Below are positions 1-64,000 of a stretch of 64,000 nucleotides of DNA, in pieces. Position numbers and translations under genes: made by a program. The notes beneath the pieces were generated by a model. The model did no database searches. It was not told the origin of the DNA and saw nothing but the letters and a program-made list of their open reading frames with translations. The stretch's first letter is position 1, and each line of letters opens with the position of its first letter. Source of the DNA: an uncultured Alphaproteobacteria bacterium (GTDB taxonomy: Bacteria > Pseudomonadota > Alphaproteobacteria > Rhizobiales > Beijerinckiaceae); NCBI GenBank assembly GCA_963782255.1, contig CAWAIS010000002.1:998557-1062556 (forward strand), written 5' to 3'.

Positions 1-2140
1 TCGCTGGTTGCAGTTCCGGCGAGGAAACCTATTCCCTCGCCATGCTTTTTCGCGAGCAGATCGACGCTTCGAAGCGCGAGATCAAATTGCAGATATTCGC
101 AAGCGACGTCGATCCCGACGCGGTGGCGAGCGCTCGCGACGGCCTCTATCCCGACTCGATCGAGGCCGACGTTTCGCCAAAGCGATTGGCCCGGTTTTTC
201 TCCAAGGAGGATCGCAATTACCGGGTCTCGGCCGAACTGCGCTCGAACGTCGTGTTCACGGTGCACGACGTGCTCGCCGACCCGCCATTCGCGCGTCTCG
301 ATTTCGTGTCGTGTCGCAACCTTCTGATCTACCTTCTGCCGGAGGCGCAGGCCAAGGTCATCTCGATCATCCACTTCGCGTTGCGCGACGGCGGCCTTTT
401 GCTGGTCGGCGACGCCGAGACGATCGGGGTGGCCGACGGTCGGTTCGCCGTCATCTCCAAACCTCAGCGCATTTACCGGCGCGTCCGCGTCGCCCGACCG
501 GGCGATTTCGGTCTGTCCTCGGGCGCCGGCGACGGCTCCCGGCTGCGCGCGCGTCCTGGCCCGGCGCCCGTGCCTTCGCGCCAGATCGAGCTCGCCGAAC
601 TGTGTCGACGAATGGTCTTGGAAGCCTACGGTCCGGCTGCGGTGTTGATCAACGGCAAACTCGAATGCCTCCACTTCCAAGGACCGATAGATCGTTATCT
701 CAAGGTCGCATCGGGCCGCCCCGCGCATGAATTGATCGCCATGGCGCGCGAGGGCGTGCGCACGAAGCTGAGATCGGCGGTCCAGCGCGCGCTGCGCGAG
801 AACGTGCGAGTCGTCGTGCCCGGCGGGCGGACGAAAGGCGAGGCCGGCGCCTCGCCATTTAGCATCGTCGTCACGCCGGCGCCGAGTGAGCGCGAAGACT
901 TGTTGCTGGTCTGCTTTGTCGAGGAGCCGGAGCCCCAGGTCGCCGCGGGCGGCAGCATAGCGCCGGCTGACGTTCCGCGCGTTGTTGAGCTCGAACGGGA
1001 GCTCGAAGCGACAAAAAACGAACTCCAGAACACCATCCGCAACCTCGAGATCTCGAGCGAAGAGCAAATGGCGGTCAACGAGGAGGCGTTGTCGGTCAAC
1101 GAGGAATATCAGTCGACGAACGAGGAACTGCTCGCCTCCAAGGAGGAGCTTCAATCGCTCAACGAAGAGCTGACGGCACTCAACAGCCAACTCCAGGAAA
1201 CGCTCGAACGTCAGCGCACGACCGCGGACGATTTGCAGAACGTCCTTTACAGCACCAAGGTCGCGACGATTTTCCTCGACACGCGCTTCAACATCCGCTT
1301 TTTCACGCCCGCGACAAAAGCGCTTTTCAACGTGATTTCAAGCGACGTGGGCCGCCCGCTCGCGGACCTCAAATCGCTCGCCGCCGACGACGCTCTCCTC
1401 GACGAGGCCGAAACAGTCCTTAAGCGTCAAACGCCGGTCGAGCGGGAAATCCAGGGTCAGAACGGCGCATGGTTCGTGCGCCGGATCATGCCGTACCGCG
1501 CCAGCGACGAGAAGACCGAAGGCGTCGTCATCACCTATGAAGACGTAACCGAACGGCGGCGCACGGCGGATGCGCTGAGCGCCGCCACGCGTCAGGCCGA
1601 ATCGGCGAACATCGCCAAGACGCGCTTTCTTGCAGCGGCGAGCCACGATCTGCGACAGCCATTGCAATCGCTCGCCCTCCTCCAGGGCTTGCTGGCAAAG
1701 CGAGTCGTCGGTGAACGGGCTCAGCAGTTAGTCCAAGGCATCGATGAAGCTTTGGGCGCCATGACCGGCATGCTGAATACGCTGCTCGACATCAATCGGA
1801 TCGAAGTGGGCGCCGTTGAGCCCGAAATCGTCGACGTCCCCGTGAACGGCCTGTTCGACCGTCTGAGGGACGAATTGACCTACCACGCGCAGGCGGCAGG
1901 CCTCGGTTTACGCATCATGCCCTGCGCGCTGTCCATTCGAAGCGATCCGGGGCTGCTCGAGCAGATGATCCGCAACCTGATCTCGAACGCCCTGAGATAC
2001 ACCAAGCGCGGCAGGGTCCTCGTGGGATGCCGACGGCGCGATGGCAAATTGCGCATCGAGATCTGGGACACCGGGATCGGCATCCCCCAGTCGGAGTTGC
2101 GGGCGATCTTCGACGAATACCATCAGGTGGACAACCCCGC
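1..2140 (+). pseudogene. CheR-type methyltransferase / PAS / histidine kinase fusion, 5' end outside the window, 3' end truncated inside the HATPase domain
   Basis: The frame is open from nt 3 (AGCSSGEETYSLAMLF, CheR SAM-binding region). It then shows a coiled-coil linker, a PAS-like region, the H-box AASHDLRQPLQS, the N-box LISNALRYT and the G1 box DTGIGI. After IFDEYHQVDNPAR (about nt 2135) the expected GLGLGL G2 box is missing. The frame continues as Arg/Ser-rich nonsense to the stop at 2618. Confidence 0.7.
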
Positions 2141-2144
2141 CCGC

Positions 2145-2280
2145 CAGCGAAGGCCGTCGTCAAAATCGCAAGAAAGAACAGGCCGCCAAGAAAGAAGGTC
2201 TTCGCATCGGACGGCAGAGGCATATCCGCCAATAATTCTTCGGGCGCTTCAATCTCAGGCGGCTGATCCGAATCCAACAT
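2145..2280 (-). pseudogene. N-terminal stub of an unidentified membrane protein
   Basis: ATG at 2280 gives MLDSDQPPEIEAPEELLADMPLPSDAKTFFLGGLFFLAILTTAFA. The sequence then runs into the antisense of the kinase gene and loses protein-like character near 2145. Confidence 0.35.
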
Positions 2281-2511
2281 GGCGAAGCTCCGGATCAATC
2301 CCTCACTCGCTTAAGCGCGGATACCGCAATCCGAGTTTCGCTAACGGCCCACAAACCAGAGCGCGATTGCGACGGCCACGTCGACGCCAGGAGCGCCACA
2401 GAGCCACCCGGCGCTGCAAGTACGCAGAGCGGACTGGCGGCTCGGCGCGCACGTTTGCCTGGCGACACTGCGCGTCGGCGCTGATCAGCGTCGCATACGG
2501 CGACGACAACG

Positions 2512-2811
2512 CTAGCGGCGCCAGCCCCAGCGCCCACCCCATCCGCCGCGCCAGCGGCCTCCGCCGCGAACTAGCCTTAGAACCAAAAGCAGCAACAGCG
2601 CGCCAACAGTCGCGTTGATGATCGCGGCGACAATGCCCACGCCGAGGTGGACGCCGAGTTGAGGCAGCAACCACCCGCCGATAAAGGAACCTACGACGCC
2701 GATGATAAGGTCATTGATGATCCCGTATCCAGTGCCTTGCACGATCTGCCCGGCTAACCATCCTGCAATGAGGCCGACCGCCAGTATGACGATGAGACTT
2801 TCACTCGACAT
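2512..2811 (-). CDS. GlsB/YeaQ/YmgE-family small transmembrane stress protein
   Basis: ATG at 2811. MSSESLIVILAVGLIAGWLAGQIVQGTGYGIINDLIIGVVGSFIGGWLLPQL is typical of the family. The C-terminal tail is unusual and Arg/Gly/Trp-rich. Confidence 0.85.
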   Translation of the reverse strand: MSSESLIVILAVGLIAGWLAGQIVQGTGYGIINDLIIGVVGSFIGGWLLPQLGVHLGVGIVAAIINATVGALLLLLVLRLVRGGGRWRGGWGGRWGWRR

Positions 2812-3054
2812 GACAACCTCTTCATATTCTCGATGGCGCGAACCGCCGCGATTCCAATGAGTCAAAAAAGCCCGGGAGCCGCCATGACAGCCCATCAGTC
2901 TTCCGCGAGGCCTTGTTGAGCCGAGGTCGCGGAAGCGTCGGCGGCGGAAAGCAGACACGCGCCGCCGGACGCGACAAAAACGCCTCGCCGGTCGAACACT
3001 TGGCGGTCTCTGTTCCGGCGGTCGACGATGGCGAAGGCGTCAAAGTCGTGAACT

Positions 3055-3222
3055 CTACAAGTTCACACCGCCGAGGCCGCCGACAAGCCAAAGCACCACG
3101 ACAACGACGAGGAGCAGACCAAGAACGCTTCCCAGCCCTGAGCCTCCGTAGCGGCCATGAGCATAGTAACCTCCGCCGCCAAAGAGAAAAATCAAGACGA
3201 GGATAATTAGAATTGTGCTCAT
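3055..3222 (-). CDS. DUF3309-like small membrane protein
   Basis: ATG at 3222. MSTILIILVLIFLFGGGGYYAHGRYGGSGLGSVLGLLLVVVVVLWLVGG has two hydrophobic helices around a Gly/Tyr-rich loop. Confidence 0.65.
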   Translation of the reverse strand: MSTILIILVLIFLFGGGGYYAHGRYGGSGLGSVLGLLLVVVVVLWLVGGLGGVNL

Positions 3223-3274
3223 GACATCGCCTCTCGTCAACTTTTGATCGCACCGATCACGCCGGGGGTATCAA

Positions 3275-3427
3275 TTACTTCTTCACCGCGTCGCGCACCG
3301 CGTCGTTCAAGCCGCCGACGGCGTTCTGAATTTTGCCGACGGCCTTGTCGGTCTTGCCGTCGCTCTGCAACTTGGCGTCGCCGATAGCCTTGCCGATGGC
3401 CTCCTTCGCGGCGCCTTTGATAATGAC
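3275..3427 (-). CDS. CsbD-family stress protein, start codon unresolved and possibly 5'-truncated
   Basis: VIIKGAAKEAIGKAIGDAKLQSDGKTDKAVGKIQNAVGGLNDAVRDAVKK matches the CsbD repeat pattern. No in-frame ATG, GTG or TTG lies near the N-terminus; only ATT (3424) and ATC (3421) follow a GAGAGG. Confidence 0.55.
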   Translation of the reverse strand, partial: VIIKGAAKEAIGKAIGDAKLQSDGKTDKAVGKIQNAVGGLNDAVRDAVKK

Positions 3428-3442
3428 CTCTCGCGCATTTCC

Positions 3443-4129
3443 GAGGCCTTCGTCATCGGCCGCTCGACGGCCTTCACCTACAAAGGCAAGCCGGTCGACT
3501 TGAAGCAGATTGGGCGCGAGCTCAACGTGCGCTACGTGCTCGAAGGCAGCGTGCAGCGCGCGGGAAACCGCATGCGGGTCAATGTGCAGCTCATCGAAGC
3601 AGAAAGCGGCGCGCACTTGTGGGCCGAGCGGTTCGACAAGGCGCTCGCCGATCTCTTCGAGATGCAGGACGAGATCGTCGCTCAACTCGCCAATCAGCTG
3701 CAAGCCGAGCTTATCGCCGCCGAGGCGCGCCGCGCCGAGCAGGCGCTCAACCCCGATTCGGTGGATTTCTATTTTCAGGGGCGAGCGCTGCTCGATGGCG
3801 GTTTTACCCCCGAGATGCTCGCGAAGGCGCGCGATTTTTTTGCGCGGGCGCTCGAACTCGATTCTGGCAATATCGACGCACTCGTCGGCGTCGCCGGCGT
3901 GGACGTGCTGATCTGCGTCAGCGACATGACGGACGATCCAAAGCCCCTGCTGGCTGAGGCGGAGGCGCCCCTGACCAAGGCGTTGGCCGCGGCGCCGAAC
4001 AATGCATACGCTCACCTGTTCATGGGCGTCTTGCTTCGGGCGACCTATCGGGCTCCCCGGGGCCTGGAGGAACTGGAGCGGGCGCTGGCGATCGATTCGA
4101 ATTTGGCCGGGGCGCGAGCGCTGATGGCT
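3443..4129 (+). pseudogene. Internal fragment of a TolB-N-like/TPR protein (the family often annotated as adenylate cyclase or TPR regulator)
   Basis: EAFVIGRSTAFTYKGKPVDLKQIGRELNVRYVLEGSVQRAGNRMRVNVQLIEAESGAHLWAERFD is followed by TPR-like repeats. There is no N-terminal domain and no credible start. Homology-like sequence ends near NLAGARALMA. Confidence 0.6.
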
Positions 4130-4165
4130 CGGCCTCCTGGCCGAGCCCAAGGTAGCGGCGGGCGC

Positions 4166-4586
4166 TCACCCCTCGGAAACCCCTGCTAGGCGCATGCCTT
4201 CGATGATGCGCTCGCGCTGGGCGAGATAGACCGCGTTGTCGCTTTGGGCAGCCTGCGCGAAAGCGCGCGATGGAGAACTTCGGGTCGACGGCGAGGCCCG
4301 CATTGACCTCCCGGCGCGCTTCATCGAGGCGGTCCAGATGCACAAGGCAAGCGGCGAGAAGGAAGAACGCCAGGGGGCGGTTGCGGTTGGCGTCGATCGA
4401 TTTTCTCGGCCAGGTCGCGGCTTCCGCGAATTCGCCGAGAAGCGTCTTCGCCTGGCCGGCAATCAGGAACCACTCGAAGATCATCGCGTCGCGGGGACTC
4501 AGGCGCAAGGCTTCCAGCACATGAGCCTCCGCTTCCTGCGCTCTGCCCATGCAGGCGAGCGCGGAGCCGGTGCAGGCATGGACCAC
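4166..4586 (-). pseudogene. C-terminal fragment of the same TPR-protein family, frameshifted
   Basis: ALACMGRAQEAEAHVLEALRLSPRD...LDEARREVNAGLAVDPKFSIARFRAG continues in another frame as AQSDNAVYLAQRERIIEGMRLAGVSEG followed by a stop. The frame break is at about nt 4250. Confidence 0.6.
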
Positions 4587-4696
4587 GTTTCGACACGATC
4601 ACCCGACCGGACGCGGAGGGTCTGCCTGCCATGGTGGGCCCGACCAGGGGGTCGACGACGGCCATTCGTTGAGAGCACCTGGACGACGTCCCCCTC

Positions 4697-5932
4697 CTAC
4701 TTCGCATCCAACCCGTAAAGCGTATGCAACGTCCTCACCGCGAGCTCGGTGTAGGGCTCGTCGATCAGCATCGAGAACTTGATCTCCGAGGTCGTGATCG
4801 CGCGGATGTTGATGCCCTTCGCGGCGAGCGCCTGGAACGCCCGCGCGGCGACGCCCGAATGCGAGCGCATGCCGACGCCGATAGCGGATATCTTCACGAC
4901 GTCTTGCGCGCCGTTGAGCCGCGCGTAGCCGATCGCCTCGCGCCTCGCCTCGATGATGCTCTTCGCGCGCTCGAAGTCGGCGCCGGAGACCGTGAAGGTG
5001 ATGTCGGTCGTCGCCTCGTCCTCGGACACGACCTGGATGATCATGTCGACGTTGATGCTGGCCTCCGCCAGCGGCCCGAAGATCGCCGCGGCGACCCCCG
5101 GCTTGTCGGCGACCTCGCGCAGGGTGATCTGCGCCTCGTCGCGCGAGAAAGCGATGCCGGTCACGACCTGCTGTTCCACAATATCCTCCTCGTCGCAGAT
5201 GAGCGTGCCGAGCCGCGGGCGGGCCGGATCGTCGAAGGACGAGCGCACGTAGATCCTGACCTTCTGCACCATCGCCACTTCGACCGAGCGCACCTGCAGG
5301 ACCTTGGCGCCGAGCGACGCCATTTCGAGCATTTCCTCGAACGACACCCTGTCGAGCCTACGCGCCTTCGGCACGATGCGCGGATCGGTGGTATAGACGC
5401 CGTCGACGTCGGTGTAGATGTCGCAGCGGTCGGCGCCGATCGCGGCGGCGAGCGCGACCGCGGACGTGTCCGAGCCGCCTCGCCCGAGCGTCGTCATGCG
5501 GTTCGAGGGCGCATGCAGGCCCTGGAAGCCGGCAACGACGGCGATCTCGTGACGTCGGAAGCCTTCGGCGAGCTCGGCGCCGTCGATCTTGACGATGCGC
5601 GCGGCCCCATGCGCGTCGTCGGTGATGAGCGGGATCTGCCAGCCGGCCCATGAGCGCGCCGTGAGCCCGATATCCTTGAGCACGAGCGCGAGCAGCCCCG
5701 CCGTGACAAGCTCGCCTGAGGCGACGACGGCGTCGTATTCCACGTTGTCGGGCTCCGATCCCGCCTCCTTGCACCAGGCGACGAGCTCGTTGGTCTTGCC
5801 CGCCATGGCCGAGACGACGACCGCGACCTCATGTCCCGCTTCGACCTCGCGCCTGACATGGCGCGCCACGTTGCGGATGCGGTCGACGTTGGCGACGGAA
5901 GTCCCGCCGAATTTCATCACCAGACGCGACAT
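4697..5932 (-). CDS. lysC: Aspartate kinase
   Basis: 411 aa. MSRLVMKFGGTSVANVDRIRNVA at the N-terminus, with a C-terminal ACT-domain region. Confidence 0.95.
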   Translation of the reverse strand: MSRLVMKFGGTSVANVDRIRNVARHVRREVEAGHEVAVVVSAMAGKTNELVAWCKEAGSEPDNVEYDAVVASGELVTAGLLALVLKDIGLTARSWAGWQIPLITDDAHGAARIVKIDGAELAEGFRRHEIAVVAGFQGLHAPSNRMTTLGRGGSDTSAVALAAAIGADRCDIYTDVDGVYTTDPRIVPKARRLDRVSFEEMLEMASLGAKVLQVRSVEVAMVQKVRIYVRSSFDDPARPRLGTLICDEEDIVEQQVVTGIAFSRDEAQITLREVADKPGVAAAIFGPLAEASINVDMIIQVVSEDEATTDITFTVSGADFERAKSIIEARREAIGYARLNGAQDVVKISAIGVGMRSHSGVAARAFQALAAKGINIRAITTSEIKFSMLIDEPYTELAVRTLHTLYGLDAK

Positions 5933-6025
5933 TCATCCTCAGGATCAGGGGGAGACGCGCGGGCTCGCGCGGCGTGGGCGAGCGGCGTATAAAGGCGTGG
6001 GTCCGGGCGGTCAACGCCGTGAGCC

Positions 6026-6802
6026 ATGAGGCTTCCCATGTCCGTCAAGCCCTTATCCACCGTCATGTCGCACGAAGTCGCGCGCTTCGATGCGCTCGGC
6101 TCGTCATGGTGGGACGCCGAAGGGCCAATGGCGCCCCTGCACCGGCTGACGCCGGTCCGCGTGGACTGGGCGCGCGATCTCATCGCCCGCCATTTCCGGC
6201 GCGATCCGCTCGCCGGCGCGCCGCTCGCGGGGCTCGACCTTCTCGACGTCGGCTGCGGCGCCGGCCTCTTCGCGGAGCCACTCGCTCGGCTCGGGGCGGA
6301 TGTCGCGGGAATCGATCCGGCGCCGACGTCGATCGAGGCCGCGCGCCACCACGCCGAGGAGACGGGCGCGAAAGTCGCCTATCGCGTCGCGACCGTCGAA
6401 GAACTGGCGGTCGAGCCGCATCGCTTCGACGTCGTCGCCGCGATGGAGGTGGTCGAGCATGTCGCCAACCCTCAGCGCTTCGTCGCGACCGCGACTTCGC
6501 TGTTAAGGCCTGGCGGGTTGTTTCTCGCCTCGACCCTGAACCGGACCTTGAGAAGCTTCGCTCTGGCGATTGTCGGCGCCGAATATGTGCTGCGCTGGCT
6601 CGAGCCCGGAACCCATCGCTGGGAGCAGTTCGTGACGCCCGAGGAGCTCTCGGCCGCGGCTCGCTCTGCGGGCTTGAGAGTGATGGAGCGGCAGGGCGTC
6701 GCCTATGATCCCCTGCGCCTCGGCTGGCGACTGTCGCGGGACATGAGCGTGAACTATATGTTCGCGGCGAAGAAGCCGGGCGCTACTGTCCTCCGGGAAT
6801 GA
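6026..6802 (+). CDS. ubiG: Bifunctional 3-demethylubiquinol 3-O-methyltransferase / 2-polyprenyl-6-hydroxyphenol methylase
   Basis: FDALGSSWWD...LDVGCGAGLFAEPLARLGADVAGIDP (SAM motif)...EVVEHV. Divergent from lysC. Confidence 0.9.
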   Translation: MRLPMSVKPLSTVMSHEVARFDALGSSWWDAEGPMAPLHRLTPVRVDWARDLIARHFRRDPLAGAPLAGLDLLDVGCGAGLFAEPLARLGADVAGIDPAPTSIEAARHHAEETGAKVAYRVATVEELAVEPHRFDVVAAMEVVEHVANPQRFVATATSLLRPGGLFLASTLNRTLRSFALAIVGAEYVLRWLEPGTHRWEQFVTPEELSAAARSAGLRVMERQGVAYDPLRLGWRLSRDMSVNYMFAAKKPGATVLRE

Positions 6803-6809
6803 CTGGGCC

Positions 6810-7478
6810 TCACGACTTCCCCGGGCATTCCTTCTGCAGCCGGTCCATCGCCTGCGAGAAGCCGGCGAGCGAATAGGAGTCGGTTGACGCATTGCCCTTG
6901 AGCGAGGCGGCCTTGATCTCGAGCGTCGTCCCCTTCTTCATTTCCGCGATCAACGCGCTCTCGCGCGCCGCGTTCTTGACCCAGAGATTGGCCCCCTTCG
7001 GCAGGAGGTCAAACGACGCCTCCTCCACGACCGCGACCGGCGCGGCGATGGTTTTGACCTTGGACTTCGCCGATCTCCGCGTGGGTTTCGCCTCCGCCTT
7101 GGCGTCCGTTTTCGCATCCGCGTCCATTCCGCCCGCGACATCGAAGCCCATGATGAACGACACCTCGTTGCGCACGCCCTCCGCCGGGCGATCGGAGATG
7201 AAGGCGTAGCCAGGATCGCGCTTGAGGTCATCGGGCTCGCGCGACTTCGGCTGCGCGAGCGTGTAGCAGATGCGTCCCTTGCCGGCCTGGCCGACGAACA
7301 CGTTCCAGTCGCCGAACGTCGCGATGAGGGCAGGCTTGGCGTCCTCCCTCTTGTCGGCCTTGTCTTTTTTCGCCAGCGCCTCTGCGGGCTGAAAGGCGCA
7401 GGCGAGCGCGGCCGCCGCCACGGCGCAGGCGAGCGCGGTTCGAGAAAGAAAAGAGTTCTGGAGCAATCTCATCGACAT
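6810..7478 (-). CDS. Invasion-associated locus B (IalB) family periplasmic protein
   Basis: ATG at 7478 with signal peptide MSMRLLQNSFLSRTALACAVAAAALACA. FGDWNVFVGQAGKGRICYTLAQP is the IalB-type core. Confidence 0.75.
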   Translation of the reverse strand: MSMRLLQNSFLSRTALACAVAAAALACAFQPAEALAKKDKADKREDAKPALIATFGDWNVFVGQAGKGRICYTLAQPKSREPDDLKRDPGYAFISDRPAEGVRNEVSFIMGFDVAGGMDADAKTDAKAEAKPTRRSAKSKVKTIAAPVAVVEEASFDLLPKGANLWVKNAARESALIAEMKKGTTLEIKAASLKGNASTDSYSLAGFSQAMDRLQKECPGKS

Positions 7479-7627
7479 CCGTCCCTGGACCCCGCCGGTT
7501 GCGCCCGGTTCGGCGCCTATTGCAGACGGATCGGGGCAAAATTCCGGCATCCGGCTTTCCCGCGTCGAGCGGGCCCTGTTAAGCTGCTCCCTGGTTAATG
7601 AAAAATGAGTAAAATTCGGAGTCGCCG

Positions 7628-8620
7628 ATGAAAGCCCTGATCTGTCCGTCGCTTGGTCCGGTTGAGAACCTGGAGGTGATGGACGTCGAGGAGCCGGTCG
7701 CGGGGCGGGGCGAGGCGGTCGTCGAAGTCGCCTACGCCGCGCTGAACTTCTTCGACACGCTCATCATCGAGGGCAAGTACCAGCTGAAGCCAGAGCCGCC
7801 GTTTTCGCCAGCAGGCGAGTTTTCCGGCCGAATCGTCGCGCTCGGGCCGGACGCGAGCGGCTTCGCCGTCGGCGATCGTGTCATGGGCTCGTCCGGCTAC
7901 GGCGCCGCGCGCGAGCGAATTGCGATCGCGGTAAACCGGCTCGCTCATGTTCCGGATGGCCTTCCGCTCGACAAGGCCGCCGGCCTTTCGATCGCCTACG
8001 GCACGACAATCCACGCCTTGAAGCAGCGCGCCGAGATGAAGCCGGGCGAGACGCTCGTCGTGCTTGGCGCTTCGGGCGGAGTGGGCCTGGCCGCGGTCGA
8101 GATCGGGGCGGCGATGGGCGCGCGCGTCATCGCGTGCGCCTCGTCAGACGACAAGCTCAAATTCGCCCGCCGCTACGGCGCGGCCGAGACGGTCAATTAC
8201 GCTACGCAGGACCTGCGTGGCCGGCTCAAGGACCTGACCGGCGGCAAGGGCGTCGACGTCGTCTACGATCCGGTCGGGGGCGCCCTGACCGAGCCCGCCC
8301 TTCGCTCGCTCGCCTGGAAGGGGCGGCTTCTGGTGATCGGCTTCGCCTCAGGCGAAATCCCGAAGCCGCCGTTGAACCTGATCCTGCTCAAGGGTTGCGA
8401 CATCCGCGGCGTCTACTGGGGCGACTTCACCGCGCGCGAGCCGGACGCCAATCGCGACAATATGTCTCAACTCCTGCGCTGGGCCGAGTCCGGGGCTTTG
8501 AGCGTCCATATTCACGCAAAATATCGAATTGAGGATTATGAAAAGGCGTTCGAGGCGATCTCCAAGCGCCAAGCGCTCGGGAAGGTTCTCCTTCAATTCA
8601 AGGAGATAGCGCCCGAATAA
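7628..8620 (+). CDS. NADPH:quinone oxidoreductase (zinc-independent MDR family)
   Basis: 330 aa with the GASGGVGLAAVEIGAAMGARV Rossmann motif and medium-chain dehydrogenase/reductase (MDR) architecture. Confidence 0.85.
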   Translation: MKALICPSLGPVENLEVMDVEEPVAGRGEAVVEVAYAALNFFDTLIIEGKYQLKPEPPFSPAGEFSGRIVALGPDASGFAVGDRVMGSSGYGAARERIAIAVNRLAHVPDGLPLDKAAGLSIAYGTTIHALKQRAEMKPGETLVVLGASGGVGLAAVEIGAAMGARVIACASSDDKLKFARRYGAAETVNYATQDLRGRLKDLTGGKGVDVVYDPVGGALTEPALRSLAWKGRLLVIGFASGEIPKPPLNLILLKGCDIRGVYWGDFTAREPDANRDNMSQLLRWAESGALSVHIHAKYRIEDYEKAFEAISKRQALGKVLLQFKEIAPE

Positions 8621-8702
8621 TTCAAGGCGCTTGCAAATTATGTTGCGGCGCACAATATGCTGCCCGGGGACGAAGCGCCGAGGACGATTCGGCGAGGAGA
8701 TC

Positions 8703-9317
8703 ATGAGCGAGAGACAGTCAATCAACGTTGAAGTGCGGCGCCTTTGGCCGTCGGACATGGAAGCGTTCCGCGACCATCTGCTGCGGCTCGATCCGCGCAG
8801 CCGTCACGAACGCTTTGGCGGGGGAATGTCGGACGACTTCCTGGCGCGCTACGCCGAGCATTGTTTCGGGCAGGGGGATCTTCTGTACGGCGCCTTTGTC
8901 GACGGCTATTTGTGTGGTGCGGCAGAATTGCGCTCGAGTTCCGCGATCTGGAGCGAGCAGGCGCCGTTCGGGCGGCACATCCACGCCGAGGCCGCCTTTT
9001 CGGTCGAGACCGAGTACCGGCGGCGCGGCATCGGCGAGAAGCTGTTCCGCCGCATTCAGCGCGCCGCGAGCAACCACGGCGTGGAGACGATCGAGATCAT
9101 CTGCCTGCCCGACAACATCGGCATGCGGATGCTGGCGCAGAAGTTCAAGACGCACTTCACTTTCGAAGAGAGCGCGCTGACCGGCCGCCTCAAGGCGCAC
9201 CGTCCGACCCCGTTCTCGCTGATGCGCGAAGCGACCGGCGACGCGGTGGACTTCGGCGCGGCCGTGTTCGACGCCCAATGGCGGGCCTTCACGGGCCCGG
9301 AGGTCAAAGGCGCATAA
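8703..9317 (+). CDS. GNAT-family N-acetyltransferase
   Basis: ATG at 8703. YRRRGIGEKLFRRIQRAA is the acetyl-CoA-binding motif A. Confidence 0.75.
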   Translation: MSERQSINVEVRRLWPSDMEAFRDHLLRLDPRSRHERFGGGMSDDFLARYAEHCFGQGDLLYGAFVDGYLCGAAELRSSSAIWSEQAPFGRHIHAEAAFSVETEYRRRGIGEKLFRRIQRAASNHGVETIEIICLPDNIGMRMLAQKFKTHFTFEESALTGRLKAHRPTPFSLMREATGDAVDFGAAVFDAQWRAFTGPEVKGA

Positions 9318-9354
9318 CGAGGCTCTGTCGCCCAAGCGCGCGCCTGAGGACAAC

Positions 9355-9377
9355 GCCGGCCGCAAGGAGCGGCCGGC
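9355..9377. terminator. GC-rich hairpin between convergent GNAT and rne genes
   Basis: GCCGGCCGC-aagga-GCGGCCGGC, a perfect 9-bp stem, followed by a second short hairpin AGAGG..CCTCT. Confidence 0.45.
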
Positions 9378-9394
9378 AGAGGTCGAGCAGCCTC

Positions 9395-12334
9395 TCAGTT
9401 GCCGACGATCGATGCCCGAGCCCGCTGCCACCAGCCGCTGCGGCGCGGACGCGGCGACTCTTCACCGCTCGGCGCGGCGGACTCGTCGCCATGAGACTCT
9501 TCCCCATGAGGAGACGCGTCGCCAGGCTCGACCGCTGGCTGCTCGGCCGAGGCGGTATCGGTGGGCGCCGGCTCATCGGACCGAGCCGACTGCATCTCAT
9601 CGACCGCGCCCGAAGCAAGAGCAGACTCGCTGGAGGCTTCCGCTTGAAGCGCAGACTTGAGCTCCGACGATGGCGATGGGCGCTCCGGCGCGGCGTCTTC
9701 AGGCATAGGCCCGCGATCATCCGCTTCCGCCGCCTCGACCGCCTCTCTCTCGGTCGAGGGGCTTGCGCTGTCGAAACCTTCGGCCTCCGATCGCGGACGA
9801 TAGCGATTGCGTCCGCCGCGCGAACGGCGCGAGCGCCGGCCGCGGTCGCCCTCGGCGCGCGGTCCGCTTCGATCATGGAGATTGCCGTCCTGGACCGGCG
9901 TGGTCAGATCGCCGCCGATTTCCGCGACAACGGCCAGGCCGTCGTCCGTCGGTTGGGGCGCGTCGGGGCTTACGCTTTCGCCGAACGGACGCTCGGCGCC
10001 CCGCCTGCGCCGCCGCCTGCGCCGTCGGCGACCGCTCTCGCCTTCGTCGGGCAGACCCGGGCCCTCGGAAGCGCTTTCGCTCTCCCCGTCGTCAGTTGAG
10101 CCCTCCGGCTCGTTTTCCACCTCGCCCGCTTCCTCAGTCTCATCTTCGACCGCCATCGGCTCGTCGACAACCGTCACGAAATCGTCCTGCGCCAAAGGCG
10201 GAGGCTCGATTTCGCCCTTCACGCCGGTCGCCAGCTCGCCCCGCTCGATCGCGTGGTAGTTGGCCCCCGTCAGCGTGTCGTCCGCGTCGATCGTGACGAC
10301 GACGCCGAACCGGCGTTCGAGATCGCGGAGATTTGCGCGCTTCTGGTTGAGAATGTAGAGCGCGACAGGCGTGCGCGTGCGAACGACGACGTCGTGGGTC
10401 GCGCTCTTGATCAGCGCATCTTCGAGCACGCGCAAGACGTGGAGCGCAATCGACGAGGTCGAACGCACGACGCCAGCGCCCTGACAATGGGCGCACACGA
10501 CCGTGGAGCCTTCGAGGACGCCCGTGCGGATGCGCTGGCGCGACATCTCGAGCAATCCGAAATGCGAAATGCGGCCCACCTGAATGCGGGCGCGGTCGTT
10601 CTTTAGCGCGTCCTTGATGCGGCGCTCGACCGCGCGATTGTTGCGCGACTCCTCCATATCGATGAAGTCGACTACGATCAGGCCGGCGAGGTCGCGCAGG
10701 CGAAGCTGGCGTGCGATCTCATCGGCCGCCTCGAGATTGGTTCGAAGCGCAGTATCCTCGATGTTGTGCTCTCGAGTCGAGCGTCCCGAGTTGACGTCGA
10801 TGGCGACCAGCGCCTCCGTCTGGTTGATGACGATGTACCCGCCCGACTTCAGCGTCACCTGATTGGAGAACATCGCATCGAGCTGGGACTCGACGCCCGC
10901 CTTGGCGAACACCGGCTGCGTATCCCGGTAGAGCTGCACGGCGTTCACGTGACTGGGCATCAGGAGACGCATGAACTGCCGCGCTTCGCGAAACCCGGCT
11001 TCGCCCGCGACAATGATCTCCTCGACGTCTTTGTTGTAGAGGTCCCGGATCGCCCGTTTGATCAAGGACCCCTCTTCATAAACGAGCGTCGGCGCGCTCG
11101 AGGCCAGCGTGGTCTCGCGCACGGTCTCCCACATTCTCAAAAGATACTCGAAGTCGCGCTTGACTTCGGCCTTGGTGCGGGTCGCGCCGGCGGTGCGCAG
11201 GATCACTCCCATGCCTTCGGGAACGTCGAGTTCTTCAGCAATGCTCTTGAGGCGGCTGCGATCCTGCGCGTTGGTGATCTTGCGCGAAATGCCGCCGCCG
11301 CGCGCGGTGTTGGGCATCAACACGGAATAGCGACCGGCGAGCGACAGGTAGGTCGTCAGCGCGGCGCCCTTGTTGCCGCGTTCCTCCTTCACGACCTGGA
11401 CGAGGAGGACTTGGCGCCGCTTGATCACCTCCTGAATCTTGTATTGCCGCCGCGACCGATGGGGCCGGCGCGGCACCTCCTCCAAAGCGTCTCCGCCGAT
11501 CTGCTCGACCGGTTCGCCCTCGTATTCGACGGGCTGTCGCGGCGCCGGAGAAACGCGCTCTTCCGATCCGCCTTCGATCGTCGTCACCTCGTGGCCGTCG
11601 TCCGTATGGTCGCTGCTCCGCTCGAGACTTTCCGCGTCTTGGGGTTCATCGCCAGCGCGCGCGTCCCGATCGTCGCCAACGTGCGCATCAAGAGAATCTG
11701 CGGCTGCGGCCGCGCCGTGCTCGTGCAAGTCTGGAGCGTACGGCTCGGTCGGCGGCACGCCTCCAGGCGCGGCCGTCTCCTCGAATTGAGGGGGTAAGGC
11801 GTTCGCCTCGGCCCGGGCCTCGCCGTCCGAATCCGACTCGGGCGCAAAGTCGGATGGCTCCGCGGCGTCCGTCCCGTCCTCCGGTGGAGGGACATGGGGC
11901 GACGATTCCGTTTCGCGTTCGTCGGGCGGGGCGACCTCAGAGACGGCCTCGCCTTCGGTGACGCTCGCTTCGGCGGCGTATTCGCGGGGGCGACGATGCC
12001 GGCGGCTGCGGCGCTCGTTGTTTGGTTCGTCGTCCTCGTCGCGCTGCGAAAGAGCCTCCTCCTCGAGCAGCGCCTGCCGATCGGCGATAGGGATTTGATA
12101 GTAATCGGGATGGATTTCGGAGAACGCCAGGAAGCCGTGGCGATTGCCGCCGTAATCGACAAACGCCGCCTGAAGCGACGGCTCCACGCGGGTCACCTTG
12201 GCAAGGTAGATGTTGCCCCGGAGGGGGCGCTTGCTTGCCGATTCGAAGTCGAACTCCTCGACGCGGTTACCTCTGAGAACCACCACCCGGGTTTCTTCCG
12301 GGTGCGAGGCGTCGATGATCATTTTGTTTGCCAT
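9395..12334 (-). CDS. rne: Ribonuclease E
   Basis: ATG at 12334 (MANKMIIDASHPEETRVVVLRGNRVEEFDFES). S1 and catalytic domains (GLIVVDFIDM), an acidic insertion and an Arg-rich C-terminal scaffold. Confidence 0.95.
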   Translation of the reverse strand: MANKMIIDASHPEETRVVVLRGNRVEEFDFESASKRPLRGNIYLAKVTRVEPSLQAAFVDYGGNRHGFLAFSEIHPDYYQIPIADRQALLEEEALSQRDEDDEPNNERRSRRHRRPREYAAEASVTEGEAVSEVAPPDERETESSPHVPPPEDGTDAAEPSDFAPESDSDGEARAEANALPPQFEETAAPGGVPPTEPYAPDLHEHGAAAAADSLDAHVGDDRDARAGDEPQDAESLERSSDHTDDGHEVTTIEGGSEERVSPAPRQPVEYEGEPVEQIGGDALEEVPRRPHRSRRQYKIQEVIKRRQVLLVQVVKEERGNKGAALTTYLSLAGRYSVLMPNTARGGGISRKITNAQDRSRLKSIAEELDVPEGMGVILRTAGATRTKAEVKRDFEYLLRMWETVRETTLASSAPTLVYEEGSLIKRAIRDLYNKDVEEIIVAGEAGFREARQFMRLLMPSHVNAVQLYRDTQPVFAKAGVESQLDAMFSNQVTLKSGGYIVINQTEALVAIDVNSGRSTREHNIEDTALRTNLEAADEIARQLRLRDLAGLIVVDFIDMEESRNNRAVERRIKDALKNDRARIQVGRISHFGLLEMSRQRIRTGVLEGSTVVCAHCQGAGVVRSTSSIALHVLRVLEDALIKSATHDVVVRTRTPVALYILNQKRANLRDLERRFGVVVTIDADDTLTGANYHAIERGELATGVKGEIEPPPLAQDDFVTVVDEPMAVEDETEEAGEVENEPEGSTDDGESESASEGPGLPDEGESGRRRRRRRRRRGAERPFGESVSPDAPQPTDDGLAVVAEIGGDLTTPVQDGNLHDRSGPRAEGDRGRRSRRSRGGRNRYRPRSEAEGFDSASPSTEREAVEAAEADDRGPMPEDAAPERPSPSSELKSALQAEASSESALASGAVDEMQSARSDEPAPTDTASAEQPAVEPGDASPHGEESHGDESAAPSGEESPRPRRSGWWQRARASIVGN

Positions 12335-13088
12335 GAAGAACTCTCTTCGCGCGCGCCGACAGTTTCGCAATGGGCCCGGAGGGCCGCCGCGAACTGCAAG
12401 CGCCGGCTGTGTTGTGCATGAAAGGGGAATTGTTGTGATGGGAACTGGGACGAGAAGGAGGGGTCGATGACGCCCCGATAAGCCGCTGCCGGACGCCACG
12501 ACTGCAAACCGTTCCCGCGGCGCTCATTGCAGTCTGGAAACGGAAAGTGGGCGGTCGAGGCATCGTTTACCAAAACCAAGGCGCAGCTCAGCTCGTCGCC
12601 AATCGAGCGGCGCAGTCTGCGCCAATCGTCACGATCAGGACCCACCGCCGATGGTCGTCCGGCGATGGCTGCTTGGGTTCAGTGCAAAATCCCCGAAGGG
12701 CCGGAAGCCCGCTCTCGGGGAAGGCGACTGAGCCTACCGGCCCGCCGCGACTTTGTCCGCCTGGAGCAACAAGCTCTCATCCCTCGGCCCAGCGTTGGAC
12801 CGCTCTCATCACGAGCGAGCCGGGCTTCCAGATTCGGTCCAAATTCGTAACGCGCCCTAAATAGGCGCCGTCCCGCCCCTTGGCAAGCTTTTTGATGACT
12901 TGAGATTGCCGGACAAGCCCGCGGAGGCTTTCCGACCCGTCGCGCAAGGGGTAGTTTACCTTTCGTCAACCTTTCGCGGGGTTCATCTTGGTCATGACGT
13001 CGCCCGCCGCCAGAACCGCGGCTGTCAGACGGCGCCGAACAGTTCCACGACGCCGAGCTTTCCCGTAGAGGGCTTGCGGAGGGGCCGA

Positions 13089-14357
13089 ATGACGATGATG
13101 GCGCGAACTCGACGACTGCCCGCTGCCATGGCGTGGGCGCTCGTCCTTTGCTGCCCGGCGGCGCTAGCCGAGGAGGGCTCGCCGCCCCCGGTCGTGGTCG
13201 GCGCGCGGCTGTCGCAAGACGCTGACGGCGCCCAACTGGTGTTCGACGTCTCTCAGTCTGTCGACGCGCACGCCTACGCGCTTTCCGCGCCGGACCGAAT
13301 TGTCGTGGATTTGCCCGAGGTTGCCTTTCGGCTTGACCCGTCCGTTGGCCAGAATGTGACGAAGGACGCTTCGTTCGTCAGGGATTTTCGCTTTGGTCTC
13401 CTGGCGCCGGGACGATCCCGGATCGTCATCGATCTTGCGCGTCCGGCCTGCCCAAGCCCCGTCGCGTCGCAGCCGGTCGCCCAGGGGGCGCCAGCCGCCC
13501 GTTTGAAGATCGAGCTCAAACCCTGCGACGGCACGGCCTTCGCCGCAATTGCCGGATCGCCGCCGACCGCGGGCTTCGGCTCAGACGCCGCACAGCAGGC
13601 TCTGCCTCCGGTCGTCGTCATCGATCCGGGTCACGGAGGCGTCGACGGCGGCGCCCACGGGGTCGGGGGTGTTGTCGAAAAGACACTGGTCTGGGAGTTT
13701 TGCACGCAGCTCAAGCGTCAGCTCGAGGCGACCGGACGATATCGAATCGTGATGACGCGCAACGGCGACCAATATGTCGATCTCGAAGACCGGGTTGCAA
13801 TCGCGCGAGACGCGAACGCGTCCTTGTTGATCTCCGTCCATGCGGACACGTTGAGCGAGGCCGCGGAAGTGAACGGTTCGACCGTCTACACCGCGGCCGA
13901 TCGCGCGTCGGACGCCGAAGCGGCGCGGATCGCGGCGCGCGAGAACGCCGCCGATGGAGGGGCGGGCAAAGCAAAGGAGGGACAGGCCGATCCCGGCGTC
14001 GCGGACATCCTGTTCGACCTGCGCAGGCGCGAAACCCGCGCCTACGCCCATATCTTCTCGCGCGGATTGGTCGAGAAACTGGCCGGCGCCACCAGGCTCA
14101 ATCACAACCCCGAGCGATCCGCGGGCTTCGTTGTCCTCAAGGCTCCGGAATTTCCATCCGTTCTCGTCGAACTCGGCTATCTTTCGAATCCGCAGGACGT
14201 CCAGGAGTTGACGTCGCCGGACTGGCGGAAGAAAACCGCGACGGCGATGGTGAAGGCGATCGAGTCATTCTTCGCCGCTTCGGACCGCTCGGTCGATTTG
14301 ACGGCCAACGACCCGAGTTCGATCGACGTCCATCAGGCGAGTTCGCCAAGTCATTAG
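13089..14357 (+). CDS. amiC: N-acetylmuramoyl-L-alanine amidase with AMIN domain
   Basis: ATG at 13089 with a signal peptide. AMIN-like PDRIVVDLPEVAF and the Amidase_3 core VVVIDPGHGGVDGG...LLISVHAD. Confidence 0.88.
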   Translation: MTMMARTRRLPAAMAWALVLCCPAALAEEGSPPPVVVGARLSQDADGAQLVFDVSQSVDAHAYALSAPDRIVVDLPEVAFRLDPSVGQNVTKDASFVRDFRFGLLAPGRSRIVIDLARPACPSPVASQPVAQGAPAARLKIELKPCDGTAFAAIAGSPPTAGFGSDAAQQALPPVVVIDPGHGGVDGGAHGVGGVVEKTLVWEFCTQLKRQLEATGRYRIVMTRNGDQYVDLEDRVAIARDANASLLISVHADTLSEAAEVNGSTVYTAADRASDAEAARIAARENAADGGAGKAKEGQADPGVADILFDLRRRETRAYAHIFSRGLVEKLAGATRLNHNPERSAGFVVLKAPEFPSVLVELGYLSNPQDVQELTSPDWRKKTATAMVKAIESFFAASDRSVDLTANDPSSIDVHQASSPSH

Positions 14358-14653
14358 CGTCCCGAGTTGCGCGGCGCCGTCGATTCACGCTAGGGCGACA
14401 GCCGCTCGAAAACGCCGCTTTTGGGCAAATGTGACTCTGCCGCCATACCGGCCACCATAAATTCGCCTCACTCTGGAACAAAAGGGCGTGCCGGGTTGTG
14501 GCCGCCCGGCTCCCTTCCGGCCGCGAGGCAAGAGAGACGTCCCGGCGCTCGATCGCTTTCGAGCATTCGCTGGAGTTAAGGGTCGCTGCGCTTGGGGTCG
14601 GCTCGCCGTCCAAGCGCTCGTGACTTTGTGCAGGGGAAGGCTTAGATCGAACG

Positions 14654-17071
14654 ATGCGCGGACTCGCCCGATTATTGGGATTCATTTTCGCTACCGGCGC
14701 GATGATCTTTGTCGTCGCCGCCGCGATCGTCGGCGCGGTCGTGTGGAAGTACGAACGCGACCTGCCCGACTTCACCCAGCTCAACAATTATGAACCGCCG
14801 GTCATGACGCGGGTCCACGCCGCGGACGGAAGCCTGCTCGCGGAATACTCGCGCGAGCGAAGGCTTTACCTGCCGTCGAGCGCGATTCCCGACCTCGTGA
14901 AAGAGGCTTTCATTTCGGCCGAAGACAAGAATTTTTACAGCCATTGGGGCATTGACCCCGAAGGCATCATTCGGGCCGGCATCGTCTTCCTTCAGGGTTC
15001 GCGCCACGTGCAGGGCGCGTCGACCATCACTCAGCAGGTGGCGAAAAACTTTCTCTTGAATTCCGATCGCACGTTCGACCGCAAGATCCGCGAGATACTT
15101 TTGAGCCTGCGGATCGAGTCGGCGTATTCCAAGGAGAAGATCCTCGAGCTCTATCTCAACGAGATCTATCTCGGCCTGTCGAATTACGGCGTGGCGGCTG
15201 CGGCGCTGAATTATTTCAACAAATCGGTGCACGAACTGACCATCGCGGAGGCCGCCTATCTGGCGGCGCTGCCGAAGGAGCCGAGCGCGCTCAACCCGTT
15301 CCGCGATCATGACCGCGCCGTCGAGCGTCGCAATTATGTGATCGGACGCATGGCCGAGGACGGCTACATCACGGCCGACCAGGCGCGGCAGGCGCGGGCC
15401 GAGCCGCTTGTCGTCAATCCTCGCGTGCTGACCCCCAATTCGATCGCGGCCGGGTTCTTCGCCGAGGAAGTGCGGCGCGAATTGTCGGAGCGTTACGGCG
15501 AGACGAAGCTGTACGAAGGCGGCCTCTCGGTCCGAACGACCCTGGACCCGAAGATCCAGTTGATGGCCCGCAAGGCCCTGGTAGATGGGCTGGTGCGCTA
15601 CGATGAGGCGCACGGCTGGCACGGCGTATTGAAGTCGATCGAGCTGGGGCAGGACTGGGGCATGCCGCTCGCGGACATTCCCGCTTATGGCGACATCAAG
15701 CCATGGCGGCTTGCAGTTGCGCTCGACGTTTCCAACACCGCGATCCGCATCGGCCTGCAGCCGGATCACGACAAATCCGGCGCGGTCGTTCAGGATCGCG
15801 AGACGGGCGCCATCACGGCCGACGGTTTCCGCTGGACCGGCCGCGCGCCCAGAAGCCTGGTCAAGCCGGGCGACATCTTTTACGTCGAGCCGATTGCCGG
15901 CCGCGCAGACGAATACCGGCTGCGACAAATTCCGGCCGTGAGCGGCGCCTGCGTGGCCATGGATCCATTCACAGGCCGGGTTCTGGCGATGGTCGGCGGC
16001 TTTTCGTTCGACGAATCCGAGTTCAACCGCGCGACGCAGGCGCAGCGCCAGCCGGGCTCCTCGTTCAAGCCCTTCGTCTATTCCGCGGCGATCGACAACG
16101 GCTACACGCCCTCCTCGATCGTCCTCGACGAGCCGATCACGATCGACCAGGGCAACGGCGAGATGTGGAGCCCGGCCAATTTCGAGGGCAAGTCCAGCGG
16201 CCCGCACACCCTGCGCTTCGGCGTCGAGCACTCGATCAACCAGATGACGGTGCGCCTCGCGCGCGACATCGGCATGCCGCTGGTGGTCGAATACGCCAAG
16301 CGCTTCGGGATTTACGATAATCTCCCGCCGTTCCTGTCGATGGCGATCGGCGCCGGCGAGACGACAGTGCTCAGGATGGTGACCGGCTATTCGATGTTCG
16401 CCAACGGCGGCAAACGGATCAAGGCGACGCTGATCGATCGCATCCAGGACCGCTGGGGCAACACGATCTACAGGCATGACGAGCGCATCTGCGAGGGCTG
16501 CGACGCTCCCAAGTGGGACAACCAGCCGGAGCCGACCTTGATCGACAAGCGCGAGCAGGTGATCGACCCGCTCACCGCCTATCAGATCACCTCGATCATG
16601 CAGGGCGTGATCCAGCGCGGCACCGGCATCGCGATCAAGGAAGTCGGCAAGACGCTCGCCGGCAAGACCGGCACCACGAACGACGCGAAGGATCTCTGGT
16701 TCGTCGGCTTTTCGCCGAACCTCGCCTTCGGCGTGTTCATGGGCTATGACAAGCCGCGCTCGCTCGGCGACAGCGCCCAGGCTGCCCTCTACACCGCGCC
16801 GATCTTCCGCGACTTCATGAAGATGGCGCTCAAGGACGCGCCCGACACGCCGTTCCGCATCCCGCCGGGCATCAAGCTCATTTCGGTCGACTATCACTCC
16901 GGCATGCGGTCGACCGGGCAAGGCTCGATCATCGAGGCGTTCAAGCCCGGCACCGGGCCGCCCGACACCTATGCCGGCGGAGGCGGAGGCGAAGGCGAAG
17001 GCGGCGAGTCGGCTTCCGTCGATTCGGGCGGCGACCGGTCGGTCGGCTCCGGCACCGGCGGCCTTTACTGA
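14654..17071 (+). CDS. mrcA: Penicillin-binding protein 1A (bifunctional transglycosylase/transpeptidase)
   Basis: Glycosyltransferase motifs EDKNFYSHWGIDP and GASTITQQ. Transpeptidase motifs GSSFKP and KTGTTND. Confidence 0.95.
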   Translation: MRGLARLLGFIFATGAMIFVVAAAIVGAVVWKYERDLPDFTQLNNYEPPVMTRVHAADGSLLAEYSRERRLYLPSSAIPDLVKEAFISAEDKNFYSHWGIDPEGIIRAGIVFLQGSRHVQGASTITQQVAKNFLLNSDRTFDRKIREILLSLRIESAYSKEKILELYLNEIYLGLSNYGVAAAALNYFNKSVHELTIAEAAYLAALPKEPSALNPFRDHDRAVERRNYVIGRMAEDGYITADQARQARAEPLVVNPRVLTPNSIAAGFFAEEVRRELSERYGETKLYEGGLSVRTTLDPKIQLMARKALVDGLVRYDEAHGWHGVLKSIELGQDWGMPLADIPAYGDIKPWRLAVALDVSNTAIRIGLQPDHDKSGAVVQDRETGAITADGFRWTGRAPRSLVKPGDIFYVEPIAGRADEYRLRQIPAVSGACVAMDPFTGRVLAMVGGFSFDESEFNRATQAQRQPGSSFKPFVYSAAIDNGYTPSSIVLDEPITIDQGNGEMWSPANFEGKSSGPHTLRFGVEHSINQMTVRLARDIGMPLVVEYAKRFGIYDNLPPFLSMAIGAGETTVLRMVTGYSMFANGGKRIKATLIDRIQDRWGNTIYRHDERICEGCDAPKWDNQPEPTLIDKREQVIDPLTAYQITSIMQGVIQRGTGIAIKEVGKTLAGKTGTTNDAKDLWFVGFSPNLAFGVFMGYDKPRSLGDSAQAALYTAPIFRDFMKMALKDAPDTPFRIPPGIKLISVDYHSGMRSTGQGSIIEAFKPGTGPPDTYAGGGGGEGEGGESASVDSGGDRSVGSGTGGLY

Positions 17072-17195
17072 AGCCGCGACGAAGCGCCTCCGAACGAAGA
17101 GGTTTGCGCTTAACGCTCGGAGCGGCTATGGGGCCTGCTTCTCTTCACGAGACGAGCCCTCGTCGACGAAAAATCTGGATCTGGTCTTATTCCCC

Positions 17196-18324
17196 ATGCG
17201 CGCTGAAGCCGAACAGTTGGTCGAAACGATCAAGCAGTCCATGGGACTGCTGAGGAGGCATCTTTGACGTCGACGCGTCGACGCGGCGTCTAGCCGAGCT
17301 CAACGCGAAGTCCGAGGACCCGAGCCTCTGGAACGACCCCGACGCCGCGCAAAAGATCATGCGCGAGCGCACCATGCTGGAGGACCGGCTCGGATCCTTG
17401 GCCAAGATCGAACGCGAGCTCGACGACGCGACGACGCTCATCGAGCTCGGCGAGGCCGAAGGAGACGCAGCGACCGAGGGGGAAGGCCTCGCGTCGCTGA
17501 AGGCGCTGAAGGCGGAGGGCGAGCGGCGCCAGCTCGAGGCGTTGCTGTCGGGCGAGGCCGACGCCAACGACACCTATCTCGAAGTCCATTCCGGCGCGGG
17601 CGGCACCGAGAGCTGCGACTGGGCGCGCATGCTCTTGCGCATGTACGTGCGCTGGGCGGAACGGCGCAAGTTCGACGTCGAGGTGATCGAAGAGACGGAC
17701 GGCGACGAAGCCGGCGTCAAGTCGGCCACCATCGTGGTCAAGGGCATGAACGCCCACGGCTGGCTGAAGACCGAGTCCGGCGTGCATCGCTTGGTGCGAA
17801 TCTCGCCGTTCGACTCCAACGCGCGCCGCCACACGAGCTTCGCCTCGGTGTGGGTCTATCCAGTCGTCGACGACCGCATCCAGATCGACGTCAGCGAGAG
17901 CGACTGCCGCATCGACACATACCGCGCCTCGGGGGCCGGCGGGCAGCACGTCAACAAGACCGAATCGGCGGTGCGCATCACCCACATTCCAACCGGAATC
18001 GTCGTCGCCTGCCAGTCGGAGCGCTCGCAGCACAAGAACCGCGCGACGGCCTGGAACATGCTCCGGGCGAGGCTCTACGAGCGGGAGCTCGAGATGCGCG
18101 AGGCCAAGGCGACCGCGGACGCTGCCTCCAAGACCGAGATCGGCTGGGGCCACCAGATCCGCTCCTACGTGCTCCAGCCCTATCAGATGGTGAAGGACCT
18201 GCGCACCGGCCATGTCTCGGGCACGCCCGACGACGTGCTCGACGGCGATCTCGACCCCTTCATGGAAGCCTCGCTCGCCCAGCGCCTGTCGGGCCGAACG
18301 GTTGTCGTCGAGGACGTGGAGTAG
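17196..18324 (+). CDS. prfB: Peptide chain release factor 2, requires a programmed +1 frameshift
   Basis: ORF0 (MRAEAEQLVETIKQSMGLLRRHL) ends at an in-frame TGA (17265-17267). The +1 frame continues DVDASTRRLAELNAKSEDPSLWNDP. The protein carries SPF (RISPFDS) and GGQ (SGAGGQHVNK) motifs. Confidence 0.95.
17253..17268 (+). promoter_or_regulatory. prfB +1 frameshift site
   Basis: AGGAGG (17253-17258), then cat CTT TGA C. This is an internal SD-like element with the CTT slippery codon and a weak TGA-C stop, the classical arrangement. Confidence 0.9.
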
Positions 18325-18559
18325 GCGAAAGCCGGGCCAAGCGCCCGCGCCGACCAGCAAATTTTCATATCCGGAGGGGCGACCAAGCTTCGCACCCATA
18401 CGCCCATGCTGCGGCGATGGGCCTGCCCGCCATTTAGGCCGCCGCCGAAGGCCTCCGGTAACACCTGACCCAGCGCTTGCGAAATAGTCGGGACTGGCCG
18501 GTCTGACATCCGCTCAGGCGGCCTCGCGTCACGCCAGCGTCACACAAGCGGCGTGCAAC

Positions 18560-20227
18560 ATGACAGAGGGATGGCGGAAAAAGGGAAGGCTCGCCTTGCA
18601 GGCGCTCACGCTCGCATTCACGCCGCGGTTCATCGTCCTGACCCTCGCGGTCCTCATGACGCTCGTCTTCCTCGTCCTGATCGCGAGCGGCGAGGCGCCG
18701 CGCCTGAACGGGCTCTTCGCCGTCGGGGCGGTCCTGTTCGGCGCGCTGACGGCTCTCGGCGTGCGCGACCTCAACCAGACCCGCCACGCGGTCCTGCGCA
18801 ACTATCCGATTTCCGCGCATCTGCGCTTCATCCTCGAGCATATCCGCCCCGAGATGCGGCAGTATTTCTTCGAGAGCGAGACGGACGGGCTGCCCTTCTC
18901 GCGCACCCAGCGCGCGATCGTCTATCAGCGCGCCAAAATGGCCTTGGACAAGCGCCCGTTCGGCACGGTGCGCGACACCAACGTGCCGGGCTACGAATGG
19001 CTGCGCCATTCGATCGCGCCAAAGCCGGTCGCGACGCAGGGCTTCCGCATCATGATCGGCGGGCCGGACTGCGCCAAACCCTATTCGATGTCGGTCTTCA
19101 ACATTTCGGCGATGAGCTTCGGCGCGCTCTCGGCCAACGCGATCCGCGCGCTCAACAAGGGCGCGGCGCTCGGCCGGTTCGCGCACGACACGGGCGAGGG
19201 CGGATACAGCCCCTATCACCGCGCGGGCGGCGGCGACATCATCTGGGAGGTCGGCTCGGGCTATTTCGGCTGCCGCATGGCCGACGGCCGTTTCGATCCA
19301 GAAAAATTCAGGGCGGCCGCGGCCAACGCGCAGATCAAGATGATCGAGATCAAGCTCAGCCAGGGCGCGAAGCCTGGCCACGGCGGCGTCTTGCCGGGGG
19401 CGAAGGTGTCGGCTGAGATCGCGGCGATCCGGGGCGTCGATCAGGGCAAAGACTGCGTCTCGCCGTCGAGCCACAGCGCGTTCGCCACGCCGAAGGAGAT
19501 GATGGCATTCATCGCCAAGTTGCGCGCGCTTTCGGGCGGCAAGCCGGTCGGCTTCAAGCTCTGCGTCGGGCACCCGTGGGAATTTTTGGGCCTCTGCAAG
19601 GCGATGGTCGAGACCGGCCTCTATCCCGATTTCATCGTCGTCGACGGCATGGAGGGCGGCACCGGCGCGGCGCCGCTCGAATTCGCCGACCATCTCGGCA
19701 TGCCGATGCGCGAGGGCCTCGTCTTCGTCCGCAACGCGCTGATCGGCATCGACGCGCGCGATCGCATCCGCATCGGGTGCTCGGGAAAAATCATCAACGG
19801 CTTCGACATGGCGCGAGCGATGGCGCTTGGCGCCGACTGGTGCAATGCGGGGCGCGGCTTCATGTTTTCGCTTGGCTGCATCCAGTCGATGAGCTGCCAT
19901 ACCGATCGCTGCCCGACCGGCGTCACGACGCAGGACCCAACGCGGGCCCGCGCGCTCGTGGTCGAGGACAAGACGGAGCGCGTGCGCAATTATCACGCCT
20001 CGATGGTGCGCGCCCTCGCCGAACTGATCGCGGCCGCCGGTCTCGACTACCCGCACGAGCTCAAGCCCGAACATTTCTCGCGCAGGGTCAATGCGCACGA
20101 GTCGATGACCTTCGCCGAGCTCTATCCGGCGCTGAAGCGGGGCGAGCTCATCACCGGCTCGCACGACGAACGCTGGCGCAAGATGTGGGAGGCGGCGCGG
20201 GCGGATTCGTTCGCGCCGGCGGCTTGA
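18560..20227 (+). CDS. FMN-binding glutamate synthase family protein (GltB domain-2-like, membrane anchored)
   Basis: 555 aa with N-terminal transmembrane helices. IEIKLSQGAKPGHGGVLPG and DGMEGGTGAAP are characteristic of the family. Confidence 0.85.
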   Translation: MTEGWRKKGRLALQALTLAFTPRFIVLTLAVLMTLVFLVLIASGEAPRLNGLFAVGAVLFGALTALGVRDLNQTRHAVLRNYPISAHLRFILEHIRPEMRQYFFESETDGLPFSRTQRAIVYQRAKMALDKRPFGTVRDTNVPGYEWLRHSIAPKPVATQGFRIMIGGPDCAKPYSMSVFNISAMSFGALSANAIRALNKGAALGRFAHDTGEGGYSPYHRAGGGDIIWEVGSGYFGCRMADGRFDPEKFRAAAANAQIKMIEIKLSQGAKPGHGGVLPGAKVSAEIAAIRGVDQGKDCVSPSSHSAFATPKEMMAFIAKLRALSGGKPVGFKLCVGHPWEFLGLCKAMVETGLYPDFIVVDGMEGGTGAAPLEFADHLGMPMREGLVFVRNALIGIDARDRIRIGCSGKIINGFDMARAMALGADWCNAGRGFMFSLGCIQSMSCHTDRCPTGVTTQDPTRARALVVEDKTERVRNYHASMVRALAELIAAAGLDYPHELKPEHFSRRVNAHESMTFAELYPALKRGELITGSHDERWRKMWEAARADSFAPAA

Positions 20228-20266
20228 GCGGAGCCTCACGCATGGGCCCGAACATCGGCGCGAGGC

Positions 20267-20779
20267 TTATCGACGGGTGACGCGCCAGCCTCCGGGATCC
20301 CGCTCAAGCGTCGTCGTATGCAGTCCGAACGGCTCCGGCGTGACGCCGCGGATCCAGAGCTCCAGGCGCTCAGCGTCGATCTCGACGAAGATCGCATTGG
20401 CGCGATCCGTCTCGGTGGGGAAGTAGGCGTTGTAGGCGTCCTTCCAGCGCTGGCGGACCTCGGCAGCGCTGTCGCGAAGCGCGGCCCTGCCGGTCAACGT
20501 GACGAAGGCGAGATCGGGGTCGTCTTGAAAGACGATTGTGACCTCGTTGGCGCGCCGCATCTCGGACACCTTAGCCGAGCGCCCGTCCGTGAGGAACCGG
20601 ATCTTCCAGACGTCCTCGCCGGGGTCGCGCATGATCCGCCCCATCGGCCGGAGGTTGGCGCCGCCGCTGTCGGCCGCGGTCGCGAGCCAGCAATAGCGCA
20701 CGCCTTCGATTGTCCTCAGCGCCCCCGCCAGGAGCCGGCTCACTTCGTCGCCGCCGCGCTCGTCTTGGACTTCTGACAT
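20267..20779 (-). CDS. Pyridoxamine 5'-phosphate oxidase-family (general-stress-protein-26-like) protein
   Basis: ATG at 20779. A PNPOx-like split-barrel pattern (CWLATA...LRPMG...FLTDGRSAKV). Divergent from a TetR gene. Confidence 0.75.
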   Translation of the reverse strand: MSEVQDERGGDEVSRLLAGALRTIEGVRYCWLATAADSGGANLRPMGRIMRDPGEDVWKIRFLTDGRSAKVSEMRRANEVTIVFQDDPDLAFVTLTGRAALRDSAAEVRQRWKDAYNAYFPTETDRANAIFVEIDAERLELWIRGVTPEPFGLHTTTLERDPGGWRVTRR

Positions 20780-20837
20780 CGGCGAACTCTCCGTTCGCCC
20801 CACAGCCGATCAAGCGGTACCACATCTTGACCCACGC

Positions 20838-20859
20838 GTCTAGACCAAATAGTCTAGAA
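20838..20859. promoter_or_regulatory. Putative TetR operator: palindrome GTCTAGAC plus half-degenerate copy GTCTAGAA
   Basis: GTCTAGAC at 20838-20845 and GTCTAGAA at 20852-20859, 5-26 nt upstream of the TetR ATG (20864). They overlap a TTGACC-N17-TAGTCT promoter-like pair. Confidence 0.35.
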
Positions 20860-20863
20860 AATT

Positions 20864-21472
20864 ATGGGGCGAGCGCAGTTCGATCATGCCGGCTTCCTGA
20901 CCGCGGCGCGCGAGCTCATCGCCGAGCGCGGGCCCGGCGCCGTGACCGTCGACGCCATCGCCGAGCGGCTGAACGCGCCCAAGGGATCGTTCTACTACCG
21001 CTTCGCCTCGCGCGACGCGCTCATCGGCGAACTGTGGCTTGCGACCGTGTTCGCCTATCAGGAGGGGTTCGTCGCGGCGATCGAGGCCGGCGAAGGGCTG
21101 CGCGCGGCGCTTCACACGCCGGCATGGGCGCGGCGGCGCCTCGATGACGCTCGGCTGCTCATGCTCTACAGCCGCCATGATTTCGTACAGGGTGACTGGC
21201 CGGCGCCGCTCAAGCGCGGCGTCGCCGATCAGGCGCAGCGCTTCGAGACATGCTTGCGCACGTTTGCGCGCGAGGCGTTTGGCCGCGCCGGACCGAAAGA
21301 GCTGCGTCGCGCCGCATTCGTTCTTGCGGAAGTTCCGATTGCCGCCGTGAAGCCCCACCTCCAGCGTCGCGAGCGGCCCCCGCCGCTGGTCGACGAGTTG
21401 ATCGCCATGACGTATCACGCAATTGTCGGCGGCGCGTGCCGCAATGCCGACGGAAGCGCTCCGATGCGCTAA
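20864..21472 (+). CDS. TetR/AcrR-family transcriptional regulator
   Basis: N-terminal HTH VTVDAIAERLNAPKGSFYYRFASRDALIGELW. Confidence 0.85.
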   Translation: MGRAQFDHAGFLTAARELIAERGPGAVTVDAIAERLNAPKGSFYYRFASRDALIGELWLATVFAYQEGFVAAIEAGEGLRAALHTPAWARRRLDDARLLMLYSRHDFVQGDWPAPLKRGVADQAQRFETCLRTFAREAFGRAGPKELRRAAFVLAEVPIAAVKPHLQRRERPPPLVDELIAMTYHAIVGGACRNADGSAPMR

Positions 21473-21521
21473 AAGGTCCCGGGCTGTTTTATCGGAGAGC
21501 GGCTAAAGGGAGGCGCAACTC

Positions 21522-22802
21522 ATGGCCAACGAACGATGGCGCAACAGGCGCCTGGGCAATCGGGAATTGGCGCCGGAAACCCTGATGATGGGCTACGGCT
21601 ACGATCCGTTCCTGTCCGAGCGGTCGTTGAAGCCGCCGGTCTTTCAGACGTCGACTTTCGTCTTCCGCACGGCCCAGGACGGCAAGGAATTCTTCGAACT
21701 GGCCTACGGCCTGCGCCAGAAGCGGCCGAACGAGGAGCCGGGCCTCATCTACAGCCGGATCAACAATCCCGATCTCGAAATGCTCGAGGACCGGCTGGCG
21801 ATCTGGGACGAAGCGGAGGACAATCTGGCGTTCGCCTCGGGCATGGCCGCCATTTCGACAAGCCTATGGGCCTATGCGCGCCCCGGCTCCGTCATCGTTC
21901 ATTCGGGGCCGGTCTATGGCGGCACGGATTTTCTCTTAAAGAAGATCCTGCCGCAATTCGGCGTGACCCCAGTAGGCTTCCCGGCGGAGGGCGGGCGGAC
22001 GGCGATGGAGGAGGCGGTCGATCGCGCGCGCGAGATCGGTTCGATCGCGGCGCTTTATATCGAGACGCCGGCCAATCCGACCAATGGCCTTGTCGACATC
22101 GGCCGCGCCAGACAATTGGCCGACGGCCTCAAGGGCGCCGACGGAAGGCGCCCGGTCATCATCGTCGACAACACGATGCTGGGACCCTTGTTCCAGACGC
22201 CGCTGGCGCATGGCGCGGATCTCGTCGTGACCTCGCTCACCAAATATGTCGGCGGCCATTCGGACTTGATCGCGGGCGGCTGCTCAGGCGCGGCGGCGAC
22301 GCTCGACCCGATCCGCGGCATGCGCACGATCCTGGGCACGATGTGCGATCCCCATACCGGCTGGCTCATCATGCGCTCGCTCGAAACCTTGAAGCTCAGG
22401 ATGACCGCCTCGGCCGAGGGGGCGCGCAAGGTGGCGGACTTTCTCTCCGGCCATGCCAAGGTCAACTCGGTCTGGTATTTGGGTTTTCTGCCGGAGGATC
22501 ATTCCGATTGGCAGGTCTTCGAACGCCAGTGCAAAAGCGCGGGCTCGACTTTCAGCTTCGAGGTGAAGGGCGGCGAGGCCGAAGCCTTCGCCGTCCTGGA
22601 CCGGCTGGAAGTGTTCAAGCTCGCAGTCAGTCTGGGCGGAACCGAGAGCCTGGCCTCGCACCCCGCGTCGATGACCCATTCCGACATTCCGCCCGAGGAG
22701 CAGATGCGCCTGGGGATCACGCCGGCCTTGATCCGCCTGTCGGTCGGCATCGAAAATCCGAACGATCTCATCGCCGACCTCGATCAGGCGATGAGAGGCT
22801 GA
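21522..22802 (+). CDS. Cys/Met-metabolism PLP-dependent enzyme (cystathionine gamma-synthase/lyase family)
   Basis: 426 aa. SLTKYVGGHSD is the PLP-lysine motif. RBS AAGGGAGG lies upstream. Confidence 0.85.
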   Translation: MANERWRNRRLGNRELAPETLMMGYGYDPFLSERSLKPPVFQTSTFVFRTAQDGKEFFELAYGLRQKRPNEEPGLIYSRINNPDLEMLEDRLAIWDEAEDNLAFASGMAAISTSLWAYARPGSVIVHSGPVYGGTDFLLKKILPQFGVTPVGFPAEGGRTAMEEAVDRAREIGSIAALYIETPANPTNGLVDIGRARQLADGLKGADGRRPVIIVDNTMLGPLFQTPLAHGADLVVTSLTKYVGGHSDLIAGGCSGAAATLDPIRGMRTILGTMCDPHTGWLIMRSLETLKLRMTASAEGARKVADFLSGHAKVNSVWYLGFLPEDHSDWQVFERQCKSAGSTFSFEVKGGEAEAFAVLDRLEVFKLAVSLGGTESLASHPASMTHSDIPPEEQMRLGITPALIRLSVGIENPNDLIADLDQAMRG

Positions 22803-23306
22803 CGAAACCGGCGTGTTAGGGTCCGGCGGGGCTCGCTAAGTTAGGCCCGACGAAGCGGGCCAATCGCAGCGGGCGAGAGTCCGCGCTTGCCGTTGAGAAT
22901 TTCGACGATCCGGCCGGATTGGCGTCCCGCAACCCGGCGCGTGCCCGATGTCGTATGCCGTTGAAGAGGCAAGAGAATTTAGGCAGGACCGGAACAAATG
23001 CAGAAACGCTTTCTTGCAGAAAGCAGGTCTTTGTGCTAATGTGTTTTCTGTTCACCGAGCTTTGCGAGCGTGACCCACGACGGAGGCGCCCAGCCCATGC
23101 CGGCTTCAAGCTCGAGCATGGGCGACATTCGTAGCCTTCGCGCGCCATAGATGAAACTCGTCGCCACGCTCGACCGTTATTATGGCCTCGTCGGGCGCTG
23201 GCGCTTGGTTCCTTATGGCGTAAGACCGCAAACGTCTTGGTCGCGCCGCCTCCACCGCTCGCGCTCACCTACGCGCCCGAGCGCGCGCTTAACGTGCTCG
23301 CGTTAA

Positions 23307-24728
<1,422 letters not shown>

Positions 24729-24774
24729 GAGCTGACTCCGGTCCACTCCAATAAGGACGGCGATTGTCGGCCGT

Positions 24775-25665
24775 TCAGAAACGGCCGAGCACGGTTCCGG
24801 CGATTTCGCACTGGAATCCTTCAAGCGCGTGCGAGACCGTCTGGATATCTTTGACTTTGCTGCGATGCCGACGCGCGACCAGAATGGCTGATCCGACGCG
24901 GGAGGAGACGACGTAAGCATCCGCGCTTTCCAGAGCCGAGGGAGTGTCGTAAATCACGACGCCGTAATTGCGCTGGGCGTTCTGAGATAAATTCAGGAAT
25001 TCCTTTGAGCTCAGGAGTTCCTGCGGATGCGGAGCGGTCGCGCCTGCGACAAGCAAGGACAGACCCGGCACGATGTCTATGGCGACCGGCGCAGAATTTG
25101 CTTCGCCGTGCGTCAATGCCTCGACCAGGCCCTCCGCCTTTGAATCGACCCCGAAAAGGGCGCCGAGCCTCGGCTTTCGGAGATTGGCGTCGACGAGAAG
25201 CGTCGGCACCGCCATCTGAGCGAACGACAGCGCGAGATTGGCCGCAAAATACGTCGTTCCAACTCCGGAGCGCGCGCCGATCACCGCAAATGCGTTCTTT
25301 CCTTGCGAAAGCGGGCCGGTCGCCAGCGCCGAGCGGACCGATCGAAATGCCTCCGCCCGCGCGCTGAAAGGCTGAAAGCCGACGACGAGTTCGCCCGAGA
25401 AACGCAACTCATCGCCGCCGAAATTTAGTACGGGGTAATTATATCGCTTTGAAAGCGCCAGAAACAGGCTGTCCCGCCGCACAAGACCGAGCGTGATCGC
25501 GGCCTCACCGAAGGTTAGGCCCTTGCGCCTTTGAAACCCTCGGATGGCCTCAACCTGGGCTTCGCTGAGGTTGCCAGCCGCGAGAATCTGCTGTTCGATT
25601 GGATCTTTGGGACCTTTGATGGGTAGAACTCCAGAATCTATTTGGCGACTTGCGTTGATCGTCAT
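24775..25665 (-). CDS. BY-kinase/EpsG-like P-loop ATPase, cytoplasmic domain only, degenerate Walker A
   Basis: ATG at 25665. Walker A' LLVDANLRKPRL and Walker B VVIYDTPS are present. The Walker A position reads GARSGVGTTY, with Thr where Lys is expected. There is no transmembrane/Wzz region and no C-terminal Tyr cluster. Confidence 0.7.
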   Translation of the reverse strand: MTINASRQIDSGVLPIKGPKDPIEQQILAAGNLSEAQVEAIRGFQRRKGLTFGEAAITLGLVRRDSLFLALSKRYNYPVLNFGGDELRFSGELVVGFQPFSARAEAFRSVRSALATGPLSQGKNAFAVIGARSGVGTTYFAANLALSFAQMAVPTLLVDANLRKPRLGALFGVDSKAEGLVEALTHGEANSAPVAIDIVPGLSLLVAGATAPHPQELLSSKEFLNLSQNAQRNYGVVIYDTPSALESADAYVVSSRVGSAILVARRHRSKVKDIQTVSHALEGFQCEIAGTVLGRF

Positions 25666-25820
25666 CCGTTCAACTCTCGATATGCGGCCGTGATCCCGAC
25701 CCCGCTGAACGGGTCGAAGATCCGACGCTGCCTCAAATGTTTTCCCAAACCGTTTCCCGCCGCAGTCCGGCATTTGCCGAACCGCGAGCGCCACGGCCTA
25801 CCCCCAAGGAAACCTAACTA

Positions 25821-26627
25821 TCAGAATATTCGCTCGTTGACGACAATTGTGTCGTTGGGCTGGACCTGGTCGTCCAGCGACGCCGGCATTTCCTCGGTCT
25901 GTCCGTCGGCGGACTTGCGTTTGACCCGCAATCGCAACTCGGTGCCTAATGGAGTGAGGCCACCTGCGATCGAAATTGCCTGTTCGATCGTCAAGGGACG
26001 AACCAACGGGAACTCCCCTGTGTGTCCAACATAGCCGTAGACGTAGTAGAATGGAACGAGGTCAACGAAGATCTCGTCGTTGTTCAGGACGAAAATCCGA
26101 TCGCCGTTGATCTTGCCCGTAGCGATGTCCCTTCCATTGTACCGCATCGTCACCGTGCCGTTCCGCCCTTTGCGCCGCAGGATGATTGTTCCCCCTGTTT
26201 CCCTCAAGCCTCCGGCCCGCGCCAAGAACTGCGGGAGCGTAGTCGCCCGGTCGATCGTGTATACGCCGGGCGCTCCAACCTGCCCTTCGATGCTGACCTG
26301 AGCGCCGAACGCCGTAACCTCGACCAGCACGTGCGGTTCCGTGACGATTTGACGCTCCGCAAGGCGTCTTTCGATGGTGTGAGCCAACTGGTCCTCGGTG
26401 TCGCCGGCGGCTCTAATCCGGCCAAGATATGGAAAGTTTATTGTGCCGTCCGGCTCGACGCGGGTGGTCGTGTCCATGTCCGGCTGATTCACAACCTTGA
26501 TCGCAATCACGTCCGAGTTAGTCAGAACTCGGCCCGCAGCTTGCGCGGAGGAACCTGCTCCGCTGCAAATCGCGAAGCTTACGCTCCACGACAAAAAGAG
26601 CCCGAGCTTTTGCATAAGTTTCAACAT
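25821..26627 (-). CDS. Polysaccharide export protein (Wza-like, Poly_export + SLBB)
   Basis: 268 aa with a signal peptide. DVIAIKVVNQPDMDTTTRVEPDGTINFPYLGRIRAAGDTEDQL is the Poly_export signature, followed by an SLBB-like region. Confidence 0.85.
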   Translation of the reverse strand: MLKLMQKLGLFLSWSVSFAICSGAGSSAQAAGRVLTNSDVIAIKVVNQPDMDTTTRVEPDGTINFPYLGRIRAAGDTEDQLAHTIERRLAERQIVTEPHVLVEVTAFGAQVSIEGQVGAPGVYTIDRATTLPQFLARAGGLRETGGTIILRRKGRNGTVTMRYNGRDIATGKINGDRIFVLNNDEIFVDLVPFYYVYGYVGHTGEFPLVRPLTIEQAISIAGGLTPLGTELRLRVKRKSADGQTEEMPASLDDQVQPNDTIVVNERIF

Positions 26628-26653
26628 TGTTCACGCTCCAGCCTTGGAATCCT

Positions 26654-28042
26654 TCAATAGGGTGCGAAGTTGAGATTCAGCATAACCACGCTTGTAGGGG
26701 TCACCAGGTTGGCCTGCGTTGTTCGGGTGAATTGATAGCTTAGATTCGCGCCGAGGAACGGAGTTATCGAGTAGTTTACGGTTGCACCTACATTAACGGA
26801 ACTAGAGTTCTGATTCACGACAAACAGCGTGTTCACATTCGTCGTGGTGGGCGTGAACGCGCTCTGAAAGCGGTCGGCCGTTGCGTTGGCGGAAAGCGTC
26901 ACTTTGGGCGTCAGATGATAGCTGAGGGTGAAACTCGCAGATTCGGTGGTTTGCAGGTTGCTGATGATGGCCGTCGGCGGGGTGACAACACGCGCGACCG
27001 ACGCAGAAAGCGCGACTTTCGGGGTGATTGTCCAGCTGCCCGAAAGCGAATATTGCGGCTCGAGCCCGGACGGCAGGCCGATGTAGAACACTGCGTTCCT
27101 CGTTCCGACAACGCCGACCGACGCGATTATGGAAAGGTTGGGGTTGATGTTCTTCGTATAGGACAGATTGACCTGGTCTTCAGTGAACCTGTTGAAGAGG
27201 CCCAGACCCGTATTCGAAACCGGCATTCCCAGACTGTTGAATATCACGCTCCGATTGGTGTAGTCCGTTCCGGTCACTGTCGCGAGGAGCTGCAGGCTGT
27301 TTGTCTCGGAAGCGCTGTAACTCATTCCCGCGGCGACGAATTCATTCTGGAAATCATTCGACTTGTCGACCAGAGCCGTATTCGTCGAACTCGTGGCGCC
27401 GCTGTTCAGGATCGCCGCCCATTCGCTGGATATGGCGCATTTTCCGGTTTCGTTGAAGGCAAGCGCTGTCGTTGTGTTGATAACGTTGAAGCCGACCTGC
27501 TGCGACGGCGTCACGAGCGTGGTCGTTGTTAGGGGAGAGGGCTGCTGCCCCGGCGTTGTTGGAGCGGTTATCTCAGAGGCGATGAGTGTCCCCGAGCATT
27601 TCGAGGTGTAAACCCAGTCGACGCCGGCATCTACGGAATTGTGGGCCTCGTTCAAATACGTGTGATCGATATAGCGATAGAATCCGTAAGACCCGTGGGC
27701 GAAGAATTGCTGGCTTCCCCAATTTGCTTTCGTGGACAAGGTGTAATCCGAAACGGACTCCAAGCCGCTGAGCGGCTGGCCGGCCACCAGCGCTTGGAGG
27801 GGGTTTTGGCTAGCTGAGCCAGTAAATTTTGGCGTGTTCAAGATATTGCTGTTGTAGAGGGTGCTTTCGTTAACTCTGAGTTGGAAAGGCAGATCGCTCC
27901 AGTTCTCGGGGAGGCCCGGCAACGCGGAATTGAAGGAATTGAATTCCGAGTTTCCGAGCGCGGACACATCCTCGCCCTTGGCGGTGCTGACGGCGCCAAG
28001 CATCAAGACTGTTGCGAGCGTCGACGCGGCGCTCCGAACCAT
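26654..28042 (-). CDS. Outer-membrane beta-barrel protein of exopolysaccharide loci (EpsL / PEP-CTERM-associated barrel-like)
   Basis: ATG at 28042 with signal peptide MVRSAASTLATVLMLGAVSTAKG. Ser/Thr/Asn/Tyr-rich alternating pattern with C-terminal LNLNFAPY. Visibly lower GC than its neighbours. Confidence 0.6.
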   Translation of the reverse strand: MVRSAASTLATVLMLGAVSTAKGEDVSALGNSEFNSFNSALPGLPENWSDLPFQLRVNESTLYNSNILNTPKFTGSASQNPLQALVAGQPLSGLESVSDYTLSTKANWGSQQFFAHGSYGFYRYIDHTYLNEAHNSVDAGVDWVYTSKCSGTLIASEITAPTTPGQQPSPLTTTTLVTPSQQVGFNVINTTTALAFNETGKCAISSEWAAILNSGATSSTNTALVDKSNDFQNEFVAAGMSYSASETNSLQLLATVTGTDYTNRSVIFNSLGMPVSNTGLGLFNRFTEDQVNLSYTKNINPNLSIIASVGVVGTRNAVFYIGLPSGLEPQYSLSGSWTITPKVALSASVARVVTPPTAIISNLQTTESASFTLSYHLTPKVTLSANATADRFQSAFTPTTTNVNTLFVVNQNSSSVNVGATVNYSITPFLGANLSYQFTRTTQANLVTPTSVVMLNLNFAPY

Positions 28043-28495
28043 CACACTCCGTCGCTCCAGAGCGCATCCACGCTTCCACACTCCTGGCAGCGCGACCCTC
28101 ACGCCAAGTCGCCCGACTTCAGATCAAGCCAACACTCGAAGTCGTCTCGCCAGCGAAACGAACTCGATATGGCTGACCGGCGGCCGCGAAGCGCTTAGCC
28201 ATCCATAAAACATTCATGCTAATCAGCCGTAAAGCACCTCCCGAGGCTTTTCCTCTGCGGCTGTAGCTGGCGAATGGGGGAGTGACCCTCGGACAAGCTC
28301 CAGAGATCGCGCCAAATCATTTCCCCCTCCGCCCAGCCGCCCTCCATCCATAGTCATATTCGCCGCATGGCGACAAGGCGGCAAAAGCCACACCCCGGCC
28401 AAAATCGGAGGTCCGGATCTGGACAGTGATGTCTAGACCGGTCCGGCGGGATTCGGTAGCGTGCCGCTCAGCTCTCATTCGCTCCGGGGACCTGC

Positions 28496-30910
28496 ATGAA
28501 AGCGCATTATCGAGTGGTCGTGATTGGTGGCGGAGTCGTCGGCGCGTCGGTTCTTTACCATCTTGCGAAATTAGGCTGGTCGGACGTCGCCCTCGTCGAG
28601 CGGTCCGTCTTGACCGCGGGGTCGTCTTGGCATGCAGCCGGCGGCTTTCACGCGCTGAACGCCAATCCAAACATGGCGATTCTTCAGGCCTACACGATCG
28701 ACCTCTTGAGGCAAGTCGAGGCCGAGTCGGGTCAGTCCATTGGTATGCACATGACCGGCGGCATCCATGTCGCTTCGGCGCCTGAACGCTGGGAATGGCT
28801 GCAAGCCTCCTATCGACGTTTCCAGGCGATCGGCATCGAGGACGTCCGCCTCGTGACGCCCGATGAGATTAGGTCACATTGCCCGATCATCAATGTGGAC
28901 GGCGTGTTCGGCGGCATGTGGGCCGATCGCGAGGGCTACGTCGACACCACTGGGACGGTTTGGGCCTATGCCGCCGCGGCCAAGAAGCGAGGCGCCGCCG
29001 TCATCGAGCACAATCGGGTGCTCGAACTGAAGCCGCGCCCGGACCGGACCTGGGACGTGATCACCGAGAAGGGCGCGATCAACGCCGAGCATGTCGTCAA
29101 CGCGGGCGGGCTGTGGGCTAAGCAGGTCGGACGCATGGTCGGCCTGGACCTGCCAGTCTCGCCGCTCGAACACCACTACCTCATCACCGAGACGATCCCG
29201 GAGGTTGCGGCGCTCAAGACCGAAATCCCGATGGTCGTGGACCTCGAAGGGTTCACCTACATGCGGCAGGACCAGAAGGGCATCCTGGTCGGGGTCTACG
29301 AGCGCAGCCCGCAGCATTGGTCCATGGACGGGGCTCCGTGGGACTATGGAGTCGAACTGCTCCAGGAGAACATCGACCGGATCTCCAGCGAACTCGAGCT
29401 CGTCTTCCACCGTTACCCTGTGTTGCAGAGGACCGGCATCCGCAAATGGGTCAATGGCGCCTTCACCTTCTCGCCCGACGGGAATCCGCTGGTCGGTCCG
29501 ATCGCGGGGAAGCCCGGCTACTGGCTCGCTTGCGGCGTCATGGCCGGTTTCCTGCAGGGGGGTGGGGTCGGCAAGGCGCTCGCCGAATGGATGGTCCACG
29601 GCGAAACGGCGGAAGACGTATTCGGCCTCGATATCGCCCGCTACGGACCCCACGCGTCCAACCGCGAATATATCAGGCAGACGACCGGCGAGTTCTACGC
29701 GCGCCGGTTCGTCATGACCTACCCAAACGAGCAGCTGCCCGCCGGCCGTCCCTTGAAGACAACGCCGGCCTACGACGCCATGACCGCCGAGGGCTGCCAA
29801 TGGGGCAATTCTTGGGGATTGGAGGTCCCGCTCTATTTTGGGCCGCGCGGCTTCAAGGAGAAGCCGACGCTGAAGCGCTCGAACGCGTTCGACATCGTCG
29901 GGGCGGAATGCCGCGTGGTGCGCGAAGGCGTCGGCCTGCTCGATATCGCATCGTTCTCGCGCTACGAGGTCACTGGCCCTCAGGCTGAGGCTTGGCTCGA
30001 TTGGCTCGTGGTCTCGCGCATGCCGAAGCCGGGGCGCGCGAAGCTGGCCCCGATGTTGTCCGAGACCGGCAAGCTCAAGGGCGACCTCACCGTCATCAAC
30101 TGGGGCGACGGGACCTTGTGGATCGAGGGCTCTTATTATCTCCGGCAGTGGCACATGCGCTGGTTTGCCGACCATGCGCGCGAGGGCGTCCATGTCCGCG
30201 ACATCTCCGACGACGTCATCGGCTTTTCCCTCTCGGGGCCCAAGTCGCGCGACCTTCTGACGCGCGTCACCCATCAGGACGTCTCGAACGCTGCGATTCC
30301 ATTCATGGGCGCCGCGATCCTCGACATCGGCCTCATTCGCGCGAAGGTGGCGCGCCTCTCGGTCACAGGCGAACTGGGATACGAGATCAATTGTCGCGCG
30401 CTCGAGCATTCGACGCTGCGCAGGACGCTCATCGCGGCCGGCACCGAGCTCGGCGTCAAGGAATACGGCTATAACGCCTTGCTGGCCCTTCGTTTGGAGA
30501 AGAGCTTCGGCATCTGGTCGGCGGAGTTCACCCAGGCCTACACGCCCCGCATGACGGGGATGGATCGGTGGATCGCCTGGGACAAGAGCGAGTTTGTCGG
30601 CAAGAAAGCGGCGCTCGCCGAGCGCGAGGGTCCGCCGCCGTCGCATCTCCTCGTCACGCTCGACATCGAGGCGCTCGACGCCGACGCCTCGGGCTACGAG
30701 CCGGTCTGGCTGGATGGACGCAGAGTGGGTTTTGTGACCTCGGGAGGCTACGGCCATACGATCGGCAGGAGCCTGGCGATGGCGCTGGTGGCGCCGGAGG
30801 CCGCCGCGGTCGGAACCGGACTCGCTGTTCATATCGTTGGCGTCGAGCGCAAGGCGCGGGTGATCCCGCCCTCGCCCTATGATCCCGCCGGCAAGGCGAT
30901 GCGGGCATGA
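28496..30910 (+). CDS. Dimethylglycine/sarcosine dehydrogenase-family FAD oxidoreductase with a GcvT folate-binding domain
   Basis: 804 aa. VVVIGGGVVGASVLYHLAKLG (FAD binding), the DAO domain and a C-terminal aminomethyltransferase-like domain. Confidence 0.9.
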   Translation: MKAHYRVVVIGGGVVGASVLYHLAKLGWSDVALVERSVLTAGSSWHAAGGFHALNANPNMAILQAYTIDLLRQVEAESGQSIGMHMTGGIHVASAPERWEWLQASYRRFQAIGIEDVRLVTPDEIRSHCPIINVDGVFGGMWADREGYVDTTGTVWAYAAAAKKRGAAVIEHNRVLELKPRPDRTWDVITEKGAINAEHVVNAGGLWAKQVGRMVGLDLPVSPLEHHYLITETIPEVAALKTEIPMVVDLEGFTYMRQDQKGILVGVYERSPQHWSMDGAPWDYGVELLQENIDRISSELELVFHRYPVLQRTGIRKWVNGAFTFSPDGNPLVGPIAGKPGYWLACGVMAGFLQGGGVGKALAEWMVHGETAEDVFGLDIARYGPHASNREYIRQTTGEFYARRFVMTYPNEQLPAGRPLKTTPAYDAMTAEGCQWGNSWGLEVPLYFGPRGFKEKPTLKRSNAFDIVGAECRVVREGVGLLDIASFSRYEVTGPQAEAWLDWLVVSRMPKPGRAKLAPMLSETGKLKGDLTVINWGDGTLWIEGSYYLRQWHMRWFADHAREGVHVRDISDDVIGFSLSGPKSRDLLTRVTHQDVSNAAIPFMGAAILDIGLIRAKVARLSVTGELGYEINCRALEHSTLRRTLIAAGTELGVKEYGYNALLALRLEKSFGIWSAEFTQAYTPRMTGMDRWIAWDKSEFVGKKAALAEREGPPPSHLLVTLDIEALDADASGYEPVWLDGRRVGFVTSGGYGHTIGRSLAMALVAPEAAAVGTGLAVHIVGVERKARVIPPSPYDPAGKAMRA

Positions 30911-30934
30911 TCGAGGCGGCTCCGGCGAACTGAA

Positions 30935-31612
30935 ATGAAAGCAGAGGCGCGAGCCGCGGGCCCCGGGCCCGGCAACGTCAAGGCGACACGGGACGACTGG
31001 GTCGATCTTGCCCTCAGCGTGCTGACCCGCGAGGGCGTCGCCGGAGTGGCAGTCCTCCCGCTCAGCGAACGGCTCGGCGTCTCGCGGTCGAGCTTCTACT
31101 GGTATTTCAAGAATCGCGACCACCTGCTCGCAGAGCTCTTGAAGCGCTGGGAAAGCCTCAACACGAAGTCGATCGTGCGTCAGAGCGAGGCGCCTGCGGC
31201 GACGATCAACGAGGCGGTCTGCAATGTCTTTCGCTGCTGGGTCGATCCGCAGCTGTTCAGCCCCCGCCTCGACTTCGCGGTCAGAGAATGGGCGCGCCGT
31301 TCGGAGGCCGTGCGCAGGGAGCTCGACTGGTCGGACGCCGAACGCACCGAAGCGATCCGCGCGATGTTCGTCCGGTTTGGATACGCCGGAAAGGACGCCT
31401 TGGTCCGCGCGCGCGTCCTCTATTACATGCAGATCGGCTACTACGCGCTCGATATTCGTGAGCCGATGGAGGCGCGATTGGCTCTCACTCCTCATTACCT
31501 CGAGTGCTTTACCGGCGCCCCGGCGCGCGAGGAGGAGATCGCGTCGTTTCGCGCCTATGCGATGCGTCACGCCGAGCCCGCGGATTTCGCAACGTCGGCG
31601 AGCGCCCCATGA
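30935..31612 (+). CDS. TetR-family transcriptional regulator
   Basis: HTH VAVLPLSERLGVSRSSFYWYFKNRDHLLAELL. Its stop overlaps the soxB start (ATGA at 31609-31612). Confidence 0.85.
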   Translation: MKAEARAAGPGPGNVKATRDDWVDLALSVLTREGVAGVAVLPLSERLGVSRSSFYWYFKNRDHLLAELLKRWESLNTKSIVRQSEAPAATINEAVCNVFRCWVDPQLFSPRLDFAVREWARRSEAVRRELDWSDAERTEAIRAMFVRFGYAGKDALVRARVLYYMQIGYYALDIREPMEARLALTPHYLECFTGAPAREEEIASFRAYAMRHAEPADFATSASAP

Positions 31613-32862
31613 GCGCTCGCTACTCCGCTTTCACGCTTCTGCGCGAGGGGCTCGGCGGCCATAGAGGCTGGCCGCAGGCCTGGCGCAAGGCGAAGGCGAA
31701 GCCGGCCTACGATTTTGTAGTGGTTGGCGGCGGCGGCCATGGTCTCGCGACCGCTTATTATCTCGCGAAGAACCATGGTCGCACTCGGGTTTGCGTCCTT
31801 GAAAAGGGATGGCTCGGCGGGGGCAACACCGGGCGCAACACGACGATCGTGCGCTCCAACTATTTCTATCCCGAATCCGTCGCCCTCTACGACCTCGCGC
31901 TGAAACTCTACGAGGGTCTTTCGCGCGATCTCAATTTCAACGTGATGCTGAGCCAGCGCGGCATTCTCAACATTTCCCACACGCCGGCGCAGCTCGAAAT
32001 CGCGGCGCGTCTGACCAACGCCATGCAGCTCAACGGGGTCGACGCGGAGTTCTGGGGTCCCGATCATATCCGCAAGCGCCTGCCCATGATGTCTCAGTCG
32101 CTTGACTCGCGCTATCTGCCGAACGGCGGCGTGTGGCAGCGGCGCGGCGGCACGGCGCGGCATGACGCGGTCGCGTGGGGCTATGCCCGCGCCGCCGATG
32201 CGCTCGGCGTCGACATCATCGAGAATTGCGAAGTCGCCGGCTTTGTCATGCAGAACGGGGCGTGTGTCGGCGTCGAGACGACGCAAGGCGAAATCCGCGC
32301 CGAAAGCGTCGGCGTCGCCGTCGCCGGCCATTCCTCTCAGTTGATGGCGAAGGCCGGTGTCAGGCTGCCGATCCATTCCTACGCCCTGCAAGCGATGGTC
32401 AGCGAGCCGGTCAAGCCGTGCCTCGACATTGTCCTCCTGCAACTGGGAACCGGCGTCTATGCGAGCCAGTCCGACAAGGGCGAGATCGTGTTCGGCGGCG
32501 GGCTCGACCGCATTCCCTCCTACGGCCAGCGCGGCAACCCGCCGGTGCAGGAAATCGTCGTCTCCGGCCTCCTCGAGATGTTCCCCGCGTTCGGTCAGCT
32601 CAAGCTGATGCGGCAATGGGGCGGCATCGTCGACGTCGTCCCGGACTCGTCGCCCATCATCGGACCCGCGCCGGTTAAGGGCATATTCCTCAACTGCGGC
32701 TGGGGAACCGGCGGCTTCAAGGCGATCCCCGCGGGAGGGATGCTGCTCGCGCATCTGATGGCGACCGGTTCGCATCATCCGGTCAGCCGCCCGTTCGGCC
32801 TCGACCGCTTCGCCGCGGGCCGCCTCATCGACGAGGCCGCCGGCTCAGGCATCGCGCATTAG
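31609..32862 (+). CDS. soxB: Sarcosine oxidase subunit beta (heterotetrameric type)
   Basis: ATG at 31609. MSARYSAFTLLREGLGGHRGWPQAWRKAKAKPAYDFVVVGGGGHGLATAYYLAKNHG is the typical SoxB N-terminus. No soxD, soxA or soxG follows. Confidence 0.88.
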   Translation: MSARYSAFTLLREGLGGHRGWPQAWRKAKAKPAYDFVVVGGGGHGLATAYYLAKNHGRTRVCVLEKGWLGGGNTGRNTTIVRSNYFYPESVALYDLALKLYEGLSRDLNFNVMLSQRGILNISHTPAQLEIAARLTNAMQLNGVDAEFWGPDHIRKRLPMMSQSLDSRYLPNGGVWQRRGGTARHDAVAWGYARAADALGVDIIENCEVAGFVMQNGACVGVETTQGEIRAESVGVAVAGHSSQLMAKAGVRLPIHSYALQAMVSEPVKPCLDIVLLQLGTGVYASQSDKGEIVFGGGLDRIPSYGQRGNPPVQEIVVSGLLEMFPAFGQLKLMRQWGGIVDVVPDSSPIIGPAPVKGIFLNCGWGTGGFKAIPAGGMLLAHLMATGSHHPVSRPFGLDRFAAGRLIDEAAGSGIAH

Positions 32863-32916
32863 AAGGCGGGGGTTGCCTCGGGAGCGTCGCAGGCAGGGAA
32901 TTGCGGCTTTTTCTTG

Positions 32917-33000
32917 TCCTTGGATTTGCTTGGTTTCTGTAGGAAACAAGCCGGAAACGGCCCGAAACCGGCCTTGGATTTCCTTGGATTTCCTTGGATT
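32917..33000. repeat. Tandem and dispersed decamer repeat KCCTTGGATT
   Basis: Three perfect tandem copies lie at 32971-33000 (gccttggatt tccttggatt tccttggatt). Degenerate copies tccttggattt and gcttggttt lie at 32917-32936. CCGGAAAC/CCGAAAC motifs sit in between. Confidence 0.85.
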
Positions 33001-33486
33001 CTCTCGTCCGAAACGAGCCTTTTCAACGGGTTATGGGGAAATTTCGTGAAAAAAAATTTCTGGTCCCCGGCCGACCCGTCAGCGTCCTCGGCGCCACAAT
33101 GTCGCCCGAAAAGTTAATCGGCCATGCCTTCATCCAATTCCCTCACCCACGACGTTCTCGAAAAGCGAAGCAGTAGCAGAAATTTTCTAAAATGTAAAAC
33201 CCATGACCGAATTGGCGCCCGCCAGCCCGCGCGCTGTCCTTCAATGACCAGCCATAAGCTCTGAGGGCTGGGCTTTGTGTCGAGCGAGTCGGGCCCAAAA
33301 AATATTTCGCGAGGAACATCGTCGTTAAGTGATAAGGCGCTGGCCATGTCCGCCAACCCAATAATTCAAGCTGACATTGTATAACATCCCTCGCTTCCTT
33401 GGCCAGCGCGACCGCTTCGACCGGAATTGCTGATCACTGGACCATAGTAGCGTAGCTTTTGTTAATCCGAAAGGAAATGCTCAAAA

Positions 33487-34502
33487 ATTGGTATCCCCTT
33501 CACTGCCCCTGAGGGACGTGGTACGCCTGTCTGGTGGACACCACTCGACACCCGGTCGCTGGACTTGATTACCCGCGCACGTTTCAGGCGATGGACGAAC
33601 GCTTCCGTGACGACGCGGCCTGCCGCGAGTACATCCGTCGTTTGCGCTGGCCTCAGGGATTCACCTGCCCCCATTGCGGAGAGGCGGGGGAGCCATGGGT
33701 GATGGCAGGGGGATGGCTGCGGTGTCGGGCCTGCCGCAAACAGACATCGCTGACCGCCGGGACGATCTTCGAGGGTGCCCGTAAGCCGTTGCGGATGTGG
33801 TTTCTGGCGATGTGGTTCGTCACCAGCCAGAAGAATGGGGTCAGTGCGCTCGGCCTCCAGAGGGAATTGGGGCTTGGCAGCTACGAAACTGCCTGGACCT
33901 GGCTGCACAAACTGCGCCGCGCCATGGTCCGGCCGGGCCGGGACCTGCTGTCGGGTGCGATCGAGGTTGATGAAACCTATGTTGGTGGCCCGGAACAGGG
34001 TACGCGAGGCCGAGAAACCGAGAGCAAGGCCATCGTCGCCATAGCAGTCGAGAAGAACGGCCGGGGGCTTGGCCGCATCCGCCTTCAGCAGATCGGAGAT
34101 GTCTCGACAGACAGCCTGCTTCCCTTCGTCCAAGGCGCTGTGAAGCGCGGGGCGATGGTTCACACCGACGGCTGGAGGGGTTACCAGCATCAGGTCACGG
34201 TCCTCAGCGGCGGCTCCGACCCGGCGCACGAAGTCATGCCGCGCGTCCACCTCGTCGCCTCGCTGCTCAAGCGATGGCTGATCGGTACTCACCAAGGTGT
34301 CGTCCAGCATCAACATCTCGACTACTACCTCGACGAATTCACCTTCCGCTTCAATCGCCGCAGATCAAAGGCCCGCGGGCTGCTCTTTCATCGCCTCGCC
34401 CAACAAGCCCTCGCCGTTGGACCCGCGCCCTACAACGCCATCGTCAAGCCACCGGGTTCCAGCGACTTCCCCGGACACGGGGCAATGAAGGGGATACCCA
34501 AT
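33487..34502 (+). mobile_element. IS1595-family (ISXO2-like) insertion sequence, apparently intact
   Basis: Terminal inverted repeats ATTGGTATCCCCTTCACTGCCCC (33487-33509) and ATTGGGTATCCCCTTCATTGCCCC (reverse complement of 34479-34502). The element is flanked by identical TGCTCAAAA at 33478-33486 and 34503-34511. Confidence 0.8.
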
Positions 34503-34532
34503 TGCTCAAAATTCGCTCCCTGGCTAATTTGA
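33534..34532 (+). CDS. IS1595-family transposase (N-terminal zinc ribbon + ISXO2-like DDE domain)
   Basis: GTG start. CPHCG...CRACRKQTSLTAGTIFEGARKPLRMWFLAMWFV...IEVDETYVGG...VHTDGWRGY. The reading frame runs through the right IR into the flank before the stop. Confidence 0.85.
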   Translation: MDTTRHPVAGLDYPRTFQAMDERFRDDAACREYIRRLRWPQGFTCPHCGEAGEPWVMAGGWLRCRACRKQTSLTAGTIFEGARKPLRMWFLAMWFVTSQKNGVSALGLQRELGLGSYETAWTWLHKLRRAMVRPGRDLLSGAIEVDETYVGGPEQGTRGRETESKAIVAIAVEKNGRGLGRIRLQQIGDVSTDSLLPFVQGAVKRGAMVHTDGWRGYQHQVTVLSGGSDPAHEVMPRVHLVASLLKRWLIGTHQGVVQHQHLDYYLDEFTFRFNRRRSKARGLLFHRLAQQALAVGPAPYNAIVKPPGSSDFPGHGAMKGIPNCSKFAPWLI

Positions 34533-34620
34533 TCCGATTTCAACCCAAAGCGCGATGCTCTGGCGGTTGGTGACCAGGAGCGCCGTCGCCGGCGCTCCGC
34601 ATCGTGGGTTCGTGCAAGCG

Positions 34621-35097
34621 CTATTTGTAATAGCCGACGCCGCAGCCCAGATCGCCGACCCTGGTTACGAGGCTAACCTTCGGAACCGGCGTCTTGTCAG
34701 CGCCCGGCCTTGGAAACATGTAGCTGACCTCGGTTATTTCACCTTCCGGCTTCTGGTACGCGGCGTAGAGTTCGGCGCCAAAAGGTTTGCCGGTGGCGTC
34801 CTTGAGGGTCCTCCCGTCTACGCCGATCAATTGCTTGGCATTGGGGTTGCCGACGGCGACGGTCTTCCCGTCGCTAACATTTGCGCAAAAAACATAGAGG
34901 TCCCTATCTAGGAATCCACCTTCTCCTTTGTTGAACATATCGAGCGCTTTGGTCTTATCTTCTTTCACAGCGGCAACCGCCTTCATCAGCATTGCTTTGG
35001 CTTCGGCCGCAGTGCCGCTTGTCTGTTGTGCGAAAGCAGTGGCCGAGAGCATAAACACTGTGGCCGATACAGCGGCGATCGTGAGAGTGCGAAACAT
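34621..35097 (-). CDS. Secreted single-Cache-domain protein
   Basis: ATG at 35097 preceded by AAGGAGG, with signal peptide MFRTLTIAAVSATVFMLSATAFA. AKAMLMKAVAAVKEDKTKALDMFNKGEGGFLDRDLYVFC is typical of small periplasmic Cache proteins. Confidence 0.7.
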   Translation of the reverse strand: MFRTLTIAAVSATVFMLSATAFAQQTSGTAAEAKAMLMKAVAAVKEDKTKALDMFNKGEGGFLDRDLYVFCANVSDGKTVAVGNPNAKQLIGVDGRTLKDATGKPFGAELYAAYQKPEGEITEVSYMFPRPGADKTPVPKVSLVTRVGDLGCGVGYYK

Positions 35098-35364
35098 TGC
35101 TTTCCTCCTTGTCGACAATAGCGCGGCGCGGAAACCTCAGACCCCGGTTGATTCCGGAATGCTCGCGCGCCTGGCGCCAACTGAACCGAGATTCTCCAGA
35201 TGGGAGCCCTCAGTCAGGCCGAGATTGCCGCTGCTGCCGACGTTTTACAAGCCGGAAACGTCAACGACGGCTGCCGGCCGCACATCAATCTCGCGCCAAC
35301 GGGCCGTTGTCTGCGACCCGCCGGCCCCTAAATTGAAACTCAAGTCACCCCGGAGCTTCGTTCC

Positions 35365-35571
35365 ATGCCCTATGCGGTCAACGCCGACCTGCCGCCTTCG
35401 GTGCGCTCGCACCTGCCCGAGCACGCCCAGGACATTTTCCGCGAGGCCTTCAACCACGCCTATGCCGCCCACGCGCACGATCCGCGCCAGGAGGAGTCGG
35501 CCTTCCGCATCGCCTGGGCCGCGGTGAAGCGGGCTTACGAAAAGATCGGCGACGAATGGGTGGAGAAGTAG
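35365..35571 (+). CDS. ChaB-family protein
   Basis: 68 aa. LPPSVRSHLPEHAQDIFREAFNHAY...ESAFRIAWAAVKRAYEK is the ChaB signature. Confidence 0.8.
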   Translation: MPYAVNADLPPSVRSHLPEHAQDIFREAFNHAYAAHAHDPRQEESAFRIAWAAVKRAYEKIGDEWVEK

Positions 35572-35573
35572 GC

Positions 35574-35589
35574 GCCACGGGGCGCCTTC
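35574..35589 (+). terminator. Hairpin after the ChaB gene
   Basis: GGCGCC-acgg-GGCGCC followed by TTCCCTT. Confidence 0.4.
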
Positions 35590-35704
35590 CCTTGCGACTG
35601 GGCGACGCCCCTGGCGGCGCGGCGCCAGTCCCGCCGCCCCGCAGCAGCGCTTCGCAGCCGAATCAAATCGCGCCGCTAGACTACATGTTCGCCTGAGATA
35701 GGGC

Positions 35705-35784
35705 GACCCGTCTCACAGTATGCAGGCTTGTCGAGGGTTGCGCCGGGCTTTCCGGCGCCGAGCCTCATGCATAGGAGACGGGTC
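35705..35784 (+). promoter_or_regulatory. Structured leader of the IS110-family transposase gene (RBS-sequestering long hairpin)
   Basis: A perfect 10-nt inverted repeat GACCCGTCTC (35705-35714) / GAGACGGGTC (35775-35784) encloses an inner hairpin GCGCCGG-gcttt-CCGGCGC (35740-35758). The 3' arm covers the GGAG (35774-35777) that serves the TTG start at 35785. Confidence 0.5.
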
Positions 35785-36894
35785 TTGGACGAATTTATCA
35801 CATACGTGGGCCTTGACGTGCACAAGGATACGATCGCGGTGGCGCTTGCGGAGGCGGGCGCACACAAGGACGTGCGCGAGTATGGCAAGATCGCGAACAC
35901 AGCGACGGCCTTGAACGCTCTGGCGGCGAAGCTGTCGCGCGCTGGAAGCGAGCTACGGTTCTGTTATGAGGCCGGCCCTTGCGGCTATGGCATTCAACGG
36001 CAGTTGACCCTGGCTGGGCATGGTTGCGTTGTCGTTGCTCCGTCGTTGATCCCACGCAAGCCGGGAGATCGGATCAAGACCGACCGGCGGGATGCGATCA
36101 ACCTGGCCAAGCTGCATCGCGCCGGTGAACTGACCGCTGTGTGGATTCCTGATCAGGCTCATGAGGCGATCCGCGATCTTGTGCGCGCGCGTCTTGCGGC
36201 CGTGCGCAGTCTGCGCCAGGCCCGTCAGCAGCTCTCTGGCTTTCTCCTGCGTCATGGCCGTCACTACAATCGGCCGGCGTGGACGTTGATGCATCGTCGC
36301 TGGATGGCCGGACTGAGATTCGAGCAAGCGGCGCATCACATCGTGCTGGAAGACTGCATCGCCGCCGTCGAGGCGGCGACGGCGCGGCGAGATCGTCTGG
36401 AAGCGCATATCGAGGCAGCGCTGCCGGATTGGTCGCTGGCCCCGGTGGTGCGCGCCCTGCAAGCGCTGCGCGGGATGGCTCTGGTCGCGGCGGCGACGGT
36501 GATCGCCGAACTCGGCGACATCACCCGCTTCGCCAATCCCCGTCAACTCATGGCGTATCTCGGTCTGGTTCCGTCCGAGCGCTCCAGCGGCGCCACACGA
36601 CGCCAAGGCGGCATCACGAAAGCCGGGAATGGCGCGGCCCGGCGAATGCTGATCGAGGCGGCCTGGAGTTATCGGTTCCCGGCGCGCATCAGCCGGGAGC
36701 AGCTGTTGCGCCAGGAGGGTCTGGCAAAGCCGATCCGCGACACCGCGTGGAAGGCCCAAGAAAGGCTGTGTCGGCGCTATCGCAAGCTTGCCCGGGCAGG
36801 AAAATCACCCACTGTGGTCACGACCGCGATCGCTCGAGAACTGGCGGGCTTTGCCTGGGCGATCGCCAAGCACGTTCAGATCGCCGGCGCTTGA
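35785..36894 (+). CDS. IS110-family transposase (DEDD N-terminal domain + Transposase_20)
   Basis: The preferred start is TTG at 35785 (MDEFITYVGLDVHKDTIAV, 6 nt after GGAGA); an in-frame ATG at 35767 is also possible. YEAGPCGYG, DRRDA, LVPSERSSG and GNGAARRMLIEAAW are family motifs. Confidence 0.85.
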   Translation: MDEFITYVGLDVHKDTIAVALAEAGAHKDVREYGKIANTATALNALAAKLSRAGSELRFCYEAGPCGYGIQRQLTLAGHGCVVVAPSLIPRKPGDRIKTDRRDAINLAKLHRAGELTAVWIPDQAHEAIRDLVRARLAAVRSLRQARQQLSGFLLRHGRHYNRPAWTLMHRRWMAGLRFEQAAHHIVLEDCIAAVEAATARRDRLEAHIEAALPDWSLAPVVRALQALRGMALVAAATVIAELGDITRFANPRQLMAYLGLVPSERSSGATRRQGGITKAGNGAARRMLIEAAWSYRFPARISREQLLRQEGLAKPIRDTAWKAQERLCRRYRKLARAGKSPTVVTTAIARELAGFAWAIAKHVQIAGA

Positions 36895-37435
36895 TGCGCT
36901 GAGATCGACAGCGGACCTCACGAAAAGGAGGTCATCGCCGACAACGCATCTATCCAAAGCTGAGCAAGGCTGGAGGCACGGTCACGGCCAGGAGAACCCT
37001 CGCGTCCACTATCAGCCGGATATTTTCCGACGCTGGCCGCTAGACAGAGGAAGCTCCGCGACGCATCACCGGTCCGGCGGTATCCAACCCGCGCATCAGA
37101 GCATGATCAACCGTCGTTTTGATGATCGTGCCTCCTGCCCTGCTCAGTGGCGGCCATTCTGAACCGCTCGCGCGCGAGCTACGCTTTCTTGTGCCTGCTA
37201 CTTGAAACGGCGAACATGAGAGTGGTCAAAGTCCCACACTTGACGCCCGAACCGGAATGTCGCGAAAGGGCGGAGAGCAGACGTTCGAAGTCGGGCCAAT
37301 CCTAGCGCTCATCATTTCATGCAATGCCGAATTGTCGAGGAGCAGGTTCCAGAGAACCAGACCGAGATTACTGCCGAACGCGATACCGCGTGGCGATCTG
37401 TCAGCTTTCGGGCCTCGACAGCCCATGGTTATTGT

Positions 37436-38476
37436 ATGGCACCTGAACGGGCGGCCGTGCTAGCGAACGCAATGGAAACCTCTGATCCGCAAAACGAGAA
37501 TGTTAAGCCACTCGAAAACCTTTTATCGCGAGAGAACGTAGTAAAATGTCCACACTTCATGGCGGTGCTGGGTTATATTGGCAAAACATACGGCGTTCCG
37601 AAATTCGGCTATGCTCGGCGAGCGTTGCTCTACCATTATACAGACGCCGCGGGCCTATTAGGGATCATTTCGAGCAACCGCCTTTGGGCTACGGATGCGA
37701 GCTTCCTGAATGACCCTTCTGAAGGTCTGCTTTTTCCGGAGCGCATAATCGATTTCATGCGGCAGAAGCTCTGTGGCTTAAGGTCCCCAGAAGAGAAAAT
37801 AATCATTCAAGTTGAGGAGGGATTGAGGAAGCAATCGAAGCCTGTTAACGCTTTTACTATAAGCTTCTGCGACGACGGCGATCTCCTGAGTCAGTGGCGT
37901 GGCTACGGCTCAATTGGATCTGGCTACGCCATTGGATTTGACCAAAAAATCCTTGCTCTCGTTCAACTTGGGCATCTAGTCGAAGTACGGTACGATTTCG
38001 AGGGCATTCAAGAGATGGCGCTCGACCTTCTGTCAATTTTCGTCGAGGCGGCCCCTAACTGGTGTCCCACTATATTAGAACGATTTTGCGAGGAGGCGGC
38101 TCTAGCGATCCGCTACTTAAGCTTGGGGTTCAAGAGCGCCGGCTACAGGGAAGAACGTGAAACCCAAATCCTGACGCATACGAACGACAAGGCCGGGCAC
38201 CCCTTCGAGGTTATGGCACCATTGAAGTTCCGTGTGCGCGGCGCAGACATTGTGCCCTATGTCAGCCTAGCGCCAAACGTTCTGCCCGGAAGCGACGGGT
38301 CTCCGCCTCGACTACCGAAGAGTGACGAGCATCCGCCTCGGCTGCCAATTCGACAGATTGTGACCGGTCCCGGCGTCGACTATCTCAGAAACAAGTCTTC
38401 TTTAGAGCGCCTGCTCGCCGCACACGGCTATGACGGCGTGGAAATCGTCCAGTCCTTGATTCCCTTGAGATCATAA
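37436..38476 (+). CDS. DUF2971-like protein (uncharacterised family), full length
   Basis: LLYHYTDAAGLLGIISSNRLWATDASFLNDPSEG...FTISFCDDGDLLSQWRGYGS...GYAIGF...FKSAGYREERETQIL...IVQSLIPLRS match DUF2971 hallmark motifs as I recall them. The start is ATG 37436 or ATG 37472. The region is AT-richer than its surroundings. Confidence 0.75.
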   Translation: MAPERAAVLANAMETSDPQNENVKPLENLLSRENVVKCPHFMAVLGYIGKTYGVPKFGYARRALLYHYTDAAGLLGIISSNRLWATDASFLNDPSEGLLFPERIIDFMRQKLCGLRSPEEKIIIQVEEGLRKQSKPVNAFTISFCDDGDLLSQWRGYGSIGSGYAIGFDQKILALVQLGHLVEVRYDFEGIQEMALDLLSIFVEAAPNWCPTILERFCEEAALAIRYLSLGFKSAGYREERETQILTHTNDKAGHPFEVMAPLKFRVRGADIVPYVSLAPNVLPGSDGSPPRLPKSDEHPPRLPIRQIVTGPGVDYLRNKSSLERLLAAHGYDGVEIVQSLIPLRS

Positions 38477-38544
38477 TCTCAATTGTTGTGAAGCAAATTC
38501 GCCAATTGCCAGACTATTCCAGGGCCAAATTGAACGTCCCCTTC

Positions 38545-38559
38545 GGGTCGATTCCGGCC
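38545..38559. repeat. Left copy of a direct repeat GGGTCGATTCCGGCC
   Basis: A 15-nt exact match to 39621-39635, with similar flanks (ttc/ttt before, GTC after). Confidence 0.8.
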
Positions 38560-38719
38560 AGTCGGAAGCGGGCTGAAGATTTAGCCGTGCTTCCAGTCCG
38601 GCCGATGCTGTCACCGCACGGTCGGGAAGGTCTCTAATGGGCGGAGAGCGGACCTTCAGTGCTCGGTGCTTGGTGCGGTGCTAGACTTTGTATTTGGAAC
38701 ATCGGGTAGGGAATCCGGC

Positions 38720-39522
38720 ATGCACATTGCAATCGACGATACATATGGACCGATTGGCCCGACAAAGTCGAAGTATGTTTCAGGTGCGCGCCGGACCCAT
38801 ATTGCCGTCGTTTTTTCAGACGATGGGGTTGAAGATGTCCGCACTCAAATTCGAAATTGTCTTGAGCTTACGTCGGAATACTTGCCCCTGCCGCCGAGGG
38901 AATTCCATTTTGCTGATATATATAACCGCGTTGGACCGTGGAAGTTACTAAATGGTCATGTAAACCTCGGTATAATTGAGGCTTTTTGTCATATTTACTC
39001 GCTGTATAGGTGGCCCGTAATCATACAGACTATTGATGACCGCACTCTTAGGGACCATGGTATTAAGGGTTACAAAGGCGTTGTAGATGGACTTGATTTA
39101 TCCAACAGACATGACCTGTCTTTGATGTGGTTATGTATAAAAATAAAGCTCAAGTTTAATAAGGAGCCAACACCGTTGGCCCTCATAGTTGACGAGGGCC
39201 AAAAAAGAGCGGAGCGGAATTTGGGAAGCAAATATTCCACAATTGGAAGGGCCCATACCAAGGACGTTACATGTCATCTTCGCAGGAACCTCTCCTTTAG
39301 ATCGCGGACCTACTCGCTTTCTGCATTAATCGAAATACCCATTTAGCAATGAAAGAGAATAGAACTGAGACCGACACCGAATTTATGCGTATCGTGGCAA
39401 GCATGAGGATATGCAGCGATGATATCTCTCCGATGCTTCTTCCCATAGGCTTCACTCCAGCAGATTTCGACAAATTCCATGCTACGGATCGCTTTCTTAA
39501 GGGCCTTAAAGACGACCGTTAG
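38720..39522 (+). pseudogene. DUF3800-like gene disrupted by a frameshift and an in-frame TAG
   Basis: ATG at 38720 (MHIAIDDTYGP...REFHFADIYN...LALIVDEGQK). The family C-terminus (SSSQEPLL, stop, then IADLLAFCINR...) lies in the -1 frame from about 39193. A TAG at 39298-39300 sits where the family has Gln. The stop is at 39520-39522. This is the lowest-GC stretch in the window by eye. Confidence 0.7.
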
Positions 39523-39620
39523 TTAGGAGCACCGATGGTGCTCAAAGAAGCGCCAGATCGCTCCTGACCTCGACTCTGTCGTTGACGAGGCGGTCAACTG
39601 CCGGAACCAACATCTGCTTT

Positions 39621-39635
39621 GGGTCGATTCCGGCC
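39621..39635. repeat. Right copy of the direct repeat GGGTCGATTCCGGCC
   Basis: Exact 15-nt match to 38545-38559, followed by the hairpin CCGGCC-gtccgtt-GGCCGG. Confidence 0.8.
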
Positions 39636-39681
39636 GTCCGTTGGCCGGTCCGGCAGGATATCAAGTGTTGGATTCTGACCG

Positions 39682-40956
39682 CTAGCCGCTTCGCGAGCCG
39701 CGCCGCATCGGCCCGGACTTCTCCGCCAGCGGTGCGGAGCTTGCGACCGCCATAGCGCTCTCTTCGCCAGCCGCAGGTCGGCCCTTCCGGCCGGGCTCGT
39801 CAGTCGTCTCTCGCTCCGCATAGAGGCGCGCCAACTCGCGGCCGAGACGTTCGATCGCTTCGCGCAACGCGGAGTCGCCGCCATTTTCGCTTATGGACGA
39901 GCCGATCGCCGCGACCTTGGCGCGAAGAGCGTCGTTTTCCCGTTTGAGCGCCTCGCGATCGGCGCGCGCCGCGTGAAGCTCCCCGTCCGTCGCGGCGGGG
40001 GCGGCGTCCAAGCTCTGGCCGTCAAGCGCAGCCGCCTTCTCGGAGGCGCGAGCGTCGGCGCCGGCGGCGGTCGGGCGCGCCTCGAATTCCGCGGCCTTTG
40101 CCTGCGCATCCTTCAACGCCGCGTCTTTGTCGGCGAGTGCCGCGAGCAGGCGGCTGTTCTCGAGCAGGGTCCCTTCCCGCACCCGATCGCTCGCCGCGAT
40201 CTGCGACTCGAGCTCGATCAGCCTTCTTCGGCTCTCGTCGTGATCGGCGGCGCCGCGCGACAGGCGCTCCGCGAGACGATCGTTCCTGGCGACCGCCTCG
40301 CGAAGGCGCACCTCGAGCGCGCGGACCTTCGCTCGCTCGTCTTCCAGCGACCGATTGAGCTGGGCGCGCGCCGATTCCGCCTTTTCGGCCCTGTGCGACA
40401 GGTCTTCGATCAGGCCTTCCAAATTTTCCTCACGCGCCGCCAAAATGGCGGCTCTCGCCCTGTCCCTGCTCGCCTGCGCCTCGAGCTCCAGCCGGCGGGC
40501 CGTCGCGGCGGCTTCGATGACGGCGGCTCGATCCCGTTGGCTGAATGCGTCGTGGAGAGCGATCTGGCTCGCGGCCAGCGCGGCCTCCATATCGCGGCGC
40601 TCGGAGGCCAGCCTGTCGATTTCCGAGGCTTGATCGAGGATCGTCCGGCCCTGCCCGGAGGCGCCGGACTCGAGTTCGATCAGCTTGACCGCGTATTTGC
40701 CGAGTCCGGCGCGCAGTTCGACAGACGCCCTCTCCGCGCGAGCGGCGCGGCGTTCAAGCTGATGACGTTCGACCGCGAATTGAGCCCTGAGCGCATCGCG
40801 CTCCGCCGCGGCCTGCCTTTCGCCGACCGGCGCCTGGAGCGAGGCGCGCGCTCGCGACAGGCGCATCGCGCGGCGGGAAATTACAGGTATCCCGAGAACC
40901 GCTGCCAGCGAAGCTGCGAGGAACCCAGCCGCGAAGAAGAACGCCTGCTCGATCAA
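39682..40956 (-). CDS. Membrane-anchored coiled-coil protein (function unknown)
   Basis: 424 aa with an N-terminal transmembrane helix (MIEQAFFFAAGFLAASLAAVLGIPVI), then long Ala/Arg/Glu/Leu heptad-like sequence. Confidence 0.65.
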   Translation of the reverse strand: MIEQAFFFAAGFLAASLAAVLGIPVISRRAMRLSRARASLQAPVGERQAAAERDALRAQFAVERHQLERRAARAERASVELRAGLGKYAVKLIELESGASGQGRTILDQASEIDRLASERRDMEAALAASQIALHDAFSQRDRAAVIEAAATARRLELEAQASRDRARAAILAAREENLEGLIEDLSHRAEKAESARAQLNRSLEDERAKVRALEVRLREAVARNDRLAERLSRGAADHDESRRRLIELESQIAASDRVREGTLLENSRLLAALADKDAALKDAQAKAAEFEARPTAAGADARASEKAAALDGQSLDAAPAATDGELHAARADREALKRENDALRAKVAAIGSSISENGGDSALREAIERLGRELARLYAERETTDEPGRKGRPAAGEESAMAVASSAPLAEKSGPMRRGSRSG

Positions 40957-41054
40957 ACTTGCCCATGTCCAACGTCAAGGCCGTAAAATCATATTCGCAC
41001 AACGTCAGGCCGCTGCCTAGCCAAACGCGCGAGAACAAGAAACGGCGGCTTCCG

Positions 41055-41624
41055 TCAGAAAGGATTCCAGGTTGGCTCACCGGTAAACTTGAGGTAGCTG
41101 ACGTTGACTCCGAGCCGCCACCCGAGACCCGTTCGGATCGGCACGACGACGACGTCTTCCGCATTGAGGGCGGTGAAGCCGAAACCGCCGACGAAATAAG
41201 CCGACCCGTCGACGCCGCCGAAGCGGCGATAGATCGCGCCGACCGCCGGCAGGTTGTAGACCAGCATCATCGTCCGGTCGCCGTCCCCGCCGGCGTCGAA
41301 GCCGATGGACGGGCCCTGCCAATAGACGGGCCGTTGGCCCACATTTCTCGTGTACATTTTGCCCTCGCCATAGCGAAGGCCGCCGATGAAGGCGCCCGAG
41401 GCTTCCTGGCCAAGGACGTATGCGTTGGGCAATCCCCATCGCCGGCCGGCTTCCTGCACCACTTCCGCCAATCCGCGCGACACGCTGCCAAAGAAGCGGT
41501 GGCCGTTGTCGACAATTTCTTCCGGCGAAAACTTTTCGGGCGTGTCCGCGCGGGCGCGCGAGGCTATCGGAAGCGCGGCCAGGGCCAGGGCCGACAAGAG
41601 TTCTCGACGCGTTACGATCGTCAT
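41055..41624 (-). CDS. DUF1134-domain periplasmic protein (EipA-like)
   Basis: ATG at 41624 with a Tat-like signal TRRELLSALALAALPIASRARA. GQEASGAFIGGLRYGEGKMY...GPSIGFDAGGDG is typical of DUF1134. Confidence 0.78.
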   Translation of the reverse strand: MTIVTRRELLSALALAALPIASRARADTPEKFSPEEIVDNGHRFFGSVSRGLAEVVQEAGRRWGLPNAYVLGQEASGAFIGGLRYGEGKMYTRNVGQRPVYWQGPSIGFDAGGDGDRTMMLVYNLPAVGAIYRRFGGVDGSAYFVGGFGFTALNAEDVVVVPIRTGLGWRLGVNVSYLKFTGEPTWNPF

Positions 41625-41755
41625 CAAGGCGCCCCTCTGGCTCAACTGCTGAGCGATGATCCCGTCCGAAGTCGAATCGGCGTGACCCCATGGACACGGA
41701 AACAACTTCGCGCTGCTTTACGACGCGATATTGCGACGCGCGCGTTAATGCACTG

Positions 41756-42601
41756 TTAACGTAAAGCGAATTTGCAGGCCGCCGTCGGATCGCCCCAGGC
41801 GACGAACGCGCCGTTGCGCAACGCCTTGTCGGTTTTTCCATAAGCGAGGGCGGCCCCGGACGCGTCGAGGACGATCCCGCCGGCCGCGCGCAACACCGCA
41901 TCGCCTGCCGCGGTGTCCCATTCCATCGTCGGCCCGCAGCGGGGATAGACATCCGCCGCCCCCTCCGCGATGAGGCAGAACTTGAGCGACGAGCCCCTCG
42001 AGCGTCGTTCGGCGATTGGCAGGCGCTCGAGAAACGCCTCGGTCTCCGCATCGCAGTGCGAGCGGCTCGCGACGGCGATGAGATCGCTCGGCGCGGGCCG
42101 CGTGCATATCCTGCGGGCGTTTCCCCCGGGCGTGAGAGCGCCGAGCGGCGCGTCGCAAACGAAGGCTTGGCGCGCGCCGTACCACAGCGTCGCGATCGCG
42201 GGAGCGTAGACGGCCCCGGCGACCGGCCGACCGCCTTCGACGAGCGCGACATTGATCGTGAATTCGCCGTTATGCGCAAGAAATTCGCGTGTCCCGTCGA
42301 GCGGATCGATCAGGAAAAAACGGTCCGCAATCGAGACCGCTTTGCCCGCGCAAACGGCCTCTTCGGCGACGATTGGAATCGTCGGAGCCGCGCGCTCGAG
42401 AAGTGCGGAAATGACGGCTTCGGCTCGCTCGTCGGCGAGCGTCACCGGACTTCCGTCGCTCTTGGTCCAGGCGCGCCCGTCTTTCTCATAGATGTCCATC
42501 ACGGCTGGTCCGGCGGCAAGAGCCGCCTCAGCGAGAAAAACCGCGACTTCGCCGGGCGCGGCGCGGTCAAAAGGAAACAAGCCATTGTCCAGTCGGCCCA
42601 T
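41756..42601 (-). CDS. cysQ: 3'(2'),5'-bisphosphate nucleotidase (inositol monophosphatase family)
   Basis: FLIDPLDGTREF and WDTAAGDAVL motifs. Confidence 0.85.
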   Translation of the reverse strand: MGRLDNGLFPFDRAAPGEVAVFLAEAALAAGPAVMDIYEKDGRAWTKSDGSPVTLADERAEAVISALLERAAPTIPIVAEEAVCAGKAVSIADRFFLIDPLDGTREFLAHNGEFTINVALVEGGRPVAGAVYAPAIATLWYGARQAFVCDAPLGALTPGGNARRICTRPAPSDLIAVASRSHCDAETEAFLERLPIAERRSRGSSLKFCLIAEGAADVYPRCGPTMEWDTAAGDAVLRAAGGIVLDASGAALAYGKTDKALRNGAFVAWGDPTAACKFALR

Positions 42602-42686
42602 CAGCTTCTCTTTTCTCTCGCGCCACGCCTCGCGGGCCGACCGGCTTCATGCAAGGTGTCGTCGCCGATGAGCGAATCGGATAGAC

Positions 42687-43448
42687 ATGGGGCTTGGCTT
42701 TCGATTCGTCGAGTCGGCCGCGCGGGCCGGATCAGGCACTGATCATAGGACTTGCCGTTTGACAACCGTCGCCCTCGCTCCATTAGACCTCGCAGCGCTC
42801 CTCTGTTCGCGCGTGTGCCATGACGTAATCGGTCCCGTCGGGGCGATCATCAACGGCCTCGAAGTGCTTGACGGCGAAGAGGACGACGAGATGCGTTCGA
42901 TCGCCATGGACCTCATCAAGAAGAGCGCGGCCTCCGCCTCCACCCGGCTGCAGTTCTGCCGGCTGGCTTTTGGCGCGGCCGGTTCGCTGACTGCGGCGAT
43001 CGACACCGGAGACGCCGAGAACGCCGCCCGCGCGCTCATCGCCAACGATCGCACCAGCCTGCGCTGGAACGCATCGCGCCAGCTGGCCCCGAAGAACATG
43101 GTGAAGCTCATGCTCAACATGTGTCTTATCGCCGCCGGCTGCGTGCCCCGGGGAGGCGCCGTCACAGTCGAATTTGAAGGCGAAGCCGATCGGACGATCC
43201 GTGTGGAGGCGAACGGGCCAAACGCCAAATTGCCGCATTCCGCCGCGGCGATTCTTACCCAGGACGCTGCGGACATGGTCGATGCGCATTCGATCCAGTC
43301 TTACTACGCCGCGCTCCTGGCCCGGGAATGCGGCATGACGATCGAGGCCCTGAGCTCGCTGGAAGCCGTCATATTGAAAGCCGCGCCGGCAGGGGTAAAT
43401 TTGGACGGCGCGCCCGCGAGCGCAGCGGCAAAACCGGCCGTCGTCTAG
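42687..43448 (+). CDS. chpT: Histidine phosphotransferase ChpT
   Basis: LAALLCSRVCHDVIGPVGAIINGLEVL (phospho-His region) and a degenerate HATPase-like C-terminal domain. The start is uncertain: ATG 42687 or TTG 42759. Confidence 0.8.
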   Translation: MGLGFRFVESAARAGSGTDHRTCRLTTVALAPLDLAALLCSRVCHDVIGPVGAIINGLEVLDGEEDDEMRSIAMDLIKKSAASASTRLQFCRLAFGAAGSLTAAIDTGDAENAARALIANDRTSLRWNASRQLAPKNMVKLMLNMCLIAAGCVPRGGAVTVEFEGEADRTIRVEANGPNAKLPHSAAAILTQDAADMVDAHSIQSYYAALLARECGMTIEALSSLEAVILKAAPAGVNLDGAPASAAAKPAVV

Positions 43449-43569
43449 CCGGGACGGCGGCTCTTTGGCCGTCTTTAACCGGCTCTGAACCAACTCCATC
43501 CACTCTGGAGAGGGGAGCGGCGGGCTTGGGATCGAAGCGGCGCGCGCGAACCTGGACAGGGCGACGAAC

Positions 43570-43932
43570 GTGGAAGTCATGATTGTGGACGATTCGGCGG
43601 TGGTGCGAAAAGTCGCCCGACGCATCCTCGAGGGCATGAACTTCAACGTGACGGACGTCTCCGGCGGCGCCCAGGCGTTGGCGGCCTGCTCGCTCTCGAT
43701 GCCCGACGCGATCCTCGTCGACGCCAGCATGCCGGAAGTCGACGGCTACGAATTCGTCAAGCGACTCCGGCGGATGCACCACGGCGGGCGTCCGCGGATC
43801 GTGTTTTGCCTATGCGAAAACAGCATCTCACATGTCGCGCGCGCGACCCACTCGGGCGCCAACGACATTTTGCTGAAACCGTTCGATCGCGAGATGATCC
43901 GGTCGAAATTTGCAAAGACCGCGGCCGAATAG
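43570..43932 (+). CDS. Single-domain response regulator (receiver only)
   Basis: MIVDDSAVVRK...ILVDASMPEVDG...LLKPF. The start is GTG 43570 or ATG 43579. Confidence 0.8.
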   Translation: MEVMIVDDSAVVRKVARRILEGMNFNVTDVSGGAQALAACSLSMPDAILVDASMPEVDGYEFVKRLRRMHHGGRPRIVFCLCENSISHVARATHSGANDILLKPFDREMIRSKFAKTAAE

Positions 43933-43945
43933 CGCCGCCATCGTC

Positions 43946-44890
43946 TCAGTCTGTTGCGGGCGGTCCATCGTCGCTGACGACCGGCCCCTCAGCCTCGGAA
44001 TCCCCCTGATTGACGTTGAAGCCGTAGGGCGACCGCAACCGGCGCCGCCTGCCACGCGGACCAAAGCGACCCTCGGCCACGGGCGTTTCGCCATAGGGGG
44101 CCGCCGCATCCGCGACATCAGTCGCTGGGGAATCGTGAGTCGCCGGCGAAACCTGCTCCACCAGCGTCGGCTGCGCGATCTCCGTTTCCGGAGCGTCGAG
44201 TCTAGGACCTGCCGTTATGAAGGAGGGAAGGCTGGGCTGCGCCGCGCCCTCGGGCCCGTTCTCCCGTTGAGGCCCCTGATCGCGATATGGGCGGAATTGC
44301 CCACGGCCTTCTCGATTCTGCCGGTTGAAGTTGTCTTGCCTGTCCCCAAATGCGGGGCGACCGCCCCGGTCGGGAAAGCGATTGCCCTGCCTCTCCTGGC
44401 GGCCGCCGGGAAAGCCGTTGTTCTGGCCGGACCGGTCTTGCTCGAACGGCTGTCTGTCGACGTAAGGTTGGGGCGCGTTCGGCGTGTTCGGCGGATTGGA
44501 ATAAGGGCCTTGCGGCTGGTAGGGCGCGCGCTCCGAGGGCGATGCAAAACGATCCGACATCCCGCCGGACCCTTCGTCATCCTCAAGGTCGTCCCCCTCT
44601 CCCTCCCCTTGCCGCAACTGGCCGCTCTGGGCCAACGCCTGCGCCGCCTGAGCGGCCGCGATCAAGCGGAAGTAATGTTCCGCATGCTGCAGGTAGTTCT
44701 CCGCAGCGACGGGATCGCCGCCGGTATGCGCATCGCGCGCCAACTGCAGATATTTTTCGGCGACGTGATGGGCGTTTCCGCGAATTTTGACGTCAGGACC
44801 GTTCGATTCGTAGGATCGTGTCAGCGGATTGGGGCCGCGGCGGTTGTTCGGCGGTCTGCCGCGCATGCGCTTATTTTGACCTGGTCTCAT
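43946..44890 (-). CDS. DUF4167-domain protein
   Basis: MRPGQNKRMRGRPPNNRRGPNPLTRSYESNGPDVKIRGNAHHVAEKYLQLARDA is the conserved DUF4167 N-terminus. The C-terminus is low-complexity and Gly/Pro/Arg-rich. Confidence 0.85.
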   Translation of the reverse strand: MRPGQNKRMRGRPPNNRRGPNPLTRSYESNGPDVKIRGNAHHVAEKYLQLARDAHTGGDPVAAENYLQHAEHYFRLIAAAQAAQALAQSGQLRQGEGEGDDLEDDEGSGGMSDRFASPSERAPYQPQGPYSNPPNTPNAPQPYVDRQPFEQDRSGQNNGFPGGRQERQGNRFPDRGGRPAFGDRQDNFNRQNREGRGQFRPYRDQGPQRENGPEGAAQPSLPSFITAGPRLDAPETEIAQPTLVEQVSPATHDSPATDVADAAAPYGETPVAEGRFGPRGRRRRLRSPYGFNVNQGDSEAEGPVVSDDGPPATD

Positions 44891-45300
44891 TGGCTATTCC
44901 AGCTGTCAGTTGTGAATCTGCTACCGCGCCAGCCGCGTCGTAGCTCTCTCCCTGCCGCGTCGCCTCGGCGTCGCAGCGCCCCCACCCGTTTCATGGTCGC
45001 CTCGCGCCGGTCGTCGCGCCGCGCCCGACGCGGCCTCTCACGCGCGCACCGGGCTCGCCACTTGGCTTCGGTCGATAGGCCGTTCGACAAGAAACATGAG
45101 CCTAGGCATTCCAACCGAAACGGATGAGTTGGATTCCCGCTCTGCTAATCGGACGCTTTTAGCGCCCTACTCAGCGAACCCGCGATTCGCGCCACTCAGG
45201 CGCCAGCCGATCACAACGCTAAGATAGCGACTTTTCATCCGATCGCCAAGGGAGGTCGAACAAAAATCGGAACGCCAGGCCAGAAAACCTCGCAAACCCG

Positions 45301-45903
45301 TCAGTTCGAAGCCTGTCCGTCGGGAGCTCGATACCCCTTTGGCGGGTCGGTCAGCCATTCGCGATCGGGTTCGGGACCCAACGGCGCACTCTTCTTGCCC
45401 AACCCGACCCAACCCAACGGATTCAACGTGTTCAGGAATGATGAGGAGTGGGTCTCACACTCGCCGTTGGCGCACCCCTCGGCAGGGCCCTGACCGTCGG
45501 CCGCCCGAACCGTGACCGTAGCGTTCGGATCAAACGGATGTGTATAACGCAGCCTCGCGTCTCCCTGCCCCGCGATCTCCTTCTGCGCAACCTCCTTTTT
45601 GGCCTTCTTGCGAAGCGTTTCCTGGTTTACGGGCCACGCTCCGCCCTCGGTCGCCGCGGTTGCGCCGGGCGCGGGAAGATCCATTTTCGGCGGCAGCACG
45701 ATCTTGCCGTGCTCGCGGTATTCAATCGCATCCTTGTCGTCGTCCTTGCTCAGCCCTGTCATTCCGAACAGCGGGCTGAAGACCGATCCAATACCGACCC
45801 ACAGCGGGGCCGCGCCATCGTCGCCGGCATGCGCGCCGGTTGCTCCAAGAGAGATCAGCGCTATCGCGAACGTAAGCGCCGTCCCGCGAAACCCGAGATG
45901 CAT
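45301..45903 (-). CDS. Secreted hypothetical protein
   Basis: 200 aa with signal peptide MHLGFRGTALTFAIALISLGATGAHA. No family recognised. Confidence 0.55.
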   Translation of the reverse strand: MHLGFRGTALTFAIALISLGATGAHAGDDGAAPLWVGIGSVFSPLFGMTGLSKDDDKDAIEYREHGKIVLPPKMDLPAPGATAATEGGAWPVNQETLRKKAKKEVAQKEIAGQGDARLRYTHPFDPNATVTVRAADGQGPAEGCANGECETHSSSFLNTLNPLGWVGLGKKSAPLGPEPDREWLTDPPKGYRAPDGQASN

Positions 45904-46010
45904 GTTCTCTTTCCTTAGGAGGGCGCCATCAAATCGCGACCCCGCCGAAAATGGCTATTCCCTCAAATTTGGACTATTCCATGGCCGCCGCGGCGACATA
46001 CGAGCGCGCG

Positions 46011-46523
46011 TCATTTGAAGCTAGGCGGAATCGGGGTCGGATTGGGGCCGCCCCGCGTTCGCGAGCCGAACGCGAGATCGATCACCAGCAGCGCAACGCC
46101 GATGTTGATGGCCGCGTCGGCGAGATTGAAGACGAAGAAATGCGTGCCCGCCACGTGGAAATCGAGATAATCGACGACGGCGCCGCGCATCGCCCTGTCG
46201 AACGCGTTGCCGAGCGCCCCGCCGATGATCGCGCCAAGCCCGATCGTAACCAAAGACGAACGCGAGCGCGACAGCCACCACGCAAGGAGGCCGGTGGCCG
46301 CAAGCGTCACGACCAGGAGAGCAAAGCGCCCCCTTTCGGTGTCCTGCGAGAAGAAGCTGAAGGAGATGCCGCGATTCCACCGCAGCGCTAGATCGAGAAA
46401 AGGCGCGAGCGGCGAAGACGCGGGCCCGTTCGTCCAGAAATACGAGAGCACAGCCGCCTTTGCCGCCTGGTCCGCGACAAGGACCGCGAGCGCGGTCATA
46501 ACGCCGAGCCCACGCGCGGTCAT
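46011..46523 (-). CDS. lspA: Lipoprotein signal peptidase (signal peptidase II)
   Basis: 170 aa. NRGISFSF and [10 protein letters not shown]...VVDYLDF motifs. Overlaps the ileS stop by 4 nt. Confidence 0.9.
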
Positions 46524-49510
46524 CGCAAGAGGCCTTGCGCCTTCAATTCACGCAGCGCTTCGGCGTCGCGCGGGCTGACGTCGGGGAAGTCTGGCGAAGC
46601 GGTTAGGGCGTCGAAATAGCGCCAGGAGCGGGCGCATTTCATCCCCTTCGCCCGTTCGACGACCACGGCCACGCTCGGCAGTTCGGCAAGCCGAAAAGCC
46701 TCGTCCGGAGCCTCAGCCCCGGTTTCGATCACGATATCGGACGTGATGGACACTTCCGCAAAGTCGACGCCGCGGAGCGCGTCGATATGCTTCGGGTCGC
46801 TGACGTAGACGCGCGGCGCCGCCTCGAGCGACGAGCCGATCTCCTTGTTGGCTCTCGCGATCTCAATCGCTCCGGTGACGACGAGGCGCAAGGCGCGGAT
46901 CGTTTCCCACCTCCTGGCCAGCGGCTCGTCCCGCCACTCCGGAGGGATCGCCGGGAACTGCTCCAGGTGGACCGATCGGCTGGCGGGGTCTCGGGAGGCC
47001 CAGGCTTCTTCGGTGGTGAAAACCAGCACAGGCGCGAGCCAGATCGTCACCGCGCGCAGGATGTGGTCGATCGTCTCCAGAGCGCCGCGCCGTTTGAGGC
47101 TCGAGGGCGGGTCGCAGTAGAGAGCATCCTTGCGAATGTCGAAATAGAACGCGGAAAGATCCGAGTTCATGAAGGCCGACAGCGCCGCGACCACGCGCGC
47201 ATAATCGAACTGCGCATAAGCCTCCCGGACGATCGCATCGAGTTCAAAAACCTTGTGCAGCATCAGCCGCTCGAGCCCGCCCATCGCGCCGAGGCCGACC
47301 GCGTCCCCGGGCCGATAGTGGGCGAGCGTCCCCAGCATCCATCGGATCGTGTTGCGCAGCTTGCGATAATTGTCGCCGACCGCCTTCAGGATTTCCGGGC
47401 CGATGCGCTGATCGTCGGAATAGTCCACGCTCGCAACCCAGAGCCGAAGAATATCGGCGCCGGAGGTGCGAATGACGTCCTGCGGGAAGGTCTGGTTGCC
47501 GAGCGACTTCGACATTTTCCGGCCCTTCTCGTCGAGCGTGAAGCCGTGCGTCAGCACGATGTCGAAGGGAGCGCGTCCGCGGGTGCCGCAGCTTTCGAGC
47601 AGCGACGACTGAAACCAGCCGCGGTGCTGGTCGGAGCCTTCGAGATACATGACCTCGTCAGGGCCTCCGTCCACGACGCGCCTGATGCCGGCGAGACCAG
47701 GAAAGTTCTTGGCGTCCTCGAGGACGAAGGCGTGGGTCGACCCGGAATCGAACCACACTTCGACCAGGTTGTCGATCTTGTCGTAATCGTCCGGATCGTG
47801 ACCCTTACCGAGAAACCGCTCCTTCGCGCCCTCGGCGAACCAGGCGTCAGCGCCCTCTTTTTCAAAGGCGTCGGCGATCCGGTTGTTCACCTCCTCGTCG
47901 AACAGGATCTCATGACCCCCTTTACGCACGAAGATCGCGAGCGGCACGCCCCAGGCGCGCTGACGCGAGAGGACCCAGTCGGGCTTGCTGAGCACCATGC
48001 CCTTGATCCGGTTTTCGCCGACGGCGGGAACCCAGCGTGTTTCTTCGATCGAGCGTAGTGCCCGATTCCGCAATGTATCCGGACCATTCAGTGTCAACCT
48101 CCCAGGTCCGCCGCCCCAAGTGACTTGCCCTTGGGTAATAGGGCGGTCCATCGCGAGAAACCATTGCGGCGTGTTGCGGAAGATGACCGGCTTCTTCGAT
48201 CGCCAGCTGTGCGGATACTGATGCTTGAGCTTCCCGCGGGCGATGAGCGCGTGCGCTTCGATCAGGGCCTCGATGACGGCGTCCTTCGCGTCGCCCTTCT
48301 CGCCCTTGTCGGTGATGACGCGCTTGCCTTCAAACCCGGGGGCTTCTTCGGTGAACGCCCCGTCTTCGTCGACAGGATAGGGAATGCGCGTGTCGATTCC
48401 GCGCTCGCTAAGATGCCGGCTGCTGGCGGTCCAAAGCTCGAAGTCCTCGCGTCCATGACTGGGCGCGGTGTGGACGAAACCGGTTCCGGCCTCCTCGGTG
48501 ACATGGTCGCCCGGAAGCAGGGGAACCACGAAGCCGTAGCCCAGACGATGCAGCGGATGCAGGCAGGTCATCCCGGCTAAGGTTTCCGCGTCGATCTCGC
48601 CGAGGAAGTCGAAGCGCGTCACTCTCGCGGCGCTGAGGGCGCTTTCCGCCAGCGACTGCGCGAGGATATAGATCGCTCCGACCTTGGCCCAATTGTCGGC
48701 GGACAACTCCGTCACACGATACCGGCCGTAGGCGATGCGGCGGGAAAAGGCGATCGCCCGGTTGCCGGGAATCGTCCATGGCGTCGTGGTCCAGATCACG
48801 ACCGAGGCGTCGTCTCCCTGGACGGGAAACGCCACATAGACGGTGTCGCTGGTGTAATCCTCATATTCGATTTCGGCTTCGGCCAGCGCGGTCTTTTCGA
48901 CGACGCTCCACATGACCGGCTTCGAGCCGCGATAGAGGAGCCCGTTGGCGACGAACTTGAAGACCTCCCGGGCGATCTGCGCCTCGGCCGGATAGCTCAT
49001 CGTCGTATAGGGATGATCCCAATCGCCGATCACTCCGAGCCGCTTGAACTGCTCCCGCTGGACGTTGATCCAATGCTCGGCGTAGGCGCGGCATTCCCGG
49101 CGAAAGGCGATGACCGCGGCAGGATCGGAGAGATCCGGCTTCGTCTTGCCCTTCTTGCGGTAGAATTCCTCCTCGACCTTCCATTCGATCGGCAGCCCAT
49201 GACAATCCCAGCCGGGGACGTAGTTGGACTCCTTGCCCGCCATCTGGTGCGAGCGGACCACCAGGTCCTTGAGGATCTTGTTGAGCGCGGTCCCGATATG
49301 GATTTCGCCGTTGGCGTAGGGCGGCCCATCGTGGAGCACGAATTTCGGCCTTCCCTCGCCGCTTTCGCGCAAGGCGCGATAAAGGCCGTCGCGCGCCCAG
49401 CGGGCCAGGATCTCCGGCTCCTTCTGCGGCAGGCCGGCGCGCATCGGAAAATCCGTTTTCGGCAGAAAGAGCGTCTTCGAGTAATCGAATGTGCCGGACA
49501 CGTCGTTCAT
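46520..49510 (-). CDS. ileS: Isoleucine--tRNA ligase
   Basis: 996 aa. [19 protein letters not shown] (HIGH region) and KMSKS ([10 protein letters not shown]). Confidence 0.97.
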
Positions 49511-49589
49511 TTTGTCAGTGGGATGGAGTTCAAAGGGGCGAAGTCCCGCGAGGGATTAGAGGATTTGGCGCGAATCGCCAAACGCCGCT

Positions 49590-50543
49590 TCAAGGGACCT
49601 CGCCCAGGATCGAGCGAGCGCGCTCCTTATCACGTTCCATTTCCGCCGCCAGCAGGGAAAGCGAGTCGAATTTGCGCTCCTCGCGAATTCGCTCGACGAA
49701 CTCGACCTCGATTTCGCGTCCGTAGAGATCGCCGTCAAAGTCGAGGAGATGAATCTCGAGCAGCGGCGGTCCGTTGTCGACCGTCGGCCGGACGCCGAAG
49801 CTCGCGACCGCGGGATGCGCTTCGCCGTCAACGATCGCCCGCACCGCATAAACGCCATGCGCGAGCCGATTGGTCGGGGCGAACTCGATGTTGGCGGTGG
49901 GAACGCCGAGCGTGCGGCCGAGTCGCTGTCCCGGAATGACCCGGCCGGACACCGCATAGCGGCGTCCAAGCCCATGCGCCGCGGCGACGACGTCGCCTCG
50001 CTCGAGCGCGCGCCGGATCGCGGTCGATGACACGACGCGCGCGGATTCTCCTGAACCTTCTTCGACCTTGGCGATAATCTCGACCGCAAAGCCGTAACGC
50101 GAACCGGCGTCGGCGAGAAAAGCGGGAGTTCCGGATCGGCCTTTGCCAAAATGAAAATCCCAGCCGACGACGATGGCGCCGACGGCCAGTCGTGAGACGA
50201 GAATATTGGCGACGAACTCTTCCGCGGTCATGGAGGCCAAGGCCGCGTCGAACGACATGATGACGACGCCTGTCAGCCCGAGACAGGCGGAGATGCGGGC
50301 TTTCATGTCGCGCGGCGTCAGCCGGAACGCGACCGGCCGCTCGGCGAAATAGTCGGCGGGGTGCGGCTCGAAAGTCAGAAGGGCGCTGGGCGCGTTGCGC
50401 TTCGCCGCCAATGCCACTGTGCGCCGGATAACCGCCTGGTGCCCGAGATGCAGCCCGTCGAAGTTTCCGATCGCATAGACGCCGCCCTTCAGCCCCGGTG
50501 GAGGAAGCATCGGGTCCGTGGCGAGCACGAAGCCGTTGGTCAT
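49590..50543 (-). CDS. ribF: Bifunctional riboflavin kinase / FMN adenylyltransferase
   Basis: 317 aa. GNFDGLHLGHQAVI, GVPTANI and the C-terminal RFDS-type tail (REERKFDSLSLL). Confidence 0.93.
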   Translation of the reverse strand: MTNGFVLATDPMLPPPGLKGGVYAIGNFDGLHLGHQAVIRRTVALAAKRNAPSALLTFEPHPADYFAERPVAFRLTPRDMKARISACLGLTGVVIMSFDAALASMTAEEFVANILVSRLAVGAIVVGWDFHFGKGRSGTPAFLADAGSRYGFAVEIIAKVEEGSGESARVVSSTAIRRALERGDVVAAAHGLGRRYAVSGRVIPGQRLGRTLGVPTANIEFAPTNRLAHGVYAVRAIVDGEAHPAVASFGVRPTVDNGPPLLEIHLLDFDGDLYGREIEVEFVERIREERKFDSLSLLAAEMERDKERARSILGEVP

Positions 50544-50624
50544 TGCATCCTGCCAATTTCGAGGGCGCCGCGCCGCGAGCGTCCCGCTCGCACGGCCGGA
50601 AACTGCCTTGCCGCCCCCGCACGG

Positions 50625-51071
50625 TCAAGCGGTCGCTGGCCTCGGTCTCGGCGAGGGAGGAACGCTGAGAACGCCCTGGCCCTCCAGGACGAGCATGTCT
50701 CCCACGCGGCACTCGCATTGCAATCGAACGCGGCGGCCCTTTTCGGTAAGCTCGACGACTTCCACGCTGACGTCGATCACGTCGCCGATCTTCACCGGGC
50801 CGAGGAAGTTCAGGGTCTGCGAAATGTAGACGGCGCCCGGGCCGGGCAGGCGCATGCCGATCACCCCGGAGATGAGGCTCGCGGTGTAAAGTCCATGCAC
50901 AATGCGTCCGCCGAAACGCGTCTTGCGGGCAAAATGCTCGGACAGGTGGATCGGATTGTGGTCGCCCGACAGCTCGGCGAACCCAATCACGTCCTCGTTC
51001 TCGACTGTCTTTTGAATCGTTTCGCGCATGCCGACTGCGAGATCTTCGAAATAGAGAGTCCGAAAAATCAT
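50625..51071 (-). CDS. MaoC-family (R)-specific enoyl-CoA hydratase/dehydratase
   Basis: FAELSGDHNPIHL hot-dog motif. ATG at 51071 is preferred over the TTG at 51137. Confidence 0.78.
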   Translation of the reverse strand: MIFRTLYFEDLAVGMRETIQKTVENEDVIGFAELSGDHNPIHLSEHFARKTRFGGRIVHGLYTASLISGVIGMRLPGPGAVYISQTLNFLGPVKIGDVIDVSVEVVELTEKGRRVRLQCECRVGDMLVLEGQGVLSVPPSPRPRPATA

Positions 51072-51203
51072 CTCTGCGTCGCGTCCGATAAGCCGGCGCC
51101 AACCATCCGTCAGGTCGCCTCGAGCGGGTTTCTTCAAATCCGCACGATATGTTGAATGCTCCGACCGGGCAAATGGCGGCGGACGAAGGAGGCTTGCGGC
51201 CGC

Positions 51204-52118
51204 CTAGTCCCGAAGCGAGCCGATGGCGCCGACCGGCCACAGCCCATACTCGGCGCACAGACGCTGCAACTCGAGAGGATCCGCCGGCGCTTCCAACAAA
51301 TCCCCATGCAGCGCGTCGCGGTGGATCCCGTGAGTGACGAAAAGGGCGTCAATGCCCGCGCCCGCCGCGCCTGCGATGTCCGTCTTCATGCCGTCGCCGA
51401 TCGCGAGAACCCGCCGCTTGTCGACGGGCGCTCCGCGGGCGCGCTCGGCAAGCGCCAATGCGCGATTGTAGATGGGCCGATGAGGCTTGCCGGCGAAGAC
51501 GACCGAACCGCCGAGGTTTTCATAGCGGCGCGCAAGCGCGCCGGCGCAATAGACGAGCGTATCTCCCCGGTGAATGACGAGGTCGGGATTGGCGCAGATC
51601 ATCGTCATGCCTCGACCCGCGAGGACGCTAAGTTCGTCGTCATAATCGTCCGGCGTTTCGATCACGTCGTCGCGCAGCCCGGTGCACACGGCGTATCGCG
51701 CGTCCGCGATCGAGACGCGACGAGGTTCGCGACCCGCCGATTGCGCTGCAGCCTCGAACAGGCTGAGGTCGCGGGACGGTCCGATGTGGAGCACGGGATC
51801 GTCAATCCGCTCGGCGATCATCTCGATCGCGACGTCGCCCGAGGTTGCGACCGCGTCGAAGGCGTCCGGCGCGACGCCGAGCTTGAGCAACTGCCGATGG
51901 ATCGGCTGAGAAGGGCGCGGCGCGTTCGAGATCAGCACCACCGCGCCGCCACGGCGGCGAAAAGACGCAAGCGCCTCGGACGCGGCGGCGAACGAAGCCA
52001 CCCCATTGTGCAGGACGCCCCAGATGTCGCAGAGAATAGCGTCGTAACGATCAGCGATCTCGGCCAGACCGGCGATCTGCCGGATGGCCGGCGCCTGTTC
52101 ATGCAGGGTCATCGGCAA
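51204..52118 (-). CDS. HAD-superfamily subfamily IIA hydrolase (TIGR01459-like)
   Basis: ILCDIWGVLHNG (motif I) and AIGDGMKTDIAGA (motif IV). Confidence 0.85.
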   Translation of the reverse strand: MPMTLHEQAPAIRQIAGLAEIADRYDAILCDIWGVLHNGVASFAAASEALASFRRRGGAVVLISNAPRPSQPIHRQLLKLGVAPDAFDAVATSGDVAIEMIAERIDDPVLHIGPSRDLSLFEAAAQSAGREPRRVSIADARYAVCTGLRDDVIETPDDYDDELSVLAGRGMTMICANPDLVIHRGDTLVYCAGALARRYENLGGSVVFAGKPHRPIYNRALALAERARGAPVDKRRVLAIGDGMKTDIAGAAGAGIDALFVTHGIHRDALHGDLLEAPADPLELQRLCAEYGLWPVGAIGSLRD

Positions 52119-52229
52119 TCCGGCTAAGGCTGACGTCGGACCCTGTCAAGACTTGCAAGGTGGTTCAGCTTGACCGGCCTTCGGCCGGCGCGCCAAGTTC
52201 ACGGAAAACCTTAGAAAAGGGCGAACGAA

Positions 52230-52580
52230 ATGGCCGATTCGGCGCCGACGATTGCCTTCGACGATTTTCTGAAAGTCGACATCCGGGTCGGAACAGTCGT
52301 CTCGGCGGAGCCCTTTCCGCAGGCGCGCAAGCCCGCGTTCAAACTCGTCATCGATTTTGGGCCCAAAATCGGAAAAATGAAATCTTCGGCCCAGATCACG
52401 CGGCATTACCGTCCTGACGACCTCATCGGGCGACAGGTGGCGGCGGTCGTGAATTTCGCGCCGCGACAGATCGGCCCTTTCCTTTCCGAAGTCCTGACGC
52501 TGGGCTTTCCGGACGCCGCTGGGGAGGTCGTCCTGATCGCGCCCTCACATTCGGTCCCGAACGGAGGCAGACTGTTCTGA
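52230..52580 (+). CDS. tRNA-binding protein (CsaA/EMAP-domain)
   Basis: FLKVDIRVGTVVSAEPFPQARKPAFKLVIDFG...VAAVVNFAPRQIG. Confidence 0.85.
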   Translation: MADSAPTIAFDDFLKVDIRVGTVVSAEPFPQARKPAFKLVIDFGPKIGKMKSSAQITRHYRPDDLIGRQVAAVVNFAPRQIGPFLSEVLTLGFPDAAGEVVLIAPSHSVPNGGRLF

Positions 52581-52662
52581 CTTCGGCCGCTTGACGCAAC
52601 AGCGAGGGGTTCCTACCTATTTCATCCGCGGCGCGTCAGCCGCAGGAATGCTTGAGGGCGCG

Positions 52663-52986
52663 ATGTCCGATACTGCTAAAGTTACCGACGCCAGCTTTGA
52701 AACCGACGTCATCAAGTCGAACGACACGGTCGTCGTGGATTTTTGGGCGGAATGGTGTGGACCGTGCCGGATGATTGCGCCCGCGCTCGAGGAAATTGCG
52801 GCTGAGATGAAAGGCAAGATCAAGGTCGCGAAACTGAACGTCGACGAGAATCCGGCGGTCGCCGGAAAGTACGGCATCCGTTCCATTCCGACGCTCATGG
52901 TATTCAAGGGCGGCAAACAGGTGGCGACGAAAACGGGAGCCGGCCCGAAGAGCGAACTGTCGCGCTGGATCAGCGCCGCGCTTTAA
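52663..52986 (+). CDS. trxA: Thioredoxin
   Basis: ATG at 52663. VVVDFWAEWCGPCRMIAP active site, 107 aa. Confidence 0.95.
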   Translation: MSDTAKVTDASFETDVIKSNDTVVVDFWAEWCGPCRMIAPALEEIAAEMKGKIKVAKLNVDENPAVAGKYGIRSIPTLMVFKGGKQVATKTGAGPKSELSRWISAAL

Positions 52987-52992
52987 AAGGCT

Positions 52993-54381
52993 TCACGCAG
53001 GAATGCGTAGCGCCGCTCTGAGGCCCCCCATCGGGCTGTCGGACAGCGTGATGTCGCCCCCGTGCGATCGGGCGATGTCGCGGGCGATCGCTAAGCCGAG
53101 CCCTGCGCCTCCTTCGTCCCGATTGCGCGATTCGTCCAGGCGATAGAACGGGCGGAAAACGTCTTCGCGGTGCGCGGCCGGTATGCCGATGCCGTCATCG
53201 TCGATGAACACCGAGACGAACTGGGTCTCTCGCCGCGCGACAATCCGGACATGGTCGGCGTAGCGTTGCGCATTCGAGACCAGGTTGCCGATGCAGCGCT
53301 TCATCGCCATCGGCCGGACGCGGATGTCGAGATCTCCCTTCGTCTCAAGGTTGATCTCGGCGCCGTGCCGCTCAGCGTCGGCGCGCAGATCCTCGAGCAG
53401 CGCTCCGATATCGGTCGGCATCGTGGATTCGCTCATGTCGCCGCGGGCGAAGGCGAGGTATCCTTCGAGAATCTGCCCCATTTCGTCAACGTCCTTTTGC
53501 AGGAGTTCGCTATCCGCAGAACTATCGAGAAGGGCGAGCGAAAGCTTGAAGCGGGTCAGAATCGTGCGCAGGTCGTGACTGACGCCGTTGAGCATGGCGG
53601 TGCGTTGTTCGGTCGCGCGCTCGATGCGACGTTTCATTTCGATGAAGGCGTGACCGGCCTGTCGCACTTCGCGCGCCCCATGCGGATTGAATTCGGGATC
53701 GCGGCCCTTGCCGAAGTCCTCCGCCGCGCGCGCGAGCCGCAAGATCGGCCGGATCTGATTGCGCAGGAAGATGACCGCCACCGCCAACAAAAGGAGCATG
53801 GCCGCGAGCATCCACAGCACAAAAATGTGCGCGTTCGCCTCATACGCAAGAGAGCGCCGCGTCACCAGCCGGAGCACCCGGTCGCCGAGGTCGACGCGAA
53901 TCTCCATCAACCCGGAGCGGCCGACCGTGTCGATCCAGAAGGGCTCGGTGATCCGCGTCTTTATTTCGCTGGGCAGGGTGCGGGTCAGCGGGTCCAATGC
54001 GTCGAAAAACGACTTCGGCATGGCGGGGGGCAAAGGCTCCGCCGGCAATAGCGTTGCATCCATACGGAAGCGCTCGGAGGCGAGCGTGGCCAGGAATTCG
54101 TCGTCCTGGCCCGGCGGAAGCTTTCGATAGAGGTCCGTCAGGGCGCCGACGTCCCGCGCCACGGCCTCTGACAAGCGCCGCGTAACCAGTTCCCAGTGAT
54201 GCTGCATGAAGACGAACGTGACCGCGGTCTGCAGGAGGACCATCGGCAGGATGACGATGAGCAGAGAGCGCTTGTAGAGGCCCTTCGGCAACATCTCCGC
54301 GAGCGCCCGCGCTCCGCGCCTCCACAGATCCCGTCCGCGCGCCAGCGCCCGCAAGGTTCGGAAGGAAGGCCGCGCGTTCAT
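52993..54381 (-). CDS. EnvZ-like sensor histidine kinase (two TM helices, HAMP, HisKA, HATPase)
   Basis: 462 aa. H-box NGVSHDLRTILT, N-box GNLVSNAQRYA, G-boxes DDDGIGIP and GGAGLGLAIA. Confidence 0.9.
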   Translation of the reverse strand: MNARPSFRTLRALARGRDLWRRGARALAEMLPKGLYKRSLLIVILPMVLLQTAVTFVFMQHHWELVTRRLSEAVARDVGALTDLYRKLPPGQDDEFLATLASERFRMDATLLPAEPLPPAMPKSFFDALDPLTRTLPSEIKTRITEPFWIDTVGRSGLMEIRVDLGDRVLRLVTRRSLAYEANAHIFVLWMLAAMLLLLAVAVIFLRNQIRPILRLARAAEDFGKGRDPEFNPHGAREVRQAGHAFIEMKRRIERATEQRTAMLNGVSHDLRTILTRFKLSLALLDSSADSELLQKDVDEMGQILEGYLAFARGDMSESTMPTDIGALLEDLRADAERHGAEINLETKGDLDIRVRPMAMKRCIGNLVSNAQRYADHVRIVARRETQFVSVFIDDDGIGIPAAHREDVFRPFYRLDESRNRDEGGAGLGLAIARDIARSHGGDITLSDSPMGGLRAALRIPA

Positions 54382-55085
54382 CCGTCGGCGATCAACCGGT
54401 AACCGGCCCCTCGGGCGGTCTGAAGGTAGGCCGGATTCGCCGGGTCCTTCTCGATCTTGCGCCTGAGCCGATTGATAAGCACGTCGACCGTGCGTTCCTG
54501 CGCCGCACCGCCCGAGCCCGACAGCGCTTCGCGGGAGACGCTCGAGCCGGCGTTGGCGCAGAGAAGGCGGAGCATTTCGCGCTCGCGCTCGGTGATCCGC
54601 ACGATCTCCTCGCCCGCTCGCAATTCCCCGCGTTCCAAGGAGAAGGTGAACGGGCCGAAGCGCACGACGGCGGTTTCCGGCTTGCCGACGGCCGCAGCCC
54701 GCGTGCGACGCAACACGGAGCCGATCCTCAGGAGCAGTTCGCGGGGCTCGAAGGGCTTGGACAGATAATCGTCGACGCCGATTTCGAGGCCGCGCACCCG
54801 GTCCTCAGGGTCGCCGCGCGCCGTGAGCATCAGGATGGGAACCTCCGACCGCCTGCGCAGGTCCACCGCGAAGTCGAATCCGCTTTCGCCGGGCATCATG
54901 ACGTCGAGCACGATGATGTCGAAGGCGAGTCCGTCCAGGAACGCCCGCGCTTCGGCGGCCGTGGCGGCGACGGTGACCCGATGCCCGTGCTTCGAGAGGT
55001 AGCTCAAGAGCAGCGCGCGTAACCGCCGGTCGTCGTCGACGACCAGGACATGGGCGGCGTCGTCTTCCGGCGCGTTCAGCGTCAA
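54378..55085 (-). CDS. OmpR-family response regulator
   Basis: TTG start at 55085 overlapping the MarR stop. VLVVDDD...IIVLDVMMPGESG...SKPF receiver plus a winged-helix output (TVDVLINRLRRKIE...GAGYRL). Its stop overlaps the HK start (ATGA). Confidence 0.88.
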   Translation of the reverse strand: MTLNAPEDDAAHVLVVDDDRRLRALLLSYLSKHGHRVTVAATAAEARAFLDGLAFDIIVLDVMMPGESGFDFAVDLRRRSEVPILMLTARGDPEDRVRGLEIGVDDYLSKPFEPRELLLRIGSVLRRTRAAAVGKPETAVVRFGPFTFSLERGELRAGEEIVRITEREREMLRLLCANAGSSVSREALSGSGGAAQERTVDVLINRLRRKIEKDPANPAYLQTARGAGYRLIADG

Positions 55086-55627
55086 AACGGTCGCGCTCCG
55101 ACGATGGGTTCGTCGTCGTCTGCAGGCAAGCTTGCGGCGCTCGGGCTGGTTTCGGGATCGATCATGGCGCGCAGAAATGTGGTCGCGTATTCGGCGCCGG
55201 GGTCGCCCATCTTTTCCAGCGCCGAGGCGAAGCGGCGGGTTTGCGCCTGGGCGAGGCGGAGCGCGAGCCGCTCGCCCTCCGGCATTGCGAACAGCTGCCG
55301 ACGGCGCCGATCGAGCGCGCCTGCCCGGGTTTCGATGAAACACTTGTCCACGAGCTCGCGCAGGACGCGATTTAGGCTTTGCTTCGTGATGCGAAGGATC
55401 TCGAGCAGCTCCGCGATCGTGAGACCCGGCCTGCGCGTGACAAAATGCAGGACGCGGTGGTGCGCCCGGCCAAAACCATAAGCTTCCAGCAATCGATCCG
55501 CGTCCCCGACGAAGTCCCGATAGGCGAAAAAGAGCAATTCGATCAATTCGTACATCGGCGCGTCTTCCGCGCGGCTGCACGGCGCGAGGTCGGCTTTCAC
55601 AGCTTCGGACGGCATCGAGACGCTCAT
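55082..55627 (-). CDS. MarR-family transcriptional regulator (PetP-like position upstream of an OmpR-type regulator)
   Basis: HHRVLHFVTRRPGLTIAELLEILRITKQSLNRVLRELVDKCFIE is a winged HTH. The start at 55627 (ATG) is chosen by context; other in-frame starts exist. Confidence 0.75.
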   Translation of the reverse strand: MSVSMPSEAVKADLAPCSRAEDAPMYELIELLFFAYRDFVGDADRLLEAYGFGRAHHRVLHFVTRRPGLTIAELLEILRITKQSLNRVLRELVDKCFIETRAGALDRRRRQLFAMPEGERLALRLAQAQTRRFASALEKMGDPGAEYATTFLRAMIDPETSPSAASLPADDDEPIVGARPF

Positions 55628-55736
55628 TAGGTCAGCAATGTTGACATAATTTGAAGCTTCTGCTATCGAACGGCACCTTGCATGTAAACCCAAACGCGCC
55701 AAATCCAAACCAACACGCTCCAAAGAGGAAAGCGCC

Positions 55737-56624
55737 ATGGCGAGCCAGACATTTGACGACCGCGACGGATGGATCTGGCTCGACGGCCGGATGATCGCGT
55801 GGCGCGACGCCAAGGTCCATATCCTGACCCACGCCCTCCATTACGCGAGCGCGGTGTTCGAGGGCGAGCGCGCCTACGGCGGCAAGATCTTCAAGTCTGC
55901 CGAGCATTCACGACGTCTGCGCAACTCGGGGGAGATCCTCGACTTCGAAATCCCCTGGACCGTCGATGAGATCGATGCGTCCAAGGCCGAGGTCCTGCGG
56001 CGCAACAACTTCGCCGACGCCTACGTGCGCGCCATCGCCTGGCGCGGGTCGGAGATGATGGGGGTTTCGGCGCAACACAACACGATTCATCTTGGCGTCG
56101 CCGCGTGGGTTTGGCCGAGCTATTTCGACCCCGCGCAGCGAATGAAGGGGATTCGCCTGGACATGGCCGAGTACCGGCGGCCCGATCCGGCGACCGCGCC
56201 TTGCCTCGCCAAGGCGGCGGGGCTCTACATGATCTGCACGATCTCCAAGCACCGCGCGGAACGCCGCGGCTATGCCGACGCGTTGATGCTGGACTGGCAG
56301 GGCCGGGTCGCCGAATGCACGGGCGCGAACGTTTTTTTCGTCAAGGAGGGAACTATCCATACGCCGATCGCCGACTGCTTCCTCGCGGGGATCACCCGGG
56401 CCACCGTCATCGACCTTGCGCGCCGCCGCGGCTTCGAAGTCATCGAGCGTCGCATGATGCCGGGCGAGCTTGGCGATTTCAGCGAATGCTTCATCACCGG
56501 CACGGCGGCCGAAGTGACGCCGGTCGGCGAGATCGGCCCCCATCACTACAAGCCGGGGGCCATCACGGCGACGCTGATCGACGCATACACCGAGGAAGTG
56601 AAGCCGAAGACTCAGGCCGCCTGA
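55737..56624 (+). CDS. ilvE: Branched-chain amino acid aminotransferase
   Basis: 295 aa. HALHYASAVFEGERAY and the ECTGANVFFV pattern (class IV aminotransferase). Confidence 0.93.
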   Translation: MASQTFDDRDGWIWLDGRMIAWRDAKVHILTHALHYASAVFEGERAYGGKIFKSAEHSRRLRNSGEILDFEIPWTVDEIDASKAEVLRRNNFADAYVRAIAWRGSEMMGVSAQHNTIHLGVAAWVWPSYFDPAQRMKGIRLDMAEYRRPDPATAPCLAKAAGLYMICTISKHRAERRGYADALMLDWQGRVAECTGANVFFVKEGTIHTPIADCFLAGITRATVIDLARRRGFEVIERRMMPGELGDFSECFITGTAAEVTPVGEIGPHHYKPGAITATLIDAYTEEVKPKTQAA

Positions 56625-56983
56625 AAGCGGTCCTTCATCCCATAGGACGGGCCTGGAGGCGTCGCGCGAGCATCGCGGCGTTTGCCATCGCGCCCAAGGC
56701 GAAAACGCATCGCCGCATGGAACGCTCTTTCGTCTTTCCCGTTTAGCGGACGCAACTCGCAAGTCCCGTCCGGGCTCGCGAACGACGCTGGAAGACGATC
56801 CTTTGAGCTGGCCAACGATCTTGAGCGGAGCGTGCGCCGTGGCGCTCCTGACGCTGGGCTTCGCCGTGATCGCCCCGATCGGCGGGGGCCTCGATGGGCT
56901 GTGCGACATGGCCGGCGTCGCCTCCGCGGTGGTCTTCGTCGGATTGGTCGACGGGGCGTGAAGCACAGCGCCGGACCGGTAAA

Positions 56984-57127
56984 TCACGACCCCCAGTGAG
57001 ACGCGACGACGGCGCCCGTCATCAGGGTCAGGATAAAGAAAATGAGGCCGACCATGCTGCCCCAGCGGTAGCTCACTCCCGCCGTGACGAACACGAGACC
57101 CCAAAAGAAGATGGCAATGATCTTCAT
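56984..57127 (-). CDS. Possible 47-aa hydrophobic peptide
   Basis: MKIIAIFFWGLVFVTAGVSYRWGSMVGLIFFILTLMTGAVVASHWGS has two predicted helices. It is below the ORF-track size cutoff, has no clear RBS, and no family was recognised. Confidence 0.3.
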   Translation of the reverse strand: MKIIAIFFWGLVFVTAGVSYRWGSMVGLIFFILTLMTGAVVASHWGS

Positions 57128-57325
57128 CGGCTCGGGTTTCAGGCGATTCGCCGATCGCCGGGGTCCCTATCCGCGAAGCGCGCATAAAATATCGAGAGGG
57201 CATGCGGCCCCGCGCTGTAAGGATTTTTGCAAGGGCAAGCGGCGCATTGGCCCGACACAGAAAACGAGGGATGGCCTTTCGCGCCCGCCTCGATTAGATC
57301 AGGCGCGTTCATTTCTGGAACCGCC

Positions 57326-58618
57326 ATGACCGTCGCCATCCAAGCCGTCGAGCCCGAAGCGGAGGTCCGCGCCGCGATGCGCGAGATCGGCGCGAAGGCC
57401 CGCGCCGCGGCGCGCACGCTGGCGAACGCGCCGGCGAAGCAGAAGAACCTGGCGCTGACGGCGGCCGCGCGGATTCTGCGCGAGCGTTCGGCCGAGATTC
57501 TCGCCGCCAACGCCCGCGATCTCGCGCAAATCGAGGCGACGGGACTTGGGCCCGCCTTTGTCGACCGGCTCGCGTTGAACGCGGCCAGGATCGAGGCAAT
57601 TGCGCAGGGCCTCGAGGAGGTCGCGGCGCTGCCCGATCCGGTCGGGCGGGTATTGGCGACCTTCACGCGCCCCAACGGCCTCGTGATCGAGCGCGTGGTG
57701 ACGCCGCTCGGCGTCGTCGGCGTCATCTACGAGAGCCGGCCGAACGTCACCGCGGACGCCGGCGCGCTCTGTCTCAAGAGCGGCAACGCGGTCGTCTTGC
57801 GCGGCGGCTCGGACAGCTTCCATTCGTCGGCGGCGATCCATGCCTGCCTCGTGGCGGGCCTCGCGCAAGCGGGGCTGCCGGAGGCCGCCATCTCCCGCGC
57901 GCCGTTCGCCTCGCGCGCCGCGGTCGGCGAGATGCTGAACGGCCTCAATGGAGCCCTCGACGTAATCGTGCCGCGCGGCGGCAGGAGCCTCGTCGATCGG
58001 GTGCAGCGCGAAGCGCGCGTGCCCGTATTCGCCCATCTCGAGGGGATCAACCACGTTTATGTCGACCGGGCGGCGGACCTCGACAAGGCGCTGAAGATCG
58101 TCGTCAATTCGAAGATGCGGCGCACCGGCGTCTGCGGCGCCGCCGAGACGCTCATCGTCCACCGCGTGGCCGCGCCCGGCATGCTGAAGGCCATCGTCGA
58201 GGCCCTGATCGCCGCGGGCTGCGCGGTCAGGGGCGATGCGGCCGTTCGCGAAGCCGACCCGCGGGTCGCGCGCGCGACAGATGAGGACTGGCGGACCGAA
58301 TATCTCGACGCGATCATCGCGGTTCGCGTGGTCGACAGCCTCGATGCGGCGATCGACCACATCGAGACCTACGGGTCGCATCACACCGACTGCATCGTGA
58401 CCGAGGACAAAGCGGCTGCGGATAAGTTCCTCAAGCAGGTCGACTCGGCCATCGTCCTGCACAACGCCTCGACCCAGTTCGCCGACGGGGGCGAGTTCGG
58501 CTTCGGCGCGGAAATCGGCATCGCGACCGGGCGCATGCACGCACGCGGGCCTGTCGGGCTCGAGCAGCTCTGCACGTTCAAATATTGCGTGCGCGGGGAC
58601 GGCCAGACGCGGGCGTGA
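57326..58618 (+). CDS. proA: Glutamate-5-semialdehyde dehydrogenase (gamma-glutamyl phosphate reductase)
   Basis: ATG at 57326. [18 protein letters not shown] and HTDCIVTED motifs. Confidence 0.93.
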
Positions 58619-58644
58619 AGGCGGGTCGAGATCGCCCTCGCGCA

Positions 58645-59139
58645 TTATTTTTTCGGCGCAGGCGGCGCGGGGCCTTTGGGATTTCGCACCGTGTTCTGAT
58701 AATCGGCGAGAAGCTCTGCGTCTTCTATCGATCCGTGATGATGAATCTGCCGCCAGCGTTCGCCGACGAGCCGAAATATCCGGGTCGTGCGGATATTGAG
58801 GTCTTTGACCGCGTCGCCGTCGCGGTACGTGCCGCGCTCGCGCCCGACCGCCCAGAACACGTCGCCGAAGCGATGAATGGTATAGTCCCAGAATTCGACA
58901 TGGGCGTCGGATGGGCTCTTGAATACGACCTCGTACATTTTATGGGGCGCGTCCGCGCCGCGCCGGATTCCGCCGAGCGGGTTGTCGATCGCGACCTCGT
59001 CGGACGGACAAAAATTCTCGTCGATCATGTCGAGATCGCGAGAATTGAATGCCCGGTAGAACTGGGCCAACGCCTGTCGCGGCCGGCTGAGGTCGCCAAG
59101 GTCCTCGGCGCCCGTGATGGGCTCTGTGGTTGGGTTCAT
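58645..59139 (-). CDS. NTF2/SnoaL-like fold protein
   Basis: ATG at 59139. LAQFYRAFNSRDLDMIDENF...RTTRIFRLVGERWRQIHHHGS is typical of SnoaL-like proteins. Confidence 0.65.
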   Translation of the reverse strand: MNPTTEPITGAEDLGDLSRPRQALAQFYRAFNSRDLDMIDENFCPSDEVAIDNPLGGIRRGADAPHKMYEVVFKSPSDAHVEFWDYTIHRFGDVFWAVGRERGTYRDGDAVKDLNIRTTRIFRLVGERWRQIHHHGSIEDAELLADYQNTVRNPKGPAPPAPKK

Positions 59140-59287
59140 GGATTGCGCTCCGAATTTTGGCCGACTTCTGTTTCGGGGTCTCTCCAACTATCCAATGCGC
59201 GCGAATAAATTTGGGCGAGCCGGCGCCCGAGGCGTCCCCTCTCCCGGCCCGACCGGCGTAAAACCGATAGGCCTTGGAGGAAACGAG

Positions 59288-60451
59288 ATGCCCGCGCTGA
59301 ACATCGACCGCGCCGACTTCCTCAGAGAGGAAGACATCGTCATTTTTGAAAGGTCGGTGGAGAAGTTTCTCGATGAGCGCGCGCCCGAAGCGCGGGTGGC
59401 GAAGTGGCGCGAAGCGGGAGTTGTCGAGCGCGCGATCTGGCGCGAGGCGGGCGAAGCGGGACTCCTGTGCTTGTCGATTCCCGAGGAATATGGCGGCGCT
59501 GGCGGCGACTTTCGCCACGACGCCATCCTGATCGAGCAGTTGGCGAGGAAGGACGTCAGCGGGTTCATCGCTGGTTTGCATAATGCGATCGTCGCTCCTT
59601 ACATCCTCCATTACGGCTCGGAGGAGCAGAAGAGGAAATGGCTGCCGAAGATGGCGTCGGGCGAAATGATCGGCGCCATCGCCATGTCGGAGCCGGGCGC
59701 CGGATCGGACTTGCAGGGCATCAAGACGTCGGCGCGGCTCGACGGCAACCACTATGTCGTCAACGGGCAGAAGACCTTCATCAGCAACGGCCAGCTCGCC
59801 GACCTCATCATCGTCGTCGCCAAAACCGACCCGTCGCGCGGCGCGAAGGGCACGTCGCTCATCGTCGTCGAGACTGCCGAGGCGCAGGGATTTGAGCGCG
59901 GGCGCAATCTCGACAAGATCGGTCAGGAGGCGCAGGACACGTCGGAACTCTTCTTCGACAATGTGCGCGTTCCCACCGCGAACCTGCTTGGTTCGCAGGC
60001 AGGCATGGGCTTTGTCCAATTGATGCAGCAATTGCCGCAGGAGCGGCTGACCATCGGCATATCCGGCGTCGCGACCATGGAGCGCGCGCTCGACCTGACG
60101 ATCGCCTACGTGAAGGAGCGCACGGCGTTCGGCCAGCGGCTGATCGACTTCCAGAACACGCAGTTCAGGCTCGCCGAGTGCAAGACCGAGGCGACCGTCG
60201 CGCGCGTCTTCATCGACCGGCTGATCGGCCTGCATCTCGACGGAAAGCTCGACGCTGCGACCGCATCGATGGCCAAATACTGGGTGTCCGATCTCGAAAA
60301 CAAGGTCGTCGATGCGTGCCTCCAGCTCTTCGGCGGCTATGGCTACATGATGGAGTACCCGATCGCGCGCTTGTTCCGGGACAGCCGCGTCCAGCGGATC
60401 TACGGCGGCTCGAACGAGATCATGAAGGTCCTGATCGCGCGCACGCTGTGA
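59288..60451 (+). CDS. Acyl-CoA dehydrogenase
   Basis: ATG at 59288 after GGAGGA. AMSEPGAGSDL, QKTFISNG and YGGSNEIM motifs. Confidence 0.9.
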   Translation: MPALNIDRADFLREEDIVIFERSVEKFLDERAPEARVAKWREAGVVERAIWREAGEAGLLCLSIPEEYGGAGGDFRHDAILIEQLARKDVSGFIAGLHNAIVAPYILHYGSEEQKRKWLPKMASGEMIGAIAMSEPGAGSDLQGIKTSARLDGNHYVVNGQKTFISNGQLADLIIVVAKTDPSRGAKGTSLIVVETAEAQGFERGRNLDKIGQEAQDTSELFFDNVRVPTANLLGSQAGMGFVQLMQQLPQERLTIGISGVATMERALDLTIAYVKERTAFGQRLIDFQNTQFRLAECKTEATVARVFIDRLIGLHLDGKLDAATASMAKYWVSDLENKVVDACLQLFGGYGYMMEYPIARLFRDSRVQRIYGGSNEIMKVLIARTL

Positions 60452-60508
60452 GACGCCGCGGCGATGGGCGTTTGCGCGATGGCGCCTCTGCCCGGACCTA
60501 AACCGGCG

Positions 60509-61954
60509 TCACGCCTCGACTTCGGCGCCGTCCTCGCTCCAGCGGGTATGGAACCTTCCCGGTTTGTCGAGGCGCTGGTACGTGTGGGCGCCGAAATAGT
60601 CGCGCAAGCCCTGCAACAGATTGGCCGGCCCGCGCGCGCGGCGAAGGCCGTCGAAGTAAGCGAGCGCCGAGGAGAAGGCGGGCGTCGGCACGCCGTTCGC
60701 GACGGCGAGGGCGACGATGCGGCGCCAGGCGCTTTCGCATCTGACGATGGCGTCGCGGAAATAGTCGCCGAGCATGAGATTTTCGAGCCGAGGATCGCGT
60801 TCGTAAGCCTCCATGATGCGGTCGAGGAAGCGGGCGCGGATGATGCAGCCGCCACGCCAGATCATGGCGATCTCGCCGAGCTTGAGATTCCAGCCGTATT
60901 GCGCGGAGGCGAGCGTCATCTGCTCGAAGCCCTGCGCGTATGCGACGATCTTCGAGGCGTAGAGCGCGTCGCGCATCGCATCAAAGTCGTCCGGCCCGGG
61001 GCGATGGATTTCAGGCGCGGCGTGCATGAAGCGCGCCTCGGCCCGAGCGCGCTCATCGCGACGTGACGACAAGGCGCGGGCGTAGACCGCCTCGGTAATC
61101 GCCGTCAAAGGCACGCCAAGCTCGAGCGCCGACTGTGCGGCCCAGCGGCCCGTGCCCTTCTGCTCGGCTTCGTCGAGGATCGCATCGACGAGCGCGCCGC
61201 CGGCGCCGTCGCGTTTGCGCAAGACCGCCGCGGTGATTTCGATGAGGTAGGAATCGAGTTCGCCCGTTTTCCATTTCGCGAACACGTCGCTGACCGCGGC
61301 GGCGTTCATGCCGTAGAGCGTCCGCATAAGGTCGTAGGCTTCGGCGATGAGCTGCATGTCCGCATATTCGATGCCGTTATGCACCATCTTGACATAATGG
61401 CCGGCGCCCTCCGGGCCGATGTAGACGCAGCAAGGTTGTCCGTCGACCTGCGCCGCCATCTTCGTCACCATCGGCGCGATGCGCTCGTAGGCCGCGCGCT
61501 CGCCGCCGGGCATCATGCTCGGGCCGAGCAGCGCCCCTTCCTCGCCGCCCGAAACGCCCATGCCGATAAAGCGCACGCCCTTGGCCGCGCAGGCCTTGAA
61601 GCGACGGCTGGTGTCGGTGAAGAGCGAGTTGCCGCCGTCGACGATGATGTCGTCGGGTTCGAGATGCTCGATGAGTTCCGCGATCGTCTCGTCGACCGCG
61701 CCGCCCGCCTGGACCATGATGAGGGCGACGCGCGGCTTCGCCAGCGCCGCGACGAACTCGGCGGGAGTCCGCGTCGAGGTAAAACGCCCCTCGGCGCCAT
61801 GCTCCCGAATCAATGTCTCGGTGCGCTCGAAATGACGATTGAACAGCGCGACGCCAAATCCATTGCGCGCGGCGTTGCGCGCGAGATTGGCGCCCATGAC
61901 CGCGAGGCCAACAACGCCAATGTCGGCCAGAGGGGGCTTCGTTGCGTCAGCCAT
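60509..61954 (-). CDS. gnd: NADP-dependent 6-phosphogluconate dehydrogenase (decarboxylating)
   Basis: 481 aa. IGVVGLAVMGANLARN and GHYVKMVHNGIEYADMQLI. Confidence 0.95.
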   Translation of the reverse strand: MADATKPPLADIGVVGLAVMGANLARNAARNGFGVALFNRHFERTETLIREHGAEGRFTSTRTPAEFVAALAKPRVALIMVQAGGAVDETIAELIEHLEPDDIIVDGGNSLFTDTSRRFKACAAKGVRFIGMGVSGGEEGALLGPSMMPGGERAAYERIAPMVTKMAAQVDGQPCCVYIGPEGAGHYVKMVHNGIEYADMQLIAEAYDLMRTLYGMNAAAVSDVFAKWKTGELDSYLIEITAAVLRKRDGAGGALVDAILDEAEQKGTGRWAAQSALELGVPLTAITEAVYARALSSRRDERARAEARFMHAAPEIHRPGPDDFDAMRDALYASKIVAYAQGFEQMTLASAQYGWNLKLGEIAMIWRGGCIIRARFLDRIMEAYERDPRLENLMLGDYFRDAIVRCESAWRRIVALAVANGVPTPAFSSALAYFDGLRRARGPANLLQGLRDYFGAHTYQRLDKPGRFHTRWSEDGAEVEA

Positions 61955-62158
61955 CGGCGTTTCTCCTTGGCGCTCGTTCAGACCCTATGTGCGGACCGGA
62001 ATTTGTCCGAATAGAGGCCCCGATCGCGGCGTCGTCGCGCGGTCGCGGGATAATCGGACTTCTCTACAATCGAGAGGACTTACGGTAGGATAGAGCCCGA
62101 TCCTAGAGTCGGCGGCAGCGGGACGTTTGGATGGGAAGGCCGCTTTCCGGCAGAGCGC

Positions 62159-62821
62159 ATGAGCAATGGCTTTCGTGTCGTTCAGGTCTGGGACGCTCCC
62201 GTCCGCCTCTTCCACTGGCTGGTCGTGGCGCTGGTCGCGGCGGCCTACGCCACATGGCGGCTCAACTGGATGGTTTGGCACGGATGGGTCGGCGACGCGT
62301 TGCTCGCGTTGCTCATGTTCCGACTCATGTGGGGCGTCTTTGGCAGCGAGACGGCGCGGTTCTCGCGCTTTCTCACGTCTCCGCGGACCGCCGTGCAACA
62401 TCTAAAGTATGCGCTCTTGCGCGAGCCAGACCGCCAGGTCGGCCACAACCCGGCCGGCGGCTGGATGGTGCTGTCGTTGCTGGCTTTGCTTCTCGCCGAG
62501 ACGCTGACCGGACTTTACGTCGCCAACGATGTCGCCGACGTCGGACCATTGACCGAGATTGTCCCGGCGCCGGTCGCAAACGCCATATCCGCCGCGCATG
62601 CAATCCTCTGGGACGTCCTGTTGGCGACGATCGTGCTGCATGTTGCGGCCATCGCCGCCTATGCGGCGTTCAAGGGCCAGAACCTGCTGCGGCCGATGAT
62701 CACCGGGACAAAGGTTCTGCCCACGAGCCTGCCCGCGCCGCGCATCGCCAGCGCCGCGTGGGCTGCTTTGCTCATGGCCGGCAGCGCCGCGGCCGCCGCC
62801 GTCCTCGCCAGGCTCATGTAA
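62159..62821 (+). CDS. Cytochrome b561 / Ni-Fe hydrogenase b-type cytochrome family membrane protein
   Basis: VRLFHWLVVALVAAAY...GHNPAGGWMVL. Four TM helices with conserved His residues. Confidence 0.8.
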   Translation: MSNGFRVVQVWDAPVRLFHWLVVALVAAAYATWRLNWMVWHGWVGDALLALLMFRLMWGVFGSETARFSRFLTSPRTAVQHLKYALLREPDRQVGHNPAGGWMVLSLLALLLAETLTGLYVANDVADVGPLTEIVPAPVANAISAAHAILWDVLLATIVLHVAAIAAYAAFKGQNLLRPMITGTKVLPTSLPAPRIASAAWAALLMAGSAAAAAVLARLM

Positions 62822-62827
62822 TTCCGG

Positions 62828-63277
62828 TCAACCCTTGGGAGGGATCACCTGGCCGCGGATCTCGCCCGCCGGGTGGGATTGCGTGTGCACATTGATGTAC
62901 CATTCGCCACCGGAGAACTGCTTCGCCTGTTCGGGCGTGAGCGTTGCGCTGCCCTTGATCGGGTTCGTAGGCGGGGTGCCCTGCACGGTCAGCCAAATCA
63001 CGACCGGTCCATTCTGGCCCGCTTTGGCGGGTCCGTGGAAATGAGCCATCGTGACCGGGCTCGACAGCCCGCTATAGTCGATGTTCCAAGTCACCATCCG
63101 GGTCGACGGGTCGTAAGTCAGGTCGGCCGTGCCGGAGCCGCTCGTGTCGACCGGCGGCACGGATTGAGCCCCCGTGAGCGGAACCTTGAAGGATTCGGCC
63201 TGGGCTGCTGCCGTCCCTCCGACGCCCATGACGACTGCGAAAGGAATGAGCGCTCGCATAAAATTCGTGGCATCCAT
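62828..63277 (-). CDS. CHRD-domain protein (secreted)
   Basis: GSGTADLTYDPSTRMVTWNIDYSGLSSPVTMAHFHGPA...WYINVHTQSHPAGEIRGQV. Confidence 0.8.
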   Translation of the reverse strand: MDATNFMRALIPFAVVMGVGGTAAAQAESFKVPLTGAQSVPPVDTSGSGTADLTYDPSTRMVTWNIDYSGLSSPVTMAHFHGPAKAGQNGPVVIWLTVQGTPPTNPIKGSATLTPEQAKQFSGGEWYINVHTQSHPAGEIRGQVIPPKG

Positions 63278-63506
63278 CTTTTCCTCCTTGGGCCGGAATC
63301 ATGAGCGGACCGGTTTGAACCGAGCACAGCGCTGAATGATCCCATCTTCGCACAATTTGCCGGGGAACGGACAACCTTTTGCCGGCCCGTAGGGTGTGTG
63401 TGATGATGGCGCCGGGCTTCGAGGGGATTCGTGCGAGGGCTGCCGCAGCCCGCAGAGCGGATCGTGGCGGGGCCAGAAGGGGCAATAAACAGGTGGATCC
63501 AGATTG

Positions 63507-64000
63507 ATGCCGAATGTGTCGATCCGCGCGCGGCTGATCTTCCTTTCAGTCGTGCTGCTTGCGATTCTCGCCGCCTCTTCCGCGCTTCTGATCCGGGAAC
63601 TGGCGCGAGACTCGCAAAGCCTCGCCGAGGAAGCGTTGCTCGTTTCCGTCGTCAAGAACGCCAATTCGGCGAGCAAGCACTTCGGCGACCTCAAGTATTG
63701 GGCGATCGACTCGGCGGTCACGCAGCTCGCTCGCTCTCAACAGGCGGCGGCCGCCGCCAAGACAGCGCTCGACGGCGATCTTAAGGCGGTCTCCGCCGTC
63801 GATCCCGCGGTTGTCGCAGGGATCGGACGCGAAGTGGACGCCATGACCGATTTGGCGCGTCAGGCGGGCGTCGCCTATTCGAGCGACGACAGCGCGGCTG
63901 GCAACGCCCTCCTGGAGCAGGCCAAGAGCCACATTCTCAGCATCGACGGCGAGATCGACAAGATCGTCGACCGGGTCGAGCAGCAGGCGTTAGCCCGGCG
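63507..64000 (+). CDS. N-terminal part of a membrane sensor protein (MCP or kinase type), 3' end outside the window
   Basis: ATG at 63507 and an open frame to the window end; it is absent from the ORF track because it has no stop. TM helix RARLIFLSVVLLAILAASSALLI, then a helical periplasmic region. Confidence 0.55.
   Translation, partial: MPNVSIRARLIFLSVVLLAILAASSALLIRELARDSQSLAEEALLVSVVKNANSASKHFGDLKYWAIDSAVTQLARSQQAAAAAKTALDGDLKAVSAVDPAVVAGIGREVDAMTDLARQAGVAYSSDDSAAGNALLEQAKSHILSIDGEIDKIVDRVEQQALAR

What the first reader, a model, noticed from the sequence alone, without database searches (positions are those of the whole stretch)
37436..39522. AT-richer two-gene cassette: intact DUF2971-like gene followed by a DUF3800-like gene, candidate uncharacterised accessory (defence-type?) module
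The two co-oriented genes are 243 nt apart at the distal end of an IS-rich island, directly downstream of an IS110-family element. Their base composition is visibly lower in G+C than the rest of the window. Both products match, by hallmark motifs, families with no assigned function. The DUF2971 motifs are YHYT..., NDPSE, SQWRGYG, GYAIGF and S.IP.R. The DUF3800 motifs are IAIDDTYG, EFHFADIYN and SxEPLL[Q]IADLLA. No known toxin, nuclease, methylase or regulator accompanies them. Foreign composition, a mobile-element neighbourhood and paired orphan families are typical of phage-defence or abortive-infection cassettes. That role is pure inference here. I cannot tell from the sequence alone whether the two genes work together.
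Basis: partly seen in the sequence, partly recalled or inferred. Interest (0 to 1): 0.7.

Follow-up and report, generated by a model that had tools for sequence, protein, structure and literature searches.

The report
Two unrelated solo accessory genes, one broken
The low-G+C "cassette" is two unrelated horizontally acquired single genes that happen to sit side by side, a DarT-like ADP-ribosyltransferase of a family with one proven anti-phage member and a disabled RNase H-like gene, so it is an ordinary accessory islet and not a new two-gene system.

Summary
The sequence facts hold. Gene A (37472-38476, +) is an open 334-codon ORF. Gene B (38720-39522, +) lies 243 nt downstream. G+C is 0.53 and 0.45 against 0.64 for the window. 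An IS110 element lies just upstream.

Both products score just under Pfam's cut-offs. Their homologues place them firmly in DUF2971 and DUF3800.

Neither family is function-less any more. DUF2971 is a predicted DarT-like ADP-ribosyltransferase and includes the single-gene lactococcal anti-phage system Aristaios. DUF3800 has an RNase H-like fold.

B is disabled as read. It has lost one A from an A-run, and a TAG replaces the invariant Q of the QxxD motif.

The pair is not conserved. Of 113 loci with an A relative and 65 with a B relative, only one holds both, 3.3 kb apart. Neither gene has any recurring neighbour. Each is a solo gene of lower G+C than its flanks in most hosts, and some copies lie in defence islands or prophages.

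The only conserved position where A departs from its family (R232Q) is probably a base-calling error. All 7 differences from a 99.97%-identical sister assembly fall on GANTC motifs.

Verdict: new members of known kinds, low interest.

The parts
37472..38476 (+). Gene A: 334-aa DUF2971-family protein, predicted DarT-like ADP-ribosyltransferase. Open ORF.
   Evidence: ORF and start. 217 homologues, many annotated DUF2971. 71 of 71 relatives hit PF11185. AlphaFold model pLDDT 92. Best PDB matches are DarT 7yk3 and 7omv. phrog_1762 E 2e-15.
38165..38167 (+). Codon 232 of gene A, CAA (Gln). 219 of 220 relatives have Arg here (E-E-x-E-x-R). Probably a base-calling error at a GANTC site.
   Evidence: conservation. 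(the sister assembly and two near-identical proteins have CGA/Arg). (7 of 7 assembly differences lie on GANTC).
38477..38719 (+). 243-nt spacer between A and B. Not conserved with relatives of either gene and not unusually structured.
   Evidence: No blastn match outside the coding sequences. Fold z-score -0.77. No Rfam match.
38720..39522 (+). Gene B: disabled copy of a solo ~265-aa DUF3800 (RNase H-like) gene.
   Evidence: Three-frame translation. The repaired product aligns end to end with 263-268-aa homologues at 50-67% identity. 58 of 59 relatives hit PF12686. The model of homologue P0121 best matches RNase HII 1eke, E 3.5e-4.
39199..39204 (+). A6 run where the frame of B shifts. Relatives read G-K-K-K-S here, and one more A restores Q-K-K-S-G-A-E-F-G.
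   Evidence: Shared by the sister assembly. A homopolymer miscall cannot be excluded.
39298..39300 (+). In-frame TAG in place of the invariant Gln (CAG/CAA) of the QxxD motif of DUF3800.
   Evidence: Not at a GANTC site and shared by both assemblies.
35672..37222 (+). IS110-family element upstream of A. Ends are approximate; the transposase gene is at 35728-36894.
   Evidence: Pfam DEDD_Tnp_IS110 and Transposase_20. Extent taken from alignment with plasmid copies.
33485..34503 (+). IS1595-family element with 25-nt terminal inverted repeats, near the left end of the islet.
   Evidence: Pfam DDE_Tnp_IS1595 and Zn_ribbon_IS1595. Inverted repeat I3.
38542..38559 (+). Left copy of an 18-nt direct repeat (TTYGGGTCGATTCCGGCC) that brackets gene B. 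The right copy is at 39618-39635.
   Evidence: Absent from all 183 related loci. Meaning unknown.
39618..39635 (+). Right copy of the 18-nt direct repeat that brackets gene B.

Best explanation
The region is a small islet of foreign DNA that holds two unrelated stand-alone accessory genes. They ended up adjacent by separate acquisition, not as a functional pair.

Gene A encodes a DUF2971-family protein with an ADP-ribosyltransferase core of the DarT/AbiGi (H-Y-E) type. The proposed catalytic residues are H55 in YHYT, Y145 in SQWRGYG and E228/E230 in EERE. A clade-specific ~50-residue helical N-terminus and two helical inserts are added to the core.

By analogy with the single-gene DUF2971 system Aristaios and with DarT, A most likely stays inactive until a phage cue appears. 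It would then use NAD+ to ADP-ribosylate nucleic acid, or possibly a protein, and halt phage transcription or replication by abortive infection.

Gene B is the remnant of a solo RNase H-like DUF3800 nuclease gene. Intact relatives sit in defence islands and as a prophage moron. Here it is switched off by a stop codon at its invariant Gln and by a one-base loss in an A-run.

Shown: the family membership, the folds, the lesions as read, the lack of co-occurrence and the composition. Inferred: the enzymatic activity, the target and the defence role.
For: Family and fold of A:
- (homologues and PF11185).
- (model pLDDT 92).
- (the top three PDB matches are DarT, probability 0.80-0.94).
- (single members also touch AbiGi and Tox-ART-HYD1).
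- PMC12522546 (DUF2971 is an H-Y-E-clade ART similar to DarT and AbiGi).
- PMC11381338 and PMC13064643 (Aristaios is a 316-aa DUF2971 protein with an abortive-infection phenotype that affects phage transcription).
- 26 of 27 columns conserved at 90% or more over 220 relatives are kept. The one exception is probably an artefact.

Family and fold of B; PMC7736814; PMC10910872.

Lesions in B.

Not a pair:
- 94 A-loci have at least 1.5 kb downstream, and 33 B-loci have at least 1.5 kb upstream. Only L112 holds both genes, 3.3 kb apart, with an A match of E 1e-7.
- No recurring neighbour for either gene.
- Similarity to L082 (80% DNA identity over A) ends at the stop codon.
- A and B differ in G+C by 8 points.

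Solo mobile character:
- Gene G+C is below flank G+C in 94% of 98 A-loci and 86% of 28 B-loci, with a median of -7 points.
- Contexts with methylase/ArdC/CcdAB/IS110, Qat/Gabija-like genes, SIR2/McrBC/integrase, RT/helicase/CHAT, and a Mu-like prophage.
- 176 plasmids carry DUF2971 relatives, 96 of them conjugative.
Against: - The structural match to DarT is weak (E 5e-3, TM 0.3-0.45). The mapping of the catalytic residues is by motif, not by superposition.
- PADLOC hits are weak (E 2e-4), and direct similarity to Aristaios was not tested.
- No promoter was found for A.
- The closest relatives of A (66-84% identity) sit on contigs too short to show what follows them. A pairing limited to this narrow clade is therefore not strictly excluded.
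- An 18-nt direct repeat brackets B, and a 43-nt imperfect repeat lies upstream of both genes. These are unexplained.
- The assembly shows systematic errors, so the frameshift in B may not be real.
- B keeps 70 of 71 conserved columns, which is few missense changes for a gene with two disabling lesions.
Confidence: 0.7

Rival explanations
1. A and B form a lineage-specific two-gene module. B's nuclease would act as antitoxin, sensor or second effector for A's ADP-ribosyltransferase, as DarG does for DarT.
For: The genes are co-oriented and 243 nt apart, in one low-G+C stretch. A 43-nt imperfect repeat lies upstream of both. The nearest A relatives sit on contigs too short to show their downstream gene.
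Against: No co-occurrence in 177 distinct loci apart from one distant case. The nearest B relatives with upstream sequence lack A, and A relatives at 35-60% identity lack B. B is disabled while A stays open in two assemblies. The two genes differ in G+C by 8 points. B is RNase H-like, not a macrodomain.
Confidence: 0.07
2. B is intact in the organism and its lesions are assembly artefacts. The islet would then hold two live solo genes.
For: The assembly carries systematic, methylation-linked base-call errors: 7 of 7 differences from the sister assembly lie at GANTC. The frameshift sits in a homopolymer. B keeps 70 of 71 conserved columns.
Against: The TAG is a substitution outside any GANTC motif and is identical in two assemblies from different samples. 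No near-identical intact B protein appeared in the 5.8-billion-protein search.
Confidence: 0.15
3. A is not a defence gene. It would be an ADP-ribosyltransferase with another role, such as a secreted effector, a plasmid or mobile-element addiction function, or a DNA-damage or stress regulator.
For: PMC12522546 predicts about 18% of DUF2971 proteins to be effectors and reports other operon contexts. DUF2971 genes are common on conjugative plasmids. One 55%-identical relative lies among housekeeping genes (EipA, CysQ, ChpT) with no mobile genes nearby.
Against: The only tested family member is anti-phage (PMC11381338). Several relatives lie in defence islands. The solo low-G+C pattern is typical of defence genes, though also of other mobile genes.
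Confidence: 0.2

Closest known systems
Aristaios (single-gene DUF2971 abortive-infection system of Lactococcus plasmids; PMC11381338, PMC13064643)
   Same: A single gene of about 320 aa with a DUF2971 domain covering most of the protein. Predicted ADP-ribosyltransferase fold. No partner gene. Carried on mobile DNA.
   Different: Distant host (an alphaproteobacterium against Lactococcus). Direct sequence similarity was not measured here. A's clade has its own ~50-residue N-terminal helical module. No phenotype is known for A.
DarT of the DarTG toxin-antitoxin / anti-phage system (PDB 7yk3, 7omv)
   Same: Best structural matches of the A model. H-Y-E-type ART core. The literature places DUF2971 next to DarT and AbiGi (PMC12522546).
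   Different: No DarG macrodomain antitoxin next to A or its relatives. Two large helical inserts. Low TM-scores (0.3-0.45). The substrate is unknown.
PADLOC candidate PDC-S31
   Same: 41 of 71 relatives of A match PDC-S31 models, with a best E-value of 1e-9.
   Different: The window protein itself matches only at E 2e-4. PDC-S31 is an untested candidate, and no paper in the library mentions it.
DUF3800 proteins linked to defence systems: retron type VII partner, TPR-DUF3800 next to Cas12a2/Cas12a3, Csx32 of the Cas13 kinase system (PMC7736814, PMC10910872, PMC13594972, bioRxiv 10.64898/2026.08.25.746378)
   Same: The same Pfam family and RNase H-like fold. An N-terminal acidic motif and a C-terminal QxxD motif.
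   Different: The B clade is a bare ~265-aa protein with no TPR, no reverse transcriptase, no CRISPR-Cas and no recurring neighbour. The window copy is disabled.
DUF3800-I to -XI, drum and skipping-rope RNA motifs (PMC5737381)
   Same: These RNAs lie next to DUF3800 genes, so a partner RNA is a possibility for B-type genes.
   Different: No Rfam family reaches its threshold in the window or in 16 B-clade loci. The flanks of B-clade genes share no sequence.

Membership tests
DUF2971 (PF11185) | Match to the Pfam model at or above the gathering score (22 bits) | tested here: not met
   19.7 bits, E 0.002, just below the cut-off.
DUF2971 (PF11185) | Full-length homology to proteins that are members | tested here: met
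   phmmer E 1e-80 to 1e-16 against proteins annotated DUF2971. 71 of 71 aligned relatives hit PF11185 at E<=0.01, best 4e-12. 11,840 cluster representatives at E<=1e-3.
DUF2971 (PF11185) | Conserved motifs H-Y-T, N-D-x-x-E, S-Q-W-R-x-Y and E-E-x-E-x-R | tested here: met
   26 of 27 columns conserved at 90% or more are kept. The exception, R232Q, is probably a base-call error.
ADP-ribosyltransferase superfamily, H-Y-E clade (DarT-like) | ART fold with a catalytic Glu at the start of the fifth core strand | tested here: inconclusive
   Foldseek's top three PDB matches are DarT (E 5e-3 to 5e-2, probability 0.80-0.94, TM 0.28-0.45). E228/E230 lie just before strand 230-236 of the model. No superposition or residue mapping was available.
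DarTG toxin-antitoxin | Adjacent DarG macrodomain antitoxin | tested here: not met
   The neighbours are an IS110 element and an RNase H-like pseudogene. No recurring neighbour in 113 loci.
Aristaios | Stand-alone DUF2971 protein of about 316 aa | tested here: met
   334 aa. Solo in the window and in relatives.
Aristaios | Direct sequence relatedness to pUCCL641_199, and anti-phage activity | not tested
   The sequence was not on hand, and the first 10 organism names listed for the plasmid tblastn did not include Lactococcus. The phenotype needs experiment.
DUF3800 (PF12686) | Match to the Pfam model at or above the gathering score (21 bits) | tested here: not met
   The repaired window protein scores 16.6 bits and the ORF as read scores nothing. 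The closest homologue, P0121, scores 22.2 bits, and 58 of 59 relatives hit at E<=0.01.
DUF3800 (PF12686) | N-terminal acidic motif and C-terminal QxxD motif, with an RNase H-like fold | tested here: inconclusive
   IAIDDTYGP is present. QxxD reads *IAD, with TAG in place of Q. The fold was shown only for homologue P0121: RNase HII 1eke, E 3.5e-4.
DUF3800 (PF12686) | Intact coding sequence | tested here: not met
   One-base loss in the A-run 39199-39204 and TAG at 39298-39300, in two assemblies.
Retron type VII / Cas12a-associated TPR-DUF3800 / CASK Csx32 | Neighbouring reverse transcriptase plus ncRNA, or Cas12/Cas13 genes, or a fused TPR domain | tested here: not met
   Pfam scans of the neighbours show only transposases, a Cache protein and housekeeping genes. 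There is no TPR, and the B-clade length is about 265 aa.
DUF3800-associated RNA motifs (Rfam) | Covariance-model match next to the gene | tested here: not met
   None in the window at the gathering threshold. Within 37000-40000 at E<=10, only three chance-level hits to unrelated families. None in 16 B-clade loci.
Conserved two-gene defence system | The two families recur as neighbours in unrelated genomes | tested here: not met
   1 of 177 distinct loci holds both, 3.3 kb apart, with a weak A match.

The most novel reading that the evidence does not exclude
The small A clade comprises 22 clusters at 50% identity and is marked by its own N-terminal helical module. It could be an antitoxin-free, DNA- or RNA-modifying ADP-ribosyltransferase that defends by abortive infection. 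The bare ~265-aa DUF3800 clade could be a single-gene RNase H-like defence nuclease that moves as a naked gene. Their adjacency next to the EipA-CysQ-ChpT block would then mark a micro-hotspot where this lineage collects and discards such genes.
Probability: 0.15. Interest if true: 0.45.

Novelty: new member of a known kind. Interest (0 to 1): 0.2.

Why it matters
- It removes a false lead. The "paired orphan families" are not a system, so defence-discovery effort should treat DUF2971 and solo DUF3800 genes separately.
- It adds an alphaproteobacterial clade to the DUF2971 (Aristaios-type, DarT-like) family. It also documents that both families behave as single genes of foreign composition in most hosts.
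- It gives a practical warning. In this assembly, apparent SNPs and an apparent change at an invariant residue beside the predicted catalytic ExE motif trace to GANTC (CcrM-site) base-calling errors. Pseudogene and variant calls here need read-level confirmation.

Tried and rejected
1. Conserved pairing. I scanned genome, metagenome and viral collections for each family and searched every locus with HMMs of both. No pairing was found.

2. A conserved partner gene for either family. Neighbour clustering found only duplicates of the same contigs. The small ORF downstream of some B relatives is not conserved across the clade.

3. A partner RNA for B.
   - No Rfam family reached threshold in the window or in the B-clade loci.
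   - The flanks of B-clade genes share no sequence.
   - The A-B spacer is not unusually stable.

4. R232Q as a recent inactivating mutation of a toxic gene. I held this view until one search showed that all 7 inter-assembly differences lie on GANTC. It is now rejected as a probable artefact.

5. A tRNA-fragment origin for the GGGTCGATTCCGGCC repeat. There is no tRNA in the window and the motif is absent from all related loci. This remains unexplained.

6. Sequence-profile search of the PDB. It was uninformative for both families. The viral structure library was also uninformative.

7. Plasmid DNA search for the islet. No match.

8. Naming the source organism. The look-ups are masked. The gene content (EipA, CysQ, ChpT) and the GANTC pattern indicate an alphaproteobacterium.
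Full report
**What is there**

The window has 63.7% G+C. Between about 37.2 and 39.6 kb this falls to 51%.

Two co-oriented reading frames lie in that stretch. Gene A is open from 37319 to 38476. Gene B starts at ATG 38720, 243 nt after A's stop.

B changes frame at an A6 run (39199-39204). In the new frame it carries TAG at 39298-39300.

Upstream lies an IS110-family element. Its transposase gene is at 35728-36894, and comparison with plasmid copies gives an extent of about 35672 to 37140-37222. Further left are a ChaB-like ORF, a Cache-domain gene and an IS1595 element with 25-nt inverted repeats at 33485-34503.

To the right the genome returns to 68-74% G+C. The genes there are an uncharacterised 424-aa ORF, EipA, CysQ, ChpT and a response regulator, an alphaproteobacterial housekeeping block.

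**Family membership**

Against Pfam, A scores 19.7 bits on DUF2971 (cut-off 22). The repaired B scores 16.6 bits on DUF3800 (cut-off 21). Taken alone, these fail the curated thresholds.

The homologue searches settle the matter:
- A has 217 relatives, about 320 aa long, many annotated DUF2971.
- The repaired B has 247 relatives of 263-268 aa, at 50-67% identity over 99% of its length.
- All 71 aligned relatives of A hit PF11185, and 58 of 59 relatives of B hit PF12686.

An exhaustive search found 11,840 cluster representatives related to A. Only 22 of them are at E<=1e-30, and these share A's extra ~50-residue N-terminal segment. Both genes are therefore divergent members of large families.

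**What the families are**

Neither family is function-less any longer.

*DUF2971.* A 2025 survey classifies it as an ADP-ribosyltransferase of the H-Y-E clade, with sequence similarity to DarT, AbiGi and Tox-ART-HYD1 (PMC12522546). A 316-aa DUF2971 protein from a Lactococcus plasmid, named Aristaios, is a single-gene abortive-infection system that interferes with phage transcription (PMC11381338, PMC13064643).

Results here agree with that picture:
- The AlphaFold model of A is confident (pLDDT 92).
- Its three best PDB matches are DarT structures, although at weak scores (E 5e-3 to 5e-2, TM 0.28-0.45).
- Single relatives touch the AbiGi and Tox-ART-HYD1 models.
- Relatives match PADLOC's candidate PDC-S31.
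- A matches phrog_1762.

The invariant residues fit the three ART motifs: H55-Y56-T57, Q141-W142-x-x-Y145 and E227-E228-x-E230. That mapping is by motif, not by superposition.

*DUF3800.* It is described as RNase H-like. It accompanies type VII retrons, Cas12a2/a3 loci (fused to TPR) and a Cas13 kinase system, and eleven RNA motifs are found next to its genes (PMC7736814, PMC10910872, PMC13594972, bioRxiv 10.64898/2026.08.25.746378, PMC5737381). The model of the closest intact B homologue (P0121, pLDDT 92) best matches RNase HII 1eke (E 3.5e-4), followed by RNase H2 and retroviral integrases.

**Gene B is disabled as read**

Relatives read G-K-K-K-S-x-x-x-F-G at the A-run. One extra A in the window restores Q-K-K-S-G-A-E-F-G and an end-to-end alignment. 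The TAG replaces the invariant Gln of the QxxD motif. Both lesions are also present in a sister assembly.

**The two genes are not a system**

I fetched loci around relatives of each family from genome, metagenome and viral collections and searched every locus with HMMs of both families.
- 113 loci hold an A relative, and 94 of these have at least 1.5 kb downstream.
- 65 loci hold a B relative, and 33 of these have at least 1.5 kb upstream.
- Only one locus (L112) holds both. There they are 3.3 kb apart, and the A match is distant (E 1e-7).

Clustering of all neighbouring ORFs found no partner that recurs beyond duplicate contigs, for either family. DNA similarity to the closest relatives begins and ends with the coding sequence. 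L082, 80% identical over A, stops matching at the stop codon. A and B also differ from each other by 8 points of G+C.

One caveat remains. The three closest A relatives (66-84% identity) sit on contigs too short to show the next gene.

**Solo, mobile, defence-flavoured**

In 94% of 98 A-loci and 86% of 28 B-loci, the gene's G+C is below that of its flanks, with a median difference of 7 points. The foreign composition is therefore a property of each gene family, not of a shared island.

Examples of context for A relatives:
- In Dickeya, next to a DNA methylase with a GHKL-type ATPase, ArdC, CcdAB and IS110.
- On pAtGV3101, right after qatC/qatD and near Gabija-like genes, an integrase and VapBC.

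Examples of context for B relatives:
- Between the portal and terminase genes of a Mu-like prophage.
- In Rhizobium, between a SIR2-like gene, an integrase, McrBC and an HNH gene.
- On pAt1D1460, next to a reverse transcriptase, a helicase, an AAA ATPase and a CHAT protein.

In addition, 176 plasmids carry DUF2971 relatives, 96 of them conjugative. This supports a defence-type role for each gene separately, by association only.

**A trap that was found and removed**

A keeps 26 of the 27 columns that are at least 90% conserved over 220 relatives. The exception is residue 232, which is Gln where 219 of 220 relatives have Arg, two residues after the ExE motif.

A sister assembly (L184, ENA ERZ25039491) is 99.966% identical over 20,762 nt. 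One of its 7 differences restores Arg, by G at 38166. Two near-identical proteins also have Arg.

This looked like a fresh inactivating mutation. However, all 7 differences lie on the G or the C of a GANTC motif, always as GANTC to AANTC or GANTT. Four are on the window's side and three on the sister's. Such positions make up 0.6% of the stretch, so 7 of 7 by chance has P of about 3e-16.

GANTC is the CcrM methylation site of alphaproteobacteria (established knowledge). The pattern is what methylation-linked base-calling errors in long-read assemblies produce. Gln232 is therefore most likely an artefact, and A is probably fully intact.

The same reasoning weakens the frameshift in B, which sits in a homopolymer. 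The TAG is different: it is not at GANTC and is identical in both assemblies.

**Mechanism proposed**

*Gene A.* A is a stand-alone DarT-like ADP-ribosyltransferase that stays inactive until infection. It would then use NAD+ to modify nucleic acid, or possibly a protein, and stop phage gene expression at the cost of the cell, as reported for Aristaios. The clade-specific N-terminus and the helical inserts (residues 87-120 and 179-217 in the model) are candidates for the sensing or autoinhibitory part. All of this is inference.

*Gene B.* B was a Mg2+-dependent RNase H-like nuclease with the acidic residues D6/D7, E61, D106, D158 and D197. It is now dead.

**Novelty and score**

Both genes are new members of known kinds, and the pairing is fortuitous. 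Interest is low (0.2). The residual novel reading is an antitoxin-free ART clade plus a naked single-gene DUF3800 defence nuclease collected at a local hotspot. It has perhaps a 15% chance and would be of moderate interest.

Noticed in passing
window 33136, 33290, 35795, 38166, 42715, 44918, 48705 (against L184): All 7 differences between the window and a 99.966%-identical sister assembly lie on the G or C of GANTC motifs, always GANTC to AANTC or GANTT, on either side (P about 3e-16). This is the signature of CcrM-methylation-linked base-calling errors. Variant and pseudogene calls in this assembly need read-level checks.
   Followed up: yes
window 38542-38559 and 39618-39635; also 37244-37286 and 38615-38657: An exact 18-nt direct repeat (TTYGGGTCGATTCCGGCC) brackets gene B, with the copies 1076 nt apart. 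A 43-nt, 77%-identical repeat lies upstream of both A and B. Neither is found elsewhere in the window or in 183 related loci. Their meaning is unknown; they could be insertion scars.
   Followed up: partly
contig of P0011 (JGI 3300047160), compared with window 41055-43448: A 55%-identical relative of gene A lies directly after ChpT in an EipA-CysQ-ChpT block of another alphaproteobacterial contig. This is the same housekeeping block that flanks the window's islet, but on its other side. It could be a regional hotspot or a coincidence.
   Followed up: no
L182 8001-8792: A 55%-identical relative of gene B sits alone, on the opposite strand, between the portal and terminase genes of a Mu-like prophage. 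This is a moron-like position. Its G+C is 0.45 against 0.65 in the flanks.
   Followed up: partly
L185 7076-7900 (Agrobacterium fabrum pAtGV3101): A DUF2971 gene follows qatC/qatD by 26 nt, in a stretch that also holds Gabija-like endonuclease and helicase genes, a KAP NTPase, an integrase and VapBC. It may be an unrecognised add-on to that Qat locus.
   Followed up: no
window 32860-33480: A low-G+C (0.48-0.55) stretch without a convincing gene lies between an FAD oxidoreductase gene and the IS1595 element. It has clustered TCCTTGGATTT-type repeats at 32917-33002. It is probably the left edge of the foreign islet.
   Followed up: no
window 39682-40956 (-): A 424-aa Ala/Arg/Glu-rich ORF, probably coiled-coil with an N-terminal membrane helix, has no Pfam match. 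It lies between the islet and EipA and is called as a 394-aa gene in the sister assembly.
   Followed up: no
window 39523-39690 (+): The 168 nt downstream of gene B fold more stably than shuffled controls (z = -2.87, 3 of 200 shuffles as good). The fold includes a perfect CCGGCC/GGCCGG hairpin right after the direct repeat. There is no comparative support.
   Followed up: partly
window 39199-39204: The frameshift site reads CAA AAA AGA. A -1 slip of tRNA-Lys on the A-run would restore the family frame. The downstream TAG makes programmed frameshifting an unlikely rescue.
   Followed up: partly
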